IMG/VR virus record: IMGVR_UViG_3300044815_000115
Coordinates: 39,320 to 103,319 of that record
DNA: 64,000 nucleotides
Reading direction: 5' to 3' (one strand)
From: a virus
The notes beneath the pieces were generated by a model. That model made no database searches, was not told the origin of the DNA, and saw nothing but the letters and a program-made list of their open reading frames with translations. The stretch's first letter is position 1. Each line of letters opens with the position of its first letter. Shown here one piece after another: positions 1-64,000 of this stretch. The position numbers were made by a program, and so were the translations under genes.

Positions 1-1
1 G

Positions 2-295
2 TTGACCACCCGTGACCGGTACGGCCTGGCCACCCCGGATGTGGATGCGATTGCGGACGGCTTCGACCTGGACGACGTCCTGTTCCGGATGCTCGCGCCG
101 CATGAGATTGCGCGGGCGATGGCGTTCGCGCCGACCTACCTGACGTCGGCAAAGGACAAGCGTACCCAAGTGCGTCTATATGGGAATGCTGTTACGGCGC
201 CGGTGGCCGAGGTCATCATGTCGGCACTGGTCGAGTGCATCACCGGTGTGGAGCTTGAGCGCACCGTCTCCCAACCTGAGCTGGTGGCAGCATGA
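2..295 (+). CDS. DNA (cytosine-5) methyltransferase, C-terminal end (partial)
   Basis: FRMLAPHEIARAMAF...QVRLYGNAVTAPVAE = C5-MTase motifs IX/X. Confidence 0.85.
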   Translation: MTTRDRYGLATPDVDAIADGFDLDDVLFRMLAPHEIARAMAFAPTYLTSAKDKRTQVRLYGNAVTAPVAEVIMSALVECITGVELERTVSQPELVAA

Positions 296-474
296 CCGCC
301 GGAACGTCTGACCGCGGCTGGTGGCTCCGTCTGAGGGCGCGTACCGCCGACGTCCCGCCGTGGCCTGCCGGTGAGCTCGGCCTGTGGAAGTCGCGGGCCC
401 AGTTGGAGCGGGAGCGGGCCGAGAAGAACCGCCGGGCGAACCGGTGCTGGCTGCGGCCGGGGCGTGTGTCGTGA
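292..474 (+). CDS. hypothetical protein
   Basis: ATGA coupling to MTase, GTGA to next gene. Confidence 0.5.
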   Translation: MTAGTSDRGWWLRLRARTADVPPWPAGELGLWKSRAQLERERAEKNRRANRCWLRPGRVS

Positions 475-749
475 GCGTCGGTGCGGTGTTGCTGACCGCG
501 CTGGGCATGGTCCTGGTCGGTGCTGCGACGGGCTGGGTGGCGTGGACGCTGCTGAGTCACGACGCGTACACGCAGGGCGTGCTGGACGAACGGGCGCGCC
601 TGGCGGAGTTGACGCATGGCGGCTGGTATCCGGTCGTGTCGGAGGGCTGGAACCAGCCGGAACAGTCCGGTCGGCATCGCTCACCGGACCGCAAGGCGCC
701 CAGGCCGGTCGAGCCGCAGCCGCCGACACCCGTCCTCCACCTTTCCTGA
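471..749 (+). CDS. hypothetical membrane protein
   Basis: GTGA-coupled; N-terminal hydrophobic segment. Confidence 0.6.
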   Translation: MSVGAVLLTALGMVLVGAATGWVAWTLLSHDAYTQGVLDERARLAELTHGGWYPVVSEGWNQPEQSGRHRSPDRKAPRPVEPQPPTPVLHLS

Positions 750-801
750 CCGTTTTTCTCACCCGTCCCTTTGTCGTTTCAGCTCTACCGGAGGCACCCA
801 T

Positions 802-1098
802 ATGTCCGCTGTCGATACGAACACCAGGATTCTGCGGCCGAGCGCGGAGACACGTCAGGCGATTGCCGAGGGCCGCATCCCGGACTGGCAGGCACCTTTG
901 ATCACCCACCGGACCCATGAGGGCAAGCACCGGCTGAACGAGGATTTGACGACCAGGAAGATCCCGGCCGGGCGGATCGCGGCGTTGCGGGAGCGGGTGC
1001 AGTCGGTGCCGGTCGTGTCGGCGCCGGTCCACGTCCACGCGTCGTCGAGCCCGTCGAAGCTGGCGATGCTGTGGTCGAACCTTCGGGGGCGGCGATGA
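802..1098 (+). CDS. hypothetical protein
   Basis: GGAGG SD, ATG, coupled to next. Confidence 0.65.
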   Translation: MSAVDTNTRILRPSAETRQAIAEGRIPDWQAPLITHRTHEGKHRLNEDLTTRKIPAGRIAALRERVQSVPVVSAPVHVHASSSPSKLAMLWSNLRGRR

Positions 1099-1337
1099 CC
1101 GTCGAGCAGTTGGAAACGGTCGAGCACGTCTTCTGGATTGTCTTCGCGGTCGGTGTCGGCATGGTCGTGGTGGGGGCAGCCCGTCTGGTCCTGCCCCGCC
1201 TCGTGGCCGCGTTGCGGGTTGTCTCCGAGGCCAGGCGGGACACGACGCCCGGCGTCTGGCGGGTCAACCCGGACACGTGGGATCTAGCGGAGTCCGTCGA
1301 CCCGGTCCGTGAAATCGGGCGGCCGGTCGATGAGTGA
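1095..1337 (+). CDS. hypothetical membrane protein
   Basis: ATGA coupling; TM segment VFWIVFAVGVGMVVVG. Confidence 0.6.
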   Translation: MTVEQLETVEHVFWIVFAVGVGMVVVGAARLVLPRLVAALRVVSEARRDTTPGVWRVNPDTWDLAESVDPVREIGRPVDE

Positions 1338-1536
1338 GCGCCGTAACGACTCGCAGCATTTTCCGGCGCTGAACGGGGGCGGTCATCGCCGCCGGAAGGT
1401 CGTCAACCTGCCCGCTGAGACCAGGTTCGCGCTGGATCCTTACGAAACCCGGGCTTTGGAGATCATCGGCGAGTTGGACCGGTGGCTGGCCGCCGAGCAG
1501 GCGCGCGGCAAGCGGCCCGGTGATTCCGGTGAGTAA
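1330..1536 (+). CDS. hypothetical protein
   Basis: overlapping chain of small ORFs. Confidence 0.5.
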   Translation: MSERRNDSQHFPALNGGGHRRRKVVNLPAETRFALDPYETRALEIIGELDRWLAAEQARGKRPGDSGE

Positions 1537-1792
1537 CGCCGAGGTTGACGCCGCCAGCGTGGTGCTGCAAACCCTTCACGCGAAGTTCGTCGCGGCCACG
1601 GACGCCCGGATCCGGGACACGCTGACGCCGATGCTGAGGGAGTCGTCGCAGACCGCCCACGAGTTGGGTGGCGCGCCGGAGGTCCGCGAGGAACGGTCGT
1701 GGCACATCGGCCGGGCGCAAGGCCTGCTGGATGCGCTGCACGCGCTGGCGCCGGTGTTCGGCGGGGAGACGCCGGATCGGGGTGCGTCGTGA
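1529..1792 (+). CDS. hypothetical protein
   Basis: overlapping chain, GC3-biased codons. Confidence 0.55.
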   Translation: MSNAEVDAASVVLQTLHAKFVAATDARIRDTLTPMLRESSQTAHELGGAPEVREERSWHIGRAQGLLDALHALAPVFGGETPDRGAS

Positions 1793-1941
1793 CCTGGCGG
1801 GATTCGTGGTTCGGCGTCTTCACGTCCCTCGGCCTCTTCCGGGGCTGGCATGCCCGGGCTGTGGTGCTGGCTGCTGTCGAGGCCGCGGTGGCCGAACAGG
1901 TTCAGGTCCTCGTGCCGGCGCAGCGGGTGGGTGAGCGGTGA
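1789..1941 (+). CDS. hypothetical protein
   Basis: GTGA-coupled at both ends. Confidence 0.5.
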   Translation: MTWRDSWFGVFTSLGLFRGWHARAVVLAAVEAAVAEQVQVLVPAQRVGER

Positions 1942-2867
1942 GCGCCGAACCGATCGCCGAGGTTGTCGCCGACATCCGGGCTGGACGCGTTGACCACCCC
2001 GCCGGGTTCGACGCCACCGGCCGCAGGATCAGCAAGGTCTACCTGGAGCGCGCCCAACTTCCGCAGCCGGTCGTGGACTGCACTGCCATCTACGACTCCT
2101 ACATCAGCACCGACAAGGGTGTGTCGCTGTACGACGACCATCCGTCGATCGTGCCGCCGTGGACGGATTCGCTGCTGTGCTGGGTCAACCAGTACGGCAA
2201 CGTCACCGCCTTGCAGACGCACCGTTCCGACTGGGACGGCTCGACGCCCAGCCAGGAGGACTGGTACACGCAGAACGAGGTGGACTGGCCCCGGGTCCGC
2301 TGGATCGCTGAGACGGCGATCTGGATCGGTGGGAGGTCCGGCGACGGCCGGTACATGCCCACGTCAGGCCCGTGTCATCTCCTGCGCCACGCGATCCACG
2401 ACGACGGCTCAGTGGCGGACATCAACTGGGTGGCGCTGATGCACAAGCGCAGCCTGCAGGGTGAGAGGTACGACCTCGGGGATCCGCACACGGGAGTGTG
2501 GGATACGGCGACGGTGATGGTGGGCGCGGTCCTCAACTTCTTGGGCGCCTCGAATGTGGAGGTGGCGGAGCCGCAGCGTGCCCGCCCGATCCGGCGCCGT
2601 CTGGCTCGGACGGGTGTGGCGGTGCAGACGATCGTGGTCCGGCCGCCGGGGAAGCGTCGCGCGGCGTCGTCGGTGCCGCGTCCGATCGAGGCCGGCGAGC
2701 AGGTGTTCAGTCCGGTGCGCGGGCACTTCAGCCGCTACGGACCCGAATTCAACCGGGGCCTTCTGTTCGGCAAGTTCGCCGGAAAGTTCTGGGTCTCGGC
2801 ACATGTCCGCGGCCAGGACGAAGGCGAACCGAGGGACTACGTACTGAGGCCGGCGGGCGCCGCATGA
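1938..2867 (+). CDS. phage hypothetical protein with C-terminal VRGHF...W..AHVRG motif
   Basis: 309-aa coupled ORF; basic C-terminal motif. Confidence 0.75.
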   Translation: MSAEPIAEVVADIRAGRVDHPAGFDATGRRISKVYLERAQLPQPVVDCTAIYDSYISTDKGVSLYDDHPSIVPPWTDSLLCWVNQYGNVTALQTHRSDWDGSTPSQEDWYTQNEVDWPRVRWIAETAIWIGGRSGDGRYMPTSGPCHLLRHAIHDDGSVADINWVALMHKRSLQGERYDLGDPHTGVWDTATVMVGAVLNFLGASNVEVAEPQRARPIRRRLARTGVAVQTIVVRPPGKRRAASSVPRPIEAGEQVFSPVRGHFSRYGPEFNRGLLFGKFAGKFWVSAHVRGQDEGEPRDYVLRPAGAA

Positions 2868-3118
2868 GCCTCGACGATCACCGCTGCGAAACCGTCGTCG
2901 ACTCCGACGGGACGGTCCTCGGGCATGCCCGCGTCTCCCCTGACCTGTCGGATGAGGGCAGGGGGCATCTGGTCGAGGTGATGAAGGCCGCGATCCGGTT
3001 GATGGCCGAGGAGGACGCAGCCGATCCGGAGGGTGCTGCGGAGCGCGGTCGTCGGCAGCAGGCGGCGATTGCGCGGGTTCGGGAACGGGCCCGGCGGTTG
3101 CAGGGTGAAGCCGGGTGA
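2864..3118 (+). CDS. hypothetical protein
   Basis: ATGA-coupled; helical. Confidence 0.6.
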   Translation: MSLDDHRCETVVDSDGTVLGHARVSPDLSDEGRGHLVEVMKAAIRLMAEEDAADPEGAAERGRRQQAAIARVRERARRLQGEAG

Positions 3119-3123
3119 AGACC

Positions 3124-3384
3124 TCAGTCCTCGGAGCGTGGCTTTTTCCTCGACGGCTTACCCGGACGACCACCCGGGATGCCCGCCTCACGAGCCAGCG
3201 TGCGGATGTGGGTGCTGGTGAACGGCACTCTTCCGTAGACCTCGCCGGGCTGGGCTCCTGCCCGAAGTGCTTCCAGGGCGCGTGCGATCACAGCCTCGTG
3301 CGCGCGATTTCTCGCGGCGTCGGCTTCCTTGTAGCGCTCGCTGGCTTCGGTGAGCTCCTTCAGCGCGTCGGTCGGGGTGGTCAT
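3124..3384 (-). CDS. small HTH DNA-binding protein (antisense, likely leaderless)
   Basis: coiled N-term + ALRAGAQPGEVYGRVPFTSTHIRTLAREAGI HTH; -10 TAAGGT 6 nt upstream of ATG. Confidence 0.75.
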   Translation of the reverse strand: MTTPTDALKELTEASERYKEADAARNRAHEAVIARALEALRAGAQPGEVYGRVPFTSTHIRTLAREAGIPGGRPGKPSRKKPRSED

Positions 3385-3483
3385 GCCGACACCTTAGCGG
3401 AAGTGGCTTGCGTAAGTCACTGCCGGAGCCGTAAGCTGCTTACGTAAGGCAAATCCGTAAGATCATTTCGGAAGGAATCTCTG
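3385..3483. promoter_or_regulatory. divergent promoter with 13-bp-period CG(T/G)AAG operator repeats
   Basis: CG(T/G)AAG at 3398, 3411, 3430, 3443, 3456, 3469; rightward TTGCGT-N18-TAAGCT. Confidence 0.7.
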
Positions 3484-4346
3484 TTGACTCAGCCCGATCT
3501 CGCTCTGACGGAGTCCCGCACCCTGCGTGCGCAGCACATGACCCGTACCGAGGTGCTCGACAAGGTGGGCTCGCTGAGCCTGCTCGCGGACGACATTCAC
3601 GCGACGACTGACCTGGTCGCCAGCTACTTCGAGGTTGACGCCGAGACCATCAAGAAGCTCGTCCAGCGCAACCGGACGGCATGCGGGTCGTCAAGGGCGA
3701 CGAACTCCGGGCCATGGTGAGGGACAATCCGTCCCTCACCTACGCCAGTTCACTGGCCCTCTTTACCCGACGCGCGATCCTCAACGTCGGCCAACTGCTG
3801 ACCAGTTCCTCGATCGCCGTTGACGTTCGCCGCTATCTCCTCAACGTCGAACACTCCGCGCCATCCGAGGCCCGCGCGGCGGCCGTTCAGGCCGTTGCCG
3901 AAGCGCCAAACCCGGTCATCGAGCGGGCCAATGTTGCGCAGGCTCACCTGGCAGTGATCGAGGCAGCCAAGTCAACTGGCGTGCTCGACGCCGAGTGGCT
4001 CGCCAGCAAGGCGTATGTCGCGGTCGCTCGAGGTTTGAGCGAAGAGCCCGAGGTGCCGATCGAGTTGCACCCGCTCTATGTGCCGGACTACCTAGCGGAA
4101 AAGGGCCTGACGAGGAAGGAGATCACCTCGGAGCAGTCCTGGTTCAGCAAGCGCGTCAAGGCGCTGGCCGAGGCAGATGGCGTCGAGGTTCCTCGCCCCC
4201 GATACGCAGACCTCGTCAACGGCCAGATCCGTAAGACGATCGCTTGGAAGCAGAAGCACCTGCCCTACTTCGAACAGGTCTGGAACACGCATTGCGCTGA
4301 GAAATACGCCCGCCCAATGTTCCTTGAGCTTGGCGGTGCGGCATGA
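3484..4346 (+). pseudogene. antirepressor-like DNA-binding protein split by frameshift (3484-3720 + 3681-4346)
   Basis: ESRTLR..VLDKV..LL.DD.HATT..VA.YFEV continues in another frame as MRVVKG..LALFTRRAILNVGQLL..S..A..VR.YLL; I recall this as one domain in homologues. Confidence 0.6.
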
Positions 4347-4672
4347 CCACCAACGCTGCCGTCTACATCACCGCCGACGAAGCCCTCGCCGCGATCCGCG
4401 ACGCCGCCTGGATCCAGTACGACTACGACAAGGCCACCTGCGGGCATCCCGGCTGTACCGAACACCCCGACGAGAGTCGTCGTCGAATCCACACCCAAAG
4501 TTCGCACGGCTTCGGCGCCGACTGGGACCTCGATAAGGCTGAGGCGTTCGTCCGTACCGCCCAGCGGTGCGCGTGGGTAAACGGCCTCGTCCGTCACGCA
4601 CTAGGCGTCATCGGTGCTGACGGCCGCGCGATCTACTTCGACGCCAAGCGGCCCACGGACGGTGCGGCATGA
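4343..4672 (+). CDS. hypothetical protein
   Basis: ATGA-coupled. Confidence 0.65.
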   Translation: MTTNAAVYITADEALAAIRDAAWIQYDYDKATCGHPGCTEHPDESRRRIHTQSSHGFGADWDLDKAEAFVRTAQRCAWVNGLVRHALGVIGADGRAIYFDAKRPTDGAA

Positions 4673-4944
4673 GCGCCCCCGTCTACTTCAACCTGGCCGC
4701 CGCCGAGGCTGCGGAGGACCGGGAGGAGAACGGCGTAGACCTGCTCCCCGGCGACCGCAAGCTGATTGACGCCCTGGACGGCTGGCGCCAGCAGGAGTGG
4801 GACGCCTACTGGCAGCCGATCTGGGAGGCCGAGGACAAGGCGCGGCTGGCCGAGTGGCTGGCCGACAAGTGCCCGGCGTGTGAGGACGGCGGCACCGGCC
4901 CGGTCTGCGACGAGTGCGCCGACGACGAAGAGGCAGCGGCATGA
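4669..4944 (+). CDS. hypothetical acidic protein with CxxC..CxxC
   Basis: ATGA-coupled. Confidence 0.65.
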   Translation: MSAPVYFNLAAAEAAEDREENGVDLLPGDRKLIDALDGWRQQEWDAYWQPIWEAEDKARLAEWLADKCPACEDGGTGPVCDECADDEEAAA

Positions 4945-5153
4945 CCGACTACGACGCCATGCACGCCGGCCGTTCCTGGTCCGGCACTCCCCTCGAAGAT
5001 GCCTGCCCGTGCCCGAAGAAACCGTGCGGGCTGGTCGCGTACAACGAGGCCGACCCCGACTGTGTGCAGCACGGCCGTAACCACCCGGCGAAGACGATGC
5101 GCCAGGGCCACACACCGGATCGGTGTAAGCCGCGCATGGATGCTGCCTCATGA
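4941..5153 (+). CDS. hypothetical Cys/His-rich protein
   Basis: ATGA-coupled. Confidence 0.6.
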   Translation: MTDYDAMHAGRSWSGTPLEDACPCPKKPCGLVAYNEADPDCVQHGRNHPAKTMRQGHTPDRCKPRMDAAS

Positions 5154-5347
5154 CCGCCCCGCTGGACCGCCGAGAAATCGAGGTCGAGACGCTGCGTCGT
5201 GTCGCCGCCCACGTACACGACATGGCCGAACGTGGCGGATCTCCCGCCGTAGCTGAGGCGTTGCACGCGGTTTCCCGTGCGGTACGCCGGTGGGCCGACA
5301 ACGCCGTCGACGGCACGGACTCCGCCTTCCTGGGTGGTGACTCGTGA
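5150..5347 (+). CDS. hypothetical protein
   Basis: ATGA-coupled. Confidence 0.55.
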   Translation: MTAPLDRREIEVETLRRVAAHVHDMAERGGSPAVAEALHAVSRAVRRWADNAVDGTDSAFLGGDS

Positions 5348-5511
5348 CCACCCCGACCGTCCACACGATCCAACTCGACCAGTTCCGTCCCGGCCGTTGG
5401 CGGTCCTCCTGCTCGTGCGGCAAGTACAAGTCGTCCGGCTACAGCTACAAGGGCAGCGCTGAGGGCGCCTGGGAGTCACACGTCCGGTCCAAGACCCGGG
5501 GCACCACATGA
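5344..5511 (+). CDS. hypothetical 55-aa protein (CxCG...W..H), not in ORF track
   Basis: GTGA and ATGA overlaps at both ends. Confidence 0.55.
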   Translation: MTTPTVHTIQLDQFRPGRWRSSCSCGKYKSSGYSYKGSAEGAWESHVRSKTRGTT

Positions 5512-5723
5512 CCGCGGCCACGACCACCGCCTCGGACACGCTGGCCCGCCTCGACGACGGCAGTCTCCTGCCCGGCGACCGCGCCGTCATTGAGGTGTTC
5601 GAACGCCACCTCCAGTGGGGGGCGCAGCGTTTCTGCCTCGTCTGCGGCGAGCCGGGCGGACCCGAATGCGACAGCTGCCACTCAGCCCATGACCGCACCA
5701 TCACCCGCCTCACAGACATCTGA
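5508..5723 (+). CDS. hypothetical Zn-finger protein
   Basis: CLVC...CDSC; coupled. Confidence 0.55.
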   Translation: MTAATTTASDTLARLDDGSLLPGDRAVIEVFERHLQWGAQRFCLVCGEPGGPECDSCHSAHDRTITRLTDI

Positions 5724-5732
5724 GGAGTCACC

Positions 5733-6794
5733 ATGACACTGCGCACCCGTAAGCCCAGCGGCAAAATGGCCCCACCCGTGATCCTCCTCGAAGGAGGCGA
5801 GGGCGCCGGCAAGAGCTGGGCGGCAGCTGCCCTGTCCGCTTCGGACAAGGTCGGGCGTACCTTCTGGCTGCAGGTCGGCACCGAAGTGACCGCCGACGAA
5901 TACGGCGCCATCCCCGGTGTCCGCTACGAGATCGTCGAGCACGACGGGTCCTGGCGGCAGATCTTCGGTGCGGTCACCGACGCCAAGGTCGAGGCCGAGC
6001 AGGAACGCAAGCGCGGAGCCAAGCCGGCCGTCCTGGTCATCGACACCGTCGGTGCCCTTTGGGAGATGCTCTCCGACTGGGCATACAACCGCGCCAAGGG
6101 GTCCAAGAAGAACCAGGCCAAGCTGGCCGAGGATCCGAACGCCGAAATCGACGTCACCACCAACTTCTGGAACGACGCGACCGGCCGCTGGCGCAAGCTC
6201 ATGACCACGGCACTCACCTTCCCCGGCATCGTCGTTCTGCTGTCCCGGGGACGGGAGACGGTTCTCATGCAGAACGGCCAGCCCGTCATGGGCAAGACGG
6301 ACTACAAGGTCGAGGGTCAGAAAGGCCTCACCTTCGACGTCCCGGTGTGGTTGCGGATGACGCGGGACATGGGCCCGCACACCTGCCGGATCATGAAGCT
6401 CCGCTCGGTGCACAACGCGATCGATCCCCCGGTGCCCGGCACAGCTCAGCCCCGCAACCCGGGCAAGGTGCTGCCGGACTTCACCCTCGAGCGGCTGATC
6501 TTCGAGTACATCAAGTTCACCCCGGAGGGCTCCGAGGAGCGGGTGCTGGTGCCGATGAAGCCCGGCTCGGACGCCCCCCTGTCGGAGGCTGCCTCGATCC
6601 TCGAGTTGGCGGTGACGTCGGCCGAGGACGTCGAGAAGCAGTTGCGGGCCGCGTACGGCCGGATCAAGCCCGCATTGGACAACAACGACATCAGCGTCCT
6701 CGAGGCGGACTACCTGAATTCGCTGGTGGCACGCCGCAAGGAAGCGATGTCCGCCAAGCCCGCCAAGGCTGAGCCTGTCGAGGCGGCTGCCTGA
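5733..6794 (+). CDS. AAA-family ATPase, Sak4-like single-strand annealing protein
   Basis: Walker A GGEGAGKS, Walker B VLVIDT; GAGGAG SD; recombination-module position. Confidence 0.8.
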   Translation: MTLRTRKPSGKMAPPVILLEGGEGAGKSWAAAALSASDKVGRTFWLQVGTEVTADEYGAIPGVRYEIVEHDGSWRQIFGAVTDAKVEAEQERKRGAKPAVLVIDTVGALWEMLSDWAYNRAKGSKKNQAKLAEDPNAEIDVTTNFWNDATGRWRKLMTTALTFPGIVVLLSRGRETVLMQNGQPVMGKTDYKVEGQKGLTFDVPVWLRMTRDMGPHTCRIMKLRSVHNAIDPPVPGTAQPRNPGKVLPDFTLERLIFEYIKFTPEGSEERVLVPMKPGSDAPLSEAASILELAVTSAEDVEKQLRAAYGRIKPALDNNDISVLEADYLNSLVARRKEAMSAKPAKAEPVEAAA

Positions 6795-7273
6795 TGGGCG
6801 ACATGAAGGCCGGCGGCCGTACCGCGATGGCGGCGAAGCTGATCGCCGACGTGGTGACCGCCGAGCACAAGCCCGCCAAGGCGGGCCTGCTCGCGGACAT
6901 GCTCGATGGTGGTGTGGAGCGGGTCGGGGTCACCGACGATGACGGGGCGAAGCTGGGCGCGGTCTCGTTGACTGTGCGCGGTCCGGCGCCCCAGGTGGTC
7001 GACGACCGGGCGTTCCTCGCGTGGGTGTTGAAGCGCTACCCAGACGAGATCGTTCAGGCGGTCCGCGCGTCGTTCACGGAGAAGCTACTGGCCGGCGCGA
7101 AAGCGGTCGGTGAGCCGATCGACCCGGCGACCGGTGAGCTGATCGACGGCGTGGACATGGTGGCGGGTGAGCCGTATCTGACGGTGCGCCCGACCGCTGA
7201 GGCGAAGGAGCGGATGCGGGAGACGATCCTCGCGTCCGGCCTGCTTCAGCTCACCTCGGGTGACGCGGCATGA
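6794..7273 (+). CDS. hypothetical protein of recombination module
   Basis: TGATG coupling; IDPATGELIDGV motif typical of recombination-associated phage proteins. Confidence 0.7.
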   Translation: MGDMKAGGRTAMAAKLIADVVTAEHKPAKAGLLADMLDGGVERVGVTDDDGAKLGAVSLTVRGPAPQVVDDRAFLAWVLKRYPDEIVQAVRASFTEKLLAGAKAVGEPIDPATGELIDGVDMVAGEPYLTVRPTAEAKERMRETILASGLLQLTSGDAA

Positions 7274-7656
7274 CTGACGTCGAAGTCACCTCGGTAGCCC
7301 AGCCCACCGAGGCTCAGACCCCGGTTACGGCCGAGGATGCCATCGACTTCTGCATCAGGCAGTTGCGCCGGGCGCCGGACATCATCAAGGAACGTTTCAA
7401 GGCGTACAACGCGTTGAAACACGCCCTAGACATCAAGATGGCGCAGGTCGCCGACGCGACCGAGGGCACTGAACTGGCGAAGAAGCGTGCGGCGACCATC
7501 GCCTGCATCAGCGAGCGGCAGGCGATGGACAGCGCGCACGAGGCGTACAAGTACGCGCAGGCGCGCGCCCGTGCACTGGAAAAGGAACTGTCGGGGCTGC
7601 AGTCGGTCAACAAGTCGGTCACGAACTCGTACAACACGAGCGGGTGGCGGTCGTGA
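7270..7656 (+). CDS. coiled-coil hypothetical protein
   Basis: ATGA-coupled, all-helical. Confidence 0.7.
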   Translation: MTDVEVTSVAQPTEAQTPVTAEDAIDFCIRQLRRAPDIIKERFKAYNALKHALDIKMAQVADATEGTELAKKRAATIACISERQAMDSAHEAYKYAQARARALEKELSGLQSVNKSVTNSYNTSGWRS

Positions 7657-8195
7657 AGCGCGGCGGCGAGCTCAAGCGCGCCAAGCCGCTCGAACGGAAG
7701 TCGGCGCTTACCGCATCGCCGCTCGCACGCTCGTCGCTGCACGCCAATCAGGCGAACCAGCGTCACCAGCCGAAAGCGCAGCGCCGCAACACGGGCCCGT
7801 CCGGCAAGGTCGTCGCCCAGATCGCCCAGCGTGACGAGTGGTCCTGTTTCCGCTGCGGCGGTTCGTGTCACGGTCGGCGCGGCGTCGACTGGTCTGTTCA
7901 GCATCGCCGGGCCCGGGGGATGGGCGGGACGAGACGGCCGGACGCGAACGAGCCGCAGAACCTGATCCTGCTCTGCGGGTCCGCGACGTCGCCTGGCGGC
8001 TGTCACCTGCGCGTCGAGCAACGCCACGCCTCCGACGCTTCCGCCGGGTGGGGGATCAAGCAGTCCGAGAACCCGCTGCAGGTGCCTGTTCTGCACTGGC
8101 AGTACGGCCTGGTCTTCCTCTGGGCTGACGGCGGCTTCGGCTCCCGGCCCGCAACGACTTCCAATCCGACCGCCGAGGAGGCGACCTTTTCATGA
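7653..8195 (+). CDS. HNH endonuclease
   Basis: RDEWSCFRCG..QHRRARGMGG..NLILLCG..GCH. Confidence 0.85.
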   Translation: MKRGGELKRAKPLERKSALTASPLARSSLHANQANQRHQPKAQRRNTGPSGKVVAQIAQRDEWSCFRCGGSCHGRRGVDWSVQHRRARGMGGTRRPDANEPQNLILLCGSATSPGGCHLRVEQRHASDASAGWGIKQSENPLQVPVLHWQYGLVFLWADGGFGSRPATTSNPTAEEATFS

Positions 8196-8830
8196 TCCTT
8201 GTCCCTACCGGTGAACTCACCGGCGTCCTCGGCGACGTCATCCCGTTCGCCTGCCCCGACGACGACCTGCCCACCCTCAACTGTGTCCGCATCGAATGGG
8301 ACGGCGCAATGCTGCACACGCTGGCCACCGACAGGTTTCGGATCGCCTGGTCGATGTGGCACCCCGACGACCAGCCCGACCTCGACTCGCAGGACGACCT
8401 GTTCACCACGTGGGGCGGAGCCGACGACCCATGGCAGGCCACGATCTGCCTGGACGACGCCAAGGAACTCGTGAAGGTGTTCAAGCTGCCCAGCAAGGAG
8501 CAGCGGGTTCCGCTGGCACTCGACCTCGACCGGCAGCAGGTCACCGTCCGCCGCGACCGGGACACCGGCTACACGGCGCTGCGCCTGGACATCCCGGACC
8601 AGCAGGCGGAGTTCCCCGACGTGCGGACGCTGCTGTCGGACAGCGACCGGATCGAACCGGTCACTGGTCTGATGTTCAACGCCAAGTACCTCGCCGACTT
8701 CAGCAAGGTCCGCCCGCGGTCGCCGCTGCAGATGTCGTTCACCGGGTCGACAGGGATCGCGCACGTGTCGATCGGTAAGCGGTTCACCGGAGCGATCATG
8801 CCGGTGCGCGAGGGCGAGACAGCGTCATGA
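8192..8830 (+). CDS. DNA polymerase III beta-clamp-like protein (short)
   Basis: LNCVRIE..LATDRFRIA..EFPDVRTLL..FNAKYLADF..GAIMPVR. Confidence 0.75.
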   Translation: MILVPTGELTGVLGDVIPFACPDDDLPTLNCVRIEWDGAMLHTLATDRFRIAWSMWHPDDQPDLDSQDDLFTTWGGADDPWQATICLDDAKELVKVFKLPSKEQRVPLALDLDRQQVTVRRDRDTGYTALRLDIPDQQAEFPDVRTLLSDSDRIEPVTGLMFNAKYLADFSKVRPRSPLQMSFTGSTGIAHVSIGKRFTGAIMPVREGETAS

Positions 8831-9285
8831 TCCGCGCAATCACGATCCGGCAACCCTTCGCGAGCAGTATTTCCGTCGGCGCGAAGACGGTCGAGAACCG
8901 CGGGCGGCGCGTCTCCTGGCGCGGCGAGCTCGCCATCCACGCCGGTCTGACAGTTGACGCCTGGGCGTACGGGGACGAGCGGGTACAGGAGGCGCTCGGC
9001 GAGACCCTGCCCGCCCTTGCCCTGCCCACCGGAGCGGTGATCGCTGTCGCCGAACTGGTCGACTGCCATCCGGCGGAACAGCCGGCGGGCAGACTCGACC
9101 CGACGTGCTGCCAGCCGTGGGGCGAGAAGCGCCACGGCGGCGGTCCCGCCTTCCACCTCATCCTCGCGAACATCTGGGCGTTGGACGTCCCGGTGCCGTG
9201 CCGTGGCTCGCTGCCGATCGGCTGGACGGTGCCGGCTGAGGTCGAGGAGCAGGTTCGGGCGCAGCTCGCTGGGGTGACCCGATGA
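8827..9285 (+). CDS. ASCH domain protein
   Basis: AITIRQPFA..GAKTVENR..RGELAIHAG. Confidence 0.85.
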   Translation: MIRAITIRQPFASSISVGAKTVENRGRRVSWRGELAIHAGLTVDAWAYGDERVQEALGETLPALALPTGAVIAVAELVDCHPAEQPAGRLDPTCCQPWGEKRHGGGPAFHLILANIWALDVPVPCRGSLPIGWTVPAEVEEQVRAQLAGVTR

Positions 9286-9539
9286 TGGGCTTCCTCAAGG
9301 ACCGACGGGCCGCGCGCCGTGCAACCGACGAGCGCAAGGTGCTGGCCGCGATCGCCATGCTGCGCCCGTCGCAGGCGTCCGGCTATCCGATCTCCCGGCT
9401 GGCGCACATGGGTGTCGGGAAGGTGTACGCGGTGCTGGCCCGGCTGGAGCGGTCAGGGCAGGTCGTCTCGGACTGGGCTGACGGGCCGTACCCGCGGCGG
9501 CGGCTGTACCGGGCGACTCGGGCCGGGGTGCGGTCGTGA
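9282..9539 (+). CDS. PadR-like winged-helix regulator
   Basis: SGYPISR..GKVYAVLARLERSGQVVSDW..PRRRLYR. Confidence 0.75.
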   Translation: MMGFLKDRRAARRATDERKVLAAIAMLRPSQASGYPISRLAHMGVGKVYAVLARLERSGQVVSDWADGPYPRRRLYRATRAGVRS

Positions 9540-9898
9540 CCGCGCCAACCATGTCCGAGGACGACCTCCTCTGCGCCGTCCTGGACCTCGCGAAGACGCT
9601 CGGGATCCGCTCGGCGCATTTCCGGCCGGCGCAATCGCAGACCGGGCGGTGGCTGACCGCAGTCCAGGGTGACGGGAAGGGCTACCCGGATTTGACGCTG
9701 GTCGGTAAGGGCGGCGTCCTGTTCCGGGAGTTGAAGTCCGCGAAGGGTGCGCACTACCCGGAGCAGAAGGCGTGGCTGGCGGCGCTGACCGAAGCGGGTG
9801 CTGACGCCGACAGTTGGCGCCCAGCCGACCTGCATTCGGGGCGTATCGAGGCGGAGCTCCGCGCGGTGCGCAAGACGCGAATGCGGTGCCCGCAGTGA
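9536..9898 (+). CDS. VRR-NUC domain nuclease
   Basis: GYPDLTLV..FRELKS..G..EQKAWLAAL..WRPADL. Confidence 0.85.
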   Translation: MTAPTMSEDDLLCAVLDLAKTLGIRSAHFRPAQSQTGRWLTAVQGDGKGYPDLTLVGKGGVLFRELKSAKGAHYPEQKAWLAALTEAGADADSWRPADLHSGRIEAELRAVRKTRMRCPQ

Positions 9899-10059
9899 CC
9901 GCCGTCGTCATCCCGCTGCGCAGGTCCGCCGGCCCCTGCAACTCAGGCACTATCCCGGATGGTTTCAGCCCACCGTGCGGGGACCTGGTGACACGCCCCT
10001 ACGTGTGCGGACCTCGATGCGACCGGCACCGTCCCGTCAACCGGCGGGAGGCGTCGTGA
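9895..10059 (+). CDS. small Cys-rich hypothetical protein
   Basis: GTGA-coupled both ends. Confidence 0.55.
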   Translation: MTAVVIPLRRSAGPCNSGTIPDGFSPPCGDLVTRPYVCGPRCDRHRPVNRREAS

Positions 10060-10871
10060 ACACCGCCCCAATCGACCGTTCCGGCTGTCCCGCCAGACGC
10101 CACGGCGAGTACTGGATGGTCCACAAGGACGGCTGCCGCTGCCCCGACGCGGTCTTCGCCTACTTCCGGTACAACAAGGCGAAGAAGCGCGGAGAGCGCC
10201 GTGTCGTCGACGCGACAGCGGCCCGACGCATCACCCAGGGGCTCGCCTTCCACGGCTTCCACGTCGACCTCATCGCCGAGATGGCGGGTGTCAGCGCCCG
10301 GACTGTGGCCGGTTTACAGTCCGGTTCGAAACCGACCCTGTGGCGCAGCAAGGACGAGGCCCTGCGACAACTCGCCCGGAGCATCCGCCTCGACCAGCCA
10401 CGCAGCGGATGGGATGCGAATCGTGCCCGCTCGGCCGCCCGCCGCAACGGCTGGGTGCCCCTCGCGGCGTGGGATGACGAGACCATCGGTAACCCCACTG
10501 TTGGACCGGAACTGGGCGGCCGGGGTGAGGACATCGTCGACGAGGTTGCTGTCGCTCTCGCCGTCAAAGGCGAAAGGTTGCGCCTGACCGATTCGGAGCA
10601 GGTTGAGGCGCTGCGCCTGGGCGTGAGGCAGGGCGAGCCCCTGTCGGAGGTTTCGAGTCGGCTCGGCATCAACTACTCGGGCGCCCGGCGGCTTGTGGCC
10701 GGCGGTTCGACGCCACGCCGGAGCAAGCAGGCTCGTGTTGAAGCCGAGGTGGTTCGTGTCGGCGCCACCCACGACGACCGTGCTATCGCCGCCCTGGTGG
10801 GCGTGCATTTCACGACCGTTGCCCGCGCCCGCCAGCGTCTCGCTGAGCGGCAACAACAACTTGCGTCCTGA
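10056..10871 (+). CDS. multi-HTH DNA-binding protein
   Basis: HG..GCRC N-term, three HTH-like segments, GWVPLAAWDD and DEVAV motifs. Confidence 0.75.
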   Translation: MNTAPIDRSGCPARRHGEYWMVHKDGCRCPDAVFAYFRYNKAKKRGERRVVDATAARRITQGLAFHGFHVDLIAEMAGVSARTVAGLQSGSKPTLWRSKDEALRQLARSIRLDQPRSGWDANRARSAARRNGWVPLAAWDDETIGNPTVGPELGGRGEDIVDEVAVALAVKGERLRLTDSEQVEALRLGVRQGEPLSEVSSRLGINYSGARRLVAGGSTPRRSKQARVEAEVVRVGATHDDRAIAALVGVHFTTVARARQRLAERQQQLAS

Positions 10872-10887
10872 AATCGATCGGAGTCCC

Positions 10888-11097
10888 ATGTCCCACACCC
10901 ACATGATCGAGACGACTGGCGGCCTGCCCACGTCGGCCCTGCTACGCGACGCCTTGGAGCAGTTGAGACGGTTCCGCGACTTCACCGAATGGTGCGCCCG
11001 ACTCGACCAGCCGGACCCGCAGCCGTCCGAGGAGCAGGCACGGTTGAGGCTTGAGATCCGGCACGTCGCCGAGACGGCGCGGGCGGTGCTGTCATGA
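10888..11097 (+). CDS. hypothetical protein
   Basis: GGAG SD; coupled to next. Confidence 0.55.
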   Translation: MSHTHMIETTGGLPTSALLRDALEQLRRFRDFTEWCARLDQPDPQPSEEQARLRLEIRHVAETARAVLS

Positions 11098-11402
11098 CCG
11101 TCACCTACATGCCCACGCAGACCGCCGCTTTCCTCGCCGCGGGCTGTTTCCAGCACCTGTGGGATCAGGTGCAGGACGAGCAGTCGCAGGGCTGCTGCCC
11201 CGAATGCTGCGCCCCGTGCAGCGGGTTGCGGGCACTGTTCGAGCTCGGCCAGCTGGACGACCTGTACGCCGCGTATGTGGAGATCGTCGGCGGGGAGCAC
11301 GGGATCTGGGATGCGGCTGCCGGGCGGGTGCGCCGTGACTGGCTGATCCCCGCCTGGTCGGTGGTCCTCGGCTGCCACGGCGAGCGCGGGGAGACGCCGT
11401 GA
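11094..11402 (+). CDS. hypothetical Cys-rich protein
   Basis: ATGA-coupled; CCPECCAPC. Confidence 0.6.
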   Translation: MTVTYMPTQTAAFLAAGCFQHLWDQVQDEQSQGCCPECCAPCSGLRALFELGQLDDLYAAYVEIVGGEHGIWDAAAGRVRRDWLIPAWSVVLGCHGERGETP

Positions 11403-11602
11403 GGAGCGCGGACACCTACAGCGGGCGAGCGTGCAACTGCTTCGAGGCTGTCATCGAAGATGGGGCGGCCGAGTTGTCTGCCCAAGTCGATGCCGTGACT
11501 ACCGACGAGTTGTTCGACCTGCAGTGGCACGCCGAGCGTCTCGCCAAGGTGGCGCGCGCTGAGTGGCTGAACCGGGTCAGGCGACCGGCGGGTGAGTCGT
11601 GA
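11399..11602 (+). CDS. hypothetical protein
   Basis: GTGA-coupled. Confidence 0.5.
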   Translation: MRSADTYSGRACNCFEAVIEDGAAELSAQVDAVTTDELFDLQWHAERLAKVARAEWLNRVRRPAGES

Positions 11603-11844
11603 CCGCGCCCGTCGTGCCGCTGCTCACCGTCACCCAGCTTCGCGTCGTCGAGGTGATCCGCGCCTACGCCGTCGAGCACGGTTTCGCGCCGTCGGTCCGG
11701 GAGATCGCCGAGCTGTCCGGCCTGTCGTCGTCGTCGTGCTGGTACCAGATCAATCAACTCGCGCGTAAGGGCTGGATCCGCCGCCACCCGCACCGGCCGC
11801 GGGCTCTGGTCGTCCTCAACCCGGCGGACGGGAGCGACTCCTGA
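11599..11844 (+). CDS. LexA-type DNA-binding domain protein (no peptidase domain)
   Basis: LT..Q..V..I..HGFAPSVREIAEL.GL.S.S....L.RKGWIRR.P.RPRAL. Confidence 0.85.
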   Translation: MTAPVVPLLTVTQLRVVEVIRAYAVEHGFAPSVREIAELSGLSSSSCWYQINQLARKGWIRRHPHRPRALVVLNPADGSDS

Positions 11845-11903
11845 TGATCCGCACGCTGGAGGAGATCAGGGCTGAACGGCCGCCGCTCGGGTGGTTGCTG
11901 TGA
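11844..11903 (+). CDS. 19-aa coupling mini-ORF
   Basis: TGATG start overlap, GTGA stop overlap. Confidence 0.4.
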   Translation: MIRTLEEIRAERPPLGWLL

Positions 11904-12109
11904 CGAACTACCCGACGACCCGGTTGGCGCGCGGCTCGGCCCGGCGTGAAGTCCTGGACCGCTACCTGGAACGTGCCGTCCGGGACGCACATCGGGACAC
12001 CCGGACTATCGCGTGCGCGGAGGACCGCCATGTCGGCCAGTTGGGCGGGTGTGCGGTGGACGGCACCCGATGCCTGTGCGGCTGCCACGACCCGGCGGTG
12101 ACGTCGTGA
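11900..12109 (+). CDS. hypothetical protein (CxCxCH C-terminus)
   Basis: coupled; CLCGCHD. Confidence 0.55.
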   Translation: MTNYPTTRLARGSARREVLDRYLERAVRDAHRDTRTIACAEDRHVGQLGGCAVDGTRCLCGCHDPAVTS

Positions 12110-12474
12110 TGAACGGCTACGAGTACGGCTACGCCCGGGGTGAGGACACCGTGTGGTGCATCCGTAAGGACGGTGTGAAGGCGCGGATGTTGTGCGGCCG
12201 GGAGGTCGGGTTCGTGCCCGTCATCCAACCGGAGCATCCGAAAAGTGTGCACCGGGACTGCATTGAGGCCATGTACGGGGCTGTGCAGAGGGCCGTGGAC
12301 CGGCCGTCGTCGCAGGTCGGCTATGCGGTGTGCCCTGCGTGTGCGGGTGAGGCCGCCGTGTTCCAGGGTCGGCTGCAGGCCCACGGTGAGTGGAGGGTCG
12401 GCCCGGACGGTGGGCGGTATCAGTCCGAGGTGCCGTGTGTTGGCGTGAATTTGCCTGCCCGGAGGAAGCGGTGA
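12106..12474 (+). CDS. hypothetical Zn-binding protein
   Basis: GTGA-coupled; LCG..HRDC..CPAC..H..C. Confidence 0.6.
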   Translation: MMNGYEYGYARGEDTVWCIRKDGVKARMLCGREVGFVPVIQPEHPKSVHRDCIEAMYGAVQRAVDRPSSQVGYAVCPACAGEAAVFQGRLQAHGEWRVGPDGGRYQSEVPCVGVNLPARRKR

Positions 12475-12500
12475 GGGCGGCGGGTGCGGAGGGCTGTCGG

Positions 12501-12746
12501 CTACTCGGTCTGCGCCGCTTCGGCCTTTTCGGCTTCAGAGACCAGTGTGCCGACGTACTCGCGGGTGTACCCGGCCCTGCGGCCGACCTCAGACTTCGAC
12601 ATTCCGGATCTGACTGCCGCAACACAGGCGGCGTGCAGAGTCTCGCGCTGGACGTCGAGCTGCTTCTGGATACGGCTGAACGTACGAGCAGCTTCATCGA
12701 GGGCGAGTGCCTCGTCGGACTTGGTGAGACGGCGAGGACCGGGCAT
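12501..12746 (-). CDS. small HTH DNA-binding protein (antisense, likely leaderless)
   Basis: AAVRSGMSKSEVGRRAGYTREYVGTL; same architecture as 3124-3384. Confidence 0.8.
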   Translation of the reverse strand: MPGPRRLTKSDEALALDEAARTFSRIQKQLDVQRETLHAACVAAVRSGMSKSEVGRRAGYTREYVGTLVSEAEKAEAAQTE

Positions 12747-12889
12747 GTGCGGGATTGTCGCACAAGCGTGATCGCGAAGCAGGGTAGCGGACTCTGTTCT
12801 CGTTTGTCCTTGGGCTTGAAAGTGTGAAGTCACTCCGCAATACTAGTTCGCGTACCTAGTCCGCGTTAACCCGCCTTGGAGGACGCCGC
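12747..12889. promoter_or_regulatory. divergent promoter with 13-bp-period repeats
   Basis: TTGAAA-N17-AATACT; TCACTCCGCAATA/CTAGTTCGCGTAC/CTAGTCCGCGTTA. Confidence 0.6.
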
Positions 12890-13087
12890 ATGAGCTACCA
12901 GCGACCCGAACTCGGCCCTTACACCCGCAAGTCCGACGGCGCCGACGTTCTCGTCCTCGGCTCCACCGGCAGCGAGTGGAACGACAGCGTCCTCTGCTCG
13001 CGCACGACTGAGGACGGCAAACGCACTTGGCATGTCCGGCTGGAGAACTTCTGGAAGAAGTACGAGCCGAAGGGCGATGCCACGTGA
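12890..13087 (+). CDS. hypothetical protein (small beta domain)
   Basis: GGAGGA SD; first gene after promoter. Confidence 0.65.
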   Translation: MSYQRPELGPYTRKSDGADVLVLGSTGSEWNDSVLCSRTTEDGKRTWHVRLENFWKKYEPKGDAT

Positions 13088-13542
13088 CCGCCGTTCCCGT
13101 CGAGATCGCCTCCGACTTCCTCGATGTCGCCTCCGTCGTAACCGGCGGCTCCTCCCTGCCGCTGACCGGCTGGCAGCGCACCGCCGCCATCCAGGCCATG
13201 CACGCCCTCGACTACCGCATCGAACGCATCCAGCAGGCGTTGCAGATCGAACGGCGCTGGTATCTGGCAAGGGTGGCCCGCGAAGAGGCGGGCATCGACT
13301 TGTACGCGGGCGACGACCAGCCCGACCTGCTCGCCGTCGAATGGGTTCGTGCCGGCGCCCGGCTGCGGCTTCGGGGTGCCGACCGGGACGCGGCGATTGT
13401 CGCGTTGGCGGCTGACGGCAAATCCGCGCCCGAGATCGCCCGGCGGATCGGCATCTCGTCCACCGAGGTTTCGAAGGCCGCCCAACGGCTGGGTGTGGCC
13501 ACGAACGCGGGCAAAAACAACCGCACCCTCATCGCCGCCTGA
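13084..13542 (+). CDS. HTH DNA-binding protein
   Basis: PDLLAVEW..LAADGKSAPEIARRIGISSTEV. Confidence 0.7.
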   Translation: MTAVPVEIASDFLDVASVVTGGSSLPLTGWQRTAAIQAMHALDYRIERIQQALQIERRWYLARVAREEAGIDLYAGDDQPDLLAVEWVRAGARLRLRGADRDAAIVALAADGKSAPEIARRIGISSTEVSKAAQRLGVATNAGKNNRTLIAA

Positions 13543-13557
13543 CCCCCTGGAGGAACC

Positions 13558-14148
13558 GTGACCGACACAAGGACCACCGACCCCTGCTACTACTGCAACG
13601 ACGCAGGCTGCGCCAGCTGCGACGCCACACTCGACACCACGCCCGGCGGCATCGTCCGTCTCGCCGCGGACAGGATCGGCGAGAGCGGCTACACCGACAC
13701 CAGCATCTACGCGCTCACCGCCGACCTGCTCCAGGTCATCGGTGACGACATGGCCGACTCCGGCGCCAAAGAGCAGGAGTACCCGAACCATGCCGCGTTC
13801 GCCCGCTGGCAGGTCGTCGACGAGTACGGCAAGGGATGGATCAACCATCCCGGCTGGGATGAGGCACTGAAGCTGGCCCGCGCGATCCTCGGCCAGTCGG
13901 AACCGAACCGGGCCGACCATGTCGTTGACTCGCAGGCCGTCGTGGATCACTGGAACGAACAGCACCCGGTCGGCACCTCGGTTCGCTACTGGACCGGCGA
14001 CCGGCAGGGCGACGGGAAGGTCAGCCGGACCCGCTCGCGCGCCGATCTGCTGGGTGGCCACACCGCCGTCGTCTGGGTCGAGGGGCACGGTGCCTGCATC
14101 GCCCTGTCGCACATCCGCGTGCTCACCGAAGCGGAGGCGGCCCGATGA
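13558..14148 (+). CDS. hypothetical two-domain protein
   Basis: GGAGGA SD; C-term WNEQHPVGTSVRY..TRSRA..LGGHTAVVW. Confidence 0.7.
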   Translation: MTDTRTTDPCYYCNDAGCASCDATLDTTPGGIVRLAADRIGESGYTDTSIYALTADLLQVIGDDMADSGAKEQEYPNHAAFARWQVVDEYGKGWINHPGWDEALKLARAILGQSEPNRADHVVDSQAVVDHWNEQHPVGTSVRYWTGDRQGDGKVSRTRSRADLLGGHTAVVWVEGHGACIALSHIRVLTEAEAAR

Positions 14149-14504
14149 CCGATCAACTCGTCCGGGTGAGCTCGTACGGCCAGCCGGTCTTCCAGGGTCT
14201 CACCGGCCCGCTATGGCGCCATGCATGCGGGCATCTCACCTCCGTGGACCTGCTCGCCGATGGCGACGCCCAGCTTCAGCCCTGGCAGCGCCCGTGCGAG
14301 GGCTGTGGTGTTCGTGACGGCTGGATTCCTTACGGCAACTGTGACGGCTGGCTCCCGCTGCTCACCTACACCGGGCCGCTGTGTGACCAGTGCCAGGGCA
14401 ACGGCTGGGTGCCCATTGCAGGAAAAGTGAACAGCGCTCCGTACGGATTCGTGACGGTCACAGAGTGCACAGCGTGCGAGGCGTCTGGGATGGACACCCG
14501 ATGA
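14145..14504 (+). CDS. hypothetical Zn-finger protein
   Basis: CDQCQGNG..CTACEASG. Confidence 0.6.
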   Translation: MTDQLVRVSSYGQPVFQGLTGPLWRHACGHLTSVDLLADGDAQLQPWQRPCEGCGVRDGWIPYGNCDGWLPLLTYTGPLCDQCQGNGWVPIAGKVNSAPYGFVTVTECTACEASGMDTR

Positions 14505-14812
14505 CCACCTACGTAACCAAGGTTCAGTCGAACGGCAAGCTGAAGCGCGGCCCGTGCGTGTCGGTCCCGAACCGGGAGTGGAGCGAGCCGATCCCGGACG
14601 AGCTGCTGACCCTGATCGACGCGGCCCAACTCGTGGTCGACGACAACGACCACGCGTACACCGTCTACGACTGGGGGAAGGCGGTTGGCTTTGCTCGGCT
14701 CGACGCCGAGGGTGAGTGGCTTGTCTGGCAGGTCGGCGCAGAAGCCCGGCGGGTGCCGACCCGCGACGGCGCGCTGACGGCCCTCGTCGCTGAGGCGGTG
14801 AGCGTCCGATGA
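14501..14812 (+). CDS. hypothetical protein
   Basis: ATGA-coupled. Confidence 0.6.
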   Translation: MTTYVTKVQSNGKLKRGPCVSVPNREWSEPIPDELLTLIDAAQLVVDDNDHAYTVYDWGKAVGFARLDAEGEWLVWQVGAEARRVPTRDGALTALVAEAVSVR

Positions 14813-15132
14813 GTGACGACAACGTCATGATGGGAATCTGCGGCTCCGACGGCTTGTGCTCGCTGTGTGCCGCCGAGGACCGCACCGGCAGCGACGGATG
14901 CGGCTCGTACTTCCGGGCCGGCACCGCCCGTCCTGGGCTGTCCATCACCACGATTGAGATCACCCACCCGCAGGGGTTCGGGGATCACGAATTCGAGTAC
15001 GACGCGGGCAACGACCTGTTCAAGTGCACGCACTGCGGCGGCTACGAAATCGCGTTGCGCAATCCCGAGACCGGCGAGATCCCGCAGTGTCCCGGACCTG
15101 AGCGCACGAACGGCGGCGTGGACCATGCCTGA
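14809..15132 (+). CDS. hypothetical Cys-rich protein
   Basis: ATGA-coupled. Confidence 0.6.
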   Translation: MSDDNVMMGICGSDGLCSLCAAEDRTGSDGCGSYFRAGTARPGLSITTIEITHPQGFGDHEFEYDAGNDLFKCTHCGGYEIALRNPETGEIPQCPGPERTNGGVDHA

Positions 15133-15388
15133 CCTGACGATGATCTACATCACCGCCGACCCGCAGGACGGCGCTGCGGAGCTCCGGTGCACGGACCACC
15201 CGGAGTGGTGGGCCGACGCCGACGGCACCGACTTGCCGTCGGCGGTCCGGACCGCGAGGGGCCATTTCCGCGACGAACACCGGGCGCACGTGACCGACTG
15301 CATGTGCAGCGGCACACAGGTGATTGATCAGCGGTGCATCCCGGACGTCGCGGTCACCGTGCCCAACCCGTCGGGCGGTACGTCGTGA
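15125..15388 (+). CDS. hypothetical protein
   Basis: overlapping chain. Confidence 0.55.
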   Translation: MPDLTMIYITADPQDGAAELRCTDHPEWWADADGTDLPSAVRTARGHFRDEHRAHVTDCMCSGTQVIDQRCIPDVAVTVPNPSGGTS

Positions 15389-15681
15389 TCTTCAGCGAAG
15401 CGCATGGGCCGGACTTTGACCTGATCGTCTGCGGCACGCCAGGGCCGAAGTCGGCCCACCGATTCCCGGACAAGTACGTCAGCTGCGAGCACGGCCCGGA
15501 GGGCGCGGACGATGGCACTACCGACTCCGATCCGTTCCGATGCGTCTGCCCGGTCGATCCGTACGCGGGCCGCGTCACCCGGGCCGCCGCCGATTGCCCG
15601 GCACACCAGGCCCGATACGCCGCTCAGCAGTTCGCGAGCGATAACGCTTCCTCGCAGGCCGAGGGTGGTGGAGACCGGTGA
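15385..15681 (+). CDS. hypothetical Cys-rich protein
   Basis: GTGA-coupled; CVCP..DCPAH. Confidence 0.55.
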   Translation: MIFSEAHGPDFDLIVCGTPGPKSAHRFPDKYVSCEHGPEGADDGTTDSDPFRCVCPVDPYAGRVTRAAADCPAHQARYAAQQFASDNASSQAEGGGDR

Positions 15682-16025
15682 TCCACGACGAATCGTCGCC
15701 GGACGGCGCCCTCGACGCCCTGCTCGACGCGCCCATCCGGTTCTGGCAGTGCCCCGTTGAAGGCCATCGCTACCGGACCGACCGCGACGGCTTTCCCCTC
15801 GCAACCGTCGAATGGGACGGCGGCGTCGCAGGCTGCCTCTTCCGCGGCTGCGGACGCATCTCAACCGACCCCGTCCCCCGCGGCGAATGCTGGTGCGACG
15901 GCGATACCCCCGACGGCGAGGAATGCGCAGGCGAATGCTGCGGGATCGGGCAGTGCTCGTGCACCCCGGACCAGGCAGCGACCGACGCCGGCTCAGGCCT
16001 CTCCGGCGGTGACAGCGATGCCTGA
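15678..16025 (+). CDS. hypothetical Cys-rich protein
   Basis: GTGA-coupled; many Cys. Confidence 0.6.
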   Translation: MIHDESSPDGALDALLDAPIRFWQCPVEGHRYRTDRDGFPLATVEWDGGVAGCLFRGCGRISTDPVPRGECWCDGDTPDGEECAGECCGIGQCSCTPDQAATDAGSGLSGGDSDA

Positions 16026-16347
16026 GCCCATGGACATCCGCGCCGTTCAGGCCGCGCTGTGGAAGAACAAGGTCGCGAAGGGTTTCAACCTGACCGACGT
16101 GCCACTCGAGTTCTGCCTTCTGCAGGGTGAGGTCGCCGAGGCGTTCGTTGCGTGGCGCAAGAGCCTGCCGGACCTTGACGAGGAGTTGGCCGACGTCGTC
16201 CTGTACGTGGCCGCGCTCGCCGAGATGACCGACATCGACCTTCAGGACGCCGTGGAGCGGAAGTTGGCGAAGAACGCCGGGCGCACGTATGTCACCGGGG
16301 CGAACGGCTACATGGTGCGCGTTGGCTCGGGCGGTGAAGGCCGGTGA
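16018..16347 (+). CDS. MazG-like nucleotide pyrophosphohydrolase
   Basis: LLQGEVAEAF..DEELADVVLY..DLQDAVERKLAKN. Confidence 0.85.
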   Translation: MPEPMDIRAVQAALWKNKVAKGFNLTDVPLEFCLLQGEVAEAFVAWRKSLPDLDEELADVVLYVAALAEMTDIDLQDAVERKLAKNAGRTYVTGANGYMVRVGSGGEGR

Positions 16348-16613
16348 CCTGCCTGCGCATCAAGGGTCCGGGGGGAACCCCCATCATGCTCTGCTCCGAG
16401 ATCGAGAAGACGCATCCCGACCCGGACTGCCCGAACGCGGACCAGCACACACCCCACCCGGCGGGTTACATCCAGCACTCGGACTGGGCCGAATCGATGC
16501 TCACGACCCACCGCCAGCAGCGATGCGAGGGCTGCGGGAACTGGAACATCTGGACGCCCAAGGGCCACTCCGGCGCCAATACCGGTTCAAGCCCCTCTGG
16601 CGGCCCCTCATGA
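16344..16613 (+). CDS. hypothetical Zn-binding protein
   Basis: CPNADQHTPHPAGY..W..THRQQRCEGCG. Confidence 0.65.
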   Translation: MTCLRIKGPGGTPIMLCSEIEKTHPDPDCPNADQHTPHPAGYIQHSDWAESMLTTHRQQRCEGCGNWNIWTPKGHSGANTGSSPSGGPS

Positions 16614-16639
16614 CCGCCGCCGAGAAGGAGATGCCGTGA
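16610..16639 (+). CDS. 9-aa coupling mini-ORF (MTAAEKEMP)
   Basis: ATGA and GTGA overlaps; contains AAGGAG SD of next gene. Confidence 0.35.
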   Translation: MTAAEKEMP

Positions 16640-16821
16640 GCGTCTACATCGAGGTCGAGCTCCGCTGCGACGGCGTCGAAGGCGACCCGTTCGGTTGCAC
16701 CGCGCAGGTCTTCGCGGGCACCGGCACTCGGGCACGCGCGGACGCCCGCTCGGCTGGCTGGAAAGTTAACGCGCCTGGCGGCAAGGACTACTGCCCTGAC
16801 CACCGCGGGGACGCCCGATGA
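16636..16821 (+). CDS. small Zn-ribbon protein
   Basis: RCDG..C..AR..GW..DYCPDH. Confidence 0.65.
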   Translation: MSVYIEVELRCDGVEGDPFGCTAQVFAGTGTRARADARSAGWKVNAPGGKDYCPDHRGDAR

Positions 16822-17390
16822 CCGCCACCGAACCGCTGCACACCATCCACGGCGTCGACCTGTACGACGACGGCCTCGGCGGGCTGAAGGCGTACCGCGG
16901 GCACCAGTTCGTCGGGGCCGCCTTCCCGAGCGTCGTCCCTGAGCCGGCCGGTTCCTGGTTCGGCCGCCGTCGGGGTGAGACGGCCCGACGTTTCGGCACC
17001 CGGCATGCGGCACTCGCCTACCTGGTGGGTCCACGCCGTGTCCGGGTCCTCGGCGACCTGTACCACGGCCGGATCCCTGACGGTGCCGTCTACGTCGGCC
17101 GTGCCGCCCCAGGTCTGCCACCAAGCCCGTACGCCAACCCGCACAAGGTCGGGAAGCCGTGCCGTCTGTGCCGTGTCGAGCATGACCGGGTGGGCGCGGT
17201 GGACGCGTACCGCCGGGCACTCATGCAGCAACCCGAGTTGCTCGCCGCCGCACACCGGGACCTGGCAGGGCGTGACCTGGCCTGCTGGTGCCGACTCGAC
17301 GAAGGACCGTGCCACGCCGACGCACTGCTTGCCCTGGTCAACCCCGACGTTCATGCACCCGAGCACGACATGACCAAGGGGACGCGATGA
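16818..17390 (+). CDS. DUF4326-like protein
   Basis: GAVYVGR..SPYANPH..LAGRDLACWC..PCHADALLALVN. Confidence 0.8.
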   Translation: MTATEPLHTIHGVDLYDDGLGGLKAYRGHQFVGAAFPSVVPEPAGSWFGRRRGETARRFGTRHAALAYLVGPRRVRVLGDLYHGRIPDGAVYVGRAAPGLPPSPYANPHKVGKPCRLCRVEHDRVGAVDAYRRALMQQPELLAAAHRDLAGRDLACWCRLDEGPCHADALLALVNPDVHAPEHDMTKGTR

Positions 17391-17722
17391 GCGAGCCGAC
17401 CGTCGAGAGTTTGCAGGCGGAGATCGCCGAACTACGTGCTGAGCATGAGCGCGACGACATCAAGATTAACCGCTACTTCGACCGGCTCACCCAACGGCGC
17501 GGCGCGGTCGAGGCGGAGCTCCGCGAGGCGACCGGCGAGATCACCGAACTGCGGGTCCAACTCGACTCGGCGCGGCGCCGTGTGCAGGAACTCGCCGACA
17601 TGACGAATGCCTATTCGGACGACCTGGAGTCGGAACGGGCCCGGTCCGCGCAGCTTGTCCGGGTGATCGAGGAGCTGGGTCGGAAGCTGCTGTCCGCCGA
17701 CTTGACTGAGGAGAAGCGATGA
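17387..17722 (+). CDS. coiled-coil hypothetical protein
   Basis: ATGA-coupled; heptad pattern. Confidence 0.65.
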   Translation: MSEPTVESLQAEIAELRAEHERDDIKINRYFDRLTQRRGAVEAELREATGEITELRVQLDSARRRVQELADMTNAYSDDLESERARSAQLVRVIEELGRKLLSADLTEEKR

Positions 17723-17910
17723 GCGACATGTGGATCGAGTTGGCCAAGCGAATCACTGCCTCTGAGCGTGCCTACCGGAACCTGGCCGAACAGGACTGGC
17801 GAGACGGCGACGTCATTCGGGCGGTCCGCTATCGGGGCATGGCTGAAGGGCTGGCGATGGCCTGTGAGCACCAACGCAACCTGGCAGCCGAGTCGAGGGG
17901 AGAGCAGTGA
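17719..17910 (+). CDS. hypothetical protein
   Basis: GAGGAG SD; coupled. Confidence 0.6.
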   Translation: MSDMWIELAKRITASERAYRNLAEQDWRDGDVIRAVRYRGMAEGLAMACEHQRNLAAESRGEQ

Positions 17911-18143
17911 GCGACCCGATGGCGACCTTCGTGGTCGAGTACCCCTGCGACCGGCGGTGTCAGGTCGAACTGGACCTGTCCGACATTCACCTGCGGTTCA
18001 CCCACGGGCAGATGCTGCGGACAGCCGAGGACGCGCACCTGGAGGCGCATGAGGCGGATGCGGTCAAGGTGTTCAGCCCGCGGCCTGAAGTGGTCGTGCG
18101 GGCCGGCGTGCTGGACTCCGTCTTGACGGGCGGTCCGCGATGA
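17907..18143 (+). CDS. hypothetical protein
   Basis: GTGA-coupled. Confidence 0.55.
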   Translation: MSDPMATFVVEYPCDRRCQVELDLSDIHLRFTHGQMLRTAEDAHLEAHEADAVKVFSPRPEVVVRAGVLDSVLTGGPR

Positions 18144-18328
18144 ACCCGGCGCCCACGTCCGCCGGTTTCGTGCTGGTCCTGAAGTACTTCGACGGCAGCG
18201 GGATCCTCGGCATCTGGGGGCCGTACGCGACCGAGCAGGACGCGGAGGCCGGCAAGGAAGCGCTGCGGAAGTGGCCGATCGAAGAGGCTGACTGGTCGAT
18301 CGAGCCGCTATTCACGCCGCTCGCCTGA
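18140..18328 (+). CDS. hypothetical protein
   Basis: ATGA-coupled. Confidence 0.55.
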   Translation: MNPAPTSAGFVLVLKYFDGSGILGIWGPYATEQDAEAGKEALRKWPIEEADWSIEPLFTPLA

Positions 18329-18373
18329 CGCACCTTGCACCGTCCCGCACCGCCTACATCCACAGCGAGGAGA

Positions 18374-18412
18374 AGCCCGTGACTGTCGACGAGAGCCGAG
18401 GGGTCACGGGCT
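18374..18412. terminator. hairpin between convergent genes
   Basis: AGCCCGTGAC ... GTCACGGGCT inverted repeat. Confidence 0.5.
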
Positions 18413-18420
18413 GCTTCGGG

Positions 18421-18612
18421 TCAGTCCTTGCGGGGTGGGCGCTCGGGGAGCTTGGCGCCGGGCTCCCGGAGGTACCAGGCGACGAGGGCGCGGATGACCT
18501 CCGAGCGACCGCGGTCGCCGACGAGTAGGCCTAGCCGATCCCAGAGATCACCAGAAAGCGCGATCTGGCGGCGGGGTGTGATCCGCCGCTTGTTCGGGTT
18601 CTCCTCGGCCAT
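18421..18612 (-). CDS. ribbon-helix-helix DNA-binding protein (antisense, likely leaderless)
   Basis: TPRRQIALSGDLW..RSEVIRALVAWYLREPGAKLPERP; -10 TACCTT 6 nt upstream. Confidence 0.8.
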   Translation of the reverse strand: MAEENPNKRRITPRRQIALSGDLWDRLGLLVGDRGRSEVIRALVAWYLREPGAKLPERPPRKD

Positions 18613-18748
18613 CCCCTAAAGGTACGGCGTGTCGGTACACGATTCGCCGCACTCTGTCTTGCGTGTACGTACACGAAGCGGTAGCCTCAGGATTGCTCGT
18701 GTAGGTACACAGATCCTGCGTTTCACCAGCCTAGAAGGGATCCAGCAC
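18613..18748. promoter_or_regulatory. divergent promoter with three GTGTNNGTACAC operators
   Basis: 18629-18640, 18663-18674 (perfect palindrome), 18699-18710; TTGCGT-N17-TAGCCT. Confidence 0.75.
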
Positions 18749-18937
18749 ATGCCCCACAAGACGCTCTACGTGTCACCAAAAGACGAGTCGCTCTGGGCAG
18801 CAGCACAGCGTGTCGCAGACAAGGCAGGGACCAGCGTTTCCCAGATCGTGACGCAGGCACTGAAGAACGACCTGCCACGTGTCGTTGCGGAACTTGATCA
18901 GCCCAAAACTGACGAGTGGGCTGATCTGGCCGCATGA
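18749..18937 (+). CDS. ribbon-helix-helix protein
   Basis: KTLYVSPKDESLWAAAQRVA..SVSQIVTQALK. Confidence 0.7.
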   Translation: MPHKTLYVSPKDESLWAAAQRVADKAGTSVSQIVTQALKNDLPRVVAELDQPKTDEWADLAA

Positions 18938-19545
18938 CCGCCCCGTCGATTCTCTTTCCGAAATACATCGAGCCGTTCGCCGAGCCACGCTGGTGGAAGC
19001 GCGACATTGCATCTCCGTTGCCGAACGGACCCGTGCCGCCAGGACTTCACGTGCGCTGCGCGACCCACGTGAAGTACGCGCTGAGTTGCCGTCAGTTCGA
19101 TCGGTTGCTCGCCCGCTCGGGCGGATGTTGCGAGGCGTGTGGGATGCCGGCCGCCGAGAACCGGTTCGGCACCCTATGCATCGACCATGAGCACGACCTC
19201 GGCGATTGGGCCGTTCGCGGACTTCTCTGCACTCCATGCAACGCGGCGCTACACCCTGGCGCTGCTACCCAGCCAAGATTCCGAGCGTATGTCCGGCGCT
19301 CGTTCTACCTGACGCTTCTCGCCGAGGCGGCCGTCACGGAGCTCAAGCCAGACGAACCTCCGCTGGGCACCGTCATGCTTGATCAGGGTGGACGCCCCTG
19401 GCGCCATGAGCCGGATTGCCTTCCCGGTTTGCGCTGGTATCCACGCCACCGCCACTACCCGCAGTCGCCCCGGAGCTGGGGCTGGCTTCTTAAGCGCGTC
19501 GGGCCGCTCTACCTCCGTCCGCATATCACCGTCGACGCGGCCTGA
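18934..19545 (+). CDS. endonuclease VII domain protein
   Basis: KYALS..F..L..CEACG..LCIDHEH..VRGLLCTPCNAAL. Confidence 0.85.
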   Translation: MTAPSILFPKYIEPFAEPRWWKRDIASPLPNGPVPPGLHVRCATHVKYALSCRQFDRLLARSGGCCEACGMPAAENRFGTLCIDHEHDLGDWAVRGLLCTPCNAALHPGAATQPRFRAYVRRSFYLTLLAEAAVTELKPDEPPLGTVMLDQGGRPWRHEPDCLPGLRWYPRHRHYPQSPRSWGWLLKRVGPLYLRPHITVDAA

Positions 19546-19579
19546 TCAACCCCCACGACATGGAGCAGGAGGCTTCCGC

Positions 19580-19792
19580 ATGCCAAGGAAAGACGGCCGG
19601 CCGGATCTGACGTACCGCGCGCCGATTCTGAGCGTCGATCTGGGCCCGTTCGGCTGGGAGATCTGGCCGTGCCACGAGTGCCTGCCCTGGCATGTGGAGT
19701 TCGTCCTCGACGACGGAAACTACTACGCCCGCGAGTGGCACGCGGCCGAGTGCCCGGTCCTAGTCGAACTTCTCAACCAGGGCCAGGCCTGA
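19580..19792 (+). CDS. hypothetical protein
   Basis: AGGAGG SD; CHEC..REWHAAECP. Confidence 0.6.
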   Translation: MPRKDGRPDLTYRAPILSVDLGPFGWEIWPCHECLPWHVEFVLDDGNYYAREWHAAECPVLVELLNQGQA

Positions 19793-20943
19793 TGTCCCGC
19801 AACTACGCCCAGTTCACCACCGCCATCTGGCGCCCGGGTGACGACTTCGGCAACCTCACCCGCAACGGCCAATGGGTTTACTTCATGCTGTCCACCCAGC
19901 CTGATATCAGCGCGGCCGGCACCTTGTCGCTCAACGTCCGGCGCTGGTCCGGCCGGTGCGCAGACGGGTCAAAGCAGGACGTGATCGACGGCCTCCAGGA
20001 GTTGAGCACCCATCGGTTCGTCTTCTACGACTACGACACCGAGGAGGTACTGCTGCGGGGCTTCATCAAGGCTGATGGCGGCTACGGCAACCGCAAGCGG
20101 AAGCCAGTGATCGAGCGCGCTGTCCGGGATGTGGAGTCGCCAACGCTGCGGAAGGTGCTCGCGGAGGAGCTGGCGAAGGTCGGCCTACCGGCGGAATGGG
20201 CATCGGATAGCCCATCGGACGTTCATCGCATGGCCTATCCGCTTGACGGTGACGAACCGCCGGAGGCAACGGGACGGGGGCAATCAGATTCAACGTTTCC
20301 GCAGGTCGATAGCCTATCCGATACCCTATCGGGTACGGCATCCGATAGCACATGCCGTTCTGACGGGGTTGTGGTTACTCAAGCTCTAGTAGTAGATCCC
20401 CAACCCTCAACCCGCAATCCTCAACCCGTTCCGCCCCCGGCGGACAGCGCTTCCGCGCCGTCGGAGCAAGTGGCGTTCGAGGGGATGCCCGAGGTGCCTG
20501 TCGTCGCAGAGACCGAGGAGCAGACCAGCTGGCGGCTGGCGCGGGCCTGGGAGAAACGACGACAGGACGCCCGGAAGCCGATCATCGCTCGCGGCAGCAA
20601 GAAGAAGCCCGACCAAGTCCTCATGCCGTTGAAGAACCTCATCCGCGGTGCCCTGATTGCGAAGTACACCGAGGGCGAGGTGAACGCAGCCCTTGAGGCG
20701 TGCAACGAGGGGATTCCGACGGGCAACAGGTTCGACAAGGTCATTGCGGATCTCCGAGATGCCGCTGCGGCAGAAGACCCAAACAACCAAGGGCGCGCCG
20801 GTTCATCGCTCGCCCGCAGGCCGATGCCGGACCAAGTACGTCGTTCAACATCAGCGCTGCGCGCCGAGCAGGCGCTCTCTGTCGCTGACGAACTTGATCG
20901 TGAATACGGACACGGGCTCTATGCCCAGGAAGGAACCCAATGA
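19792..20943 (+). CDS. phage replication initiator protein
   Basis: N-terminal wHTH-like domain (IW..DF..L..QWVYFML..QPDISAAG.L), internal iterons, followed by loader and DnaB. Confidence 0.75.
   Translation: MSRNYAQFTTAIWRPGDDFGNLTRNGQWVYFMLSTQPDISAAGTLSLNVRRWSGRCADGSKQDVIDGLQELSTHRFVFYDYDTEEVLLRGFIKADGGYGNRKRKPVIERAVRDVESPTLRKVLAEELAKVGLPAEWASDSPSDVHRMAYPLDGDEPPEATGRGQSDSTFPQVDSLSDTLSGTASDSTCRSDGVVVTQALVVDPQPSTRNPQPVPPPADSASAPSEQVAFEGMPEVPVVAETEEQTSWRLARAWEKRRQDARKPIIARGSKKKPDQVLMPLKNLIRGALIAKYTEGEVNAALEACNEGIPTGNRFDKVIADLRDAAAAEDPNNQGRAGSSLARRPMPDQVRRSTSALRAEQALSVADELDREYGHGLYAQEGTQ
20206..20430. repeat. putative replication origin: 12-bp iterons plus 7-bp repeats
   Basis: GATAGCCTATCC/GATACCCTATCG/GGTACGGCATCC/GATAGCACATGC at 20308-20355; CCNCAAY x4 near 20398-20425. 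Confidence 0.65.
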
Positions 20944-21386
20944 CACCCGGAGAGGCGGCCAGGCTGCTCGCGGCCTGCGCCATGTACGACTTCCGAACGG
21001 TCGAGAAGGCCGACGGGATCGCATGGCATCACGTGATCGGCGATCTCGACTTCGACGATGCGATGGAGTCGGTGCGCCAGCACTACCAGAACTCGACGGA
21101 CCGCATGATGCCCGCCCACGTCCGCCAGGGCGTGAAGGCGATCCGGGCCGAACGGCGTCGACAGGAACCGTCGGAGGCGACTGCGCTGCCGTCACCGTTC
21201 GAGCAGGACATGAACCGGCAGGTCCGTATGGAGGCTGGCGCGGCCAGTGTCCGGGAGGTGCTGGCAAGGATCACCTCCCACCTGGACCAGAAGTCCCCGG
21301 CGCCGGTGTCGGCGATGGAGCAGCTGCGGGCGATCACTCCAGGACCGGACTGGGCCGGCGACGAGCAGGACGGGGATCAGCGATGA
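20940..21386 (+). CDS. helicase loader/inhibitor-like protein
   Basis: MTPGEAARLL..D.R..AW..L.FDDAM.SVRQHY..MPAHV; between initiator and DnaB. Confidence 0.7.
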   Translation: MTPGEAARLLAACAMYDFRTVEKADGIAWHHVIGDLDFDDAMESVRQHYQNSTDRMMPAHVRQGVKAIRAERRRQEPSEATALPSPFEQDMNRQVRMEAGAASVREVLARITSHLDQKSPAPVSAMEQLRAITPGPDWAGDEQDGDQR

Positions 21387-22726
21387 CCGAGGGCAGGTCC
21401 GACCGGATGCCGCCGCAGGACGTCGAGGCGGAGCAGGCGACGCTGGGCGGGATGCTGCTGTCGAAGGACACCATCGACGCCGTGTCGGAGATCCTGGCTC
21501 CGGGAGACTTCTACCGGCCGATCCACAAGACGGTGTTCGACGCGATCGTCGGGTTGCACGCGAAGGGCGAGCCGGCCGATTCCCGCACCGTCACCGGGGC
21601 ACTGTTCGACTCCGGTGACCTGGTGCGGGTCGGTGGTGCCCCGTACCTGCACACCCTGACGGAGTGCGTCCCGACCGCGGCGAGCGCCCCGTACTACGCG
21701 CGGATCGTCGCCGACCGGGCCGTGTCCCGGCGTCTGGTCGAGGCGGGCATCCGTATCACCCAGTTGGGTTACGGCTCCGCTGCCGGTGACGGGGTTGAGT
21801 TGTCCGATGTCGTCGACCTGGCGCAGCAGGCCGTGTACGACATCACCGTCGACCGTGGCGCGAGCGAATACTCGCGGCTCGACGAGATGCTGCAGCCCAC
21901 CCTCGACGACATCGAGGCCGCCGCCGGCAAGGACGGCCGGATGTCGGGGGTGCCGACCGGTTTCATCGACATGGACCGGCTCCTCAACGGCCTACAGCCA
22001 GGTCAGGTCATCGTCGTTGCTGGACGGCCAGGGCTCGGCAAGTCGACGGTGGGTTTGGACGTCGTCCGGCATGCGGCGATCCGGGCGGATATGGCGTCGG
22101 CGTTCTTCACCTTGGAGATGAGCAAGGTGGAGGTGGTCACGCGCCTACTGTCGGCCGAGGCCCGCGTGCCGATGCATGTCCTGCGCTCGGGGCAACTTTC
22201 CGACGACGACTGGGCACGACTGGCCCGACGCATGGGGGAGATCTCCGAAGCGCCGATCTTCGTCGACGACACCCCGAGCATGGGTTTGGCGGACATCCGT
22301 GCCAAGGCGCGGCAGTTGAAGAAGCGCCACAACCTGCGGCTGCTGGTCGTCGACTATCTGCAGCTGATGACCTCGCCGAAGCGGACGGAGAGCCGGCAGC
22401 AGGAGGTTTCGGACCTGTCGCGGAGTCTGAAGCTGCTGGCGAAGGAGATCGAGTGTCCGATCATCGCGGTGAGCCAGTTGAACCGGGGCCCGGAGAATCG
22501 TCAGGACAAGCGTCCGCAACTGTCCGACCTGCGCGAGTCGGGTTCGATCGAGCAGGACGCTGACGTGGTGATCCTGCTGCACCGCGACGACTACTACGAC
22601 AAGGAGTCGGCCCGCGCAGGCGAGGCGGATTTCATCGTGGCTAAACACCGCAATGGCCCGACGGACACGGTCACGGTCGCCGCCCAACTGCACTTCTCAC
22701 GCTTCGTCGATATGGCGATCGCATGA
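21383..22726 (+). CDS. dnaB: replicative DNA helicase
   Basis: PPQDVEAEQ, AGRPGLGKS, VVDYLQL, SQLNRG, LRESGSIEQDAD, KHRNGPT. Confidence 0.97.
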   Translation: MTEGRSDRMPPQDVEAEQATLGGMLLSKDTIDAVSEILAPGDFYRPIHKTVFDAIVGLHAKGEPADSRTVTGALFDSGDLVRVGGAPYLHTLTECVPTAASAPYYARIVADRAVSRRLVEAGIRITQLGYGSAAGDGVELSDVVDLAQQAVYDITVDRGASEYSRLDEMLQPTLDDIEAAAGKDGRMSGVPTGFIDMDRLLNGLQPGQVIVVAGRPGLGKSTVGLDVVRHAAIRADMASAFFTLEMSKVEVVTRLLSAEARVPMHVLRSGQLSDDDWARLARRMGEISEAPIFVDDTPSMGLADIRAKARQLKKRHNLRLLVVDYLQLMTSPKRTESRQQEVSDLSRSLKLLAKEIECPIIAVSQLNRGPENRQDKRPQLSDLRESGSIEQDADVVILLHRDDYYDKESARAGEADFIVAKHRNGPTDTVTVAAQLHFSRFVDMAIA

Positions 22727-22731
22727 CGTAC

Positions 22732-22766
22732 CGGGGACCTGAACGATCTCAGCGCTCAGGTCCCCG
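22732..22766 (+). terminator. 11-bp stem hairpin after dnaB
   Basis: CGGGGACCTGA...TCAGGTCCCCG. Confidence 0.55.
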
Positions 22767-22825
22767 CACCCCTGGTTCTACCGCACCGCTCGCACGAACC
22801 CAAGCCAATCGACCAAGGAGTGATC

Positions 22826-23110
22826 ATGCTTCATGAACTGAAGACCTGGCCCGGCTACTTCGAGCGGATCGCTGACGGCACGAAGACGTTCGAGATCCGC
22901 CGTAACGACCGTGGCTTCCAGACGGGCGACACGCTGCAATTGCGCGAGTACAACCCGGCGGGCGACCACGACGAGTGCGCCGACGACCAGTGCTCGACGA
23001 AGCGATACACCGGTCAGGAGGCGTTCCGCAAGGTCGGCTTCGTTGCCGCTGGCACCCTGTTCGGCCTGGAACTCGGCGAGTACGTCGTCATGTCGCTGGT
23101 GCGCTCATGA
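22826..23110 (+). CDS. DUF3850 / ASCH-like protein
   Basis: HELKTWPGYF..GTKTFEIRRNDRGFQTGDTLQLREY. Confidence 0.85.
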   Translation: MLHELKTWPGYFERIADGTKTFEIRRNDRGFQTGDTLQLREYNPAGDHDECADDQCSTKRYTGQEAFRKVGFVAAGTLFGLELGEYVVMSLVRS

Positions 23111-23535
23111 CTACAGATGAGGCGATCTGCACGTTGAGCCACGCCGAGCACTTCGCCACCTGGCAATCGTGGCGCGACGACTGCGACGGGTGCGGCTTCG
23201 GGATGCAAGACCCCGACCAGTGCGACCGCGGGCATCCCGACGACGGGGTCACGTTCTGTGGCGTCTGCGGTTGGGACGTCGTCTACAACGCGCTGAAGGT
23301 CGGCGAGCTGTCGGCGATCTGTGACAAGGCGGAGGCGTCCGGGGTGAGCACCGACGGCTGGTCCATCGCCGAGACGATCCGCGCGTTCCCGCTCACCGAC
23401 GAGGAGCGGGTGAAGGTCCGCCGGGATCAGGAGGCGGCGCAAGCCCGTGCTCGCGCGAACTGGACGCCGGAGCAGTGGGCGTCGTTCCGGGCGAACTGCG
23501 AGCGGGCCGACCGCTACTGGGAGGCGATGGCGTAA
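23107..23535 (+). CDS. hypothetical protein
   Basis: ATGA-coupled; CxxC motifs. Confidence 0.6.
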   Translation: MTTDEAICTLSHAEHFATWQSWRDDCDGCGFGMQDPDQCDRGHPDDGVTFCGVCGWDVVYNALKVGELSAICDKAEASGVSTDGWSIAETIRAFPLTDEERVKVRRDQEAAQARARANWTPEQWASFRANCERADRYWEAMA

Positions 23536-23610
23536 CCATGCTGACCTGCGACGGACCGGCGGATACGACCCGCCCCCAGCCTGCCGAACCAGTCCAGAAA
23601 GATTAATCCC

Positions 23611-23805
23611 TTGCTCGCCTGTCACGCCTGGCTCCGCACCGACTGGCTGGTCCGTGCCGGCTTCACCCTCGAGACCACCGCGGACGGCGGCCGCTGGGCT
23701 GTGCGTGACGGGCGCCGATTCGATCTCGACCCGGGGTGCGCGTGCGGGCAGGACGTCTGCCCGCCGCACCCGATCACCTATCTGAGCCTCAAGGAGGCGG
23801 CATGA
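23611..23805 (+). CDS. hypothetical protein (start uncertain)
   Basis: coupled to next gene with AAGGAGG SD. Confidence 0.4.
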   Translation: MLACHAWLRTDWLVRAGFTLETTADGGRWAVRDGRRFDLDPGCACGQDVCPPHPITYLSLKEAA

Positions 23806-24224
23806 CCGACACGACACCATCGCTGGCGTTACTGCGTCGCCAGGTCGCTGCCCTGCTGTCGGAGATCGACACCGCGACACTGCCCCGCCCCGACAAGCTG
23901 AACGGCCGCGCCACGAAGAAGCCCGGCTGCGAGTGGAAGCCGCGCAAGGGCTGGTCGGTGTTCACGATCGAGAACGGCGACAGTGCCGGCATGGTGTACC
24001 TCGACCACGAGTGCGACGACATCGACTACCGCTGGGGCGAGCCGGGCGACTGGGAGTCCCTGCGCATCGAGGACGCCCGCGCGATTGGCCTTGCGTTCCT
24101 GGCTGCCGCCGCGCGGGCTGAGGAGTTGTTCGTCGGCGTGACCCGCCTACCAGAGCGGCAGCCAGTCGACGGCGAGCAGGACGGCGAGGCTGCGCAGGTG
24201 CGCGAGTTCAGGAGCCGCAGATGA
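23802..24224 (+). CDS. hypothetical protein
   Basis: strong SD; ATGA-coupled. Confidence 0.65.
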   Translation: MTDTTPSLALLRRQVAALLSEIDTATLPRPDKLNGRATKKPGCEWKPRKGWSVFTIENGDSAGMVYLDHECDDIDYRWGEPGDWESLRIEDARAIGLAFLAAAARAEELFVGVTRLPERQPVDGEQDGEAAQVREFRSRR

Positions 24225-25003
24225 CCACGGAGCACACCTTCACGGCCCTGCGCGCCCACGAGCGCACCACCGCAGCCCTGATGGCCGACCCGCAGATCGT
24301 CGGGGATCTTCTCCTCGTCGGGCTGTGGCTGTCCCGCGCCGTCCACCTGCAGGAGCCCGCGCCGGGTGAAGGCGGCTGGTCGATGCGGGACATGGCCGCC
24401 GACCTGTTCCCGCCGTGCACCCCGCTTCCGGTGGGGTCGTTCAACGGCGTCCCCGACCGACCCGACCCGGACCTGAACCTGCGGCGGATCCGAGAGGTCG
24501 TCAAGAACGACGTCCGCCGGTACGACCCGTGGGCCGACCTGCCCGCTGGTAGACCCAAGACCACCCCGTGCGCCGGCCCGGCCGCACGCAAGCCGGTGTG
24601 CGGGAAGCCCGCGTACACGTGGTCAATGGTCACCGACCCCGCCACGGGACGGCGGCGGATGCTCGGTGCGTGCCGTAGACACATCGACTGGTACTGGCAG
24701 GAACGGGACGCGAACCGGGCTGCGTGCGAGGCTGTGGCGGTTCCGCGCCCACCGGCGAACACCGGCGGGAACCTGGCCCGGCACATCGACGCGATTGACT
24801 GGCCGGCGCTGTGGGGGGTGTTGGACCCGGAGTGGACGGCACCGCCGGAGTGCGACTCGTGGGTGCGTCCGAAGCTCAAGCTGCTGACGGGTGATCTCGA
24901 CGCCCGGCAGGCTGGGCTGGCCGAGAAGCCACGGGCTCCCCGTCCGAGGTTCGGGGTCATCGACGGCGCGATGTCGTCCGAGTCCGCACTGGCGCTTTCG
25001 TGA
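24221..25003 (+). CDS. phage hypothetical protein (Zn-binding)
   Basis: AGGAG SD; C..CGK..CRRH..PANTGG.LARH..IDW. Confidence 0.7.
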   Translation: MTTEHTFTALRAHERTTAALMADPQIVGDLLLVGLWLSRAVHLQEPAPGEGGWSMRDMAADLFPPCTPLPVGSFNGVPDRPDPDLNLRRIREVVKNDVRRYDPWADLPAGRPKTTPCAGPAARKPVCGKPAYTWSMVTDPATGRRRMLGACRRHIDWYWQERDANRAACEAVAVPRPPANTGGNLARHIDAIDWPALWGVLDPEWTAPPECDSWVRPKLKLLTGDLDARQAGLAEKPRAPRPRFGVIDGAMSSESALALS

Positions 25004-25269
25004 CCGCCTGGCCCACGGTGACAGCGACCGGCCGCCATCCGGCGGGTGCGTTCTCCGCAGGCGTGCCGCAGCGGACACGAATCAGGCGCCGAGCAGCGAA
25101 CTACAGCCCTGTACTTCCGGCCGCAATGTTGTCGCTGGCCTGCGGAAACGGCACCGTTGACAACGTTGGGGGCGCCCGTTCGGTGGAAGCAATGGGCCTC
25201 TGGATAGCCATGCCCACCCGGCCGTCCGGGTTCCCCCACCAGCCCGTGTACCGGCCGGGCACGGTCTGA
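25000..25269 (+). CDS. hypothetical protein (doubtful; may only be a coupling ORF)
   Basis: GTGA-coupled and abuts next ATG, atypical codons. Confidence 0.3.
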   Translation: MTAWPTVTATGRHPAGAFSAGVPQRTRIRRRAANYSPVLPAAMLSLACGNGTVDNVGGARSVEAMGLWIAMPTRPSGFPHQPVYRPGTV

Positions 25270-25491
25270 ATGTTCCCCGACCCGACCCCGATACCCCGCG
25301 CCCGCTGCGAGGACTGCGGGACGCTGGCGCGCGTGGATCGTATGGTCCACGGCCTGGGGTCGAAGTGTGCCCGCGACGCTGGCCTGATCGTGTCAACACC
25401 CCGGCTGCGCACGGACGCGCAGACTGGCCCGGACCTGTTGGACCTGCTCGACGACGAACCGGAGGATCACTGTGACGGATGGGATCGGTGA
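25270..25491 (+). CDS. small Zn-finger protein (DUF6011-like)
   Basis: RCEDCG..GLGSKCAR. Confidence 0.6.
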   Translation: MFPDPTPIPRARCEDCGTLARVDRMVHGLGSKCARDAGLIVSTPRLRTDAQTGPDLLDLLDDEPEDHCDGWDR

Positions 25492-25933
25492 CCCGTCAAC
25501 CCCTGAGGGCCGACTGCTCGGCGAGGCGGTCCGCGCAAGTGGCCGTTCCGTCAGGGCCTTCGCCCGTGAGTCGGGTATCAGCGACACCCGCTGGCGTCAC
25601 ATTGTCGCGGGCTGGCAGTCGGCGCCTGGTGGGGGCCGCACCGATGCTCACGCCACGGCGGCCACTCTTGCCCGGATGGCATTCGTTGCCGGCGTCACTG
25701 AGCAGCAGTTGGAGGAGGCCGGGCGGGCGGATGCGGCGGTGAGGCTGGCGGAACTCCGGGCCGTATCGGACAGGGGAACCGGCGGCCCGACCGCGTTCGA
25801 AGATCTGGAACTGATCTTCAGTTCATCACTGTCGGCCGAGCGGAAGTTGACGGTGATCCGGATGGTGTTGCAGCTGCATGCGGAGATTGAGGGCCAGTTG
25901 CCGCCCGGCGGCGGGCAGGATGTGCAGCCGTGA
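25472..25933 (+). CDS. XRE-like HTH regulator
   Basis: GGAGG SD; SVRAFARESGISDTRWRHIVAG..ATLARMA..GVT..QL..AGR.DAA. Confidence 0.75.
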   Translation: MTDGIGDPSTPEGRLLGEAVRASGRSVRAFARESGISDTRWRHIVAGWQSAPGGGRTDAHATAATLARMAFVAGVTEQQLEEAGRADAAVRLAELRAVSDRGTGGPTAFEDLELIFSSSLSAERKLTVIRMVLQLHAEIEGQLPPGGGQDVQP

Positions 25934-26343
25934 CCGAGCCGCCCGAGCACCGCGTCTGCCGTACCAAGACCACACCGGAGCGCCGGGGTGTCGAGTCCGC
26001 GCTGAACGAGTGGCGGCTCGGGGACTCCAACTGGCGCAACGTCTACATCGGCACCCGGCATGTCGGCGTGATCTGGGAGTCCGGACTGCCCGCGCTGGTC
26101 ATCGCGGCGATGAACGGTGACCCGGATCGTGATGAGCGGCTGCGGCATGCCGGGGCGGTCGGGGCGGCCCGTGACATCGAAGCGGAGCTGCAGACCCATT
26201 TCGACCTGACCGGCGATCCGGGTGTCCGGGAGGCTGCGGCTGTCGTGCGGGCGTACGTCGCGCGGGGCTTCCAGCGGCACGCAGAGCCTCCAGAGTGGCC
26301 CGGTGGGCACACGGGTACCCCCGAACCGCCACAGACGCTCTGA
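25930..26343 (+). CDS. hypothetical protein
   Basis: GTGA-coupled. Confidence 0.55.
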   Translation: MTEPPEHRVCRTKTTPERRGVESALNEWRLGDSNWRNVYIGTRHVGVIWESGLPALVIAAMNGDPDRDERLRHAGAVGAARDIEAELQTHFDLTGDPGVREAAAVVRAYVARGFQRHAEPPEWPGGHTGTPEPPQTL

Positions 26344-26455
26344 ACGGGTTCGGCGGGTCAGCCGGTTGAACGATCGGCGTGCGGTCTCCGATGTGGCAGG
26401 CTGTGACCTCGTTGCGTGGCAGGCTCGCATGTGGCCTGACCTGCGGATACACTAA

Positions 26456-27043
26456 ATGGACCTGGGGGTGAATGTGGAACTACTCGACCGAATCACGGCC
26501 GCGATCGACGGCAGATGCCCGTGCGGCGCCGAACCGCGCGACGGGTCCGCGTACTGCTCGTACGACTGCGAACCGACCCACGTCTCGATCCACACCGATC
26601 AGCGGGAGGTCGGCGAGTACGCCACCCCGATGCGGTGGCGGCCCGACCTCGTCACGGCGGCCGACGACACCGACCTGACCCTGCTCAGCTCGGAGACGTT
26701 CTACACCGGTCGCTTCCACGCCCAACTCTTCCAGCGGGGCGAACTGGTCCGCGGTGCCATCGTCTGGCACCTGCGTTTGGACGACGGGTATCGCTTCGTC
26801 GGCGTCGACATGGACACAACTGGGACGCCTGCCGAGTTGTCCGACCGCATCGACGGTAGGTGGGCGGCGCTCGAACGGGAACTCGGCAACAGCCGGCACG
26901 TCGAAGCCGATCCGTGGGCGGACGTCATGCGCGATGTCGGCGAGCAGATCGACCGGCAGATCAACCCCCGCTTCCACTGGTACTGGCCCGCATCTGCGCC
27001 GGTCGGCACCCCGGCAAGCCTCCGGATCATCCTGACCGCATAG
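26456..27043 (+). CDS. hypothetical protein
   Basis: CPCG..YCSYDC; -10 TACACT upstream. Confidence 0.6.
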   Translation: MDLGVNVELLDRITAAIDGRCPCGAEPRDGSAYCSYDCEPTHVSIHTDQREVGEYATPMRWRPDLVTAADDTDLTLLSSETFYTGRFHAQLFQRGELVRGAIVWHLRLDDGYRFVGVDMDTTGTPAELSDRIDGRWAALERELGNSRHVEADPWADVMRDVGEQIDRQINPRFHWYWPASAPVGTPASLRIILTA

Positions 27044-27169
27044 ACGGGAAGGCGGCGCCGGAACACACCCCGACGCCGCCGAACAGTCGCCCATCCTCCA
27101 CCGCGCTCGAAGTTGCCGCCTCGATCGCTGGCCAGCAAGGTACACGACCAGCGCATTCAGGGGTGGACC

Positions 27170-27961
27170 ATGCACGAAGACACGCGAACCTGCCTCAACG
27201 GCATCCGCTGCAAAGCGTACGAACCGGTCGGCAAACACGCCTGCCCCACCAGCGACCCGCTCTGCTACGCCTGCCTCGACGCCGCCGGACGCGACATTCG
27301 GCCCCTCGTCTACGACTATTTGGACCTCGCCCAACTCCACGAGGCCACCTTGTCGCAGGCCATCACCGAAAAGGCGTCGGGCAGCAAAGAGAAACAGATG
27401 CTGCTCGTCGGCCACGTCGAAGCGTTGCAGGCCGAGATGGTGCACGTGGCCACCACCTGGGAGTACGAGGTGCGGGTCGCCGCGCACCTGTCCGACCCCA
27501 CCGCACCCGTCCCTGTCGCGGACTGGCACACCACCCTCAGCAAACCCCCACCCCCGGCGAAGATGCGCGGCGGTGCCCAACTGCAGCGGGCGGTGAACGT
27601 CCTCAGCTCGCACCTGCGGGTCCTGTCACTGATCCCCGCCACCGCGGTCTGCCCGACCGGGGTCGAGGACGACCCGGTCGACGTGACCGGCTGGGAGGCA
27701 GTCCTGCAGCTTCAAGGGCTGCACCGGAGCGCACGCGCCAGGCTCGGGCGCACCCGGCGGATCCTGTCGCTGCACGGCACCTGTCCGAACAAGACCTGCA
27801 CCGCCCAGGCCCTGTACCGGCTCGAGCCGCAGGACTTCAAAGACGAGCCGCCCGTCTGGTGCGACACCTGCAAGGCGTCCCGGCTGTACTCCGACTACGA
27901 ATGGTTCATGGTCCATCTCACCTGGCCGGAGAGTGCAGAGACAGAGGAGGTCGCAGCGTGA
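27170..27961 (+). CDS. Zn-ribbon protein, putative late regulator
   Basis: C-term CPNKTC..WCDTC; position before late region. Confidence 0.65.
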   Translation: MHEDTRTCLNGIRCKAYEPVGKHACPTSDPLCYACLDAAGRDIRPLVYDYLDLAQLHEATLSQAITEKASGSKEKQMLLVGHVEALQAEMVHVATTWEYEVRVAAHLSDPTAPVPVADWHTTLSKPPPPAKMRGGAQLQRAVNVLSSHLRVLSLIPATAVCPTGVEDDPVDVTGWEAVLQLQGLHRSARARLGRTRRILSLHGTCPNKTCTAQALYRLEPQDFKDEPPVWCDTCKASRLYSDYEWFMVHLTWPESAETEEVAA

Positions 27962-28389
27962 ACCCGGAGATCGACAAACAGCCGCGCTCGAACCGTGCCA
28001 AGTGGCCGCACTCGGGAGACACCCCGCTCCAGAGGGCGCGGAGGATTGTCGGCGCCTACCGTGCCCGGCTCAAAGCGATCGCGCCGGATGCCTGCGCTGA
28101 CGTCGACGCGACGATGCGTGCGTTCGGCGAAACCTGGATGCTTGAGCAGTTGGTGACGACAGACGCAAAATCGATGGTGACGACAGCCGACGCGGCCGAG
28201 CTTGCCGGCGTCGACGTGGAAACCATCCGGCAGTGGCGCCGTCGCGGCTACATCTCCCGGGCCGGCGCGAGAGGGAAGCTCGAGACGCGGGGCCTGAGTC
28301 GCGACGGGCGGCCGATGTTCCTTGCTTCAGAGGTGCTCGAGATTGCGGCGACGACACGCGAGAGGAGACTTCGGCGGCGCGTTGCTTGA
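27958..28389 (+). CDS. MerR-type HTH DNA-binding protein
   Basis: GAGGAGG SD; TTADAAELAGVDVETIRQWRRRG..GRPMFLASEV. Confidence 0.75.
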   Translation: MNPEIDKQPRSNRAKWPHSGDTPLQRARRIVGAYRARLKAIAPDACADVDATMRAFGETWMLEQLVTTDAKSMVTTADAAELAGVDVETIRQWRRRGYISRAGARGKLETRGLSRDGRPMFLASEVLEIAATTRERRLRRRVA

Positions 28390-28414
28390 TCCTGTCGGAT
28401 GGGTTCTGTACCGT
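28386..28414 (+). promoter_or_regulatory. candidate late promoter
   Basis: TTGATC-N17-TACCGT at start of late region. Confidence 0.4.
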
Positions 28415-28502
28415 GTGCATCACCAAGGGACGAATCCGCCCGGCGCGTCGAGTATCCCGTATTGAATCCCAGGTCAGAGCCCATTCGATGAGGTAATGGG
28501 AC

Positions 28503-29135
28503 GTGACTGAAACCCCCGGCCGCAACAAGCCATCCCGGTCCGCAACCTGTGTTCGACCCCAGGCCCGCGGCGTCTGCGGCAAGCCCGTCCCCGACGATGC
28601 CCCGATCCCCATGTGCATGCCTCATCTGGCGCAAGCCTGGGAGTTCTGCGGCAACGCGGTCAGCCGCGAACGTTACGACAGGTCCAGCGACCCCCAGGAG
28701 CTTGCCGAGCGCTGGGACGACTTCCTCCGGCTCTCCAGGGAGGGCCTGGGCGAGCGAGACGCCATGCTCGCCGGACTCGCTGCGGACGCCGAGGTCGATG
28801 ACATGGATTCGGTCGTTTACTACCTGAAGTTCGCCGACCGGATCAAGATCGGCTTTTCACGAAACCTCGGACAGCGACTCCTCGCCATCCCTCACGACGA
28901 GTTGCTCACCGTCGAACCGGGAGCCCGACTCGTCGAGGCGCGGCGCCACCGACAATTCGCGGAACACCGCATCGTCGGCGAGTGGTTCGCTGCGGCGCCC
29001 GTCCTGCTCGAGCACGTTGAGATGCTTCGCCTGAAACACGCCGATCGTGAGCAATGGCGTGAGAAGGCGCAGCAAGCTTTTGCCAGACTTGAGCACAGCG
29101 AAGGCGATGCTGAAGTACTCGCCTTGTTGAAGTGA
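28503..29135 (+). CDS. GIY-YIG (T5orf172-like) nuclease
   Basis: VVYYL..IKIGFS..RL..EPG..E..RH.QF..R..GEWF. Confidence 0.8.
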   Translation: MTETPGRNKPSRSATCVRPQARGVCGKPVPDDAPIPMCMPHLAQAWEFCGNAVSRERYDRSSDPQELAERWDDFLRLSREGLGERDAMLAGLAADAEVDDMDSVVYYLKFADRIKIGFSRNLGQRLLAIPHDELLTVEPGARLVEARRHRQFAEHRIVGEWFAAAPVLLEHVEMLRLKHADREQWREKAQQAFARLEHSEGDAEVLALLK

Positions 29136-29138
29136 CCC

Positions 29139-29612
29139 ATGCCCGCCGAGCAGCAGCTCAGGCGGGCTTTTCGCATTCCGGGGGTAGACCCTGTGAAGCG
29201 TGGCGTGTGGCTGCACCGCGGCCTGGCGATCCTGTTCGTGCTGCTGGCCATCCCCGCTGTCCTGTGGTGGAAGCAGAGCATCCTGTTCGTGATCCTGTTG
29301 TCGCTGGCCACGCAGGTTTCCACTGAATTCGGGGCAGCCGCGGCAGCCGACGATCGGGAAGTCGCCGACCGCCTCGACCGGATCGAGCACCGGCTGACCG
29401 CGCTCCTCGAACGTGAAGGGCCGGCGATGTCCGACGAGATGCCGTTCAGCCTCGACTGGCTCGCCGGTGCCGCCGCCAAGGTTCGCCCTCTCGCCGTGTG
29501 CGAGGACGGCCACCTGGTGGTTCAGGGCCGGACCCATTGGTCCCCGGTCCGTTTCTCGCCCGACCTCAAGGCCCTGTACTGCCGTGTGACCACACACGAG
29601 GAGTCCACGTGA
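29139..29612 (+). CDS. membrane protein
   Basis: two TM segments. Confidence 0.6.
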   Translation: MPAEQQLRRAFRIPGVDPVKRGVWLHRGLAILFVLLAIPAVLWWKQSILFVILLSLATQVSTEFGAAAAADDREVADRLDRIEHRLTALLEREGPAMSDEMPFSLDWLAGAAAKVRPLAVCEDGHLVVQGRTHWSPVRFSPDLKALYCRVTTHEEST

Positions 29613-29953
29613 CCGCACCGAACCCGAGCCTGCCAGCGCTGATCCGGCACTGGCTGGGAACCGACCGTATCCCCCACTTGGAGGCCGCCATGGCTACAGC
29701 AGCCGAGCAGATCAACACCCTGTCGACGAAGGTCGACGGCATCTCCGCCGTCGTCGCCGACGTCCACGCCGACTACAGCGCCCTCGTCGCCGCGATGCAG
29801 GCGGATCGGGAGAACCTGTCCGCGTCTGGTCAGGCCGCCCTCGACGCCGCCAACGCGAAGCTGGACGACGCGTCCGCGAAGCTCGCCGACCTGGATGTGG
29901 CCGTCGGCGACGCGGACGGCTCCGACACCCCGCCGGCCGAGCCGACTGCTTGA
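29609..29953 (+). CDS. coiled-coil acidic protein (alternative start 29690)
   Basis: GAGGAG / GGAGG SDs; heptads. Confidence 0.65.
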   Translation: MTAPNPSLPALIRHWLGTDRIPHLEAAMATAAEQINTLSTKVDGISAVVADVHADYSALVAAMQADRENLSASGQAALDAANAKLDDASAKLADLDVAVGDADGSDTPPAEPTA

Positions 29954-30012
29954 TCCGTGGATGGCGTGCGGGCCGTGCTGCTGCGAACGCCGCGGCCCGC
30001 GCCGTCCACGGA
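29954..30012. other. long imperfect hairpin upstream of terS
   Basis: TCCGTGGATGGCGTGCGGGCCGTG...CGCGGCCCGCGCCGTCCACGGA. Confidence 0.55.
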
Positions 30013-30116
30013 GAGTGACGCCGATTCTGGCAGCCTGGCCTAGTTGATCTCCATTCGCGGGTCCGACACCGGCAGCCAACTACTAAGCGTGAGCACGCTG
30101 GGCAAGGGGGTGGTCC

Positions 30117-30674
30117 GTGGTCACGACAGGCCGAGGTCACGGGAACCAGCCCCGATCCGGCCGCGGACGCTTCGTCAAGAGCCTCGAAACGGCCAAGCGA
30201 GACGCCGAGGCGGCCCAACTCCGCGCCGAGGGCAAGACTTACGACCAGATCGCCGAAGCGCTCGACTTCAGTGACCGGTCGCTGGCCCGTCGATCTGTCG
30301 AACGCGCCCTCGCGGCAACCGTCCGCGAGCCTGCCGACGAGCTCCGTCAGCTCGAGCTGATCCGCCTCGACGCTCTCTGGGTCGAAGCCGTCAAGGTCAT
30401 GACCACCGAGCACATCACCGTCAACAACGGACGCGTGATCGAAGTCGACGGGGTGCCACTCAAGGACGACGGCCCGACCCTGTCCGCCATCGACCGCCTC
30501 CTGAAGATCATGGAACGGCGGGCGAAGCTGGTCGGACTCGACTCGGCCACGAAGGTCGAGGTGTTGAGTGTCGACGCCCTCGATCGCGAAATCGCCAAGC
30601 TCACCGCAGAGCTTGGCGGAGCTGAAGCTGATGAAGCTTCGGCAGTTGAAGGAACTCAAACAACGGAAAGCTGA
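30117..30674 (+). CDS. terS: terminase small subunit
   Basis: HTH (LRAEGKTYDQIAEAL), AIDRLLKIMERRAKLVGLD; precedes TerL. Confidence 0.85.
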   Translation: MVTTGRGHGNQPRSGRGRFVKSLETAKRDAEAAQLRAEGKTYDQIAEALDFSDRSLARRSVERALAATVREPADELRQLELIRLDALWVEAVKVMTTEHITVNNGRVIEVDGVPLKDDGPTLSAIDRLLKIMERRAKLVGLDSATKVEVLSVDALDREIAKLTAELGGAEADEASAVEGTQTTES

Positions 30675-32148
30675 ACGGGATCGCAAACTCGCGGCAATCG
30701 AGGCCAGTCGGTACGTCCGCGACCCGGCGGGTTGGGTTCAGGACAAGCTGTCCGAGCATCTGTGGAGCAAACAGCGAGAGATCGCCGAGTCGGTCCGGGA
30801 CAACCGGTACACCGCTGTCCAGTCTTGCCATGACGCCGGCAAGAGCTTTTGCGCCTCGCGCCTAGTCGCGTGGTGGCTCTCGGTCCACCCCGATGGGGAC
30901 GCGTTCGCAGTCACGACCGCGCCGACCGCGGCTCAGGTTTCGGCGATCCTGTGGCGTGAGATCCGTCGGGCGCACCGCAAGGGCGGCCTGCCCGGCTACA
31001 CCACCCAGGGTGCCGTCCCGGAGTGGAAGCTTGCCGACGGTGAGCTGATCGGCTACGGCCGCAAGCCCGCCGACGAGGACCAAGCCGCATTCCAGGGCAT
31101 CCACGCCCTGCACCCGCTCATCGTCGTCGACGAAGCCGGCGGCGTACCCAAGAACCTGTTCGACGCCGTGGACGCGCTGGCCACCAACGAGAACGCCCGC
31201 GTGCTTGCGATCGGCAACCCCGATGCGCCCTCCAGTCACTTCGCCAGCGTCTGCAAGCCCGGCTCCGGGTGGAACGTCATCCGGATCGACGGGCTGCAGA
31301 CCCCGAACATGACCGCTGAGGCGCTCGCCGAACTTCCTGAACTGGCGGACCTGTTCGCGCGGCTCGGTCTCGAGCCCGTCGACGAGGACGTGCCGGACAA
31401 CCTTCGGCCGCTGCTCCTTTCACCGCTGTGGGTGGCCGAGCGGATCCACCGCTGGGGTGTCGAGTCGCCGATCTTCACGGCGAAGGTCCGCGGCGAGTTC
31501 CCCGACATCGGCGAGGACGTCCTCATCCCACCGTCGTGGATCCGTGCCGCGCAGGAACGCACGCTGGACCCGGGGCCGTGGTCGGTACTGGGCGTGGACG
31601 TAGCCCGTTTCGGCTCGGACCGATCCGTATTCATGCTGCGTCGAGGGTCGGTCGCCCGCATGGTTGGCGACCACTCCAAGCAGGCGACGACCGTAACCAC
31701 CGGCCAGGTCATCGCGGCGAAGCGTGAATATGGCGTGGATGAGATCCGCGTTGACGGCGTCGGCGTCGGCGGCGGTGTTGTCGATCAGCTTCTCGAGCAG
31801 GGGCATGACGTCGTCGACATGCAAGCGGGTGGCGCCGCCATCGACAGTGAGCATTTCCTGAACGCCCGGGCTGAGTGGTACTGGGCACTGCGGGAACGGC
31901 TCGAGGCCGGCGACATGGATCTCGACCCAGCTGACGATGAACTCGCTGCCCAACTGGGCGCGATCAAGTACAAGTTCACGTCTCGCGGGCAGATCCAGAT
32001 TGAAAGCAAAGTCGATTCGAAAAAGAGAGGGCTTCCCTCACCGGACCGCGCTGACGCGTTGATGCTGACGGCTGGCAGGGTCGCACCACCCGATGACGTC
32101 GTCGAGGACGCTGAACACGACGAGTACACCATCGGCGCCGCGTACTGA
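30631..32148 (+). CDS. terL: terminase large subunit (alternative start 30568)
   Basis: SCHDAGKS, IVVDEA, IGNP, GVDVARFGSD, SPDRADAL. Confidence 0.95.
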   Translation: MKLRQLKELKQRKAERDRKLAAIEASRYVRDPAGWVQDKLSEHLWSKQREIAESVRDNRYTAVQSCHDAGKSFCASRLVAWWLSVHPDGDAFAVTTAPTAAQVSAILWREIRRAHRKGGLPGYTTQGAVPEWKLADGELIGYGRKPADEDQAAFQGIHALHPLIVVDEAGGVPKNLFDAVDALATNENARVLAIGNPDAPSSHFASVCKPGSGWNVIRIDGLQTPNMTAEALAELPELADLFARLGLEPVDEDVPDNLRPLLLSPLWVAERIHRWGVESPIFTAKVRGEFPDIGEDVLIPPSWIRAAQERTLDPGPWSVLGVDVARFGSDRSVFMLRRGSVARMVGDHSKQATTVTTGQVIAAKREYGVDEIRVDGVGVGGGVVDQLLEQGHDVVDMQAGGAAIDSEHFLNARAEWYWALRERLEAGDMDLDPADDELAAQLGAIKYKFTSRGQIQIESKVDSKKRGLPSPDRADALMLTAGRVAPPDDVVEDAEHDEYTIGAAY

Positions 32149-32171
32149 CAGAGGGAACCGGGGGTACCTCG

Positions 32172-33842
32172 GTGACCACTCGCAGTCGCACTCGCCGCCG
32201 CACCGAACCGGCGCCGGCAGCCCGCACGGATCTTGTCAAGGAGCAGATCCGTCAGCGCGACGACACGATCGACTTGCTCCAGGAGTCTTTGAACGACTTG
32301 GAGCGCAGTCTTTCCGATCCGGGCTGGATCAGGTTGACGGCGCAGTTCGAGCAGGAGTTCACCCCAGAAGGCCTGCGTCAGATGCGGGCCATCTGCCGCG
32401 TTTTCGCCACCGCACATCCACTAATAAAGCGCGGACTGAACCTCCGCGTCGCCTACGTCTGGTCCCAGGGTGTCGAGATCGCCGCCCGTGCGAACGGTAA
32501 GAAGCGCCGCGAGCAGGACGTGCACGCTGTCGTCGCCGCGTTCCTGAACGATCCCGGCAACGAACGCGCGTTCACCGGCGGTGCCGCGAGGGAGCGTCTC
32601 GAGCGCTGCCTGGGCACGGACGGCGAGTTCTTCCCGACGATGTTCACCCGCCCCACCACCGGTGAGGTGCAGGTTCGGGTCGTCGGCGCCGACGAGATCA
32701 CCGACATCATCTGCAACCCGCAGGACCGATCTGAACCCTGGTACTACCGGCGGGTGTGGGTCCAACAGACCCTGAACCCGGACGGTTTGACCGTCGACAA
32801 GCAGATGGAGCAGTTCCACCCGGCCCTGGACTACCAGCCCAAGAACAAGCCGAAGTCGTTCGGGCAGATCCCGGTGGTGTGGGACGCCCCGATGATGCAC
32901 GTCAAGGTCAACGACCTGGAGGGCTGGCAGCGCGGCGTCCCCGACGCGTACGCCGCCGTCGACTGGGCGCGGGCCTACAAAGAGTTCCTGGAGGACTGGG
33001 CGCGGCTGGTCAAGTCGCTGGCCCGGTTCGCGTGGCGGCTGACCGCGAAAGGCAACCAGCGCACCCAGGCCCGCACCCGGCTGGCCGCGCCACCCGTCGA
33101 CGCGAACGGCCGGGTCAGCGACGTCGGCAACGTTGCGATCATCCCACCCGAGCAGCAGCTGGACGCCATCCCCAAGTCCGGGGCGACCATCGACTCGGAG
33201 TCGGGCAAGCCCCTCGCAGCGATGATCGGCGCCGCGTTGGACGTGCCGGTGACGATGCTGCTCACCGACCCCGGCCAGACCGGGGCGCGGGCGGTCGCCG
33301 AGACACTGGACCTGCCCACCGAGTTGGCGATGGGTCAGCGGCGGGGGCTGTGGGCCGGCGTGTACAAGCGGATTTTGCAGTACGCCATCGCGGAGGCGGT
33401 ACGGGCGCCTGACGGCACCCTCAAGGGCTCGATCGTGGTTGACGGGTATGGCCGGGAAACGGTGAAGCTGAACGGCAACACCGTCGCCGACGTCGACATC
33501 GACTGGCCGGACCTGGACTCGGACCCGGACAAGGTCATCGCGTCCATCGTCGCCGCGTCCGCCACGGGCACCATCCCCCCGGAGATCGTCGCCCGGCTCA
33601 TCCTCACCGCGCTCGGTGTGAAGAACGTCGAAGGACTCATCGACGCCATGACCACCGATGACGGGGAATTCTTGTGGCCGGACGGTCCGCCGCTCGGGAA
33701 GGCCACCCCGCCGCCGCCGACGGATCCTAACGCGATCGGTAACGGGTCGATGAAGCCCGACAGCCCGCCCTCCGGTGACCCTGCAACCGACGATCACCCG
33801 GTCGATCCGAACGCGGAACCGGCGCCCACACCGACGGGGTGA
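32172..33842 (+). CDS. portal protein
   Basis: 556 aa after TerL; HPLIKRG..DGEFF..RGVPD. Confidence 0.85.
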   Translation: MTTRSRTRRRTEPAPAARTDLVKEQIRQRDDTIDLLQESLNDLERSLSDPGWIRLTAQFEQEFTPEGLRQMRAICRVFATAHPLIKRGLNLRVAYVWSQGVEIAARANGKKRREQDVHAVVAAFLNDPGNERAFTGGAARERLERCLGTDGEFFPTMFTRPTTGEVQVRVVGADEITDIICNPQDRSEPWYYRRVWVQQTLNPDGLTVDKQMEQFHPALDYQPKNKPKSFGQIPVVWDAPMMHVKVNDLEGWQRGVPDAYAAVDWARAYKEFLEDWARLVKSLARFAWRLTAKGNQRTQARTRLAAPPVDANGRVSDVGNVAIIPPEQQLDAIPKSGATIDSESGKPLAAMIGAALDVPVTMLLTDPGQTGARAVAETLDLPTELAMGQRRGLWAGVYKRILQYAIAEAVRAPDGTLKGSIVVDGYGRETVKLNGNTVADVDIDWPDLDSDPDKVIASIVAASATGTIPPEIVARLILTALGVKNVEGLIDAMTTDDGEFLWPDGPPLGKATPPPPTDPNAIGNGSMKPDSPPSGDPATDDHPVDPNAEPAPTPTG

Positions 33843-33845
33843 TCC

Positions 33846-34919
33846 GTGGCGGTCACCCGGCATTCCCTGGCCCTGCTGCAGCAACTGCGGACCGAGGTCG
33901 GTGAGCTTGCCGACGACGCCGTCCGCCACGTCGCTGAGGCGTGGCTTGCCGCGTGGGAGAACCTCACCCCGCAATGGCAGGCGGCTGTCGCCGCCGCCGT
34001 CGACCAGGCCGCCCGATCGGGTACCTGGCCGTCGTCGTGGCAACTCGCCCGCATCCCCGAGGTCGCCTCCGCCGTGGCTGCGACAGAGCAGTCGTCGAAC
34101 GAACTCGGCGCGACCGTGGTCGAGGTGGCAGTCGCTGCGGCTGTCGGTGCTGTCGCGGTCACGGCCGCCGCGGAGCCGCTCATCCTCGCCTCGCAACTAC
34201 CGTCGTCGCTTGCTGCTGCAGCTCTGGCCGGTTTCCGGTCGAGGCTTCTACCCGGCCGACTCGACACTATCCGCGCCAGCACCCGCAACCGGGTCACCTC
34301 GCTGGTTCAGCCGCTTGCCGCCCAGGCGCTGTCCGCCGCGAAGCAGGCGCTGGTGCGCGGTGTCCCCATGGGAGACGACCCAGTCGCCGCGGGCAAGGGG
34401 ATACTCGGGCGACTTCAGGCGGCATTCTTCGCTGTGAGGGATCGGGCCATCAACGTGGCGCGAACCGAATCGCTCGATGCCATGCGCGCCACATCCGACT
34501 ACGTGCACGAGATCAACGCCGACTCGCTCGCCGGATGGACGTGGTGGGCGAGTCTGGGGCCGAACTGCTGTCCGGCGTGCTGGGCGCTGCACGGCACCTT
34601 CCATCCGCTGACCGAGGCTGGACCTGCAGATCACAATCAGGGCCGCTGTGTACGGCTGGTCCGACTCAAGTCCTGGTCGCAACTCGGTATCACCCAAACC
34701 GAGCCGGCCGATGTGCTTCCCGACGCGGAGGCGCAGTTCCGGAAGTTGTCGCTCACCGACCAACTCAAGGTCATGGGTCCGGCGCGCCACGAACTGTGGG
34801 CCTCGGGCGACATCGCCTGGACGGATTTGGCCGTGCTGAGGGGCACCCGCGGGTGGCGTGATTCCTACGTCCCGCGCACAGTCACGGACCTTCAACGGAT
34901 CTCCGGCCGCCGCAGCTGA
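33846..34919 (+). CDS. MuF-like minor head protein
   Basis: RAINVARTE..WTW..CPACWALHG..DHNQGRC. Confidence 0.85.
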   Translation: MAVTRHSLALLQQLRTEVGELADDAVRHVAEAWLAAWENLTPQWQAAVAAAVDQAARSGTWPSSWQLARIPEVASAVAATEQSSNELGATVVEVAVAAAVGAVAVTAAAEPLILASQLPSSLAAAALAGFRSRLLPGRLDTIRASTRNRVTSLVQPLAAQALSAAKQALVRGVPMGDDPVAAGKGILGRLQAAFFAVRDRAINVARTESLDAMRATSDYVHEINADSLAGWTWWASLGPNCCPACWALHGTFHPLTEAGPADHNQGRCVRLVRLKSWSQLGITQTEPADVLPDAEAQFRKLSLTDQLKVMGPARHELWASGDIAWTDLAVLRGTRGWRDSYVPRTVTDLQRISGRRS

Positions 34920-34922
34920 TAG

Positions 34923-35444
34923 GTGGTGGTGTTGATGGACCGACCGTTCAAAGAACTCAGCGACTCCGGCCTGCTGTGGCTCATCAACCGGACCGTGTTC
35001 CACCCGCGCGGGTACGCGCTGGCCATCACCGTTGAGGACGGCAAGGCGACGGGCTGGTCGATGCTCGGCGACGGATCCGAGCCGTGGCAGTTCGGTGGCG
35101 ACGAGAACGACAACTTCCGCCGGGCCGAAGCGACACTTGCTGGCCAGCGGCCACCGGACGTGACTCCGGCCGAACGCGGCCCAATCGGGACCCTCAAGCT
35201 CAGCAAATCGGCGGACGGCCGGTACGTCATCGGTCAGGCCGATCAGTCCATCGACGTGTCCTTGGTGCTGCTGAAGGAACTCCTCGGCCCGTGCGCGAGC
35301 AACCGCGACGGTTTGGTGGTCTTCTCCGGCGTCGACGCAGATGGGCAGCCCCGCGAGGTGGCCTACCGAGAGGTCGGCTTCAACCCCACCGCCAACCCTG
35401 AGGCGAACGAGGGCGGCTTCATACTGCTCGAGCGCGTGCCGTGA
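34923..35444 (+). CDS. hypothetical protein
   Basis: ELSDSGLLWLINRTVFHPRGYALA N-terminal motif. Confidence 0.65.
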   Translation: MVVLMDRPFKELSDSGLLWLINRTVFHPRGYALAITVEDGKATGWSMLGDGSEPWQFGGDENDNFRRAEATLAGQRPPDVTPAERGPIGTLKLSKSADGRYVIGQADQSIDVSLVLLKELLGPCASNRDGLVVFSGVDADGQPREVAYREVGFNPTANPEANEGGFILLERVP

Positions 35445-35572
35445 TGGGCGATCGCGCGCAGAAGCTTGATCCCGTCGGCGTGAAATCGATCCCGCCACCA
35501 GCCAAGACCGTGCCTCCCCTGCCGACGCCCTCCGCCGGTTCGTCCCGCTGCAACTGCGGCTGCAAACCCTGA
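35444..35572 (+). CDS. 42-aa Pro-rich mini-ORF ending CNCGCKP
   Basis: TGATG-coupled. Confidence 0.35.
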   Translation: MGDRAQKLDPVGVKSIPPPAKTVPPLPTPSAGSSRCNCGCKP

Positions 35573-35611
35573 CCTTCATCCACCCTCTGCCCGTTGTCGG
35601 GAGGCTCCTTC

Positions 35612-37300
35612 ATGTCCAACCGTCGACGCCTGCGCGTGCCCGGACGCTACGAACACCAGCCGCAAGTCCACGCCGTTCAGGAACCGGCCGAGGCGATCCG
35701 CCCGCTGGTGCAGGCACTGGCCGGGTCGATCCGCCGCAAGGCTGTCGCCGAATCCACCGCGACCCTCGAGCGGCCTGCGACCCGCACCGCCGTACGTGAG
35801 GCCTCCGTCGGCGGTGCCACCACCACCGGACCCGGCCGGATGCTCCTCCGGCTGATCTCCGCCGGGTGGTCACTCAACGGGAACATGTATCCGGCCGAGG
35901 TGCTGCGCCGCGACGGTCCCACTGCCTGGCCCGCCGGAACCCGTTGCTACGTGGACCACGCCAGCGACGAGGAGGAGCAGGCGCACCCGTCGGGCAGCGT
36001 CAAGAACCTCGCCGCGATCCTCACCGAGGACGCCCGCTGGGACGAGGCTTCACAATCTCTGATCGCCGAGGCGCGCTTGTTCGAGCCGTGGCGCGGACCC
36101 CTCACCGACATGGCCGAGGCGAACGCGATCGGCATGTCGATCCGTGCCTGGGTCACCGGGGAGCAGGGCGCCCGCGAGGGCCGCGAGGGCTACATCGTGG
36201 ACTGGGTCGAGGGTCGCAGCGTCGACTTCGTGACCGTCCCCGCGGCGGGAGGCGGGATCATTTCCGTCCTCGAAGCCGTCGGTAACCCCACCCCCGTCGT
36301 CGAGGCCGCGAACCTCGGGGCCTGGCTGGAGTCGCGTCTGCACCTGGCGTTGACCGCGTACGCCGACGACATGTACGGCGACGGCCGCCTGACCCGCGAG
36401 GAGCGCCTCACCCTGTCGGCGGCGATCGGTGACGGCTTGCAGGCCTGGACAGCGCGGGTTGAGGCGGACGCCCCCCAACTGTTTCTGCGTTCGCGTTGGG
36501 AAGAGCCGGAACCGCTGTCGGCCCCCGTCGCGGCCGGTGAGTCCACGCCCGCCGAACCCGAGGTCCGGCCGGAGACGCCGCCGGGCGAACCCGCACCGAC
36601 CACACCTGTGGTCATCCCAGACGTGACGGACGGCGCCCCGCCCTCCGCACCCGAAACACCATCCGATCCTGAGGAGGAACCCGTGTCGGGTATCCAGACC
36701 GGCGCACCGCCGGAGCAGGCGGGGATCGCTACGGTCCCCGACAACGGGCAGCCGCCGACCCCCGTCGTGGCACCCGCGGTTGAGGCTGCCCCGCAGCCGA
36801 CCGCCGAGGCCATGTCCGCCGCCGTCCAGCAGATGCTGGCCGAGGCGATGCGCCCGCTCACCGAGCAGCTCGCCCAGGTGACCGCCCGGGAGAACGCGCG
36901 TGACGCCGAGAACCGGGCGCTGCGCAACCGCCAGACCGCCGCCGAGGCTGTCACCGCCGCCCTGCGCGCCACCGAACACGCGGATGTGACCGCGTCTATC
37001 GCGGCCCGGGTCAACACCCGGGTCCTCGCCGACGTGCCCACCACCACCGAGGGTGCCGTCGACGACGCCCGCCTCGGCGAGGTCATCGCGGCGGTCATCA
37101 CCGACGAGGCCACCCACGTGCGCCGGGAGCGGGCCAACGCGCTCGCCGAGGCCGGCGTGGGCCTGCCGTTCGGCATGGGTGCGACCACCGCCCAGGAATC
37201 GGCCGACGACGGTCTGGACGCCGAGCTGGAGACCTTCTTCTCGGGCTCCCTGGGTCTGTCGACAGAGGCCGCCAAGATCGCGGCGCGAGGAAGGGGCTGA
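35612..37300 (+). CDS. capsid maturation protease / scaffold fusion
   Basis: LISAGWS.NG..YPAEVL, YVDH, GMSIRA, SVDFVTVPAAGG; coiled C-term. Confidence 0.85.
   Translation: MSNRRRLRVPGRYEHQPQVHAVQEPAEAIRPLVQALAGSIRRKAVAESTATLERPATRTAVREASVGGATTTGPGRMLLRLISAGWSLNGNMYPAEVLRRDGPTAWPAGTRCYVDHASDEEEQAHPSGSVKNLAAILTEDARWDEASQSLIAEARLFEPWRGPLTDMAEANAIGMSIRAWVTGEQGAREGREGYIVDWVEGRSVDFVTVPAAGGGIISVLEAVGNPTPVVEAANLGAWLESRLHLALTAYADDMYGDGRLTREERLTLSAAIGDGLQAWTARVEADAPQLFLRSRWEEPEPLSAPVAAGESTPAEPEVRPETPPGEPAPTTPVVIPDVTDGAPPSAPETPSDPEEEPVSGIQTGAPPEQAGIATVPDNGQPPTPVVAPAVEAAPQPTAEAMSAAVQQMLAEAMRPLTEQLAQVTARENARDAENRALRNRQTAAEAVTAALRATEHADVTASIAARVNTRVLADVPTTTEGAVDDARLGEVIAAVITDEATHVRRERANALAEAGVGLPFGMGATTAQESADDGLDAELETFFSGSLGLSTEAAKIAARGRG
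36683..37300 (+). CDS. nested scaffold protein from internal start
   Basis: GAGGAGG SD + in-frame GTG. Confidence 0.55.
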   Translation: MSGIQTGAPPEQAGIATVPDNGQPPTPVVAPAVEAAPQPTAEAMSAAVQQMLAEAMRPLTEQLAQVTARENARDAENRALRNRQTAAEAVTAALRATEHADVTASIAARVNTRVLADVPTTTEGAVDDARLGEVIAAVITDEATHVRRERANALAEAGVGLPFGMGATTAQESADDGLDAELETFFSGSLGLSTEAAKIAARGRG

Positions 37301-37301
37301 C

Positions 37302-37658
37302 ATGGCGAAGAACTGCACGATCATGTGGACCAAGTCGCGGGCGATGACCTGCACCTCCCCCGCCACCCCGGCCTCTGGTGATCCGGTCGTCTGCGGGCAG
37401 ATCCCCGGCGTCGCCCTCGCCGCCGAAGACGCCAACGGGCTGACCACCTGCGCCCTGGACGGCGAGTTCCAGCTGTCCGTCAAGGGCGAAAACCAGTCCG
37501 GCAACTCCGCCGTCGCCGACGGCGACATCCTCTACTACGAGGCCGGACAGACCCCACCCGTCAACAAGGACGCCACCAACGGCGTCCGCTTCGGGTACGC
37601 CCGCGGCGCCGTCGTGTCCGGGGCCACCACCACCATCGCCGTCGAGATCGGGTACTGA
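37302..37658 (+). CDS. capsid cement / DUF2190-like decoration protein
   Basis: MAKN..SGDPVVCG..GVAL..G.F.L..GD.LYY..FGYA. Confidence 0.8.
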   Translation: MAKNCTIMWTKSRAMTCTSPATPASGDPVVCGQIPGVALAAEDANGLTTCALDGEFQLSVKGENQSGNSAVADGDILYYEAGQTPPVNKDATNGVRFGYARGAVVSGATTTIAVEIGY

Positions 37659-37659
37659 C

Positions 37660-38892
37660 ATGACTAGCGCAACTCTTGACGCTGGCCTGGGCTCGCTCGG
37701 CCGGCTCGACACGTACGCCGGCGGCTCTGAGGCCTCCGGTACGGACAGCATCTTCGCCGCCGAAGGCCAGTCGATTTCCCGCCGTTCGCGGCGGGCGCAG
37801 ACCAAGGAGTACCGGCAGCGCCTCGCCGGTCTGGTCCGGCTGTACCAGGGCACCATCGAGGGTGACCGGCGGGCCACGTACGCCTTCCAGGAGGCGATGT
37901 CCCGCAGCGACTTCACGTTCCTGTTCGGTGACGTCATCGACCGGCAGCTGCTGGCCTCCTACCAGACCCGGCCGGTGCAGTGGCCCTCCTACGCGAAGCG
38001 TGGCCGGGTGCGGGACTTCCGCACCGTGAAGCGGTTCACGTTGGACGGCGGCGAAGCGGTCCTGGACAAGGTGAAGGAGCTGGCCCCGTACAAGAACCGG
38101 GCGGTCACCGACGCCGGCTACTCGTACGCCGTGGAGAAGTACGGCGACCAGATCGCCGTGTCGTGGGAGACGATCGTCAACGACGACCTGGGTGCTCTCA
38201 CGGACCTGCCGACCCGGCTCGGGAACGCGGCCCGGCGCACGGAGGAGAAGTTCGCAGCGCAACTGTTCTCCGGCTCGGCCGGGCCGAACAGCACCTACTT
38301 CTCCACGGCGAACAAGAACGTCATCAACACGACGGTGATCGGGTCGACGGTCACGCCGAACCCGGCTCTGACCGTCGTCGGCCTGCAGCAGGCCATGCAG
38401 GTGATGGGCCAGCAGGTCGACACGGACGGCGGACCGATCTACGTCGAGGGTGTCACCCTCGTCGTCCCTCCGGCTCTCGAGGTCGCCGCGAACAACATCA
38501 TCAACGCGACGGAGATCGTCGCCGCGACCGGCGGCGGCGACGGCACCGGCAACGACCAGCTGCGGGTTGCGAACTGGATGCGCAACCGCGTGTCGGTGGT
38601 CGTGAACCCGTGGTTGCCGATCGTGAACACCACGAACGGCAACACGGCCTGGTATCTGTTCGCGAACCCGACGGTGGGTCGTCCGGCAATGGAGATCGGT
38701 TTCCTCACCGGTCACGAAACCCCGGAGCTGTGGGTGAAGTCGCCGAACGCTATGCGCGTCGGTGGCGGACCGATCGCGCCGGAGGAGGGCGACTTCGAGC
38801 ACGACGCCATCCAGTACCGGGTTCGCATGGTTTTGGGCGGGACATTGATGGACGTCAAGTCCTCGGTGTCCAGCACTGGCGCGGGGGTCTGA
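37660..38892 (+). CDS. major capsid protein (Mu gpT-like)
   Basis: SRSDF..L..LLA.Y..VRDF..KYG..SWETIVNDDL.AL..LG.AARRTE..LVVPPALE. Confidence 0.9.
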   Translation: MTSATLDAGLGSLGRLDTYAGGSEASGTDSIFAAEGQSISRRSRRAQTKEYRQRLAGLVRLYQGTIEGDRRATYAFQEAMSRSDFTFLFGDVIDRQLLASYQTRPVQWPSYAKRGRVRDFRTVKRFTLDGGEAVLDKVKELAPYKNRAVTDAGYSYAVEKYGDQIAVSWETIVNDDLGALTDLPTRLGNAARRTEEKFAAQLFSGSAGPNSTYFSTANKNVINTTVIGSTVTPNPALTVVGLQQAMQVMGQQVDTDGGPIYVEGVTLVVPPALEVAANNIINATEIVAATGGGDGTGNDQLRVANWMRNRVSVVVNPWLPIVNTTNGNTAWYLFANPTVGRPAMEIGFLTGHETPELWVKSPNAMRVGGGPIAPEEGDFEHDAIQYRVRMVLGGTLMDVKSSVSSTGAGV

Positions 38893-38897
38893 CCGCG

Positions 38898-39311
38898 ATG
38901 GCCCGCCAGCGTCCCGCACTGGGTACCCCGTTCGGCGCTGACGGGCCGTGGCTGGCGGCGATCGTGGACGTCCTCGCCGACCTTCACGACCTGCTCGACG
39001 CCCGCCTGCCCCAACCCGCGAACAACGACAATGGGGGGCCGGTCCGCATCAGCGAGCCGGCCCCAGCTGGGCCCCCACCAAAGGCTGTGCCCGTATCGGA
39101 GCCGGCACCCGACGGTCCACCCGAGGAAGAGGCCGAGGCGGTCACCGAACCGGCGCCGGACCTTCCCGACCCTCCACCGCGCGCCGGCCGGGGCTCCTCG
39201 CTTGCCGCCTGGACATCGTGGGCGCAGCGGGCGGACGTCGCCGTCACTGACGGCATGTCCCGCGACGACATCATCAACGCCTGCATCTCCGCAGGCGTCC
39301 TCAGCAGATAG
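38898..39311 (+). CDS. hypothetical protein with C-terminal small helical domain
   Basis: Pro-rich linker + PPRAGRGSS..W..A..MSRDDII. Confidence 0.65.
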   Translation: MARQRPALGTPFGADGPWLAAIVDVLADLHDLLDARLPQPANNDNGGPVRISEPAPAGPPPKAVPVSEPAPDGPPEEEAEAVTEPAPDLPDPPPRAGRGSSLAAWTSWAQRADVAVTDGMSRDDIINACISAGVLSR

Positions 39312-39314
39312 GAC

Positions 39315-39932
39315 GTGGCCGTGGGCCTCACCGCGAAGGGCGTGGCCGGCGGCCTCGCCACACTCAACACCAACGGCAAGCTCACGGCGGTCTCCAGTTC
39401 GCAGTGGACTCTCGACGGCTCCCCCGCCGGGCTGCTGCGGGCGAACCTGCGCCGCTCCGAGTGCGGCGGCAACCTGGCCGCGCTGACCACTCAGGTCATG
39501 ACGTCGGTTGCGCTGTACCTGGAGGCCGGTGACGTCGTCACCAACCTGACGTTCTGCTCGGCGACCACGGCGGCGGGCACCCCCACCAACTGGTGGTTTG
39601 CGCTCTACAGCACGGCAGCCACCCCGGCCCTGCTGGCGCAGACCGCCGACCAGACGACGACGGCTTGGGCGGCGAACACCGCCAAGACGGTCGCTCTGGC
39701 CACCCCGTACACGGTGCCGACCACGGGCGTCTACTACGCGGCCGTGCACGTGAAGGCGACCACCGTGCCGACCCTGCTCGGTGCGTCGCTGAACGTGAAC
39801 GCGTCCGCTGCTGTGGTGACGGGTCAGAAGGTGCTGGCGCTGACGTCCGGGACGTCGCTGACCGACACGGCCCCGGCGACGATCGCCACCGCGACGGCCG
39901 TCGCGACCGTGCCGTACTGCATCGCGTCCTGA
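39315..39932 (+). CDS. beta-sandwich virion (decoration) protein
   Basis: Thr/Ala-rich beta protein after MCP. Confidence 0.65.
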   Translation: MAVGLTAKGVAGGLATLNTNGKLTAVSSSQWTLDGSPAGLLRANLRRSECGGNLAALTTQVMTSVALYLEAGDVVTNLTFCSATTAAGTPTNWWFALYSTAATPALLAQTADQTTTAWAANTAKTVALATPYTVPTTGVYYAAVHVKATTVPTLLGASLNVNASAAVVTGQKVLALTSGTSLTDTAPATIATATAVATVPYCIAS

Positions 39933-39952
39933 CGACCCGCTGTCCTGACGAC

Positions 39953-39992
39953 GTGGGGCCGGGCTGTTCGGACGTGGACAGCCCGGCCCCGC
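39953..39992 (+). terminator. GC-rich hairpin after head genes
   Basis: GTGGGGCCGGGCTGTTC...GGACAGCCCGGCCCCGC. Confidence 0.55.
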
Positions 39993-40045
39993 ACCACCCT
40001 TTCGCCGTCTCGGGCGGCCCGTTGCCCCATGAACGAAGGAAGCCC

Positions 40046-40420
40046 ATGTCCAATATCGGCAACGGCCGGGTGCTGCGGGTCTGTGACCTGTGCGGCCAAG
40101 TGGACGACCACCCCCGGCATGTCATCGCGGGCAGTGAGGCTGGCAAATTTCCGTTGCCCGTAGGCGACATGGCCCGGCTCGTGATGCAGAACTCAGCCAA
40201 CCTGTCAGTCGAAGAACAGAACCGGCTTCTCACCGACCTGATCGACACTTCGTCGTCGGACCGGCACCTCGACTGCTGCGCTACGGCGGGCTGCCCGACG
40301 AACACGTGCGGCCCGCAAGTCGCCGACGGCAAGGGCAAGACCGGTACGGCGATGCTGAACCACCTCACGTCCATCGAGGACCGGTTCACGGCCCGCCCCG
40401 ACGTTGTGACGGGAGTCTGA
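40046..40420 (+). CDS. Zn-binding hypothetical protein
   Basis: AAGGA SD; CDLCGQVDDHPRH..HLDCC..GC..C. Confidence 0.7.
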   Translation: MSNIGNGRVLRVCDLCGQVDDHPRHVIAGSEAGKFPLPVGDMARLVMQNSANLSVEEQNRLLTDLIDTSSSDRHLDCCATAGCPTNTCGPQVADGKGKTGTAMLNHLTSIEDRFTARPDVVTGV

Positions 40421-40421
40421 A

Positions 40422-40814
40422 ATGGCGCGTGGTCTCTCGGCGGTCAACACCGCGAACGCCTGGCTGAACGTCATCTCCGGCACCACCTTCACCGGTGCCG
40501 CCGGTTCGTTTATCCAGCTGCACACCGCCGACCCGGGCTCGGCCGGCACGACTGCAGTGTCGTCGGTGACGACCAGACCATCGGCGACCTGGAACGCCGC
40601 CTCGGCCGGCTCGAAGTCGATCAGCAACACGCCGACCTGGACGAGTTGGGCGGGTACCTCGCCGGAGACGGTCACCGACGTGTCCGACTGGTCGGCGTCG
40701 AGCGCCGGCACGTTCTACTTCTCGGTTCAGTTGACCGCTTCCAAGACGGTCCAAACCGGTGACTCGCTCACGCTGAGTTCACTCAGCGTAAGCATCGCGC
40801 CACTAGCGGCTTAG
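40422..40814 (+). CDS. small beta-sandwich fibre subunit
   Basis: QLHTADPGSAGT..W.A.SAG.F..LTASKTV..GD.L. Confidence 0.7.
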   Translation: MARGLSAVNTANAWLNVISGTTFTGAAGSFIQLHTADPGSAGTTAVSSVTTRPSATWNAASAGSKSISNTPTWTSWAGTSPETVTDVSDWSASSAGTFYFSVQLTASKTVQTGDSLTLSSLSVSIAPLAA

Positions 40815-40882
40815 CTGTTGCTCGCCCCGTTGGCCGCATAGATGTCCTCGGTGTGGCCGATCGGGGCTAGGGGGCAGCCGGG

Positions 40883-43333
40883 ATGGCGCGCTTGTGGTCT
40901 TCTGGCTTCGAACTCCAGTCGGCCACCGCTGGCATCGAGGTCGACACGGTCACCGGCACCCTGTCCATCTCGACGACGACCGTACGGTCCGGCGCGGCGG
41001 CGCTGCGGTGCAACCCGGCCGCGGCGACCGGGTACATCACCCACCGGTTCGCCCCCAACGCCATCCGCAACCAGTACATCCGCTTCTACGTCCGGTTCGC
41101 GAGCTTCCCGACAGCCGACTGCGACCTGTTCAACTGGTGGGACGGCACCGCCGGTTTCCCGTCGATCCGGTTCATCGCCGCCACATCAAAGCTCCAATGC
41201 CGCGACGGCACCCCGGCGAACGTCGGCTCGGCGTCGGCGACCCTGACGCTGAACACATGGTACCGCGTCGAAATGCAGTACAACGACACCACCGGCGACA
41301 CGGTCAACGCGTACCTGGACGGCACCATCTTCTGCTCGGCGGGTGTCGGCGGCGACATCGGCGGGCTCGGGCAGTTCCGCCTCGGCGTGATCACTTCGAC
41401 GACCGCCGACGTGTTCTTCGACGACATCGCGGTCAACGACGACACCGGCACCGCTCAGGCCGGCCTGCCCGGCTCAGGGAAGATCGTCCACCTGCTGCCC
41501 AACGCGGCAGGCGACAACAACGTGTGGGCCACCGCTGTCGGCGGCACAGCGGGAACAGCCAACAACTTCACCCGGGTTGACGAGATCGTCCCGGACGATG
41601 CGACCACCTACAACCAGACCACCGTCACCGGCACGACGAACACCGACGACTTCAACGTCACCGACAGTTCTACCGCCGGTGTCGGCGCGTCCGACACGAT
41701 CACCCTCGTCGGGGTGGGCTGCCGGTGCGGGAGTTCCGCGACGACTACGGCGAGCATCGTCACCCGGCTCAAAGGGCAGGCGTCGGGCACGACCACGGAG
41801 TCCGCGTCGATCTCCGTTGCGGTCGCCGCGTTCCGCACCGGCGGTGTGGTCGCGGCGAACACCCCGCAGCCGTGGGCGAACATCGTCGCCTACTCGAATC
41901 CGCAAACGTCCACGGCGTGGACGCCGACCACGCTCGACTCGATGCAGGTCGGCTACCGCACGAACGTCGCGCAGACGTCGGTGCGGCGGGTCACCACGAT
42001 GTGGGCACTCGTCGAGTACGTGCCGTCCACCGCAGTCTCCGCCAGCGCGGCGCTCGCCGTCACGGCGACGCTCGCCGCGGGTGTCACCGCGTCCCGGCCG
42101 GTCAGTGCAGCCCTCGCGGCTACGGCCACGCTGACTGCTGTTGCGGCAGGCGCGCGTCCGGCGGATGCGGCGCTGGCAGTCACCGCGACTCTCGCCGCCT
42201 CGGCAGTGGCTTCGCGACCGGCGGATGCCGCGCTCGCTGCGACCACAACCCTGACCGCCGCCTCGGCCGCGACCCGCCCCGCGGATGCCGCACTGGCGGT
42301 CACAACAACACTTACTGCCGTAGCCGCGCGCACCGCGGTCGGGACAGCCGCGCTCACTGTCACAGCGACCGTTTCGGCGGCAGCGGCGCTCAGCGCGGTG
42401 GGCTCGGCGGCGGTCGCGGTCACCGCCACCCTGGCGGCAGCGACCACAGCCGACCGGCCCGCAACGGCATCCCTCACCATTGCAGCCACCACGGCCGCGG
42501 CTGCGGCGCTCGGCGCTGTCGTGGCGGCGGCATTGCCGGTGACGGCAACACTCGCGGCAGCGGCGACCGCAACCCGCTCTGCGGATGCTGCGCTGACGAT
42601 CACAGCTGCGCTTGCAGCGGCAGCGGCGCGGACCGCCATCGGGGCTGCCCCGCTCAACGTGACGGTGACGGTTTCAGCGACCGCAGCGCTCGCCGCAGTG
42701 GGCGCGGCGACCCTCGCAGTAACCGCCGCCGTCGCGGCGGCAACGACCGCGGCCCGGCCCGCAGCCGCATCCCTCGCCGTCGCCGTCTCGGCCGCCACCT
42801 CCGCGACCGCCACGCTAGGCGCTGTTGTGACGGCCACGCTGCCGGTGACAGCGACACTCGCCGCAGCCTTGACAGTCAGCCGTCCCGCCCAGACCGCGCT
42901 CGCTGTGACCGCCGCATTGAACGCCGCATCCGCCCGCACCGCCGTGGCATCTGCCGCGCTACCGGTCACGGCGGCGCTGACGGGCGCAGCTACCGCCACC
43001 GGCGCGGGTGCCGGCGCGGACCTTGCGGTGACCGCCACCACGTCGGCCGCCGTCGTCGCCGTCAGGCCCGGTACGGCGGCCCTCACCGTCACCACGACCC
43101 TCACCGCGGCGGCAACCTCAATGGGTGCCGCTACTGCCGCCTTGGCTGTCACGGCGACCATGTCGGCTGCGGCTGTTACCACCGGCGGGACAGCGGTCGT
43201 CACCGGCGCCGCCACCGTCATTGGCGACCCGCGAACCGTGCAGGTGATCGGCGTGGCCCGGCCGTACACGCTCACCGCAGCCCAGCTCACCGCCACCGTC
43301 GCAGGTGACGCCTCCACCGGAGGGATCCGCTGA
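40883..43333 (+). CDS. lectin-like domains + Ala/Thr 20-aa repeat fibre protein
   Basis: N-term LamG/CBM-like (LNTWYRVE..FFDDIAVND); 19 tandem repeats. Confidence 0.75.
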   Translation: MARLWSSGFELQSATAGIEVDTVTGTLSISTTTVRSGAAALRCNPAAATGYITHRFAPNAIRNQYIRFYVRFASFPTADCDLFNWWDGTAGFPSIRFIAATSKLQCRDGTPANVGSASATLTLNTWYRVEMQYNDTTGDTVNAYLDGTIFCSAGVGGDIGGLGQFRLGVITSTTADVFFDDIAVNDDTGTAQAGLPGSGKIVHLLPNAAGDNNVWATAVGGTAGTANNFTRVDEIVPDDATTYNQTTVTGTTNTDDFNVTDSSTAGVGASDTITLVGVGCRCGSSATTTASIVTRLKGQASGTTTESASISVAVAAFRTGGVVAANTPQPWANIVAYSNPQTSTAWTPTTLDSMQVGYRTNVAQTSVRRVTTMWALVEYVPSTAVSASAALAVTATLAAGVTASRPVSAALAATATLTAVAAGARPADAALAVTATLAASAVASRPADAALAATTTLTAASAATRPADAALAVTTTLTAVAARTAVGTAALTVTATVSAAAALSAVGSAAVAVTATLAAATTADRPATASLTIAATTAAAAALGAVVAAALPVTATLAAAATATRSADAALTITAALAAAAARTAIGAAPLNVTVTVSATAALAAVGAATLAVTAAVAAATTAARPAAASLAVAVSAATSATATLGAVVTATLPVTATLAAALTVSRPAQTALAVTAALNAASARTAVASAALPVTAALTGAATATGAGAGADLAVTATTSAAVVAVRPGTAALTVTTTLTAAATSMGAATAALAVTATMSAAAVTTGGTAVVTGAATVIGDPRTVQVIGVARPYTLTAAQLTATVAGDASTGGIR
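42041..43190 (+). repeat. 19 x ~60-bp coding repeats (consensus ADAALAVTATLAAAATATRP)
   Basis: visible in translation, with 5-repeat super-period. Confidence 0.85.
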
Positions 43334-44070
43334 TGCCGCAAACCGTGTTCACCGTCGGCAACCCGATCACCAGCCGGTTGACCCTCGGTGTCACCCCTGA
43401 CGGTTCCACGGCCGCCACCCTCACCGTGTTCAAACCCGACGGTGCAGCCATCGCCGCCCCGGCTATCTCCGCGTGGACGGGTGACGAGAAAACCGCGCAG
43501 TGGTACGCCACCGACGACGGCACCTCCGGTTCGACGACGCTCGTGGCGGCCGGGGACTGGGTGGCGCTGTGGCAGGTCACCGGCACGGGTGCGGTCACTG
43601 CGGCGAAGGTGTACAACGTCGCCCCGCTGCCCACTACAGGCACCCGGCCCGACTGGTCACCGTTCCTTTCCGAAGTCGCCGACCACGTGCCGTGGCTGAC
43701 CGTCGACCGGGTATCCGTCGGCTCAGACACCTACCTGGGCACGTTCAACGGACTCACCACCCCCACCGACGAGCAGGCACAACGGCACGTCGACAAGGCC
43801 GCCGCGCCGATCCTCGCCCTCAGTATCGTGTCCGAGCCTTTGCACGCGTTCGCCCGCGGCATCGTCGCGCTGCGGGCCGCCGCATCCCTGGCCCGGGCGT
43901 TCCCCCGCTACAACGACAACGCGCTCGCCATTGCCGCCGCCCTCGGTCAGCAGGCCGACGCCGACTGGACGTCCCTGTTGGGGCTACTCGATGACGACGA
44001 CGGCGCCCTCGTCGAGGCACCCGCACTATCGCACTGGTTGTCCCCCGACACGGGTTACCGCCGCTACTGA
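43333..44070 (+). CDS. head-tail adaptor with N-terminal Ig-like domain
   Basis: beta N-term (LTVFKPDG..AGDWVALWQVTGTGA) + helical C-term; position. Confidence 0.6.
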   Translation: MPQTVFTVGNPITSRLTLGVTPDGSTAATLTVFKPDGAAIAAPAISAWTGDEKTAQWYATDDGTSGSTTLVAAGDWVALWQVTGTGAVTAAKVYNVAPLPTTGTRPDWSPFLSEVADHVPWLTVDRVSVGSDTYLGTFNGLTTPTDEQAQRHVDKAAAPILALSIVSEPLHAFARGIVALRAAASLARAFPRYNDNALAIAAALGQQADADWTSLLGLLDDDDGALVEAPALSHWLSPDTGYRRY

Positions 44071-44100
44071 TCTTTGAACCCACTACCTGTAGGAGCATCC

Positions 44101-44424
44101 ATGGCCGACTATCCAGCGGCGGGGACGCGCAGCGCCGCGGGCACTGCCATCACCAAACGCACCGGCACCGCATCCGCCGACCGGGTGCCCGCAGGCAACA
44201 GTGTCCTGTTCGTGAACGCCGGCGCGGGCGTGCACGTTGTCACCCTCACCAACACGGGCACCCTGAACGGCCTGACGGTCGGCAACCGCACGTACACGAT
44301 CGCGGCCGGGTCCGGCTATCTCGCCTACATCGACCCCGCCCTCGACGGCGACGGTGACGGCTATGTGGCGGTCGGTATCGACGGCACCGCCACCGAGATT
44401 TCCTACTACGTGATGGGGGTCTGA
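44101..44424 (+). CDS. virion hypothetical protein
   Basis: AGGAG SD; beta-rich. Confidence 0.65.
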   Translation: MADYPAAGTRSAAGTAITKRTGTASADRVPAGNSVLFVNAGAGVHVVTLTNTGTLNGLTVGNRTYTIAAGSGYLAYIDPALDGDGDGYVAVGIDGTATEISYYVMGV

Positions 44425-44426
44425 TC

Positions 44427-44945
44427 GTGCCTTTCGAACCGCGCGACTACACGGCCCTCGAAAAGATCGAGGTCAACGGCGTGGCCGGTGCCTGGCCGGG
44501 TGACGCGGTCACCCGCAACCAGGTGGAAACCCTCGGCCTCAGGGTGGGCGTGCAGGTCCGCCCGGAACGTTCCGGGCTCGTGCCCGTGCCCGCGAAGACC
44601 GACCTGCGTGAGGTGTGGGTGGACTACGCCCTCAACCAGGGCGGGCGGCCGGACGAGCTGCAGGACCTGTCCCGCGCCGACCTGATCGCCAAGTACGGCA
44701 ACCCCGACACCGCACCGGTGGTGGGTGCCGCACCGGCCTTAAGCGCGAAGAAGCCGGACTGGGTGGCGTACGCGCGCAGCCGGGAGCCGCACCTGTCGGA
44801 GGAGGACGCGAACGTGCTCACCCGCGACGAACTGGTGGCCCGCTACAGCGAAGGCGGGGCACTGGACCGGGAGCTCACCTCCGGCATCACCGCGGCGGGT
44901 GCCCTGCCCGACCCGGACGCCCCCGGCCAGCCCCGGCAGAAGTAG
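44427..44945 (+). CDS. hypothetical protein with two W(V/D).YA..L.R.DL motifs
   Basis: internal duplication. Confidence 0.65.
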   Translation: MPFEPRDYTALEKIEVNGVAGAWPGDAVTRNQVETLGLRVGVQVRPERSGLVPVPAKTDLREVWVDYALNQGGRPDELQDLSRADLIAKYGNPDTAPVVGAAPALSAKKPDWVAYARSREPHLSEEDANVLTRDELVARYSEGGALDRELTSGITAAGALPDPDAPGQPRQK

Positions 44946-44951
44946 CCGACC

Positions 44952-45398
44952 ATGGCCAGTGAGGTGCGGGTGGAAATGTCCGGCGGCTGGCGGGAAACCC
45001 TCGCCGCCGAGGCTGTGCCGCTGGTGCGGGCCCGGATCGCCGAGCCGATCGCCGCCGCCATGCGGAAGAACATCCCCATATCCCCGATCGGGCCCGACGA
45101 GGACGGCTCGGACGGCCGACCCGCCGGGTACGCCCGCGACCACATCATCGTCGAGCAGGGGGTGTCGGGGGCGGGCGTCCACTTCGATGTGGGCACGACC
45201 GCGCACACCGCGGACGGTTTCCCGTATCCGGCGGTGCTCGAGTTCGGCTCCCGGCCGCACGACATCACCGCGCACGGCGACTATCCGCTGCGCGACAAGC
45301 ACGGGCACGTGTTCGGGCGGACCGTGCATCATCCGGGCACCCCGGAGTATGCGTGGGCGCGCCGGTCGATCGCCGCCGTGATCGGGGCTGCGGTGTGA
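44952..45398 (+). CDS. neck / tail completion protein (HK97 gp10-like)
   Basis: YPAVLEFGSRPH.I..VF.RTVHHPGT. Confidence 0.75.
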   Translation: MASEVRVEMSGGWRETLAAEAVPLVRARIAEPIAAAMRKNIPISPIGPDEDGSDGRPAGYARDHIIVEQGVSGAGVHFDVGTTAHTADGFPYPAVLEFGSRPHDITAHGDYPLRDKHGHVFGRTVHHPGTPEYAWARRSIAAVIGAAV

Positions 45399-45829
45399 TC
45401 GTCGTCGACGCTGAAGCCGCCGCCCGCGCGTGGATAAACAGCCGTACGGGCACGCTGGTCGGCCCGGACCATCCGCTGCCGAAAGGTGCCGTTTTGACCC
45501 GGCTGGACGGGCCGCCACCGCCGGTGTATGTGCTGGTGACCGATCCGGTGGGGGCGTCGCTGGCGTTCGGGGTGGAGTCGCCGGACATGCGCGCCCCGCT
45601 GTCGTTCCAGGTGTACGGGCCGACGAAAGGCGCGGCGGCGGCGGGTGCGCTGGCGCTGGCGAACGAAATGCTGTCGGAGTTGGCGGGCAGACCGGCGCTG
45701 GTCGACCTGCCGGACGGTTCGTCCGCGACGATCCTCGTCGTCGACAACGTGGACGGTCCCGCATGGCAGCCGGACTTCGGTTCCCCCCGATACGTGGTCA
45801 CCGCGGACTGGTACTTCTCCACCGGGTGA
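45395..45829 (+). CDS. tail terminator
   Basis: DAEAA..D.RA.LSFQVYG.TK..A; precedes major tail gene. Confidence 0.7.
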   Translation: MIVVDAEAAARAWINSRTGTLVGPDHPLPKGAVLTRLDGPPPPVYVLVTDPVGASLAFGVESPDMRAPLSFQVYGPTKGAAAAGALALANEMLSELAGRPALVDLPDGSSATILVVDNVDGPAWQPDFGSPRYVVTADWYFSTG

Positions 45830-45842
45830 CCCTCGCCGCCCC

Positions 45843-45950
45843 GGCGGCCTTCTTCCTCGATAGCAGACGCACGGCCCCCTCAAGGAGGCGGGCCGCCTTT
45901 GTCGTGCCCGGAACACGACCGCTGGCAAGGCCGCCCACCTGATCGGTGGG
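45843..45950 (+). promoter_or_regulatory. multibranch structured leader of major tail gene
   Basis: GGCGGCCTT/AAGGCCGCC enclosing two hairpins, plus CCCACC/GGTGGG. Confidence 0.45.
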
Positions 45951-45983
45951 TTATCGGGGGCAAGGCTCCCAAGATCAAAGGAT

Positions 45984-46571
45984 GTGATTGCGATCCCCGC
46001 TGTTACCGTGCCCAAAAACGCCCTCAGCCTGGGTGCCGGATACCTTTTCTGGGCTCAGCTCGGCACCGCCGAACCCGGCTGGACCATCGCCGGTTCCGTG
46101 TTTACCGACGCCTGGACCGGCTGGTCCCTGCTCGGTGTCACCCGTGAGGGCCACGAACTCACCTACGAGATCTCCACCGACACCATCGAGGCCGCCGAAT
46201 ACCTGGACCCGCTCATGTACGTCACGACTGGGCGCACCGCCGGGATGAGCTTCGACATGATGCAGGTCCACGCCACGAACTTCCGGCGCGCCCTCAACGC
46301 CGGTTCGCCCACCACGACCGGTTCGGGCACCACCCTGCGCACCACGGTTCGCCCCCCGGCGATCGGCGCGGAGATTCGTGTGCAGCTCGGCTGGGAGTCC
46401 ACCGCGAACGACGAACGGCTCATCGCCCTGCAGTGCTTCCAGACCGGCAACATCACGGTGCAGCGCAAGAAGGGCGCGGACAATGCGTCCATACCGGTCG
46501 AATACCGCTTCGAAATAGATTCGAACGGCGACCCTTTCAGGTACGAGACAGCGGGAACCCTCCGTGGCTGA
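45984..46571 (+). CDS. major tail protein
   Basis: GAGYLFWAQLGTAEP..W..LG.T.EG; position. Confidence 0.85.
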   Translation: MIAIPAVTVPKNALSLGAGYLFWAQLGTAEPGWTIAGSVFTDAWTGWSLLGVTREGHELTYEISTDTIEAAEYLDPLMYVTTGRTAGMSFDMMQVHATNFRRALNAGSPTTTGSGTTLRTTVRPPAIGAEIRVQLGWESTANDERLIALQCFQTGNITVQRKKGADNASIPVEYRFEIDSNGDPFRYETAGTLRG

Positions 46572-47283
46572 TCTCAGCGAAAGCGGAACCATTCTCGACA
46601 GTTCCGGGAACTCAACGAACGGCAACGGCTGGCATCCGCCGAATAGTGCCGCCCAGCAGTTCACCCCGCGCATGCAGCCCTACACGCCGCCGCAGCCCGC
46701 AGCCGTGGCCGCCGCCGACATCCAATCCCGGGGGGAAGGGGCGCACACCGGCGAAGTCACCACCGACGGCACCCACATCGACTTCATGGGCCGCCCCTTC
46801 CGCATCTCCGGCAGGGTCGGCCTGATGCCGCTGCTGCGGTTCGCGCACTCCGCCCGCAATACCGAAGACAGCACGGACCCGGCGGCGCTGCTCGCCCTGT
46901 ACGACCTGATCGCCGACTGCGTCGACCAGGACCGGCCGCAACGCATCAAAGTGGACCCGGCGACCGGGCGCGAAGAGATCGACCCTGTCACCGGTCTACC
47001 GGTGACGGAAGACGCCGGACCGTCGCAGTGGGACCTGTTCCAGGACTACGCCACCAGCGAGAAAGCCGACGACGAAGACCTGATGGACTTCGTCGGCAAA
47101 GTCATCGAGGTGTTGTCGGCCCGCCCAAAACGGCGGCGTGGCAGCTCGCCGGATGGGCGGACACCCACCTCGGGGAGCTCGAAGGCCGCCTCACCCTCGC
47201 CGGTCTCCGCCCCGACGGCCGCACGCTTGCCGGACGGCATGGAAGGCCTGGTACCGGTGACCCAACTCGTGCCTCGGTCCTAG
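46564..47283 (+). CDS. tail assembly chaperone
   Basis: between major tail and tape measure; slippery site. Confidence 0.8.
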   Translation: MADLSESGTILDSSGNSTNGNGWHPPNSAAQQFTPRMQPYTPPQPAAVAAADIQSRGEGAHTGEVTTDGTHIDFMGRPFRISGRVGLMPLLRFAHSARNTEDSTDPAALLALYDLIADCVDQDRPQRIKVDPATGREEIDPVTGLPVTEDAGPSQWDLFQDYATSEKADDEDLMDFVGKVIEVLSARPKRRRGSSPDGRTPTSGSSKAASPSPVSAPTAARLPDGMEGLVPVTQLVPRS

Positions 47284-47492
47284 ACGAGCTGCCACTACGC
47301 GTCGTCCTCAACGTCGCCTACGCCCTGCTCGTCGACGGCCTGGACTCCGACGGGCGCGCCGAGTTCGACAACGACCTCAACACCGGCGGCCCCGGCTCCT
47401 GGGCTGACATGCAAGACGCCGCCCTCGCGCAACTCGACGCCATAGCCGACGCGCAAGAAACAGGCACCCACGCAACCGGACAGGGGGCCTGA
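47124..47492 (+). CDS. tail assembly chaperone extension via -1 frameshift at C CCA AAA (47124-47130)
   Basis: X XXY YYZ heptamer in frame; -1 frame open to TGATG junction with tape measure. Confidence 0.75.
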   Translation, partial: PKTAAWQLAGWADTHLGELEGRLTLAGLRPDGRTLAGRHGRPGTGDPTRASVLDELPLRVVLNVAYALLVDGLDSDGRAEFDNDLNTGGPGSWADMQDAALAQLDAIADAQETGTHATGQGA

Positions 47493-50400
47493 TGGCATCC
47501 CTGTTCAGTGTGTTCGCCCGCGTCCACCTCGACACCTCTGCCGTCGAGAAGGAAGCCCAGCAGTCGGGTACCAAGTCGGGCAAGGCATACGCGGACGGCT
47601 TCTACAAGGACTCCTCCGGCAGGCTGCGCCAAGCCAACGGCCGGTTCGCCACCGACGCCCAGAAGGCGGCGCTCACCTCCGGCAGCGGGGCGGGCACCAA
47701 GTTCGGCAACGAGTTCGGCAACAAAGCCGGCAAGGGCATGACCTCCAAGTTCAAGGACCAGCTGAAAGGGCTGGCCGGGTTTTCCGCCGCCGCGTTCGTG
47801 CCGCTCGGCATCGCCGGTGCGGTCGCCGCCATCGGCAAGATCGGCATCCAGTACGAGAACAACCTCAACATTTTCAAAGCCGTGTCGAAGGCGACCGGTG
47901 AGCAGATGGCGCAGGTCGCGGCGAAGGCCCGCGAGTTGGGTGCGGACGTCAAACTGCCGGGCGTGTCCGCAGCCGGTGCGGCCGAGGCGATGACCGAGCT
48001 GGCCAAGTCGGGGCTGAACGTGCAGCAGTCGATGGACGCCGCCCGGGGTGCCCTGCAACTGGCCCGTGCCGCGTCCATCTCCGAGGCTCAGGCGGCGGAG
48101 ATCACCGGTAACGCCATCAACGCGTTCGGGCTGCAAGCCCAGGACAGCACGTTCCTCGTCGACGAGTTGGCCGCCGCCGCGAACAGCAGCTCCGTCGAAG
48201 TGCAGGACGTGTCCAACGCGTTCAAAATGGCCGCCGCCGTGTTCTCGTCCTTCCAAAGCCCGACCGTCGGCGCGAAAGAATCCGTCACCGAACTGAACAC
48301 GGCGATCGCGATCCTAGGCAACGCCGGTATCAAAGGCTCCGACGCCGGCACGTCTCTGAAGCAGGCACTTCTGCAGCTGACCGGCCCCAGCATGCAGGCG
48401 AAAGACCAGATGGCTCTGCTCGCGCAGCGGGCTGCCGGGGCGAACATCAGCCTGGAGGAGCAGAACGACGTCCTGCGAGGCTCCAAGTCGGTGCGGGAGA
48501 AAGCCCTCGCGGCGATCGCGAAACACAACCGGGGGTTGCAGGACACCGGTGACATCGCGTTCACGTCGGCGGGCAAAATGCGCGCCCTGCCCGAAATCAT
48601 CGACCTGGTGACCCGGGGCACGAAAGGTATGACCGACGAGGAGAAGGACTACGCGATCACCCAGATTTTCGGCGCGGACGCCTCCCGCGCGGTGATCGCC
48701 CTCATGAAGGGTGGGCTGCCCGCCTACAACAAGATGCGCACGGCGATCATGCAGCAGGGGGCCGCCGCCCAAGTGTCGGCTGCGAAGAACGCGGGCATGG
48801 GCGGGGCGATCGACAACGTCAAGTCGCAGATCGAGAACGCGTCGATCGCCGTCTACAACGCGGTGAAGGGGCCGATCACCACCGCGCTCAACGCGATCGC
48901 AGCCGCCCTGCCCGGCATTTTCGCGACGATCGGCGGGTTCTTCTCGTTCCTCGGCCAACACATCGGCCTGATCCGGGACCTGGCCATCGAAGTGGGCATC
49001 ATGGTCGCCGCGTTCAAGACCTACCAGCTGACGTTGCTCGCGGTGACCGCAGCCACCAAGGCGTACGCCGCAGTCCAGACCCTCATCGCGTTCGTGCAGC
49101 TGGCCGCGCAGGTCCGTAACTTCGCGGGGGCGATGGCGCTGCTCAACGCCACCTTCCTGGCCAACCCGGTCGGTATCGTCGTCGTCGCCATCGCCGCCCT
49201 CGTCGGCGGGCTCATCCTGGCCTACAAGCATGTGGGCTGGTTCAGGGCCGCCGTCGACGGGGCGTGGAAGGGCATCAAAATCGCCATCTCGGCGACCGTC
49301 GGCTGGATCACCGGGACGGTCTGGCCCGCGCTGAAAACCGCCTGGGATGCGATCGCCGCCGCCGCGATGTGGCTGTGGCACAACGTGTTCGAACCCGTCT
49401 GGAAGGGCATCCTCGCGGCGGTCCGGTTCGCCATCGCCTTCATCACCGCCGAAATCAACATCGGTAAGGCGATCTTCAACGGCATCGCCACCGTTGTCAG
49501 CTGGCTTTACAACAACATTTTCAAGCCCGTCTGGAGTGCGATCGCCACCGCCGTGCACAACGCGTGGACGATCATCCAAGTCGTTTTCGCGATCATGAAG
49601 ATCGGCGTCAGCGCGCTCTTCGCCTGGTACAAGGCGGCCTGGGACAACGTCCTGCACCCCGTCTTCAACGCCATCGTGTCGGTCGTCAAATGGGTGTGGA
49701 ACAACGGCATCAAACCGCAGTTCGAGTTGATCAAAGCGGCCTGGACAGCCGTCGCCGGCTGGTTCACGGGCATCTACAACAGCAAGGTGAAACCCCTCTT
49801 CAACACCCTCTCCCTCTACATCGCAGCGATCATCATCGTCCTCAAGGCGAAGTTCGAGTTGGTGAAGGCCGCCTGGACGACTGTCTGGTCGGCGATCTCC
49901 ACCTTCTACACCACCAACATCAAACCGATTTTCACGAAGCTCATCGGCTTCCTGCAGGACTACGTGGTGAAGGGCTTCACGAACACCGTCAACAACATCA
50001 AGTCGGCGTGGGCGAAGGTGCAGGACGCCGCCAAGAAACCGGTGACGTTCGTCGTCAACTCCGTCATCAACCCGCTGATCAGGGGTTTCAACAAGATCGC
50101 AGGGGCGGTCGGGGTGAAGGACCGCATCGCGGAGATCGGCGGGTTCGCCGCAGGTGGCCGGATTCCCGGTGCGCCGAGTGCCGTCGACAACCGGCTCGCG
50201 CAGGGCCCCGGCGGGCTACTGAAGGTCGCCAGCGGTGAATACATCGTCAACGCCCGGGACACGGCGAAGGCGTTGCCGCTACTGAAGTGGGTCAACGCCG
50301 GGATGAAGGGCGGACCCGGCAAGGCCGCCGAATACCTCGGCCGGAAGGTCACCGACTATCCGGGCGACGGATCCGAAGGGTGGGCGTTCTCCCACGGCGG

Positions 50401-51286
50401 CCGGATCCCCGGCTACGCCGACGGTGGTTTGGTGGGCTGGGTGAAGAACCTCGGCAAGGATGTGTGGGGTGCGCTGTCCAACCCGACGAGCCTGATCAAG
50501 GCACCGCTCGAGGCGGCACTCAGCAAAATCCCCGGCTCGGGCATGATCCGCAACTTCCTCGTCGGCACGGGCAAGAAACTGATCAACGGTCTGACCGGCT
50601 TCGCGAGCAAGATTGTCGGCGGCGGGGGGAGCACCCCGGTCGGCGGGCGGGTCGGCGCGGCAGCCTCGTTCATCAAAGCGCAGGACGGCAAACCGTACGT
50701 ATGGGCATCAGCCGGACCAAACGGGTACGACTGTTCGGGTATCGTCTCAGCTGCATATAACATACTCAAAGGCCGCAATCCGAACCAGCACACGTTCTCC
50801 ACTGCGAACGCCGAAAGCTACTTCAACCAGCACAGCCTCTCCGGTCCGCTGATCGCCGGCTGGTCACACCCCGGACAGTCACCCGCCTCCGCATCCGTCG
50901 GACACATGGCCGGCCAGATCGCCGGAATGCCATTCGAATCCCGAGGGAGTCGCGGGGTCATCGTCGGCTCCGGCGCCCGCAGAGTCGGCCAGTTCGCGCA
51001 ACGCGGCGCGGCCGGGCTCGCCCACGGCGGACTCGTCGGCAACCGGCAAGTACAGCTCATGGACCAGGGCGGGGCGTGGCCGACAGGCACCGTCCGGGCC
51101 AACATGTCCGGGCACACCGAGCAAGTCCTCACCGGCGGCCCCGGCGGCGACATCAACACCCTCGCCGACCTGCTCACCGCCATCCTCGACAGCATCCGCG
51201 CCCTCGGCCCGGAAGTGGCCGCCGCACTCGAACGCCCCACCCGCCGGGCTGTGCAACTCGGCCGCAGCCGGGGCGCCGCAACATGA
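47492..51286 (+). CDS. tape measure protein with C-terminal NlpC/P60-like domain
   Basis: 1264 aa, TP901-like core, Trp/Phe repeats, GKPYVWA..GYDCSG..GHMAG. Confidence 0.93.
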   Translation: MASLFSVFARVHLDTSAVEKEAQQSGTKSGKAYADGFYKDSSGRLRQANGRFATDAQKAALTSGSGAGTKFGNEFGNKAGKGMTSKFKDQLKGLAGFSAAAFVPLGIAGAVAAIGKIGIQYENNLNIFKAVSKATGEQMAQVAAKARELGADVKLPGVSAAGAAEAMTELAKSGLNVQQSMDAARGALQLARAASISEAQAAEITGNAINAFGLQAQDSTFLVDELAAAANSSSVEVQDVSNAFKMAAAVFSSFQSPTVGAKESVTELNTAIAILGNAGIKGSDAGTSLKQALLQLTGPSMQAKDQMALLAQRAAGANISLEEQNDVLRGSKSVREKALAAIAKHNRGLQDTGDIAFTSAGKMRALPEIIDLVTRGTKGMTDEEKDYAITQIFGADASRAVIALMKGGLPAYNKMRTAIMQQGAAAQVSAAKNAGMGGAIDNVKSQIENASIAVYNAVKGPITTALNAIAAALPGIFATIGGFFSFLGQHIGLIRDLAIEVGIMVAAFKTYQLTLLAVTAATKAYAAVQTLIAFVQLAAQVRNFAGAMALLNATFLANPVGIVVVAIAALVGGLILAYKHVGWFRAAVDGAWKGIKIAISATVGWITGTVWPALKTAWDAIAAAAMWLWHNVFEPVWKGILAAVRFAIAFITAEINIGKAIFNGIATVVSWLYNNIFKPVWSAIATAVHNAWTIIQVVFAIMKIGVSALFAWYKAAWDNVLHPVFNAIVSVVKWVWNNGIKPQFELIKAAWTAVAGWFTGIYNSKVKPLFNTLSLYIAAIIIVLKAKFELVKAAWTTVWSAISTFYTTNIKPIFTKLIGFLQDYVVKGFTNTVNNIKSAWAKVQDAAKKPVTFVVNSVINPLIRGFNKIAGAVGVKDRIAEIGGFAAGGRIPGAPSAVDNRLAQGPGGLLKVASGEYIVNARDTAKALPLLKWVNAGMKGGPGKAAEYLGRKVTDYPGDGSEGWAFSHGGRIPGYADGGLVGWVKNLGKDVWGALSNPTSLIKAPLEAALSKIPGSGMIRNFLVGTGKKLINGLTGFASKIVGGGGSTPVGGRVGAAASFIKAQDGKPYVWASAGPNGYDCSGIVSAAYNILKGRNPNQHTFSTANAESYFNQHSLSGPLIAGWSHPGQSPASASVGHMAGQIAGMPFESRGSRGVIVGSGARRVGQFAQRGAAGLAHGGLVGNRQVQLMDQGGAWPTGTVRANMSGHTEQVLTGGPGGDINTLADLLTAILDSIRALGPEVAAALERPTRRAVQLGRSRGAAT

Positions 51287-51654
51287 TCCTCACCCTGAAC
51301 AGGCTGTGGCTCAACCGGATCGACACCGGCGAAGCCATCTCCGGCGGATCCGGCCGCGACCGCTCCACCGGATGGAGCATCGACGGGTCCGTACGCACCT
51401 TCGCGTCCGGGAGGAGACGCTCCATCGCCGTCGCCGGGGTCCGCGGCGAAGTACCCCGCACCATGGTCGCCCTCGACCTCGCCACCAAAGACCTACTGGT
51501 CAGCTGGCTGGGAACCCAAGTACAGATGCGCGACCACCGGGGCCAGAAATGGTTCGGGGTGTTCTACGCGGTCGACGTCGCCGAATACATGCACCCCGGC
51601 CTGTACTCGGCGACCATCACCCTGCAGTCCGTCACCACAATAGAAGGGGTGTAG
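51283..51654 (+). CDS. distal tail protein-like
   Basis: ATGA-coupled after tape measure. Confidence 0.6.
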   Translation: MILTLNRLWLNRIDTGEAISGGSGRDRSTGWSIDGSVRTFASGRRRSIAVAGVRGEVPRTMVALDLATKDLLVSWLGTQVQMRDHRGQKWFGVFYAVDVAEYMHPGLYSATITLQSVTTIEGV

Positions 51655-51658
51655 ACCG

Positions 51659-52804
51659 GTGCCGATGCAGCCACACGTCGACACCCCCCGGTCGGCGCTC
51701 ACCTCCGCGCAGGTGGTGCAGTTGTTGCAGAACGAGGACGTGATCACCCTCACCGGCGGCCTCGAAATCGTCGACATCAACCTCGACCTGGTCGAGGACA
51801 TCAGCGACTCCCTGGCCGGCGGGAACGTTGAACGTAACTCGTACAACACGTTGCACGGCACAGCACGGCTGTCGATCACCCGCACCGTCGACTGGGGCGG
51901 TGACCTGCTCCGCCCCTACATCATCATTTCCGGTGGGGGTGTCACCGCCCGTTTCAACCTCGGCGTGTACCACCCGTCCACCCCCGACTGGCCGTTGGGG
52001 GAAAGCCCACCCACCTACGACGTGGAGGGCTACGACATTCTTTTGCGCCTCAACCAGCCCGTCGGTGACGCCTACTCCATCGCCGCAGGCGAAACGTACC
52101 TGACCAAGGTCGAAACGATTCTGTCGGCGCGCGGCTACACCAAATACGCCATCGACCAGAGCGCCGCCGCGAAAACAGCACCCACCTCACGGACGTGGGC
52201 GTTCGACGACACACTCACCTGGCTGACCGTCGTCAACGACATGCTCGCCTCAGTCGGCTACGCCGGTGTGTGGTCGGACTGGGACGGCCGTCTCCGCCTC
52301 GACCAGTACGTCAACCCTGTAGACCGCAGCTCCGAATGGACGTACACCGACGAGCAGGCCACCACCATGCTCGGCACCAACCGGACCGTGTCACGCGACT
52401 ATTTCGGCGCCCCGAACCGGTGGGTCATCTACCGCAGCAACCAGGTGGACGGCGAAGCACCAGTCGAAGGCGACGGCATCTACACCTACGTCAACCAGGC
52501 CGTCGGGGACACCTCGGTCGACGCCCGCCGAGGCCTGGTGATCACCAAACCGGTAGGTGTCGACGCCGCCGACCAGTCATCGCTCATCGCCCGCGGCAAC
52601 GAACTCATCAACGCCGACATGATGATCCCCACCCTGTACAACGTGGAAGTATCCCCGAACCCGCTGCACTGGCACTTCGACCGGTTGTTGCTGATGGACT
52701 CGGCGTCCATCCCCGCCGCCGACGTGATGTGCACCCAGTGGTCGCTGCCCCTGCCACCGGACGGGGGCCTGATGGCCCAACAGTGGCGGGTCCTGGTCAG
52801 ATGA
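51659..52804 (+). CDS. baseplate hub / minor tail protein
   Basis: position; WLTVVNDML..VGY..W.D.DG. Confidence 0.7.
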   Translation: MPMQPHVDTPRSALTSAQVVQLLQNEDVITLTGGLEIVDINLDLVEDISDSLAGGNVERNSYNTLHGTARLSITRTVDWGGDLLRPYIIISGGGVTARFNLGVYHPSTPDWPLGESPPTYDVEGYDILLRLNQPVGDAYSIAAGETYLTKVETILSARGYTKYAIDQSAAAKTAPTSRTWAFDDTLTWLTVVNDMLASVGYAGVWSDWDGRLRLDQYVNPVDRSSEWTYTDEQATTMLGTNRTVSRDYFGAPNRWVIYRSNQVDGEAPVEGDGIYTYVNQAVGDTSVDARRGLVITKPVGVDAADQSSLIARGNELINADMMIPTLYNVEVSPNPLHWHFDRLLLMDSASIPAADVMCTQWSLPLPPDGGLMAQQWRVLVR

Positions 52805-53505
52805 GCACCGTCGACCAAAACCTGATCGACCTGGTCGATCAGCGTATCCGCCTGTCCACCGCCCGCACCCGCGCGGCAGGCACCTGCGTCACCCGGGCCA
52901 CCACCGGCCCCGCCGCCGACGTCATCTACGACGGATCCACGGTGGCGATGCCCGTGAAAGTCCTCGGCTCTGTGTTCCTGCGGCCCGGAGACCGGTGCGT
53001 GCTCGACCTGTACGGCACCGACTGGGTCGTCACCGGATCGTTCACCGCGCAAGGCTTCGGCGAATCGTCGAAGCAGTCGTTCGGGCCGGTCGCGGGCACC
53101 GGCAGCCTGTCCTCCAGCACATTCCTGGACCTGTCCGAAATCGGCCCGATGATCTTCGACAAGGCGTTCGACAACACGTACGTGCGGATGGCCCTGTCAG
53201 CGTCCGCCTACATCACCTCAGGCACCCCACCCGCGATGGTCCAGTTCGGTTTCCGGGTGACCCCCGTCGACGCCAACGGCTACACCGCCACCGACCATTC
53301 GCTCACCTCCATCATGTTGGACACCACCACCAAACACGAGTCCAGCTACTACAGCGTCCGCGCCACCGGCCTGCCCGCCGGACGGTATTCGATACAACTC
53401 CGGTGGCGCCGGTCATCAGGCACCGCACTCATCAAAGTCGACGGCAACGACGTCTTCTCGCTGGAGGTGGACGAAGGTGTCCGTGCGGTCAACCCGGTGC
53501 TCTGA
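52801..53505 (+). CDS. minor tail protein
   Basis: ATGA-coupled; OB-like N-term + beta domain. Confidence 0.65.
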   Translation: MSTVDQNLIDLVDQRIRLSTARTRAAGTCVTRATTGPAADVIYDGSTVAMPVKVLGSVFLRPGDRCVLDLYGTDWVVTGSFTAQGFGESSKQSFGPVAGTGSLSSSTFLDLSEIGPMIFDKAFDNTYVRMALSASAYITSGTPPAMVQFGFRVTPVDANGYTATDHSLTSIMLDTTTKHESSYYSVRATGLPAGRYSIQLRWRRSSGTALIKVDGNDVFSLEVDEGVRAVNPVL

Positions 53506-53514
53506 GGAGACGGC

Positions 53515-56112
53515 ATGGCGACAGTAGGCACCTCCACCCAAACCGATGTGCTCGCCTACCCGGTGCACCCGGCGATCGCCCGGGACATGAGCACCGGCAG
53601 CATCGGCGGGCGGCTCTACTCGGTGATCCGCACCGCGGCGGACACACTGACCGTCTACCGGTCGACCGACGCCGGCGGTTCGTGGTCGTCGTGGGCGTCG
53701 TTCACCCACACCGGCCTGCAGGAATGGTCAAGGCTGATCATCGACCGGGTCGGGTACGGGCACATCGCCTACCGGGTCGGCACGGGCAGCGCCGACACCA
53801 TCTGGTACCGCCGGGTAGGGTTGCTGTCCGCCTCGTTCACCAGTGGTCTGCAATGCTCCAACACCGACGCGAACGGCGGCACCATCGGATCCCGCTGGCA
53901 AGGCGTCGACCTAGCCGTCGCCCGCAACTCGGACGGCTCGTACGCCATCGCGGTCGGCGGGGCGCACTCCTACTCCACGTCAGGGCCGTACGGCATCATC
54001 GTCAACGGGGTCACCATCAGCCCGAACGGTGTGATCGCCCTCAACAACGGGATCATCGTCAACAACCGCGGCTGGAATGTGCCCGGCACCCCACCCGGCC
54101 GGTCCGGCATCGCCATGGAAGTCGAACACAACGGGGACGGTTTCACCTCCACCACCCCGCACCTGTGGATCTGCTGGGGCCGCACCACACTGCGGCAGGT
54201 GAAACTGGCCTGGCAGGGCGCTGCGATCGGCTGGTCCGGGCCGTCCAACCACCAGATCATCCGAACCGGCCTCACCGCCCACAACTATGTGGGCGGGCGC
54301 TGGGACGGCAGACAATGGCTGATGGCCGTCGTCAACCCCGACGACGCCACCACCGTCCGCGTCTACCAACGTAACCAGGCCAACAGCCTCACCACCGTCT
54401 ACGACACCCCCACCCACCCCACCGGCACTGTCACGCAGATGGCGACCAGCTACGACAACGCCACCAAAGACATCCGGGTGTACGCGGTCGGCACCAGCAC
54501 GGCGGTGCTCTACTACTGCGACTACACCCGGGCCACCGGCGTGTGGACCGCATGGGCGACCGTCGTCGCCACCGCCGTCCTCGGCAGCAGCGAATGGTCG
54601 GTGCGGGGCGCCGGTAGTTACGGCAACGCCAAACTGGATGTGCTCACCACCGCGTCCGGGTCACCTAACACGGTCACGCACACCGCGCAGGCCGCGTCGT
54701 CGGTGCCGAACATCGCCTCGTGGAACACGTCCGGGCAGCCGTACGCCGACGGTGGCGCCGCAGACGTGGGCGCAGCGCTCACCCTCGACTGGGACTTCAG
54801 CGACCCCGACCCCGGCCAGACGCAGGGGTCGTATGCACTGTCACGGCAGATCGGGGTGGCCGCCGTCCAGTACTACACGGCGGCCGGCGCAACGTGGGGC
54901 GGAACAGAAGTGCAGAACTCGACCGCCACCACACAGGTCACCCTGGCGTCCGGGTGGGGGTCGGGCACCGACGCCGTCCACACCTACAAGGTGAAGGTGT
55001 GGGACTCCACCTCTGTGCCCGCCGTCGCCTACTCCAGTGCGCTCACCCTCATCCCCTCCGTCAAAGTCAACCCGACGATCACCGCCCCGACCGCCGCCCA
55101 GGTCATCAACGGCAGTGGTGTCGTCATGACCTGGACAGTCTCCGAGCAGACCACCTACCGGGTGCGGCTGCTCGAAATGCCCTCCGGTCTGCAGCTGTAC
55201 AGCTCCGACGACGTGGCAGGCACCGTCACGTCGTACGCGGTGCCGTACGAGCTGCGCAACGACGGGTCGTGGCGGCTGGAGTTGCGCACCAAAAACAATG
55301 AGGGTCTGCTGTCCAACACGGTCACCGTCGACTTCACCACCGTGTACGCGGCGCCGCCCGCCCCGATCAGCACCCTCGTCGCGTCCACCACCGGCGGCAC
55401 CATCGGGGTCACGTCCAGCGCGCTCACCCCCGTCGGGAGCCAGCCGGCAATCGTCGCCATGGACCTGTACCGGCGTAAAGCGGCGACACCGGTACTCAAC
55501 ACCAACCCGGGTTTCGCCGGGAACGTCACCGGCTGGCAGGTCGGCGGAGGCGGAACACCGGGCACCCTCACCTATTCGACCGTGCAGTTCCACGACGGAC
55601 CCGGCGCGGCCCGGTATGTGCCCGCCGTGTCCGGCGGATCCGCCACCCCGTCAGTCGAACAATCCACCAACGTGCTGCTCGACCTCACCAAGCAGTACCT
55701 CGGATCCGCGTGGATCCGGCCCGACACGGCCAACAAACCGGCCATCATCTACCTCAACTGGTACACGTCGGCCGGCGCCTACATTTCCTCCACCACCATG
55801 CAGGTGACCACACCGGTCGCCGGGGCCTGGCAGTACCTGGAGGTCCGCGGCGATCCCAGCAGCATCGCGACCGCCGCCCGCGCCACCGTCTCCGCCGGAG
55901 TGGGGAACACACCCGCGTCGACTGACGCCTTCTACCTCGACGAGGTCGAGTTGGAGGTGTACGACCCCGACCCGGGTGTCCGGGTCGCCGCAGGGGTCAA
56001 CTCGCCTGCCGTCGTCGCGGACTGGGGCCCGGCGTCGGGCGTCGACTACGAGTACCGGTGGACGGCGAGAGGCAGCAACGGCACAACCGTGACCGGACCG
56101 TGGACCAGCTGA
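53515..56112 (+). CDS. tail fibre / receptor-binding protein
   Basis: BNR motif RSTDAGGSW, Ig/FN3-like middle, CBM-like C-term. Confidence 0.75.
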   Translation: MATVGTSTQTDVLAYPVHPAIARDMSTGSIGGRLYSVIRTAADTLTVYRSTDAGGSWSSWASFTHTGLQEWSRLIIDRVGYGHIAYRVGTGSADTIWYRRVGLLSASFTSGLQCSNTDANGGTIGSRWQGVDLAVARNSDGSYAIAVGGAHSYSTSGPYGIIVNGVTISPNGVIALNNGIIVNNRGWNVPGTPPGRSGIAMEVEHNGDGFTSTTPHLWICWGRTTLRQVKLAWQGAAIGWSGPSNHQIIRTGLTAHNYVGGRWDGRQWLMAVVNPDDATTVRVYQRNQANSLTTVYDTPTHPTGTVTQMATSYDNATKDIRVYAVGTSTAVLYYCDYTRATGVWTAWATVVATAVLGSSEWSVRGAGSYGNAKLDVLTTASGSPNTVTHTAQAASSVPNIASWNTSGQPYADGGAADVGAALTLDWDFSDPDPGQTQGSYALSRQIGVAAVQYYTAAGATWGGTEVQNSTATTQVTLASGWGSGTDAVHTYKVKVWDSTSVPAVAYSSALTLIPSVKVNPTITAPTAAQVINGSGVVMTWTVSEQTTYRVRLLEMPSGLQLYSSDDVAGTVTSYAVPYELRNDGSWRLELRTKNNEGLLSNTVTVDFTTVYAAPPAPISTLVASTTGGTIGVTSSALTPVGSQPAIVAMDLYRRKAATPVLNTNPGFAGNVTGWQVGGGGTPGTLTYSTVQFHDGPGAARYVPAVSGGSATPSVEQSTNVLLDLTKQYLGSAWIRPDTANKPAIIYLNWYTSAGAYISSTTMQVTTPVAGAWQYLEVRGDPSSIATAARATVSAGVGNTPASTDAFYLDEVELEVYDPDPGVRVAAGVNSPAVVADWGPASGVDYEYRWTARGSNGTTVTGPWTS

Positions 56113-56129
56113 CCACCTGGAGGAGCCTC

Positions 56130-56561
56130 ATGCCCGACCCCAACCCGATCTTCGACTTGGGCGACCCCATCTGGATTCAGGTTGTTGCCGTCGCTGAAAC
56201 CCCACCCGGCATGGTCGGCTACAACGGCCGGTACCTGTCCGTGCCCACCCAGGCGGTGCTGCCACCGCTCGGCACCCGCGGCATCATCCGGGTGTCCGGC
56301 GTCGACGTTCCCGGTTATCTGCGCCAGGGTGCCGGCGGCTACGAGTGGGTGATGATGCCGCCCGTGGACCCGGTCATCGCCCTGGTGGATTCGCTGCCCG
56401 GCCCGCAGGGCTGGTCGGACCTGCCGTCCAGGGACACGTGGCGGTCGATCGCCGACTACCTGCGAGGCCTCGGGGTCAGCCAGCCGGATCTCAGCAACGG
56501 CCTGACCGCCCTGTACAGCTCGGCCCGGACCAACCTGCTCACCGAGTACGGGGTCGTCTGA
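56130..56561 (+). CDS. hypothetical protein
   Basis: GGAGGAG SD. Confidence 0.6.
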   Translation: MPDPNPIFDLGDPIWIQVVAVAETPPGMVGYNGRYLSVPTQAVLPPLGTRGIIRVSGVDVPGYLRQGAGGYEWVMMPPVDPVIALVDSLPGPQGWSDLPSRDTWRSIADYLRGLGVSQPDLSNGLTALYSSARTNLLTEYGVV

Positions 56562-56580
56562 CCCCCAGGGCTACCCCATA

Positions 56581-56681
56581 GTCGGCGCCCCGGACGTCCA
56601 CCGCGCTGATGCCCCCATTACGCGCGGTCCCCGAATCACATTCGACGGACGTCCGGGGCGTCCCCATTTCCGTGCGCCGAC
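56581..56681 (+). promoter_or_regulatory. structured leader upstream of endolysin
   Basis: 14-bp CGCCCCGGACGTCC/GGACGTCCGGGGCG stem enclosing two hairpins. Confidence 0.5.
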
Positions 56682-56697
56682 CATCCAGGAGGGCCAC

Positions 56698-57645
56698 ATG
56701 ACCCAGTCGACCGAATACCCGGACCTGAAGTGGATGCCGCCGAAAGCATTCGGCACCGGCCGCGACGGCAAGGCCGTCCGGTACATCGTCATCCACTACA
56801 CCGCAGGCGCCGAACGGAACACGTCGGCCGAGGACGGCGCGGTCTACGACCAGAACCGCACCGACGGCACGTCGACGCACTACTTCGTCGACTCCAACAG
56901 CGTCGTGCAGTGCGTGCTGACGAAGAACCGGGGTAACGCCGCACGGACCAAGGGCAACCGGTTGGGTATCCAGTACGAGCTGTGCGGCACGGTGCAGACC
57001 CGGGCGCAGTGGCTCGACGCGGCCAGCCTGCCGACGCTGAAGAACGCCGCCCGGCAGGTGGCCCGGGACTGCAAGAAGTACGGGATCCCGGTGCGGCGGC
57101 TGTCCGTCGCCGAGACCCGCCGGGCCTGGGACGAGTTCCCGGCCGGGCCGAGGGGCATCGTCGGGCACGTCGACTGTACGAACGCCTACCCGGAAGACGG
57201 CGGCGACCACACCGACCCGGGAACGCAGTTCCCATGGGATGTGTTCCTGGACCTCGTCCAGGCCGAACTCACACCGAAGGAGCCAGACGTGAACCTCACC
57301 GACAAGGTTGGCAGCAAGGCGTACCCGGCCCGCACCGTCGGCAACGTCCTCAACGACCTGGAAGGGCTACGCGACACCCTCATCGGCGATGCCACCGGCA
57401 CCAAGGCCGCAGCCGTCAAGGCGGGCTCACCGGTCGGCAAGCTCATGGCGATGCCTGCCCAGCTCGACACCATCGGCAAAGCACTGCTCGCCGCGGTCGC
57501 CGCCAGCAAAGGTGCCGACGTCGACGAAGACGCCATCGCCGCCGGTGTCCTCGCCGGGCTCACCCCCGAGAAGATCGCCGCGTGGATTCCCGAAGGCGTC
57601 GCGCAAGAGGTCGTCGACCTGCTCGCCGCCCGCCTGCAAAGCTGA
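56698..57645 (+). CDS. endolysin, N-acetylmuramoyl-L-alanine amidase (Amidase_2)
   Basis: IVIHYT, STHYFVD, IQYELCG, VGH, DHTDPG. Confidence 0.9.
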   Translation: MTQSTEYPDLKWMPPKAFGTGRDGKAVRYIVIHYTAGAERNTSAEDGAVYDQNRTDGTSTHYFVDSNSVVQCVLTKNRGNAARTKGNRLGIQYELCGTVQTRAQWLDAASLPTLKNAARQVARDCKKYGIPVRRLSVAETRRAWDEFPAGPRGIVGHVDCTNAYPEDGGDHTDPGTQFPWDVFLDLVQAELTPKEPDVNLTDKVGSKAYPARTVGNVLNDLEGLRDTLIGDATGTKAAAVKAGSPVGKLMAMPAQLDTIGKALLAAVAASKGADVDEDAIAAGVLAGLTPEKIAAWIPEGVAQEVVDLLAARLQS

Positions 57646-57686
57646 CCGGTCAACACCCGTAGTCCGCTCAACGCCGCGGGGGCGAC

Positions 57687-58010
57687 ATGAACTACCTCCT
57701 GGCCGAGGCCGCCGGCACCTCACCCGACTACGCCGCCACCATCCTGCAATGGGGTCCGGGCGGCGTCGTTCTGGCACTGCTGCTCTCCGGCCTCCTCATC
57801 ACCAAAGGCAGCCACGAGGACGTCAAAGCCGAACGGGACCGGTGGCGGGACGCCTACGAGAAGGAACGCTCCGGTCACGAACTCACCCGCGAAGCGCTCG
57901 CCGACTCGTCCAAATCGGCAGCCGCCGCAGTGGAGACGGCGAAGACGACTGCGGCGCTGCTGACACACCTGGGTCACCCGGCGGCGAGATCGGGAACAGA
58001 TGCCTCATGA
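57687..58010 (+). CDS. holin-like membrane protein
   Basis: single TM + coiled coil after endolysin. Confidence 0.6.
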   Translation: MNYLLAEAAGTSPDYAATILQWGPGGVVLALLLSGLLITKGSHEDVKAERDRWRDAYEKERSGHELTREALADSSKSAAAAVETAKTTAALLTHLGHPAARSGTDAS

Positions 58011-58246
58011 AATGGCGGCAGATGATACGAGCAATGACCCGGTTCGGCAGGCACACCACGAACGGCGGGTCCGTCGAGGCTGTCCGAGCCGCCGAACAGT
58101 CACACGCCCAGGCTGTTGACGACCGGGTTCAGGCCGCCCACACCCGGGCGGTGGCGGAACAACTGGAGGCGCAGGTGCGCCAACACAACACCGCCAACCG
58201 GTATGACTCGTTCCTGCAGCGGCTCACCCAGGAAGGACGGAACTGA
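58007..58246 (+). CDS. lysis-cluster hypothetical protein
   Basis: ATGA-coupled; helical. Confidence 0.6.
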   Translation: MKWRQMIRAMTRFGRHTTNGGSVEAVRAAEQSHAQAVDDRVQAAHTRAVAEQLEAQVRQHNTANRYDSFLQRLTQEGRN

Positions 58247-58596
58247 TGCCGGGCCAGATCATCTACCAGACGGTCGTGCTGATCCTGCTGATCGCCGGAT
58301 TCCTGCTCGGTGCGAGCTTCATCATCCAGCACCGGCCCCGGCAGTGGCGGCGGCTCGCAGCGTGGGACGCGTCAGGGTTTGTGCTGATCGCCACCGCCAT
58401 CTACGCGCGCAACATCGTGCTCGTGCTGGCCCGGTGGCCGGGCAGCGCACAGGGAGGACTAGGCAACGCCATCTTCGCGGTCGTCTCCCTGGTGGTCATC
58501 GACGCGCTGTTCCTGCTGCGGGTGGTGTCATACAGGTCGTTCGCCCAGCGCGACGCGGAACGAATCTCCGAGGGCCGCGACGATGCCATCACCTGA
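58246..58596 (+). CDS. three-TM holin-like protein
   Basis: TGATG-coupled; 3 hydrophobic helices. Confidence 0.7.
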   Translation: MPGQIIYQTVVLILLIAGFLLGASFIIQHRPRQWRRLAAWDASGFVLIATAIYARNIVLVLARWPGSAQGGLGNAIFAVVSLVVIDALFLLRVVSYRSFAQRDAERISEGRDDAIT

Positions 58597-58609
58597 CAGG
58601 GGGCCCGCC

Positions 58610-58828
58610 GTGACCGACTCCGCCGATCGCACCCTCGGCCTACCCGACCGGGCCGACTTCACCCTCCTGCACTGCGCGACTCCGATGCGGCTCCTGGGGT
58701 GGTCGACCAGGTGGCTCGGTAAGCCGGGGCAGGGATCGGAGACCACCACCTGCCGGTACTGCTGCGACGGCTGCGGGGCAACCCTCGAACTGGTACTGAA
58801 CGAGCCGGACAGGGTTGCCACCACTTAG
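58610..58828 (+). CDS. small Zn-ribbon protein
   Basis: HC..YCCDGCG. Confidence 0.5.
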   Translation: MTDSADRTLGLPDRADFTLLHCATPMRLLGWSTRWLGKPGQGSETTTCRYCCDGCGATLELVLNEPDRVATT

Positions 58829-58842
58829 GCTTGGAGGGCGAG

Positions 58843-59031
58843 ATGCGAGACTGCCCGGTCGGCACCAAGGGCATGTGCCAGCAGATGACCAGCGGCTTCA
58901 ACATCTGCGACGAAGGCGAGTGTATTGGTCAGGACGAGGCCGACCGTGTTGCCACAACTCGGCGGCGGTCTGCCGACTGGGGAAAGCCCGCCAGGCTGGC
59001 CGCGCTGCCGGATGTGACTACGACACCGTAG
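58843..59031 (+). CDS. small Cys-rich protein
   Basis: GGAGG SD. Confidence 0.45.
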   Translation: MRDCPVGTKGMCQQMTSGFNICDEGECIGQDEADRVATTRRRSADWGKPARLAALPDVTTTP

Positions 59032-59034
59032 CCC

Positions 59035-59337
59035 TCAGCCGTCCGACGTCGGCGGCAGCGGAACGGACATCGGGTCGAGTGTCGACGCGTGCCACAGTGG
59101 GCCCTCAACCTGACTGAGCCACGCCTTCCAGCGCTTCCGGAACCTCGGCTGACCGTGGGCGGACTCAAACCACAACGTCACCAGCAGCTCGTGGCGGGTC
59201 AGCTCGTAGTCGTCCTCAACCTCGGACTCGCCGTGCGCCCAGTACAGGTCGGCGAGCATCTCCGTACCGATCCCCTTCATATGGGGCTGACCAAACCGAT
59301 GCGCCGGCGACACCGACACTTGCGGGCTGGGGTTCAT
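59035..59337 (-). CDS. DUF433-like protein
   Basis: VSVSPAHRFGQPHMKGIGTEMLAD..EVEDDYELTRHE. Confidence 0.65.
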   Translation of the reverse strand: MNPSPQVSVSPAHRFGQPHMKGIGTEMLADLYWAHGESEVEDDYELTRHELLVTLWFESAHGQPRFRKRWKAWLSQVEGPLWHASTLDPMSVPLPPTSDG

Positions 59338-59400
59338 GCTCCGATCGTCTCACCCAGGCAGAGCCGGATATGGCCACCGCAACTCACGAAGGAGAACAAC

Positions 59401-59625
59401 ATGATCACCGCCAAGGTGAAGTGCTACCAGAAGACCGAGAGCGGCGTGGGCGACGCCCGGCAGGTGCAGGTCGACTTCAACGCCGACTACAACGACGGCC
59501 GCAACAAGGAGTGGTCGCTGTACACCCCGGCGCTGTCGCTGTCGATGACGCTCAAGGGCGACGTCGCCGACCGCTTCGAGATCGGCAAGGCGTACACGCT
59601 CCAGTTCGTCGGCGAGGAGGACTGA
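59401..59625 (+). CDS. small beta-rich phage protein
   Basis: AAGGAG SD; TAKVKC..NKEWS.YTP..L.M..FEIGKAY...F. Confidence 0.75.
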   Translation: MITAKVKCYQKTESGVGDARQVQVDFNADYNDGRNKEWSLYTPALSLSMTLKGDVADRFEIGKAYTLQFVGEED

Positions 59626-59638
59626 CCGCTCCCCAAGC

Positions 59639-59727
59639 GTGCCCGGCCCGACCTCGAAGTCGTTAACCAGGCGGCTGAGGGTAAGCAGCGGGGGCCTTCG
59701 CGAGTTCGACTCTCGTCGGGTACACCA
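59639..59727 (+). ncRNA. non-canonical tRNA-like RNA
   Basis: 7-bp acceptor GTGCCCG/CGGGTAC, A discriminator, encoded CCA, T-arm GCGAG-TTCGACT-CTCGT; no canonical anticodon arm. Confidence 0.7.
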
Positions 59728-59754
59728 CGTAACTCATCGACCGGTGTGAGCGGG

Positions 59755-60003
59755 CTAGAGGATCGGCCCGTCGGCCTGCGCGTTGCGTTCCAGCCGCCAC
59801 CGCTGCCAGTCGGCCACCTGCTGCGCCCGCACCTCGTCCGCGCCCGCCGCCCGCAGCAAGTCCACCACCACCGCGAACCGGTCCTCAGTTTCCGCCCGTA
59901 CCAGATACGCGCCCAGCACGTGACCCAACACCAGCGGATCCCGACTCACCGCGTGCACCACAGCGACCGCATCATCCACGGGGATCGGTCCGGCACTGGA
60001 CAT
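59755..60003 (-). CDS. hypothetical protein
   Basis: GGAG SD; helical. Confidence 0.5.
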   Translation of the reverse strand: MSSAGPIPVDDAVAVVHAVSRDPLVLGHVLGAYLVRAETEDRFAVVVDLLRAAGADEVRAQQVADWQRWRLERNAQADGPIL

Positions 60004-60056
60004 CAGCCGCTCCACCGTCCCCGACACGCGAGCATCGGCGAGGCGCTGCCCGCCGG

Positions 60057-60323
60057 TCAGCTTCGGGAGACGCACGAGGGCTCCGTGATCTCGGCCCAGC
60101 CGCCCGGGCGGATCCAACGCTCCACGGTCACGCACGCCGCCCGCTCATGCCAGGCAAGCCACGACCTGGTTCCGCTGCGCCCGGACCGCTGCACCCACCA
60201 GCCGCCCGCGAACGTGCCCATCGCGATCCGCTCGTAGGTGACGGCCGCCGGATCGCCACGGCCCCACGCCCGCAACTCGGCCACCTCGGTCTGCCCATCC
60301 AAGTCGATGCGCTGATACCCCAT
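60057..60323 (-). CDS. hypothetical Trp-rich protein
   Basis: -10 TACCGT just upstream of ATG. Confidence 0.5.
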   Translation of the reverse strand: MGYQRIDLDGQTEVAELRAWGRGDPAAVTYERIAMGTFAGGWWVQRSGRSGTRSWLAWHERAACVTVERWIRPGGWAEITEPSCVSRS

Positions 60324-60431
60324 GACCTCGGACGGTACCGCGACCCTGCGACAAATCGTGCCGCCTATAAATCTCAGCACCCAAATGCAAGCCGATCCCG
60401 GTTCGCTTTCAATCCAAGATCAGGAGCCGTC

Positions 60432-60812
60432 ATGCAGAAGTACGGAAAGGCCGTCGTCGCCGTGCTGGTTGCGGCCGTCGTCTACGCCTACCAGGCGCTG
60501 TCCGGCGACAACCACATCAACGCCACGGAGTGGGTGTCCGTCGCGATCGCCGGCGTCACCGCCCTCGGCGTGTACGTCGTGCCGCTCGCCCCCGGCGCGA
60601 AGTGGGCCAAGACCGGCGTTGCGGTCGTGCTCGCCGTGCTGCAGATCCTGACGACCGCGATCCTCGGCGGGCTCGGCACCGACGAGATCCTGCTCATGCT
60701 GATCACGGCGGCCGGTGCGGCCGGCATCTGGATCGCCCCAGCGACCACTACGGTCGGCGACCCGGTCGAGGGCCGCTCTGCGGTGTCCGTCGGCGTGGGC
60801 TCCGACAGCTAG
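60432..60812 (+). CDS. holin-like 4-TM protein with internal duplication
   Basis: AGGAG SD; two KAVVA..G..EW..A.GV.VP units. Confidence 0.75.
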   Translation: MQKYGKAVVAVLVAAVVYAYQALSGDNHINATEWVSVAIAGVTALGVYVVPLAPGAKWAKTGVAVVLAVLQILTTAILGGLGTDEILLMLITAAGAAGIWIAPATTTVGDPVEGRSAVSVGVGSDS

Positions 60813-60814
60813 CC

Positions 60815-60940
60815 GTGAAGCTCAAGCGCTGCACCCTCTGCCCCTACGCGATGTACGCGCAGCTCGTCAGGAACAGCCGCTACGACGTCTGGGTCATCTA
60901 CTACTGCGAACACTGCGACCGGGACACCACGACCAGATAG
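60815..60940 (+). CDS. 41-aa Zn-ribbon protein
   Basis: CTLC..YYCEHC. Confidence 0.45.
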   Translation: MKLKRCTLCPYAMYAQLVRNSRYDVWVIYYCEHCDRDTTTR

Positions 60941-60976
60941 GCAGATCGCCCGTCAAGCTCGCCCAGTCGACCACAC

Positions 60977-61030
60977 AGAAGACCCCGTACCCCTGAGCCA
61001 TCTCGGCTCGGCGGGTACGGGGTCTGTTTT
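60977..61030. terminator. intrinsic terminator between convergent units
   Basis: AGACCCCGTACCC...GGGTACGGGGTCT followed by GTTTT. Confidence 0.8.
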
Positions 61031-61055
61031 GCGTTTGAGGCCACCGACGGTCAGG

Positions 61056-61466
61056 TCAGTAATCGCGGGCGTCTTCCCACCGCTCTACGGCGTCCTGCGA
61101 CTGGTCGCGAACCTGCTGGTCGTCCAGCGTGTAGGCGGGGTCCAGGCCGGTGTCCGCGTCGGCACCGTTCCAGACCGCGATGCGCCACGGGCCGCCGTCG
61201 AGGAGGTTCTGGTTGGAGTAGACGTCGAGCGCGACCTGCTCGGCACTGCCGTTGTCGGTGACGGTCTCGGCCGGGTGCATGGCCTGCCAGATCGTCCCGT
61301 CCTCATTGCCCGCCTGGATCTCGACGGTGTAGGCAGTCACGGGGACGATGCGAGCGGCCGGCTTGCCGTTACGGGTGAGGATGATGTTGGCGCCCTGCTG
61401 GACGCTGGTGACGAGGTCGCCAAGCGTTTTCCGGGCCTCTTCGATTCCTATGTTTTTGCTGCTCAT
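61056..61466 (-). CDS. Phd/YefM-family DNA-binding domain fused to unknown C-terminal domain
   Basis: IGIEEARKTLGDLV..IILTRNGKPAARIVPV. Confidence 0.8.
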   Translation of the reverse strand: MSSKNIGIEEARKTLGDLVTSVQQGANIILTRNGKPAARIVPVTAYTVEIQAGNEDGTIWQAMHPAETVTDNGSAEQVALDVYSNQNLLDGGPWRIAVWNGADADTGLDPAYTLDDQQVRDQSQDAVERWEDARDY

Positions 61467-61473
61467 GTGCATA

Positions 61474-61517
61474 ACCTTAAGGTCTGTGAGGACGCTCGTC
61501 AAGGGAGACCTTAAGGT
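61474..61517 (-). promoter_or_regulatory. promoter with two ACCTTAAGGT palindromic operators
   Basis: 61474-61483 and 61508-61517; TTGACG..TAAGGT on minus strand. Confidence 0.75.
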
Positions 61518-61786
61518 TTCTCTGTTTCAGACTCAGGCCCACCGGGACCTACGTCGAGGTGCGGCCGGTTCTTCCCGCGACCCGCCCGCGCGCACCGGAT
61601 CAGCCACCGGCCGAACCGCTCCGCGTCAGCCGCGGACACCCGCACTGTCACCCCCGCCCCGTTGTACGCGTTCACCCAGATACGGCCGTCGTCGCGGACA
61701 CCACCGGTCAGCTCACCGCCGTCATGCCGGCTCCCCACCCGCAACCGGTCCGGCATCTGATCCTCGGGGGGCTCGGGCGCGCTCAT
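61511..61786 (-). CDS. hypothetical protein
   Basis: ATGA-coupled to GIY-YIG gene. Confidence 0.55.
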   Translation of the reverse strand: MSAPEPPEDQMPDRLRVGSRHDGGELTGGVRDDGRIWVNAYNGAGVTVRVSAADAERFGRWLIRCARAGRGKNRPHLDVGPGGPESETEKP

Positions 61787-62445
61787 CGCGACCACCGCCT
61801 CAACTTGCGGAACCGGCGCCGCCACAGCCGCCACGAATCCGGCCTGCGCAACACGCCCCACAGCAGCAACACCGTCGACGCGACACAAGCGCTGAGGGCG
61901 TCCGTCGACATCGGCCAATGCCCGTGACGGGCCATCGCACCCCACCCGACGGACGTCAGCAGCACCCACGCAGTCGACCACAAGCACGCCTTCACTTGCC
62001 ACGGACTCCACGTCCGCCGCACGGACACCACCGGCGACGACTGCCGTACACCGACCGACGCACGGTCGCCCGGATGCACCCAGCGTGGCTTGCCCCTCGC
62101 CGCATCCCGGGCCCTACGCTGCCGGATCGCATCCGGCGGGATGATCCGATGCGGATTCCGCTCATTGCCCTTCACGTTGTACAGCGGCATCTCGGAGCGG
62201 ATCGCCTGCGCCTCAGCCTCGAGCACCGCGCCCTTACCCGCGAACACCCGCGGATCCCGCTCCCAACGCGTCACCGTGTCGATCCACGGCTGCACATCGA
62301 CGTGCTCCATCAACCGCTCGAACGGCCGGCGCACCGTCTCCCCGACGTAGCCGAGAACCTCCTCCCCGGTTTCGGGATGCTCAACCCAGAACCGGTACAG
62401 GCGACAGTCCCGCAGGTCCGTGGTAGACGACAGGGTCGCGGTCAC
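61783..62445 (-). CDS. GIY-YIG nuclease with two C-terminal TM helices
   Basis: LYRF..GYVGET..R..EH..W..AEAQAIRSE.PLYN + hydrophobic tail. Confidence 0.75.
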   Translation of the reverse strand: MTATLSSTTDLRDCRLYRFWVEHPETGEEVLGYVGETVRRPFERLMEHVDVQPWIDTVTRWERDPRVFAGKGAVLEAEAQAIRSEMPLYNVKGNERNPHRIIPPDAIRQRRARDAARGKPRWVHPGDRASVGVRQSSPVVSVRRTWSPWQVKACLWSTAWVLLTSVGWGAMARHGHWPMSTDALSACVASTVLLLWGVLRRPDSWRLWRRRFRKLRRWSR

Positions 62446-62492
62446 CGGAGCCCGCGCTTTCCAATTCCGCAGGTGTCGGTCACTATGGGCGC

Positions 62493-62720
62493 ATGTATCA
62501 GATCAAGCTGTTGCACGCCGGCAAGGAGTACGACCCGGTCGTCAGCGAAACCCTGTCGACGCCCTTCGAGCCGCGCGAAGGTTTGATCTACCGGTTCCGC
62601 GAAAGCCGCGACACTGTCCGCGCTGTTCGGTACAAGGTCCTGCGCATCGAGATCGATCAGCAGTGGGGCGACACCGCCAACGGTGTCGCCTGGGTGTACG
62701 TCACCAAACTGACCGAATAG
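62493..62720 (+). CDS. hypothetical beta protein (antisense to its operon)
   Basis: good codon bias; CACTAT 6 nt upstream of ATG. Confidence 0.55.
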   Translation: MYQIKLLHAGKEYDPVVSETLSTPFEPREGLIYRFRESRDTVRAVRYKVLRIEIDQQWGDTANGVAWVYVTKLTE

Positions 62721-62725
62721 TTCGC

Positions 62726-64000
62726 TCACGCCGACTCCTCGACGGCCTGTTCCGCCGCGTGTTCCTCGGCTACCAGGTCCCCGAAGAGCGTCCTGGCCAG
62801 CGCCGCAGCACGAGCCTGGCCCTTCTCGGTGACCCGGTAGCCGCCCTCACGAGTCAGCAGGCCCTCGGTTTCGAACTTCGCGCCAGGCTTGGTGATCGTG
62901 GACAGTGCCGGAGCCTTACCTCCTGCAGCCGCCTTCAGCCACACCGAATGCCGGCTGATCGCCGTAGGGCCAAGGCCGGGACTCCGGTAGGCGACCGCCA
63001 GAACCACATCCTCGGCCTGCATCGCCTGACCCGCGAACGGGCCAAGAGACTCGACCGTCACCCCCGACGGGACATCGGGCAGATACGACAACAGCCGCCG
63101 CTTCCCACCCGGGCCCTGGCCGGCACGCCACAAATCCATCAGACCTTCCCGCTCGTACACCTCGACCGTCTCCGCAGGCAGAACGGGCGCGGTCAGGATC
63201 GGATTGTTGTCCCGGTCGAACAGGTGGTCGTAGATGTTGCCGTCCTCGTCCCGGCGGTGCACGTAGGCGCCACGGACCGGCACGGCAGGCGAATCCGCCT
63301 CAACCATCAGCATCATGCCGGGCAGGCGCGGCAGCTCCGACGGCATGTAGTCGCCCTTGTAGCCGGTCAGGCGCGCCTGACCGTCACCCATGCGCATCAC
63401 CTGCATGGCAATCTGGTTCAGGTTGTCACGCAGCACACTGTTGCCCGTATCGGCAAGCCCGCCGCCCTGGGTGGCGATTTCAAGCATCGTTGCGGTCGAG
63501 CGCTGCAGACGCAACAGCTTCGTCAGGCCGGCGACGAAGTCGTCATCACCGGCGTGCAGGTGGAACTCCTCGATCGTCCACCGCTGCGGTGGGCCGTCCC
63601 GCTCCGGCGTCCACAACGCTTCCACCGGCGCCGGACGTCCGTGACGGTCCCTGGATTCGAGCATCGTCAGCATCTGCTGCCGACGCTCCATCTCGGCCGT
63701 ATACGAAACCAGCATCACGTCACGGTGCTCGACAGTGCAGCCCATGGGGATGACGCCGATGAACTCGGCGAAGTCCATGAAGTTCTTGCCGTCCCACAGG
63801 CCCGGGAAAATTCCGGCGTACAGGTCGTTCAACAGCGCGATCTGCGTGACCACGGTCTTGCCGGAGCCGGTGACCCCGTATCGGCCGCCGCCGCCGGCCT
63901 GGCCCGGCACCCACAGAATCCGCTCGGCGTCATCGCCTAGCAACGTCTGGCCGGCGTGCCCGTACAGGCCACCGTCGGAGCCCTTGCGGATGCCCACGCG
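62726..64000 (-). CDS. FtsK/TraB-like DNA translocase (5' end outside window)
   Basis: Walker A GVTGSGKT, WDGK, Walker-B-like TIEEFH, ATQ, LRDN, C-terminal wHTH. Confidence 0.75.
   Translation of the reverse strand, partial: RVGIRKGSDGGLYGHAGQTLLGDDAERILWVPGQAGGGGRYGVTGSGKTVVTQIALLNDLYAGIFPGLWDGKNFMDFAEFIGVIPMGCTVEHRDVMLVSYTAEMERRQQMLTMLESRDRHGRPAPVEALWTPERDGPPQRWTIEEFHLHAGDDDFVAGLTKLLRLQRSTATMLEIATQGGGLADTGNSVLRDNLNQIAMQVMRMGDGQARLTGYKGDYMPSELPRLPGMMLMVEADSPAVPVRGAYVHRRDEDGNIYDHLFDRDNNPILTAPVLPAETVEVYEREGLMDLWRAGQGPGGKRRLLSYLPDVPSGVTVESLGPFAGQAMQAEDVVLAVAYRSPGLGPTAISRHSVWLKAAAGGKAPALSTITKPGAKFETEGLLTREGGYRVTEKGQARAAALARTLFGDLVAEEHAAEQAVEESA

Follow-up and report, generated by a model that had tools for sequence, protein, structure and literature searches.

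An anticodon-less tRNA-like RNA of a temperate actinophage as a candidate tRNA mimic

A tRNA upper half at the end of a late transcription unit

Phages carry tRNAs and, rarely, tmRNAs. The 89 nt RNA gene examined here, at 59639..59727 on the plus strand of the stretch of DNA that we analyzed (the window; 64,000 nt at the end of an IMG/VR record), has the ends of a tRNA and none of its decoding arms, and raises the question of whether it is a tRNA with an unusual fold, the relic of one, or an RNA with another function. A first-pass annotation had described a 7-bp acceptor stem with G3.U70, a discriminator A73, an encoded CCA, and a canonical T arm, and all of these are in place. The 5´ strand of the acceptor stem (GUGCCCG, 59639..59645, plus strand) forms seven of seven pairs with 59717-59723 (CGGGUAC), among them G1-C72, U2-A71, and G3.U70, which can be read directly from the DNA letters GTGCCCG and CGGGTAC. 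This 3´ strand belongs to a plus-strand segment (59717..59727) that continues with A73 (59724) and the encoded CCA (59725-59727), and it is preceded by the T arm GCGAG-UUCGACU-CUCGU with its canonical T loop (59700..59716, plus strand). The variable middle (54 nt, 59646..59699, plus strand) contains both of the hairpins that had been named and, as had also been stated, no canonical D or anticodon arm, an absence shared by the homologue described below.

ARAGORN reported no tRNA and no tmRNA in the 64-kb window or in the whole 103,319-base record, and Rfam 15 at gathering thresholds, tmRNA models included, gave no match for the element. The sole Rfam match at relaxed thresholds was to tRNA-Sec (17 bits, E = 1.2, threshold 47 bits), so that the element is called neither a tRNA nor a tmRNA nor a YrlA RNA. 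A detector for tRNA upper halves, which requires seven of seven acceptor pairs, a T stem of 5 bp that includes G53-C61, and a loop of the form TTCRANN, found 0.06 matches per Markov-shuffled record before A73 and CCA were demanded. The element is a real feature, and chance does not explain it. Of the features of a canonical tRNA, it has those of the upper half (7-bp acceptor, 5-bp T stem, UUCRANY T loop, and discriminator), whereas those of the lower half (a D stem whose loop has G18G19, and a 5-bp anticodon stem whose 7-nt loop has U33 and R37) are absent from both homologues.

The phage that carries the element is a temperate actinophage of high-GC soil bacteria. In GenBank, the best-matching relatives of its large terminase (30568-32148) are found in phages of Streptomyces and Arthrobacter (~43% identity), and an endolysin gene (Amidase_2, 56698..57645, plus strand) marks the lysis cassette upstream of the element. 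Immediately upstream lies a gene for a 74-aa protein, P0001 (59401..59625, plus strand, ending in TGA), with a Shine-Dalgarno sequence, GAAGGAG, read from the sequence 7 bases before the ATG (59388..59394, plus strand); 13 nt separate the P0001 stop codon from G1 of the element, an arrangement correctly noted earlier. The gene on the other side, encoding a 126-aa phage protein (phrog_19199, 59755..60135, minus strand), is convergent to the element, and the leftward genes to the right of the element carry PHROG matches. Given the convergent gene, the element ends a rightward late transcription unit, and P0001 probably is co-transcribed with the RNA. No terminator is predicted between the element and the convergent gene; the promoter and terminator scan as a whole gave nothing useful, the sigma-70 consensus being poorly suited to actinobacteria.

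Partial tRNAs on phages usually are att cores, and a tRNA fragment left by integration is what one family recovered in our metagenome scan, a duplicated tRNA-Gly 3´ half, exactly represents. The element itself has both acceptor strands, and both are conserved. The tyrosine integrase gene lies outside the window, at 34.1-35.5 kb of the record, and adjoins the 3´ half of a tRNA-Met(CAT), from anticodon stem to CCA (record positions 34060-34110, minus strand). This 3´ half is the att site of the prophage and is 65 kb from the element. No repeat of the tRNA-like sequence is present elsewhere in the whole record, and no actinobacterial tRNA gene in the genomes of ~185,000 species has the same 3´ end. 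With the true att site beside the integrase and no repeat of the element, an origin as an att relic is excluded for practical purposes.

A single homologue with an identical upper half and a diverged middle

We searched the genomes of these ~185,000 species with a 23-mer covering the T arm and the 3´ acceptor strand. It was found in one actinobacterial genome, that of Virgisporangium ochraceum; the remaining matches were tRNA-Arg(CCU) genes of Bacilli. The Virgisporangium copy is in a prophage, just upstream of a gene for an HTH (TerS-like) protein that is followed by TerL, and it sits between co-directional genes rather than at an operon end. Homology between the two copies starts exactly at G1 and stops about two bases past A73, with unrelated flanks, and the RNA gene is thus conserved as a whole unit. 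The first 12 nt are identical, as are a CGGGGGCC block before the T arm and the 26 nt that comprise the T arm, the acceptor strand, A73, and a C. In the ~38-nt stretch between the identical blocks about half of the positions differ and there are at least two indels, and all divergent positions and indels fall within the variable middle. In Virgisporangium, A73 is followed by CGA, and the encoded CCA is absent. The interiors are nonetheless similar to each other (0 of 2000 shuffles scored as well), and a covariance model, R1, scored 108 bits on the phage element and 102 bits on the Virgisporangium copy.

Across the aligned upper half and the adjoining blocks there are 0 differences in 46 positions, as against ~50% in the middle. 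An identical upper half with a diverged middle fits selection on the upper half and not neutral decay. As the family has two members only, both the structure and the selection rest on this one comparison of two sequences, and a recombinational swap of the middle could likewise have left the ends identical and the middle divergent.

Searches for further relatives covered several collections. Pattern scans of IMG/VR gave no further homologue of the RNA, the 22 matches to the loosest pattern all being ordinary phage tRNAs or chance matches. None of the 33 loci from a pattern scan of JGI metagenomes was related to the element: some were ordinary tRNAs preceded by GTGCCCGGCC, one family was the duplicated tRNA-Gly 3´ half at an att site mentioned above, and ~20 soil contigs carried an archaeal tRNA that contains an intron and in fact begins further upstream. 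Among 302 sampled actinobacterial genomes and 17 TerL-related loci, covariance model R1 detected only true tRNAs, the seed, and other tRNA-like families, and blastn against GenBank phages matched only the T arms of ordinary tRNAs.

We examined how the middle of the RNA might fold. Folded without constraints, the element has a predicted stability that does not exceed that of shuffled sequence (z = -0.87), and the structure of lowest energy is rod-like, with no T arm formed. Thermodynamics alone thus lends no support to a tRNA shape; that support comes from the conservation pattern. When the acceptor stem and T arm were fixed in both homologues, both gave the same three-way-junction layout, with the middle as a single irregular arm. 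In the phage element this arm consists of GCCC/GGGC beside the acceptor stem, then CCUC/GAGG and AGUCGUU/GGCGGCU, with the cap AACCA; in the Virgisporangium copy it consists of CCCG/CGGG, GGACCA/UGGUCU, and CGG/CCG, with a cap loop that contains ACCAA. The apical loops of the two copies are UUAACCAGG and ACACCAAGG, and U33 is absent. The middle helix of the phage element, CCUC/GAGG, is able to slip one base to ACCU/GGGU, a register in which U.G here corresponds to A-U in Virgisporangium, an anecdotal difference at n = 2 sequences. The Rfam tRNA-Sec model selects a class-II-like alternative, in which GAGGG/CCUUC forms a long variable arm; this fold is kept less well in the Virgisporangium homologue. 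From these two sequences, we tentatively take the single irregular arm to be the most likely fold of the middle.

These observations bear on two readings in which the element is, or was, a tRNA. It could be a decaying pseudogene with no present function, for example of a class II tRNA-Leu. The class II tRNA-Leu genes of Actinobacteria and phages are similar to the element in their acceptor (GUGCCCG/CGGGYAC), A73, UUCGACU T loop, and length (~85-89 nt); the tRNA-Leu(CAG) of the Micromonosporaceae combines GUGCCCG/CGGGCAC as its acceptor with A73 and the T loop UUCGACU, and the middle of the element does look scrambled. In contrast to tRNA-Leu, however, the element lacks both the D stem and the anticodon loop, and G3.U70 replaces G3-C70. 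Descent from tRNA-Leu agrees with the acceptor and the T loop and not with the interior, where no residual similarity to the tRNA-Leu interior was detected (92% of shuffled sequences scored as well). An actinobacterial tRNA-Leu(CAG) may be the ancestor of the element, but the distribution of differences between the two copies is not what neutral decay gives and argues strongly against a neutral pseudogene, which we regard as quite unlikely. The second possibility is a functional decoding tRNA of unusual fold, for instance an allo-tRNA, a tRNA-Sec-like RNA, or a quadruplet decoder; this would be in keeping with the end-to-end alignment of the element to the tRNA-Sec model, with a possible 9/3 or 8/4 acceptor/T arrangement, and with loops of 8-9 nt. 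Yet the 17 bits of that alignment are far under the model's threshold, no loop in either homologue combines U33 with a purine at position 37, and the candidate loops differ between the copies. A D stem and a 7-nt U33 loop are missing from both copies, so the RNA cannot decode, and this reading seems very improbable.

Alanine identity elements and a second family with the same architecture

Plant mitochondrial t-elements, mascRNA, and YrlA are tRNA-shaped, non-decoding RNAs that are recognized by tRNA-processing enzymes, and the element resembles them as a tRNA-shaped, non-decoding module. Unlike the element, these RNAs have no encoded aminoacylation identity. YrlA also has a Ro-binding stem and a gene beside rsr, and the element has no Rfam match to it. 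Full-length tmRNA (SsrA) shares with the element G3.U70, A73, the CCA end, the T arm, and the lack of an anticodon; it differs in having a resume codon and tag reading frame, pseudoknots, and the motifs of the tRNA-like domain (TLD), none of which is present in the element, where the two halves are only 54 nt apart.

The bacterial alanine identity set comprises A73, G2-C71, G3.U70, and G4-C69, and minihelices are charged by AlaRS (PMC9976931). Of this set, the element carries A73 together with G3.U70, which is the major determinant, and differs at 2-71 (U-A) and 4-69 (C-G). Judged by these positions, host AlaRS probably is able to charge the RNA, though less well than tRNA-Ala because the 2-71 and 4-69 pairs depart from the bacterial consensus.

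A published list of tmRNAs contains the entry 'Mycobacterium phage DS6A (TLD only)', and a molecule similar to the DS6A TLD is noted there to inhibit tmRNA strongly, perhaps via SmpB titration (Hudson, Lau and Williams, 2014; PMC4131195). Our blastn searches showed that DS6A carries a member of a TLD-only family. This member lies directly behind the lysis cassette, whose last small gene, gp33, has its stop codon 10 nt before the RNA. We also noted other odd tRNA-like RNAs in the pre-terminase slot of prophages related by TerL to the Virgisporangium one, and two of these pre-terminase elements, L117 and L063, belong to the TLD-only family. A motif scan detected the family in 40 IMG/VR contigs, in addition to two actinobacterial prophages. 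Members of the family run in the order GGGNNNN, GAAGGUUUCGAC, a helix with GAAAGCCGCAYGCGGAAC as its cap, GGAC, the T arm, and NNNNUCC-A. Across 29 distinct sequences, 94.7% of cells pair, with no shuffle or slid register coming close, and 14 of the 23 pairs change on both sides. G1-C72, G2-C71, G3.U70, and A73 are invariant in all 41 extracted copies, L063 and L117 included. The family amounts to the tRNA-like domain of a tmRNA, standing alone.

The element and the TLD-only family have much in common: a length of ~80-90 nt, a 7-bp acceptor with G3.U70 and A73, a canonical T arm with the stem GCGAG/CUCGY, and no anticodon arm. The element and the DS6A member also occupy the same slot, behind a lysis cassette and 10-13 nt past the stop codon of a small gene, and prophage copies of both kinds lie before the terminase genes. 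The element, however, is without the features that characterize the TLD-only family, namely the GGNUUCGAC D-loop analogue after the acceptor, the GGAC (NNAC) linker, and the GAAAGCCGCAYGCGGA cap. At the places of the motifs it has GCCCGACCUCGAAG and CUUC, and the Virgisporangium copy does not have even UCGA. In addition, pair 2-71 is U-A in the element and G-C in the TLD-only family, and the middle is 54 nt as opposed to 46-48 nt. The covariance model of the TLD-only family gave the element 22.6 bits, within the 12-31 bits given to ordinary tRNAs. The missing motifs, U2-A71, and this score led us to reject membership in the TLD-only family; the element instead represents a different, unrelated sequence family of the same design. 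Given the absence of the TLD signature motifs, SmpB binding is not to be assumed for it.

The neighbouring protein and a possible role in trans

The first-pass annotation had proposed that the RNA and the 74-aa protein form a pair, with the protein compared to SmpB. The claim that P0001 is beta-rich agrees with a confident AlphaFold2 model of a small OB-like beta barrel with five strands (mean pLDDT 88.7). P0001 matched no Pfam family and only one PHROG, of unknown function, and it has more than 200 homologue clusters in metagenomes. Fold searches returned only generic OB-like barrels (DUF2500, Mop, eS28, and SSB; Foldseek E values of at least 0.05; best Z of 5.9 in a VIA fold search). With SmpB absent from the Foldseek and VIA matches, no Pfam match, and a generic fold, the analogy with SmpB finds no support.

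Linkage of the protein to the RNA was examined from both sides. A tRNA-like RNA was found near the P0001 homologue gene in none of 44 IMG/VR loci, in none of four other loci, and not in most Arthrobacter phages, counts that exclude the contigs of the closest homologues (67-88% identity). Reciprocally, no P0001 homologue was detected in the genome of Virgisporangium or in the vicinity of the 47 TLD-only or related loci. The proposal of an obligate protein-RNA pair is thus not supported, as the only true homologue of the RNA is in a genome where no P0001 homologue was detected and the protein mostly occurs without the RNA; P0001 is not a conserved partner of the RNA. Although pairing as a conserved module was not upheld, we did observe aberrant tRNA-like RNAs behind P0001 homologues in two Arthrobacter phages. 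In the Arthrobacter phage GlobiWarming, an unannotated tRNA-like RNA with the acceptor GGGCUGA/UCAGCCC and the hairpin cap UAACCACC begins 16 nt past the homologue and overlaps the annotated 'gene 72'. The RNA found in phage Hestia starts 38 nt past the homologue and is annotated as 'tRNA-OTHER'; its D arm is normal, and it has no usable anticodon arm. A P0001-type protein therefore is found beside three different non-decoding tRNA-like RNAs in three lineages, with middles that are not homologous, and other P0001 homologues are followed by plain hairpins at the same spot. A common tendency to occupy operon-end slots could account for the adjacency in three lineages, as could a loose functional link.

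Reading the element as a tRNA or tmRNA mimic, as the first-pass annotation did, remains the best interpretation, and the DS6A TLD-only tmRNA provides a published phage precedent in the same slot. The RNA would be transcribed together with the upstream P0001 gene at the end of the late operon and cut free at G1 by RNase P, giving a 3´ end of ACCA, and host AlaRS could charge the released RNA via G3.U70 and A73. An irregular, fast-changing arm stands in place of the D and anticodon arms, and the element thus cannot read codons; the RNA would act in trans, as a mimic or competitor, on a host factor that recognizes the acceptor/T-arm end of tRNA or tmRNA. Such a role has been proposed for the TLD-only tmRNA of DS6A, which is in the same slot. 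We give about an even chance to the reading that this selectively maintained, anticodon-less RNA acts as a tRNA mimic in trans on a factor of this kind. A more specific version, in which the RNA is alanylated and serves as a minimal competitor of tmRNA or tRNA-Ala that jams trans-translation or another Ala-tRNA-dependent step late in infection, with P0001 as its dedicated SmpB-like carrier, is unlikely; if true, it would constitute a second, independently evolved phage solution beside the DS6A-type TLD-only tmRNA.

The main rival to a role in trans is a purely cis-acting role in processing or stability, in which the element, like a t-element, would define where the late transcript ends, either by presenting a cleavage signal for RNase P or RNase Z or by stopping 3´ exonucleases, and the released RNA would have no function of its own. 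The position of the element, just past P0001 and just before a convergent gene, is where a terminator is expected and none is predicted. P0001 homologues elsewhere are followed by plain hairpins or other aberrant tRNA-like RNAs, and the DS6A element also is close behind a stop codon. A signal for cutting, however, needs no A73, CCA, G3.U70, or perfect T loop, the features of the upper half are 100% identical across two otherwise unrelated phage contexts, and the Virgisporangium copy is not at an operon end. We therefore consider a cis-acting role somewhat unlikely. A dedicated ribonucleoprotein with P0001 as an SmpB-like chaperone of the RNA could be suggested by the short distance between the two genes on the same strand, by the tRNA-like RNAs behind the GlobiWarming and Hestia homologues, and by the UAACCA common to the apical loops of the element and the GlobiWarming RNA; OB-like barrels also are frequent nucleic acid binders. 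These points are set against the linkage counts on both sides, the three RNAs with non-homologous middles, the lack of a specific likeness of the P0001 fold to SmpB, and the operon-end preference of both genes, which could explain the adjacency, and such a ribonucleoprotein thus appears improbable.

Phage-borne non-decoding tRNA upper halves have appeared in print in a single sentence, on DS6A. What is new here, as judged from sequence, is a two-member family of a kind for which DS6A is the one brief published precedent. The element represents a second, unrelated sequence family of this design in actinophages, in the same genomic slot, and its conserved part is the end that faces synthetases and RNase P. 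Together with the 40-plus TLD-only copies, it makes up a testable set of candidates for interference with ribosome rescue, with tRNA-dependent enzymes, and with tRNA-targeting defences, a set that includes a phage infecting Mycobacterium tuberculosis.

tRNA-like RNAs and closing stems behind homologues of the 74-aa protein gene

We found aberrant tRNA-like RNAs behind homologues of the 74-aa protein gene in two Arthrobacter phages. In GlobiWarming, an unannotated, D-armless tRNA-like (L081:1702-1768; ON970561 about 42053-42119) begins 16 nt after gene 71 and combines the acceptor stem GGGCUGA...UCAGCCC-A with a canonical T arm and a hairpin loop, UAACCACC. Annotated "gene 72", of 44 codons, lies across part of this RNA and may therefore be a false call. 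In Hestia, 38 nt separate the homologue from gene 88 (L163:1148-1223), annotated as "tRNA-OTHER / Undet", in which the acceptor stem, D arm and T arm are normal and a usable anticodon arm is lacking. Long closing stems were observed 3´ of the homologues in three further Arthrobacter phages, Popper (L166:315-443) and Correa and Mudcat (L164/L165:286-390). These stems read GUGCCU...AGGCAC and GUACCAACUCA...UGAGUUGGUAU, and a T loop is absent from all three regions. The Popper region starts with GUGCCUGGC, as does the element studied here (window 59639-59727).

A family of TLD-only mini-tmRNAs, and RNAs found upstream of terminase genes

A large family of TLD-only mini-tmRNAs, each ~82 nt and showing strong covariation, was represented in the actinobacterial prophage loci L063 (1503-1583, plus strand) and L117 (3158-3238, minus strand), in 40 IMG/VR contigs (L122-L161) and in mycobacteriophage DS6A (L162:3481-3563). 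Members consist of a tmRNA tRNA-like domain in which GAAAGCCGCAYGCGGA caps the P2 helix, have no tag frame, and invariantly carry G1-C72, G2-C71, G3.U70 and A73. ARAGORN made no call at either of the two copies examined, those in L063 and L117. The DS6A copy, unannotated in the GenBank record of the phage, seems to be the sole published member of the family (PMC4131195).

Another TLD-like element, with the 3´ end ACCA, is found upstream of a related terminase (L106:3118-3187, minus strand); its acceptor stem, GGAGCAG/CCGCGCC, contains two mismatches, and it may be a TLD-only copy in decay. The slot just upstream of the terminase genes, shared with the other prophage tRNA-likes, also holds an odd tRNA on two contigs of one actinobacterial genome (L120:26-107 and L121:3142-3223, upstream of TerL). 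ARAGORN called this RNA tRNA-Ser(GGA). Its anticodon stem has 7 bp, position 33 is C where U33 is usual, and a long variable arm is absent.

The prophage att site and genes to the right of the element

On the minus strand ~5 kb ahead of the window start (G000:C1:34060-34169), a tRNA-Met(CAT) gene is represented by its 3´ half, which spans the anticodon stem to the CCA and directly adjoins the tyrosine integrase of the prophage; this is the prophage att site. No intact tRNA-Met is present in the whole record (G000:C1), and therefore the second prophage end is outside the contig and positions 1-34 kb of the record are probably host or other DNA. The leftward genes at window 61783-62445 and 61056-61502 (both minus strand), which lie to the right of the element, gave phage endonuclease PHROG matches (E 3e-7), and one of them a weak antitoxin PHROG match (E 0.003).

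tRNA genes in metagenome contigs

Soil metagenome contigs of about 51% GC (L030, L035-L045 and similar contigs) carry a tRNA gene that is interrupted by an intron-like insertion and missed by ARAGORN. The matched GTGCCCGGCC lies ~35 nt downstream of the start of its true acceptor stem (AGCCCGG/CCGGGCU); this tRNA is probably archaeal, Nitrososphaeria-like. Separately, five contigs (L031, L032, L034, L038 and L046) have an intact tRNA-Gly(CCC) gene and, ~1.3 kb further downstream, a second copy of its 3´ half, suggestive of a very small integrated element with this copy as its att repeat.
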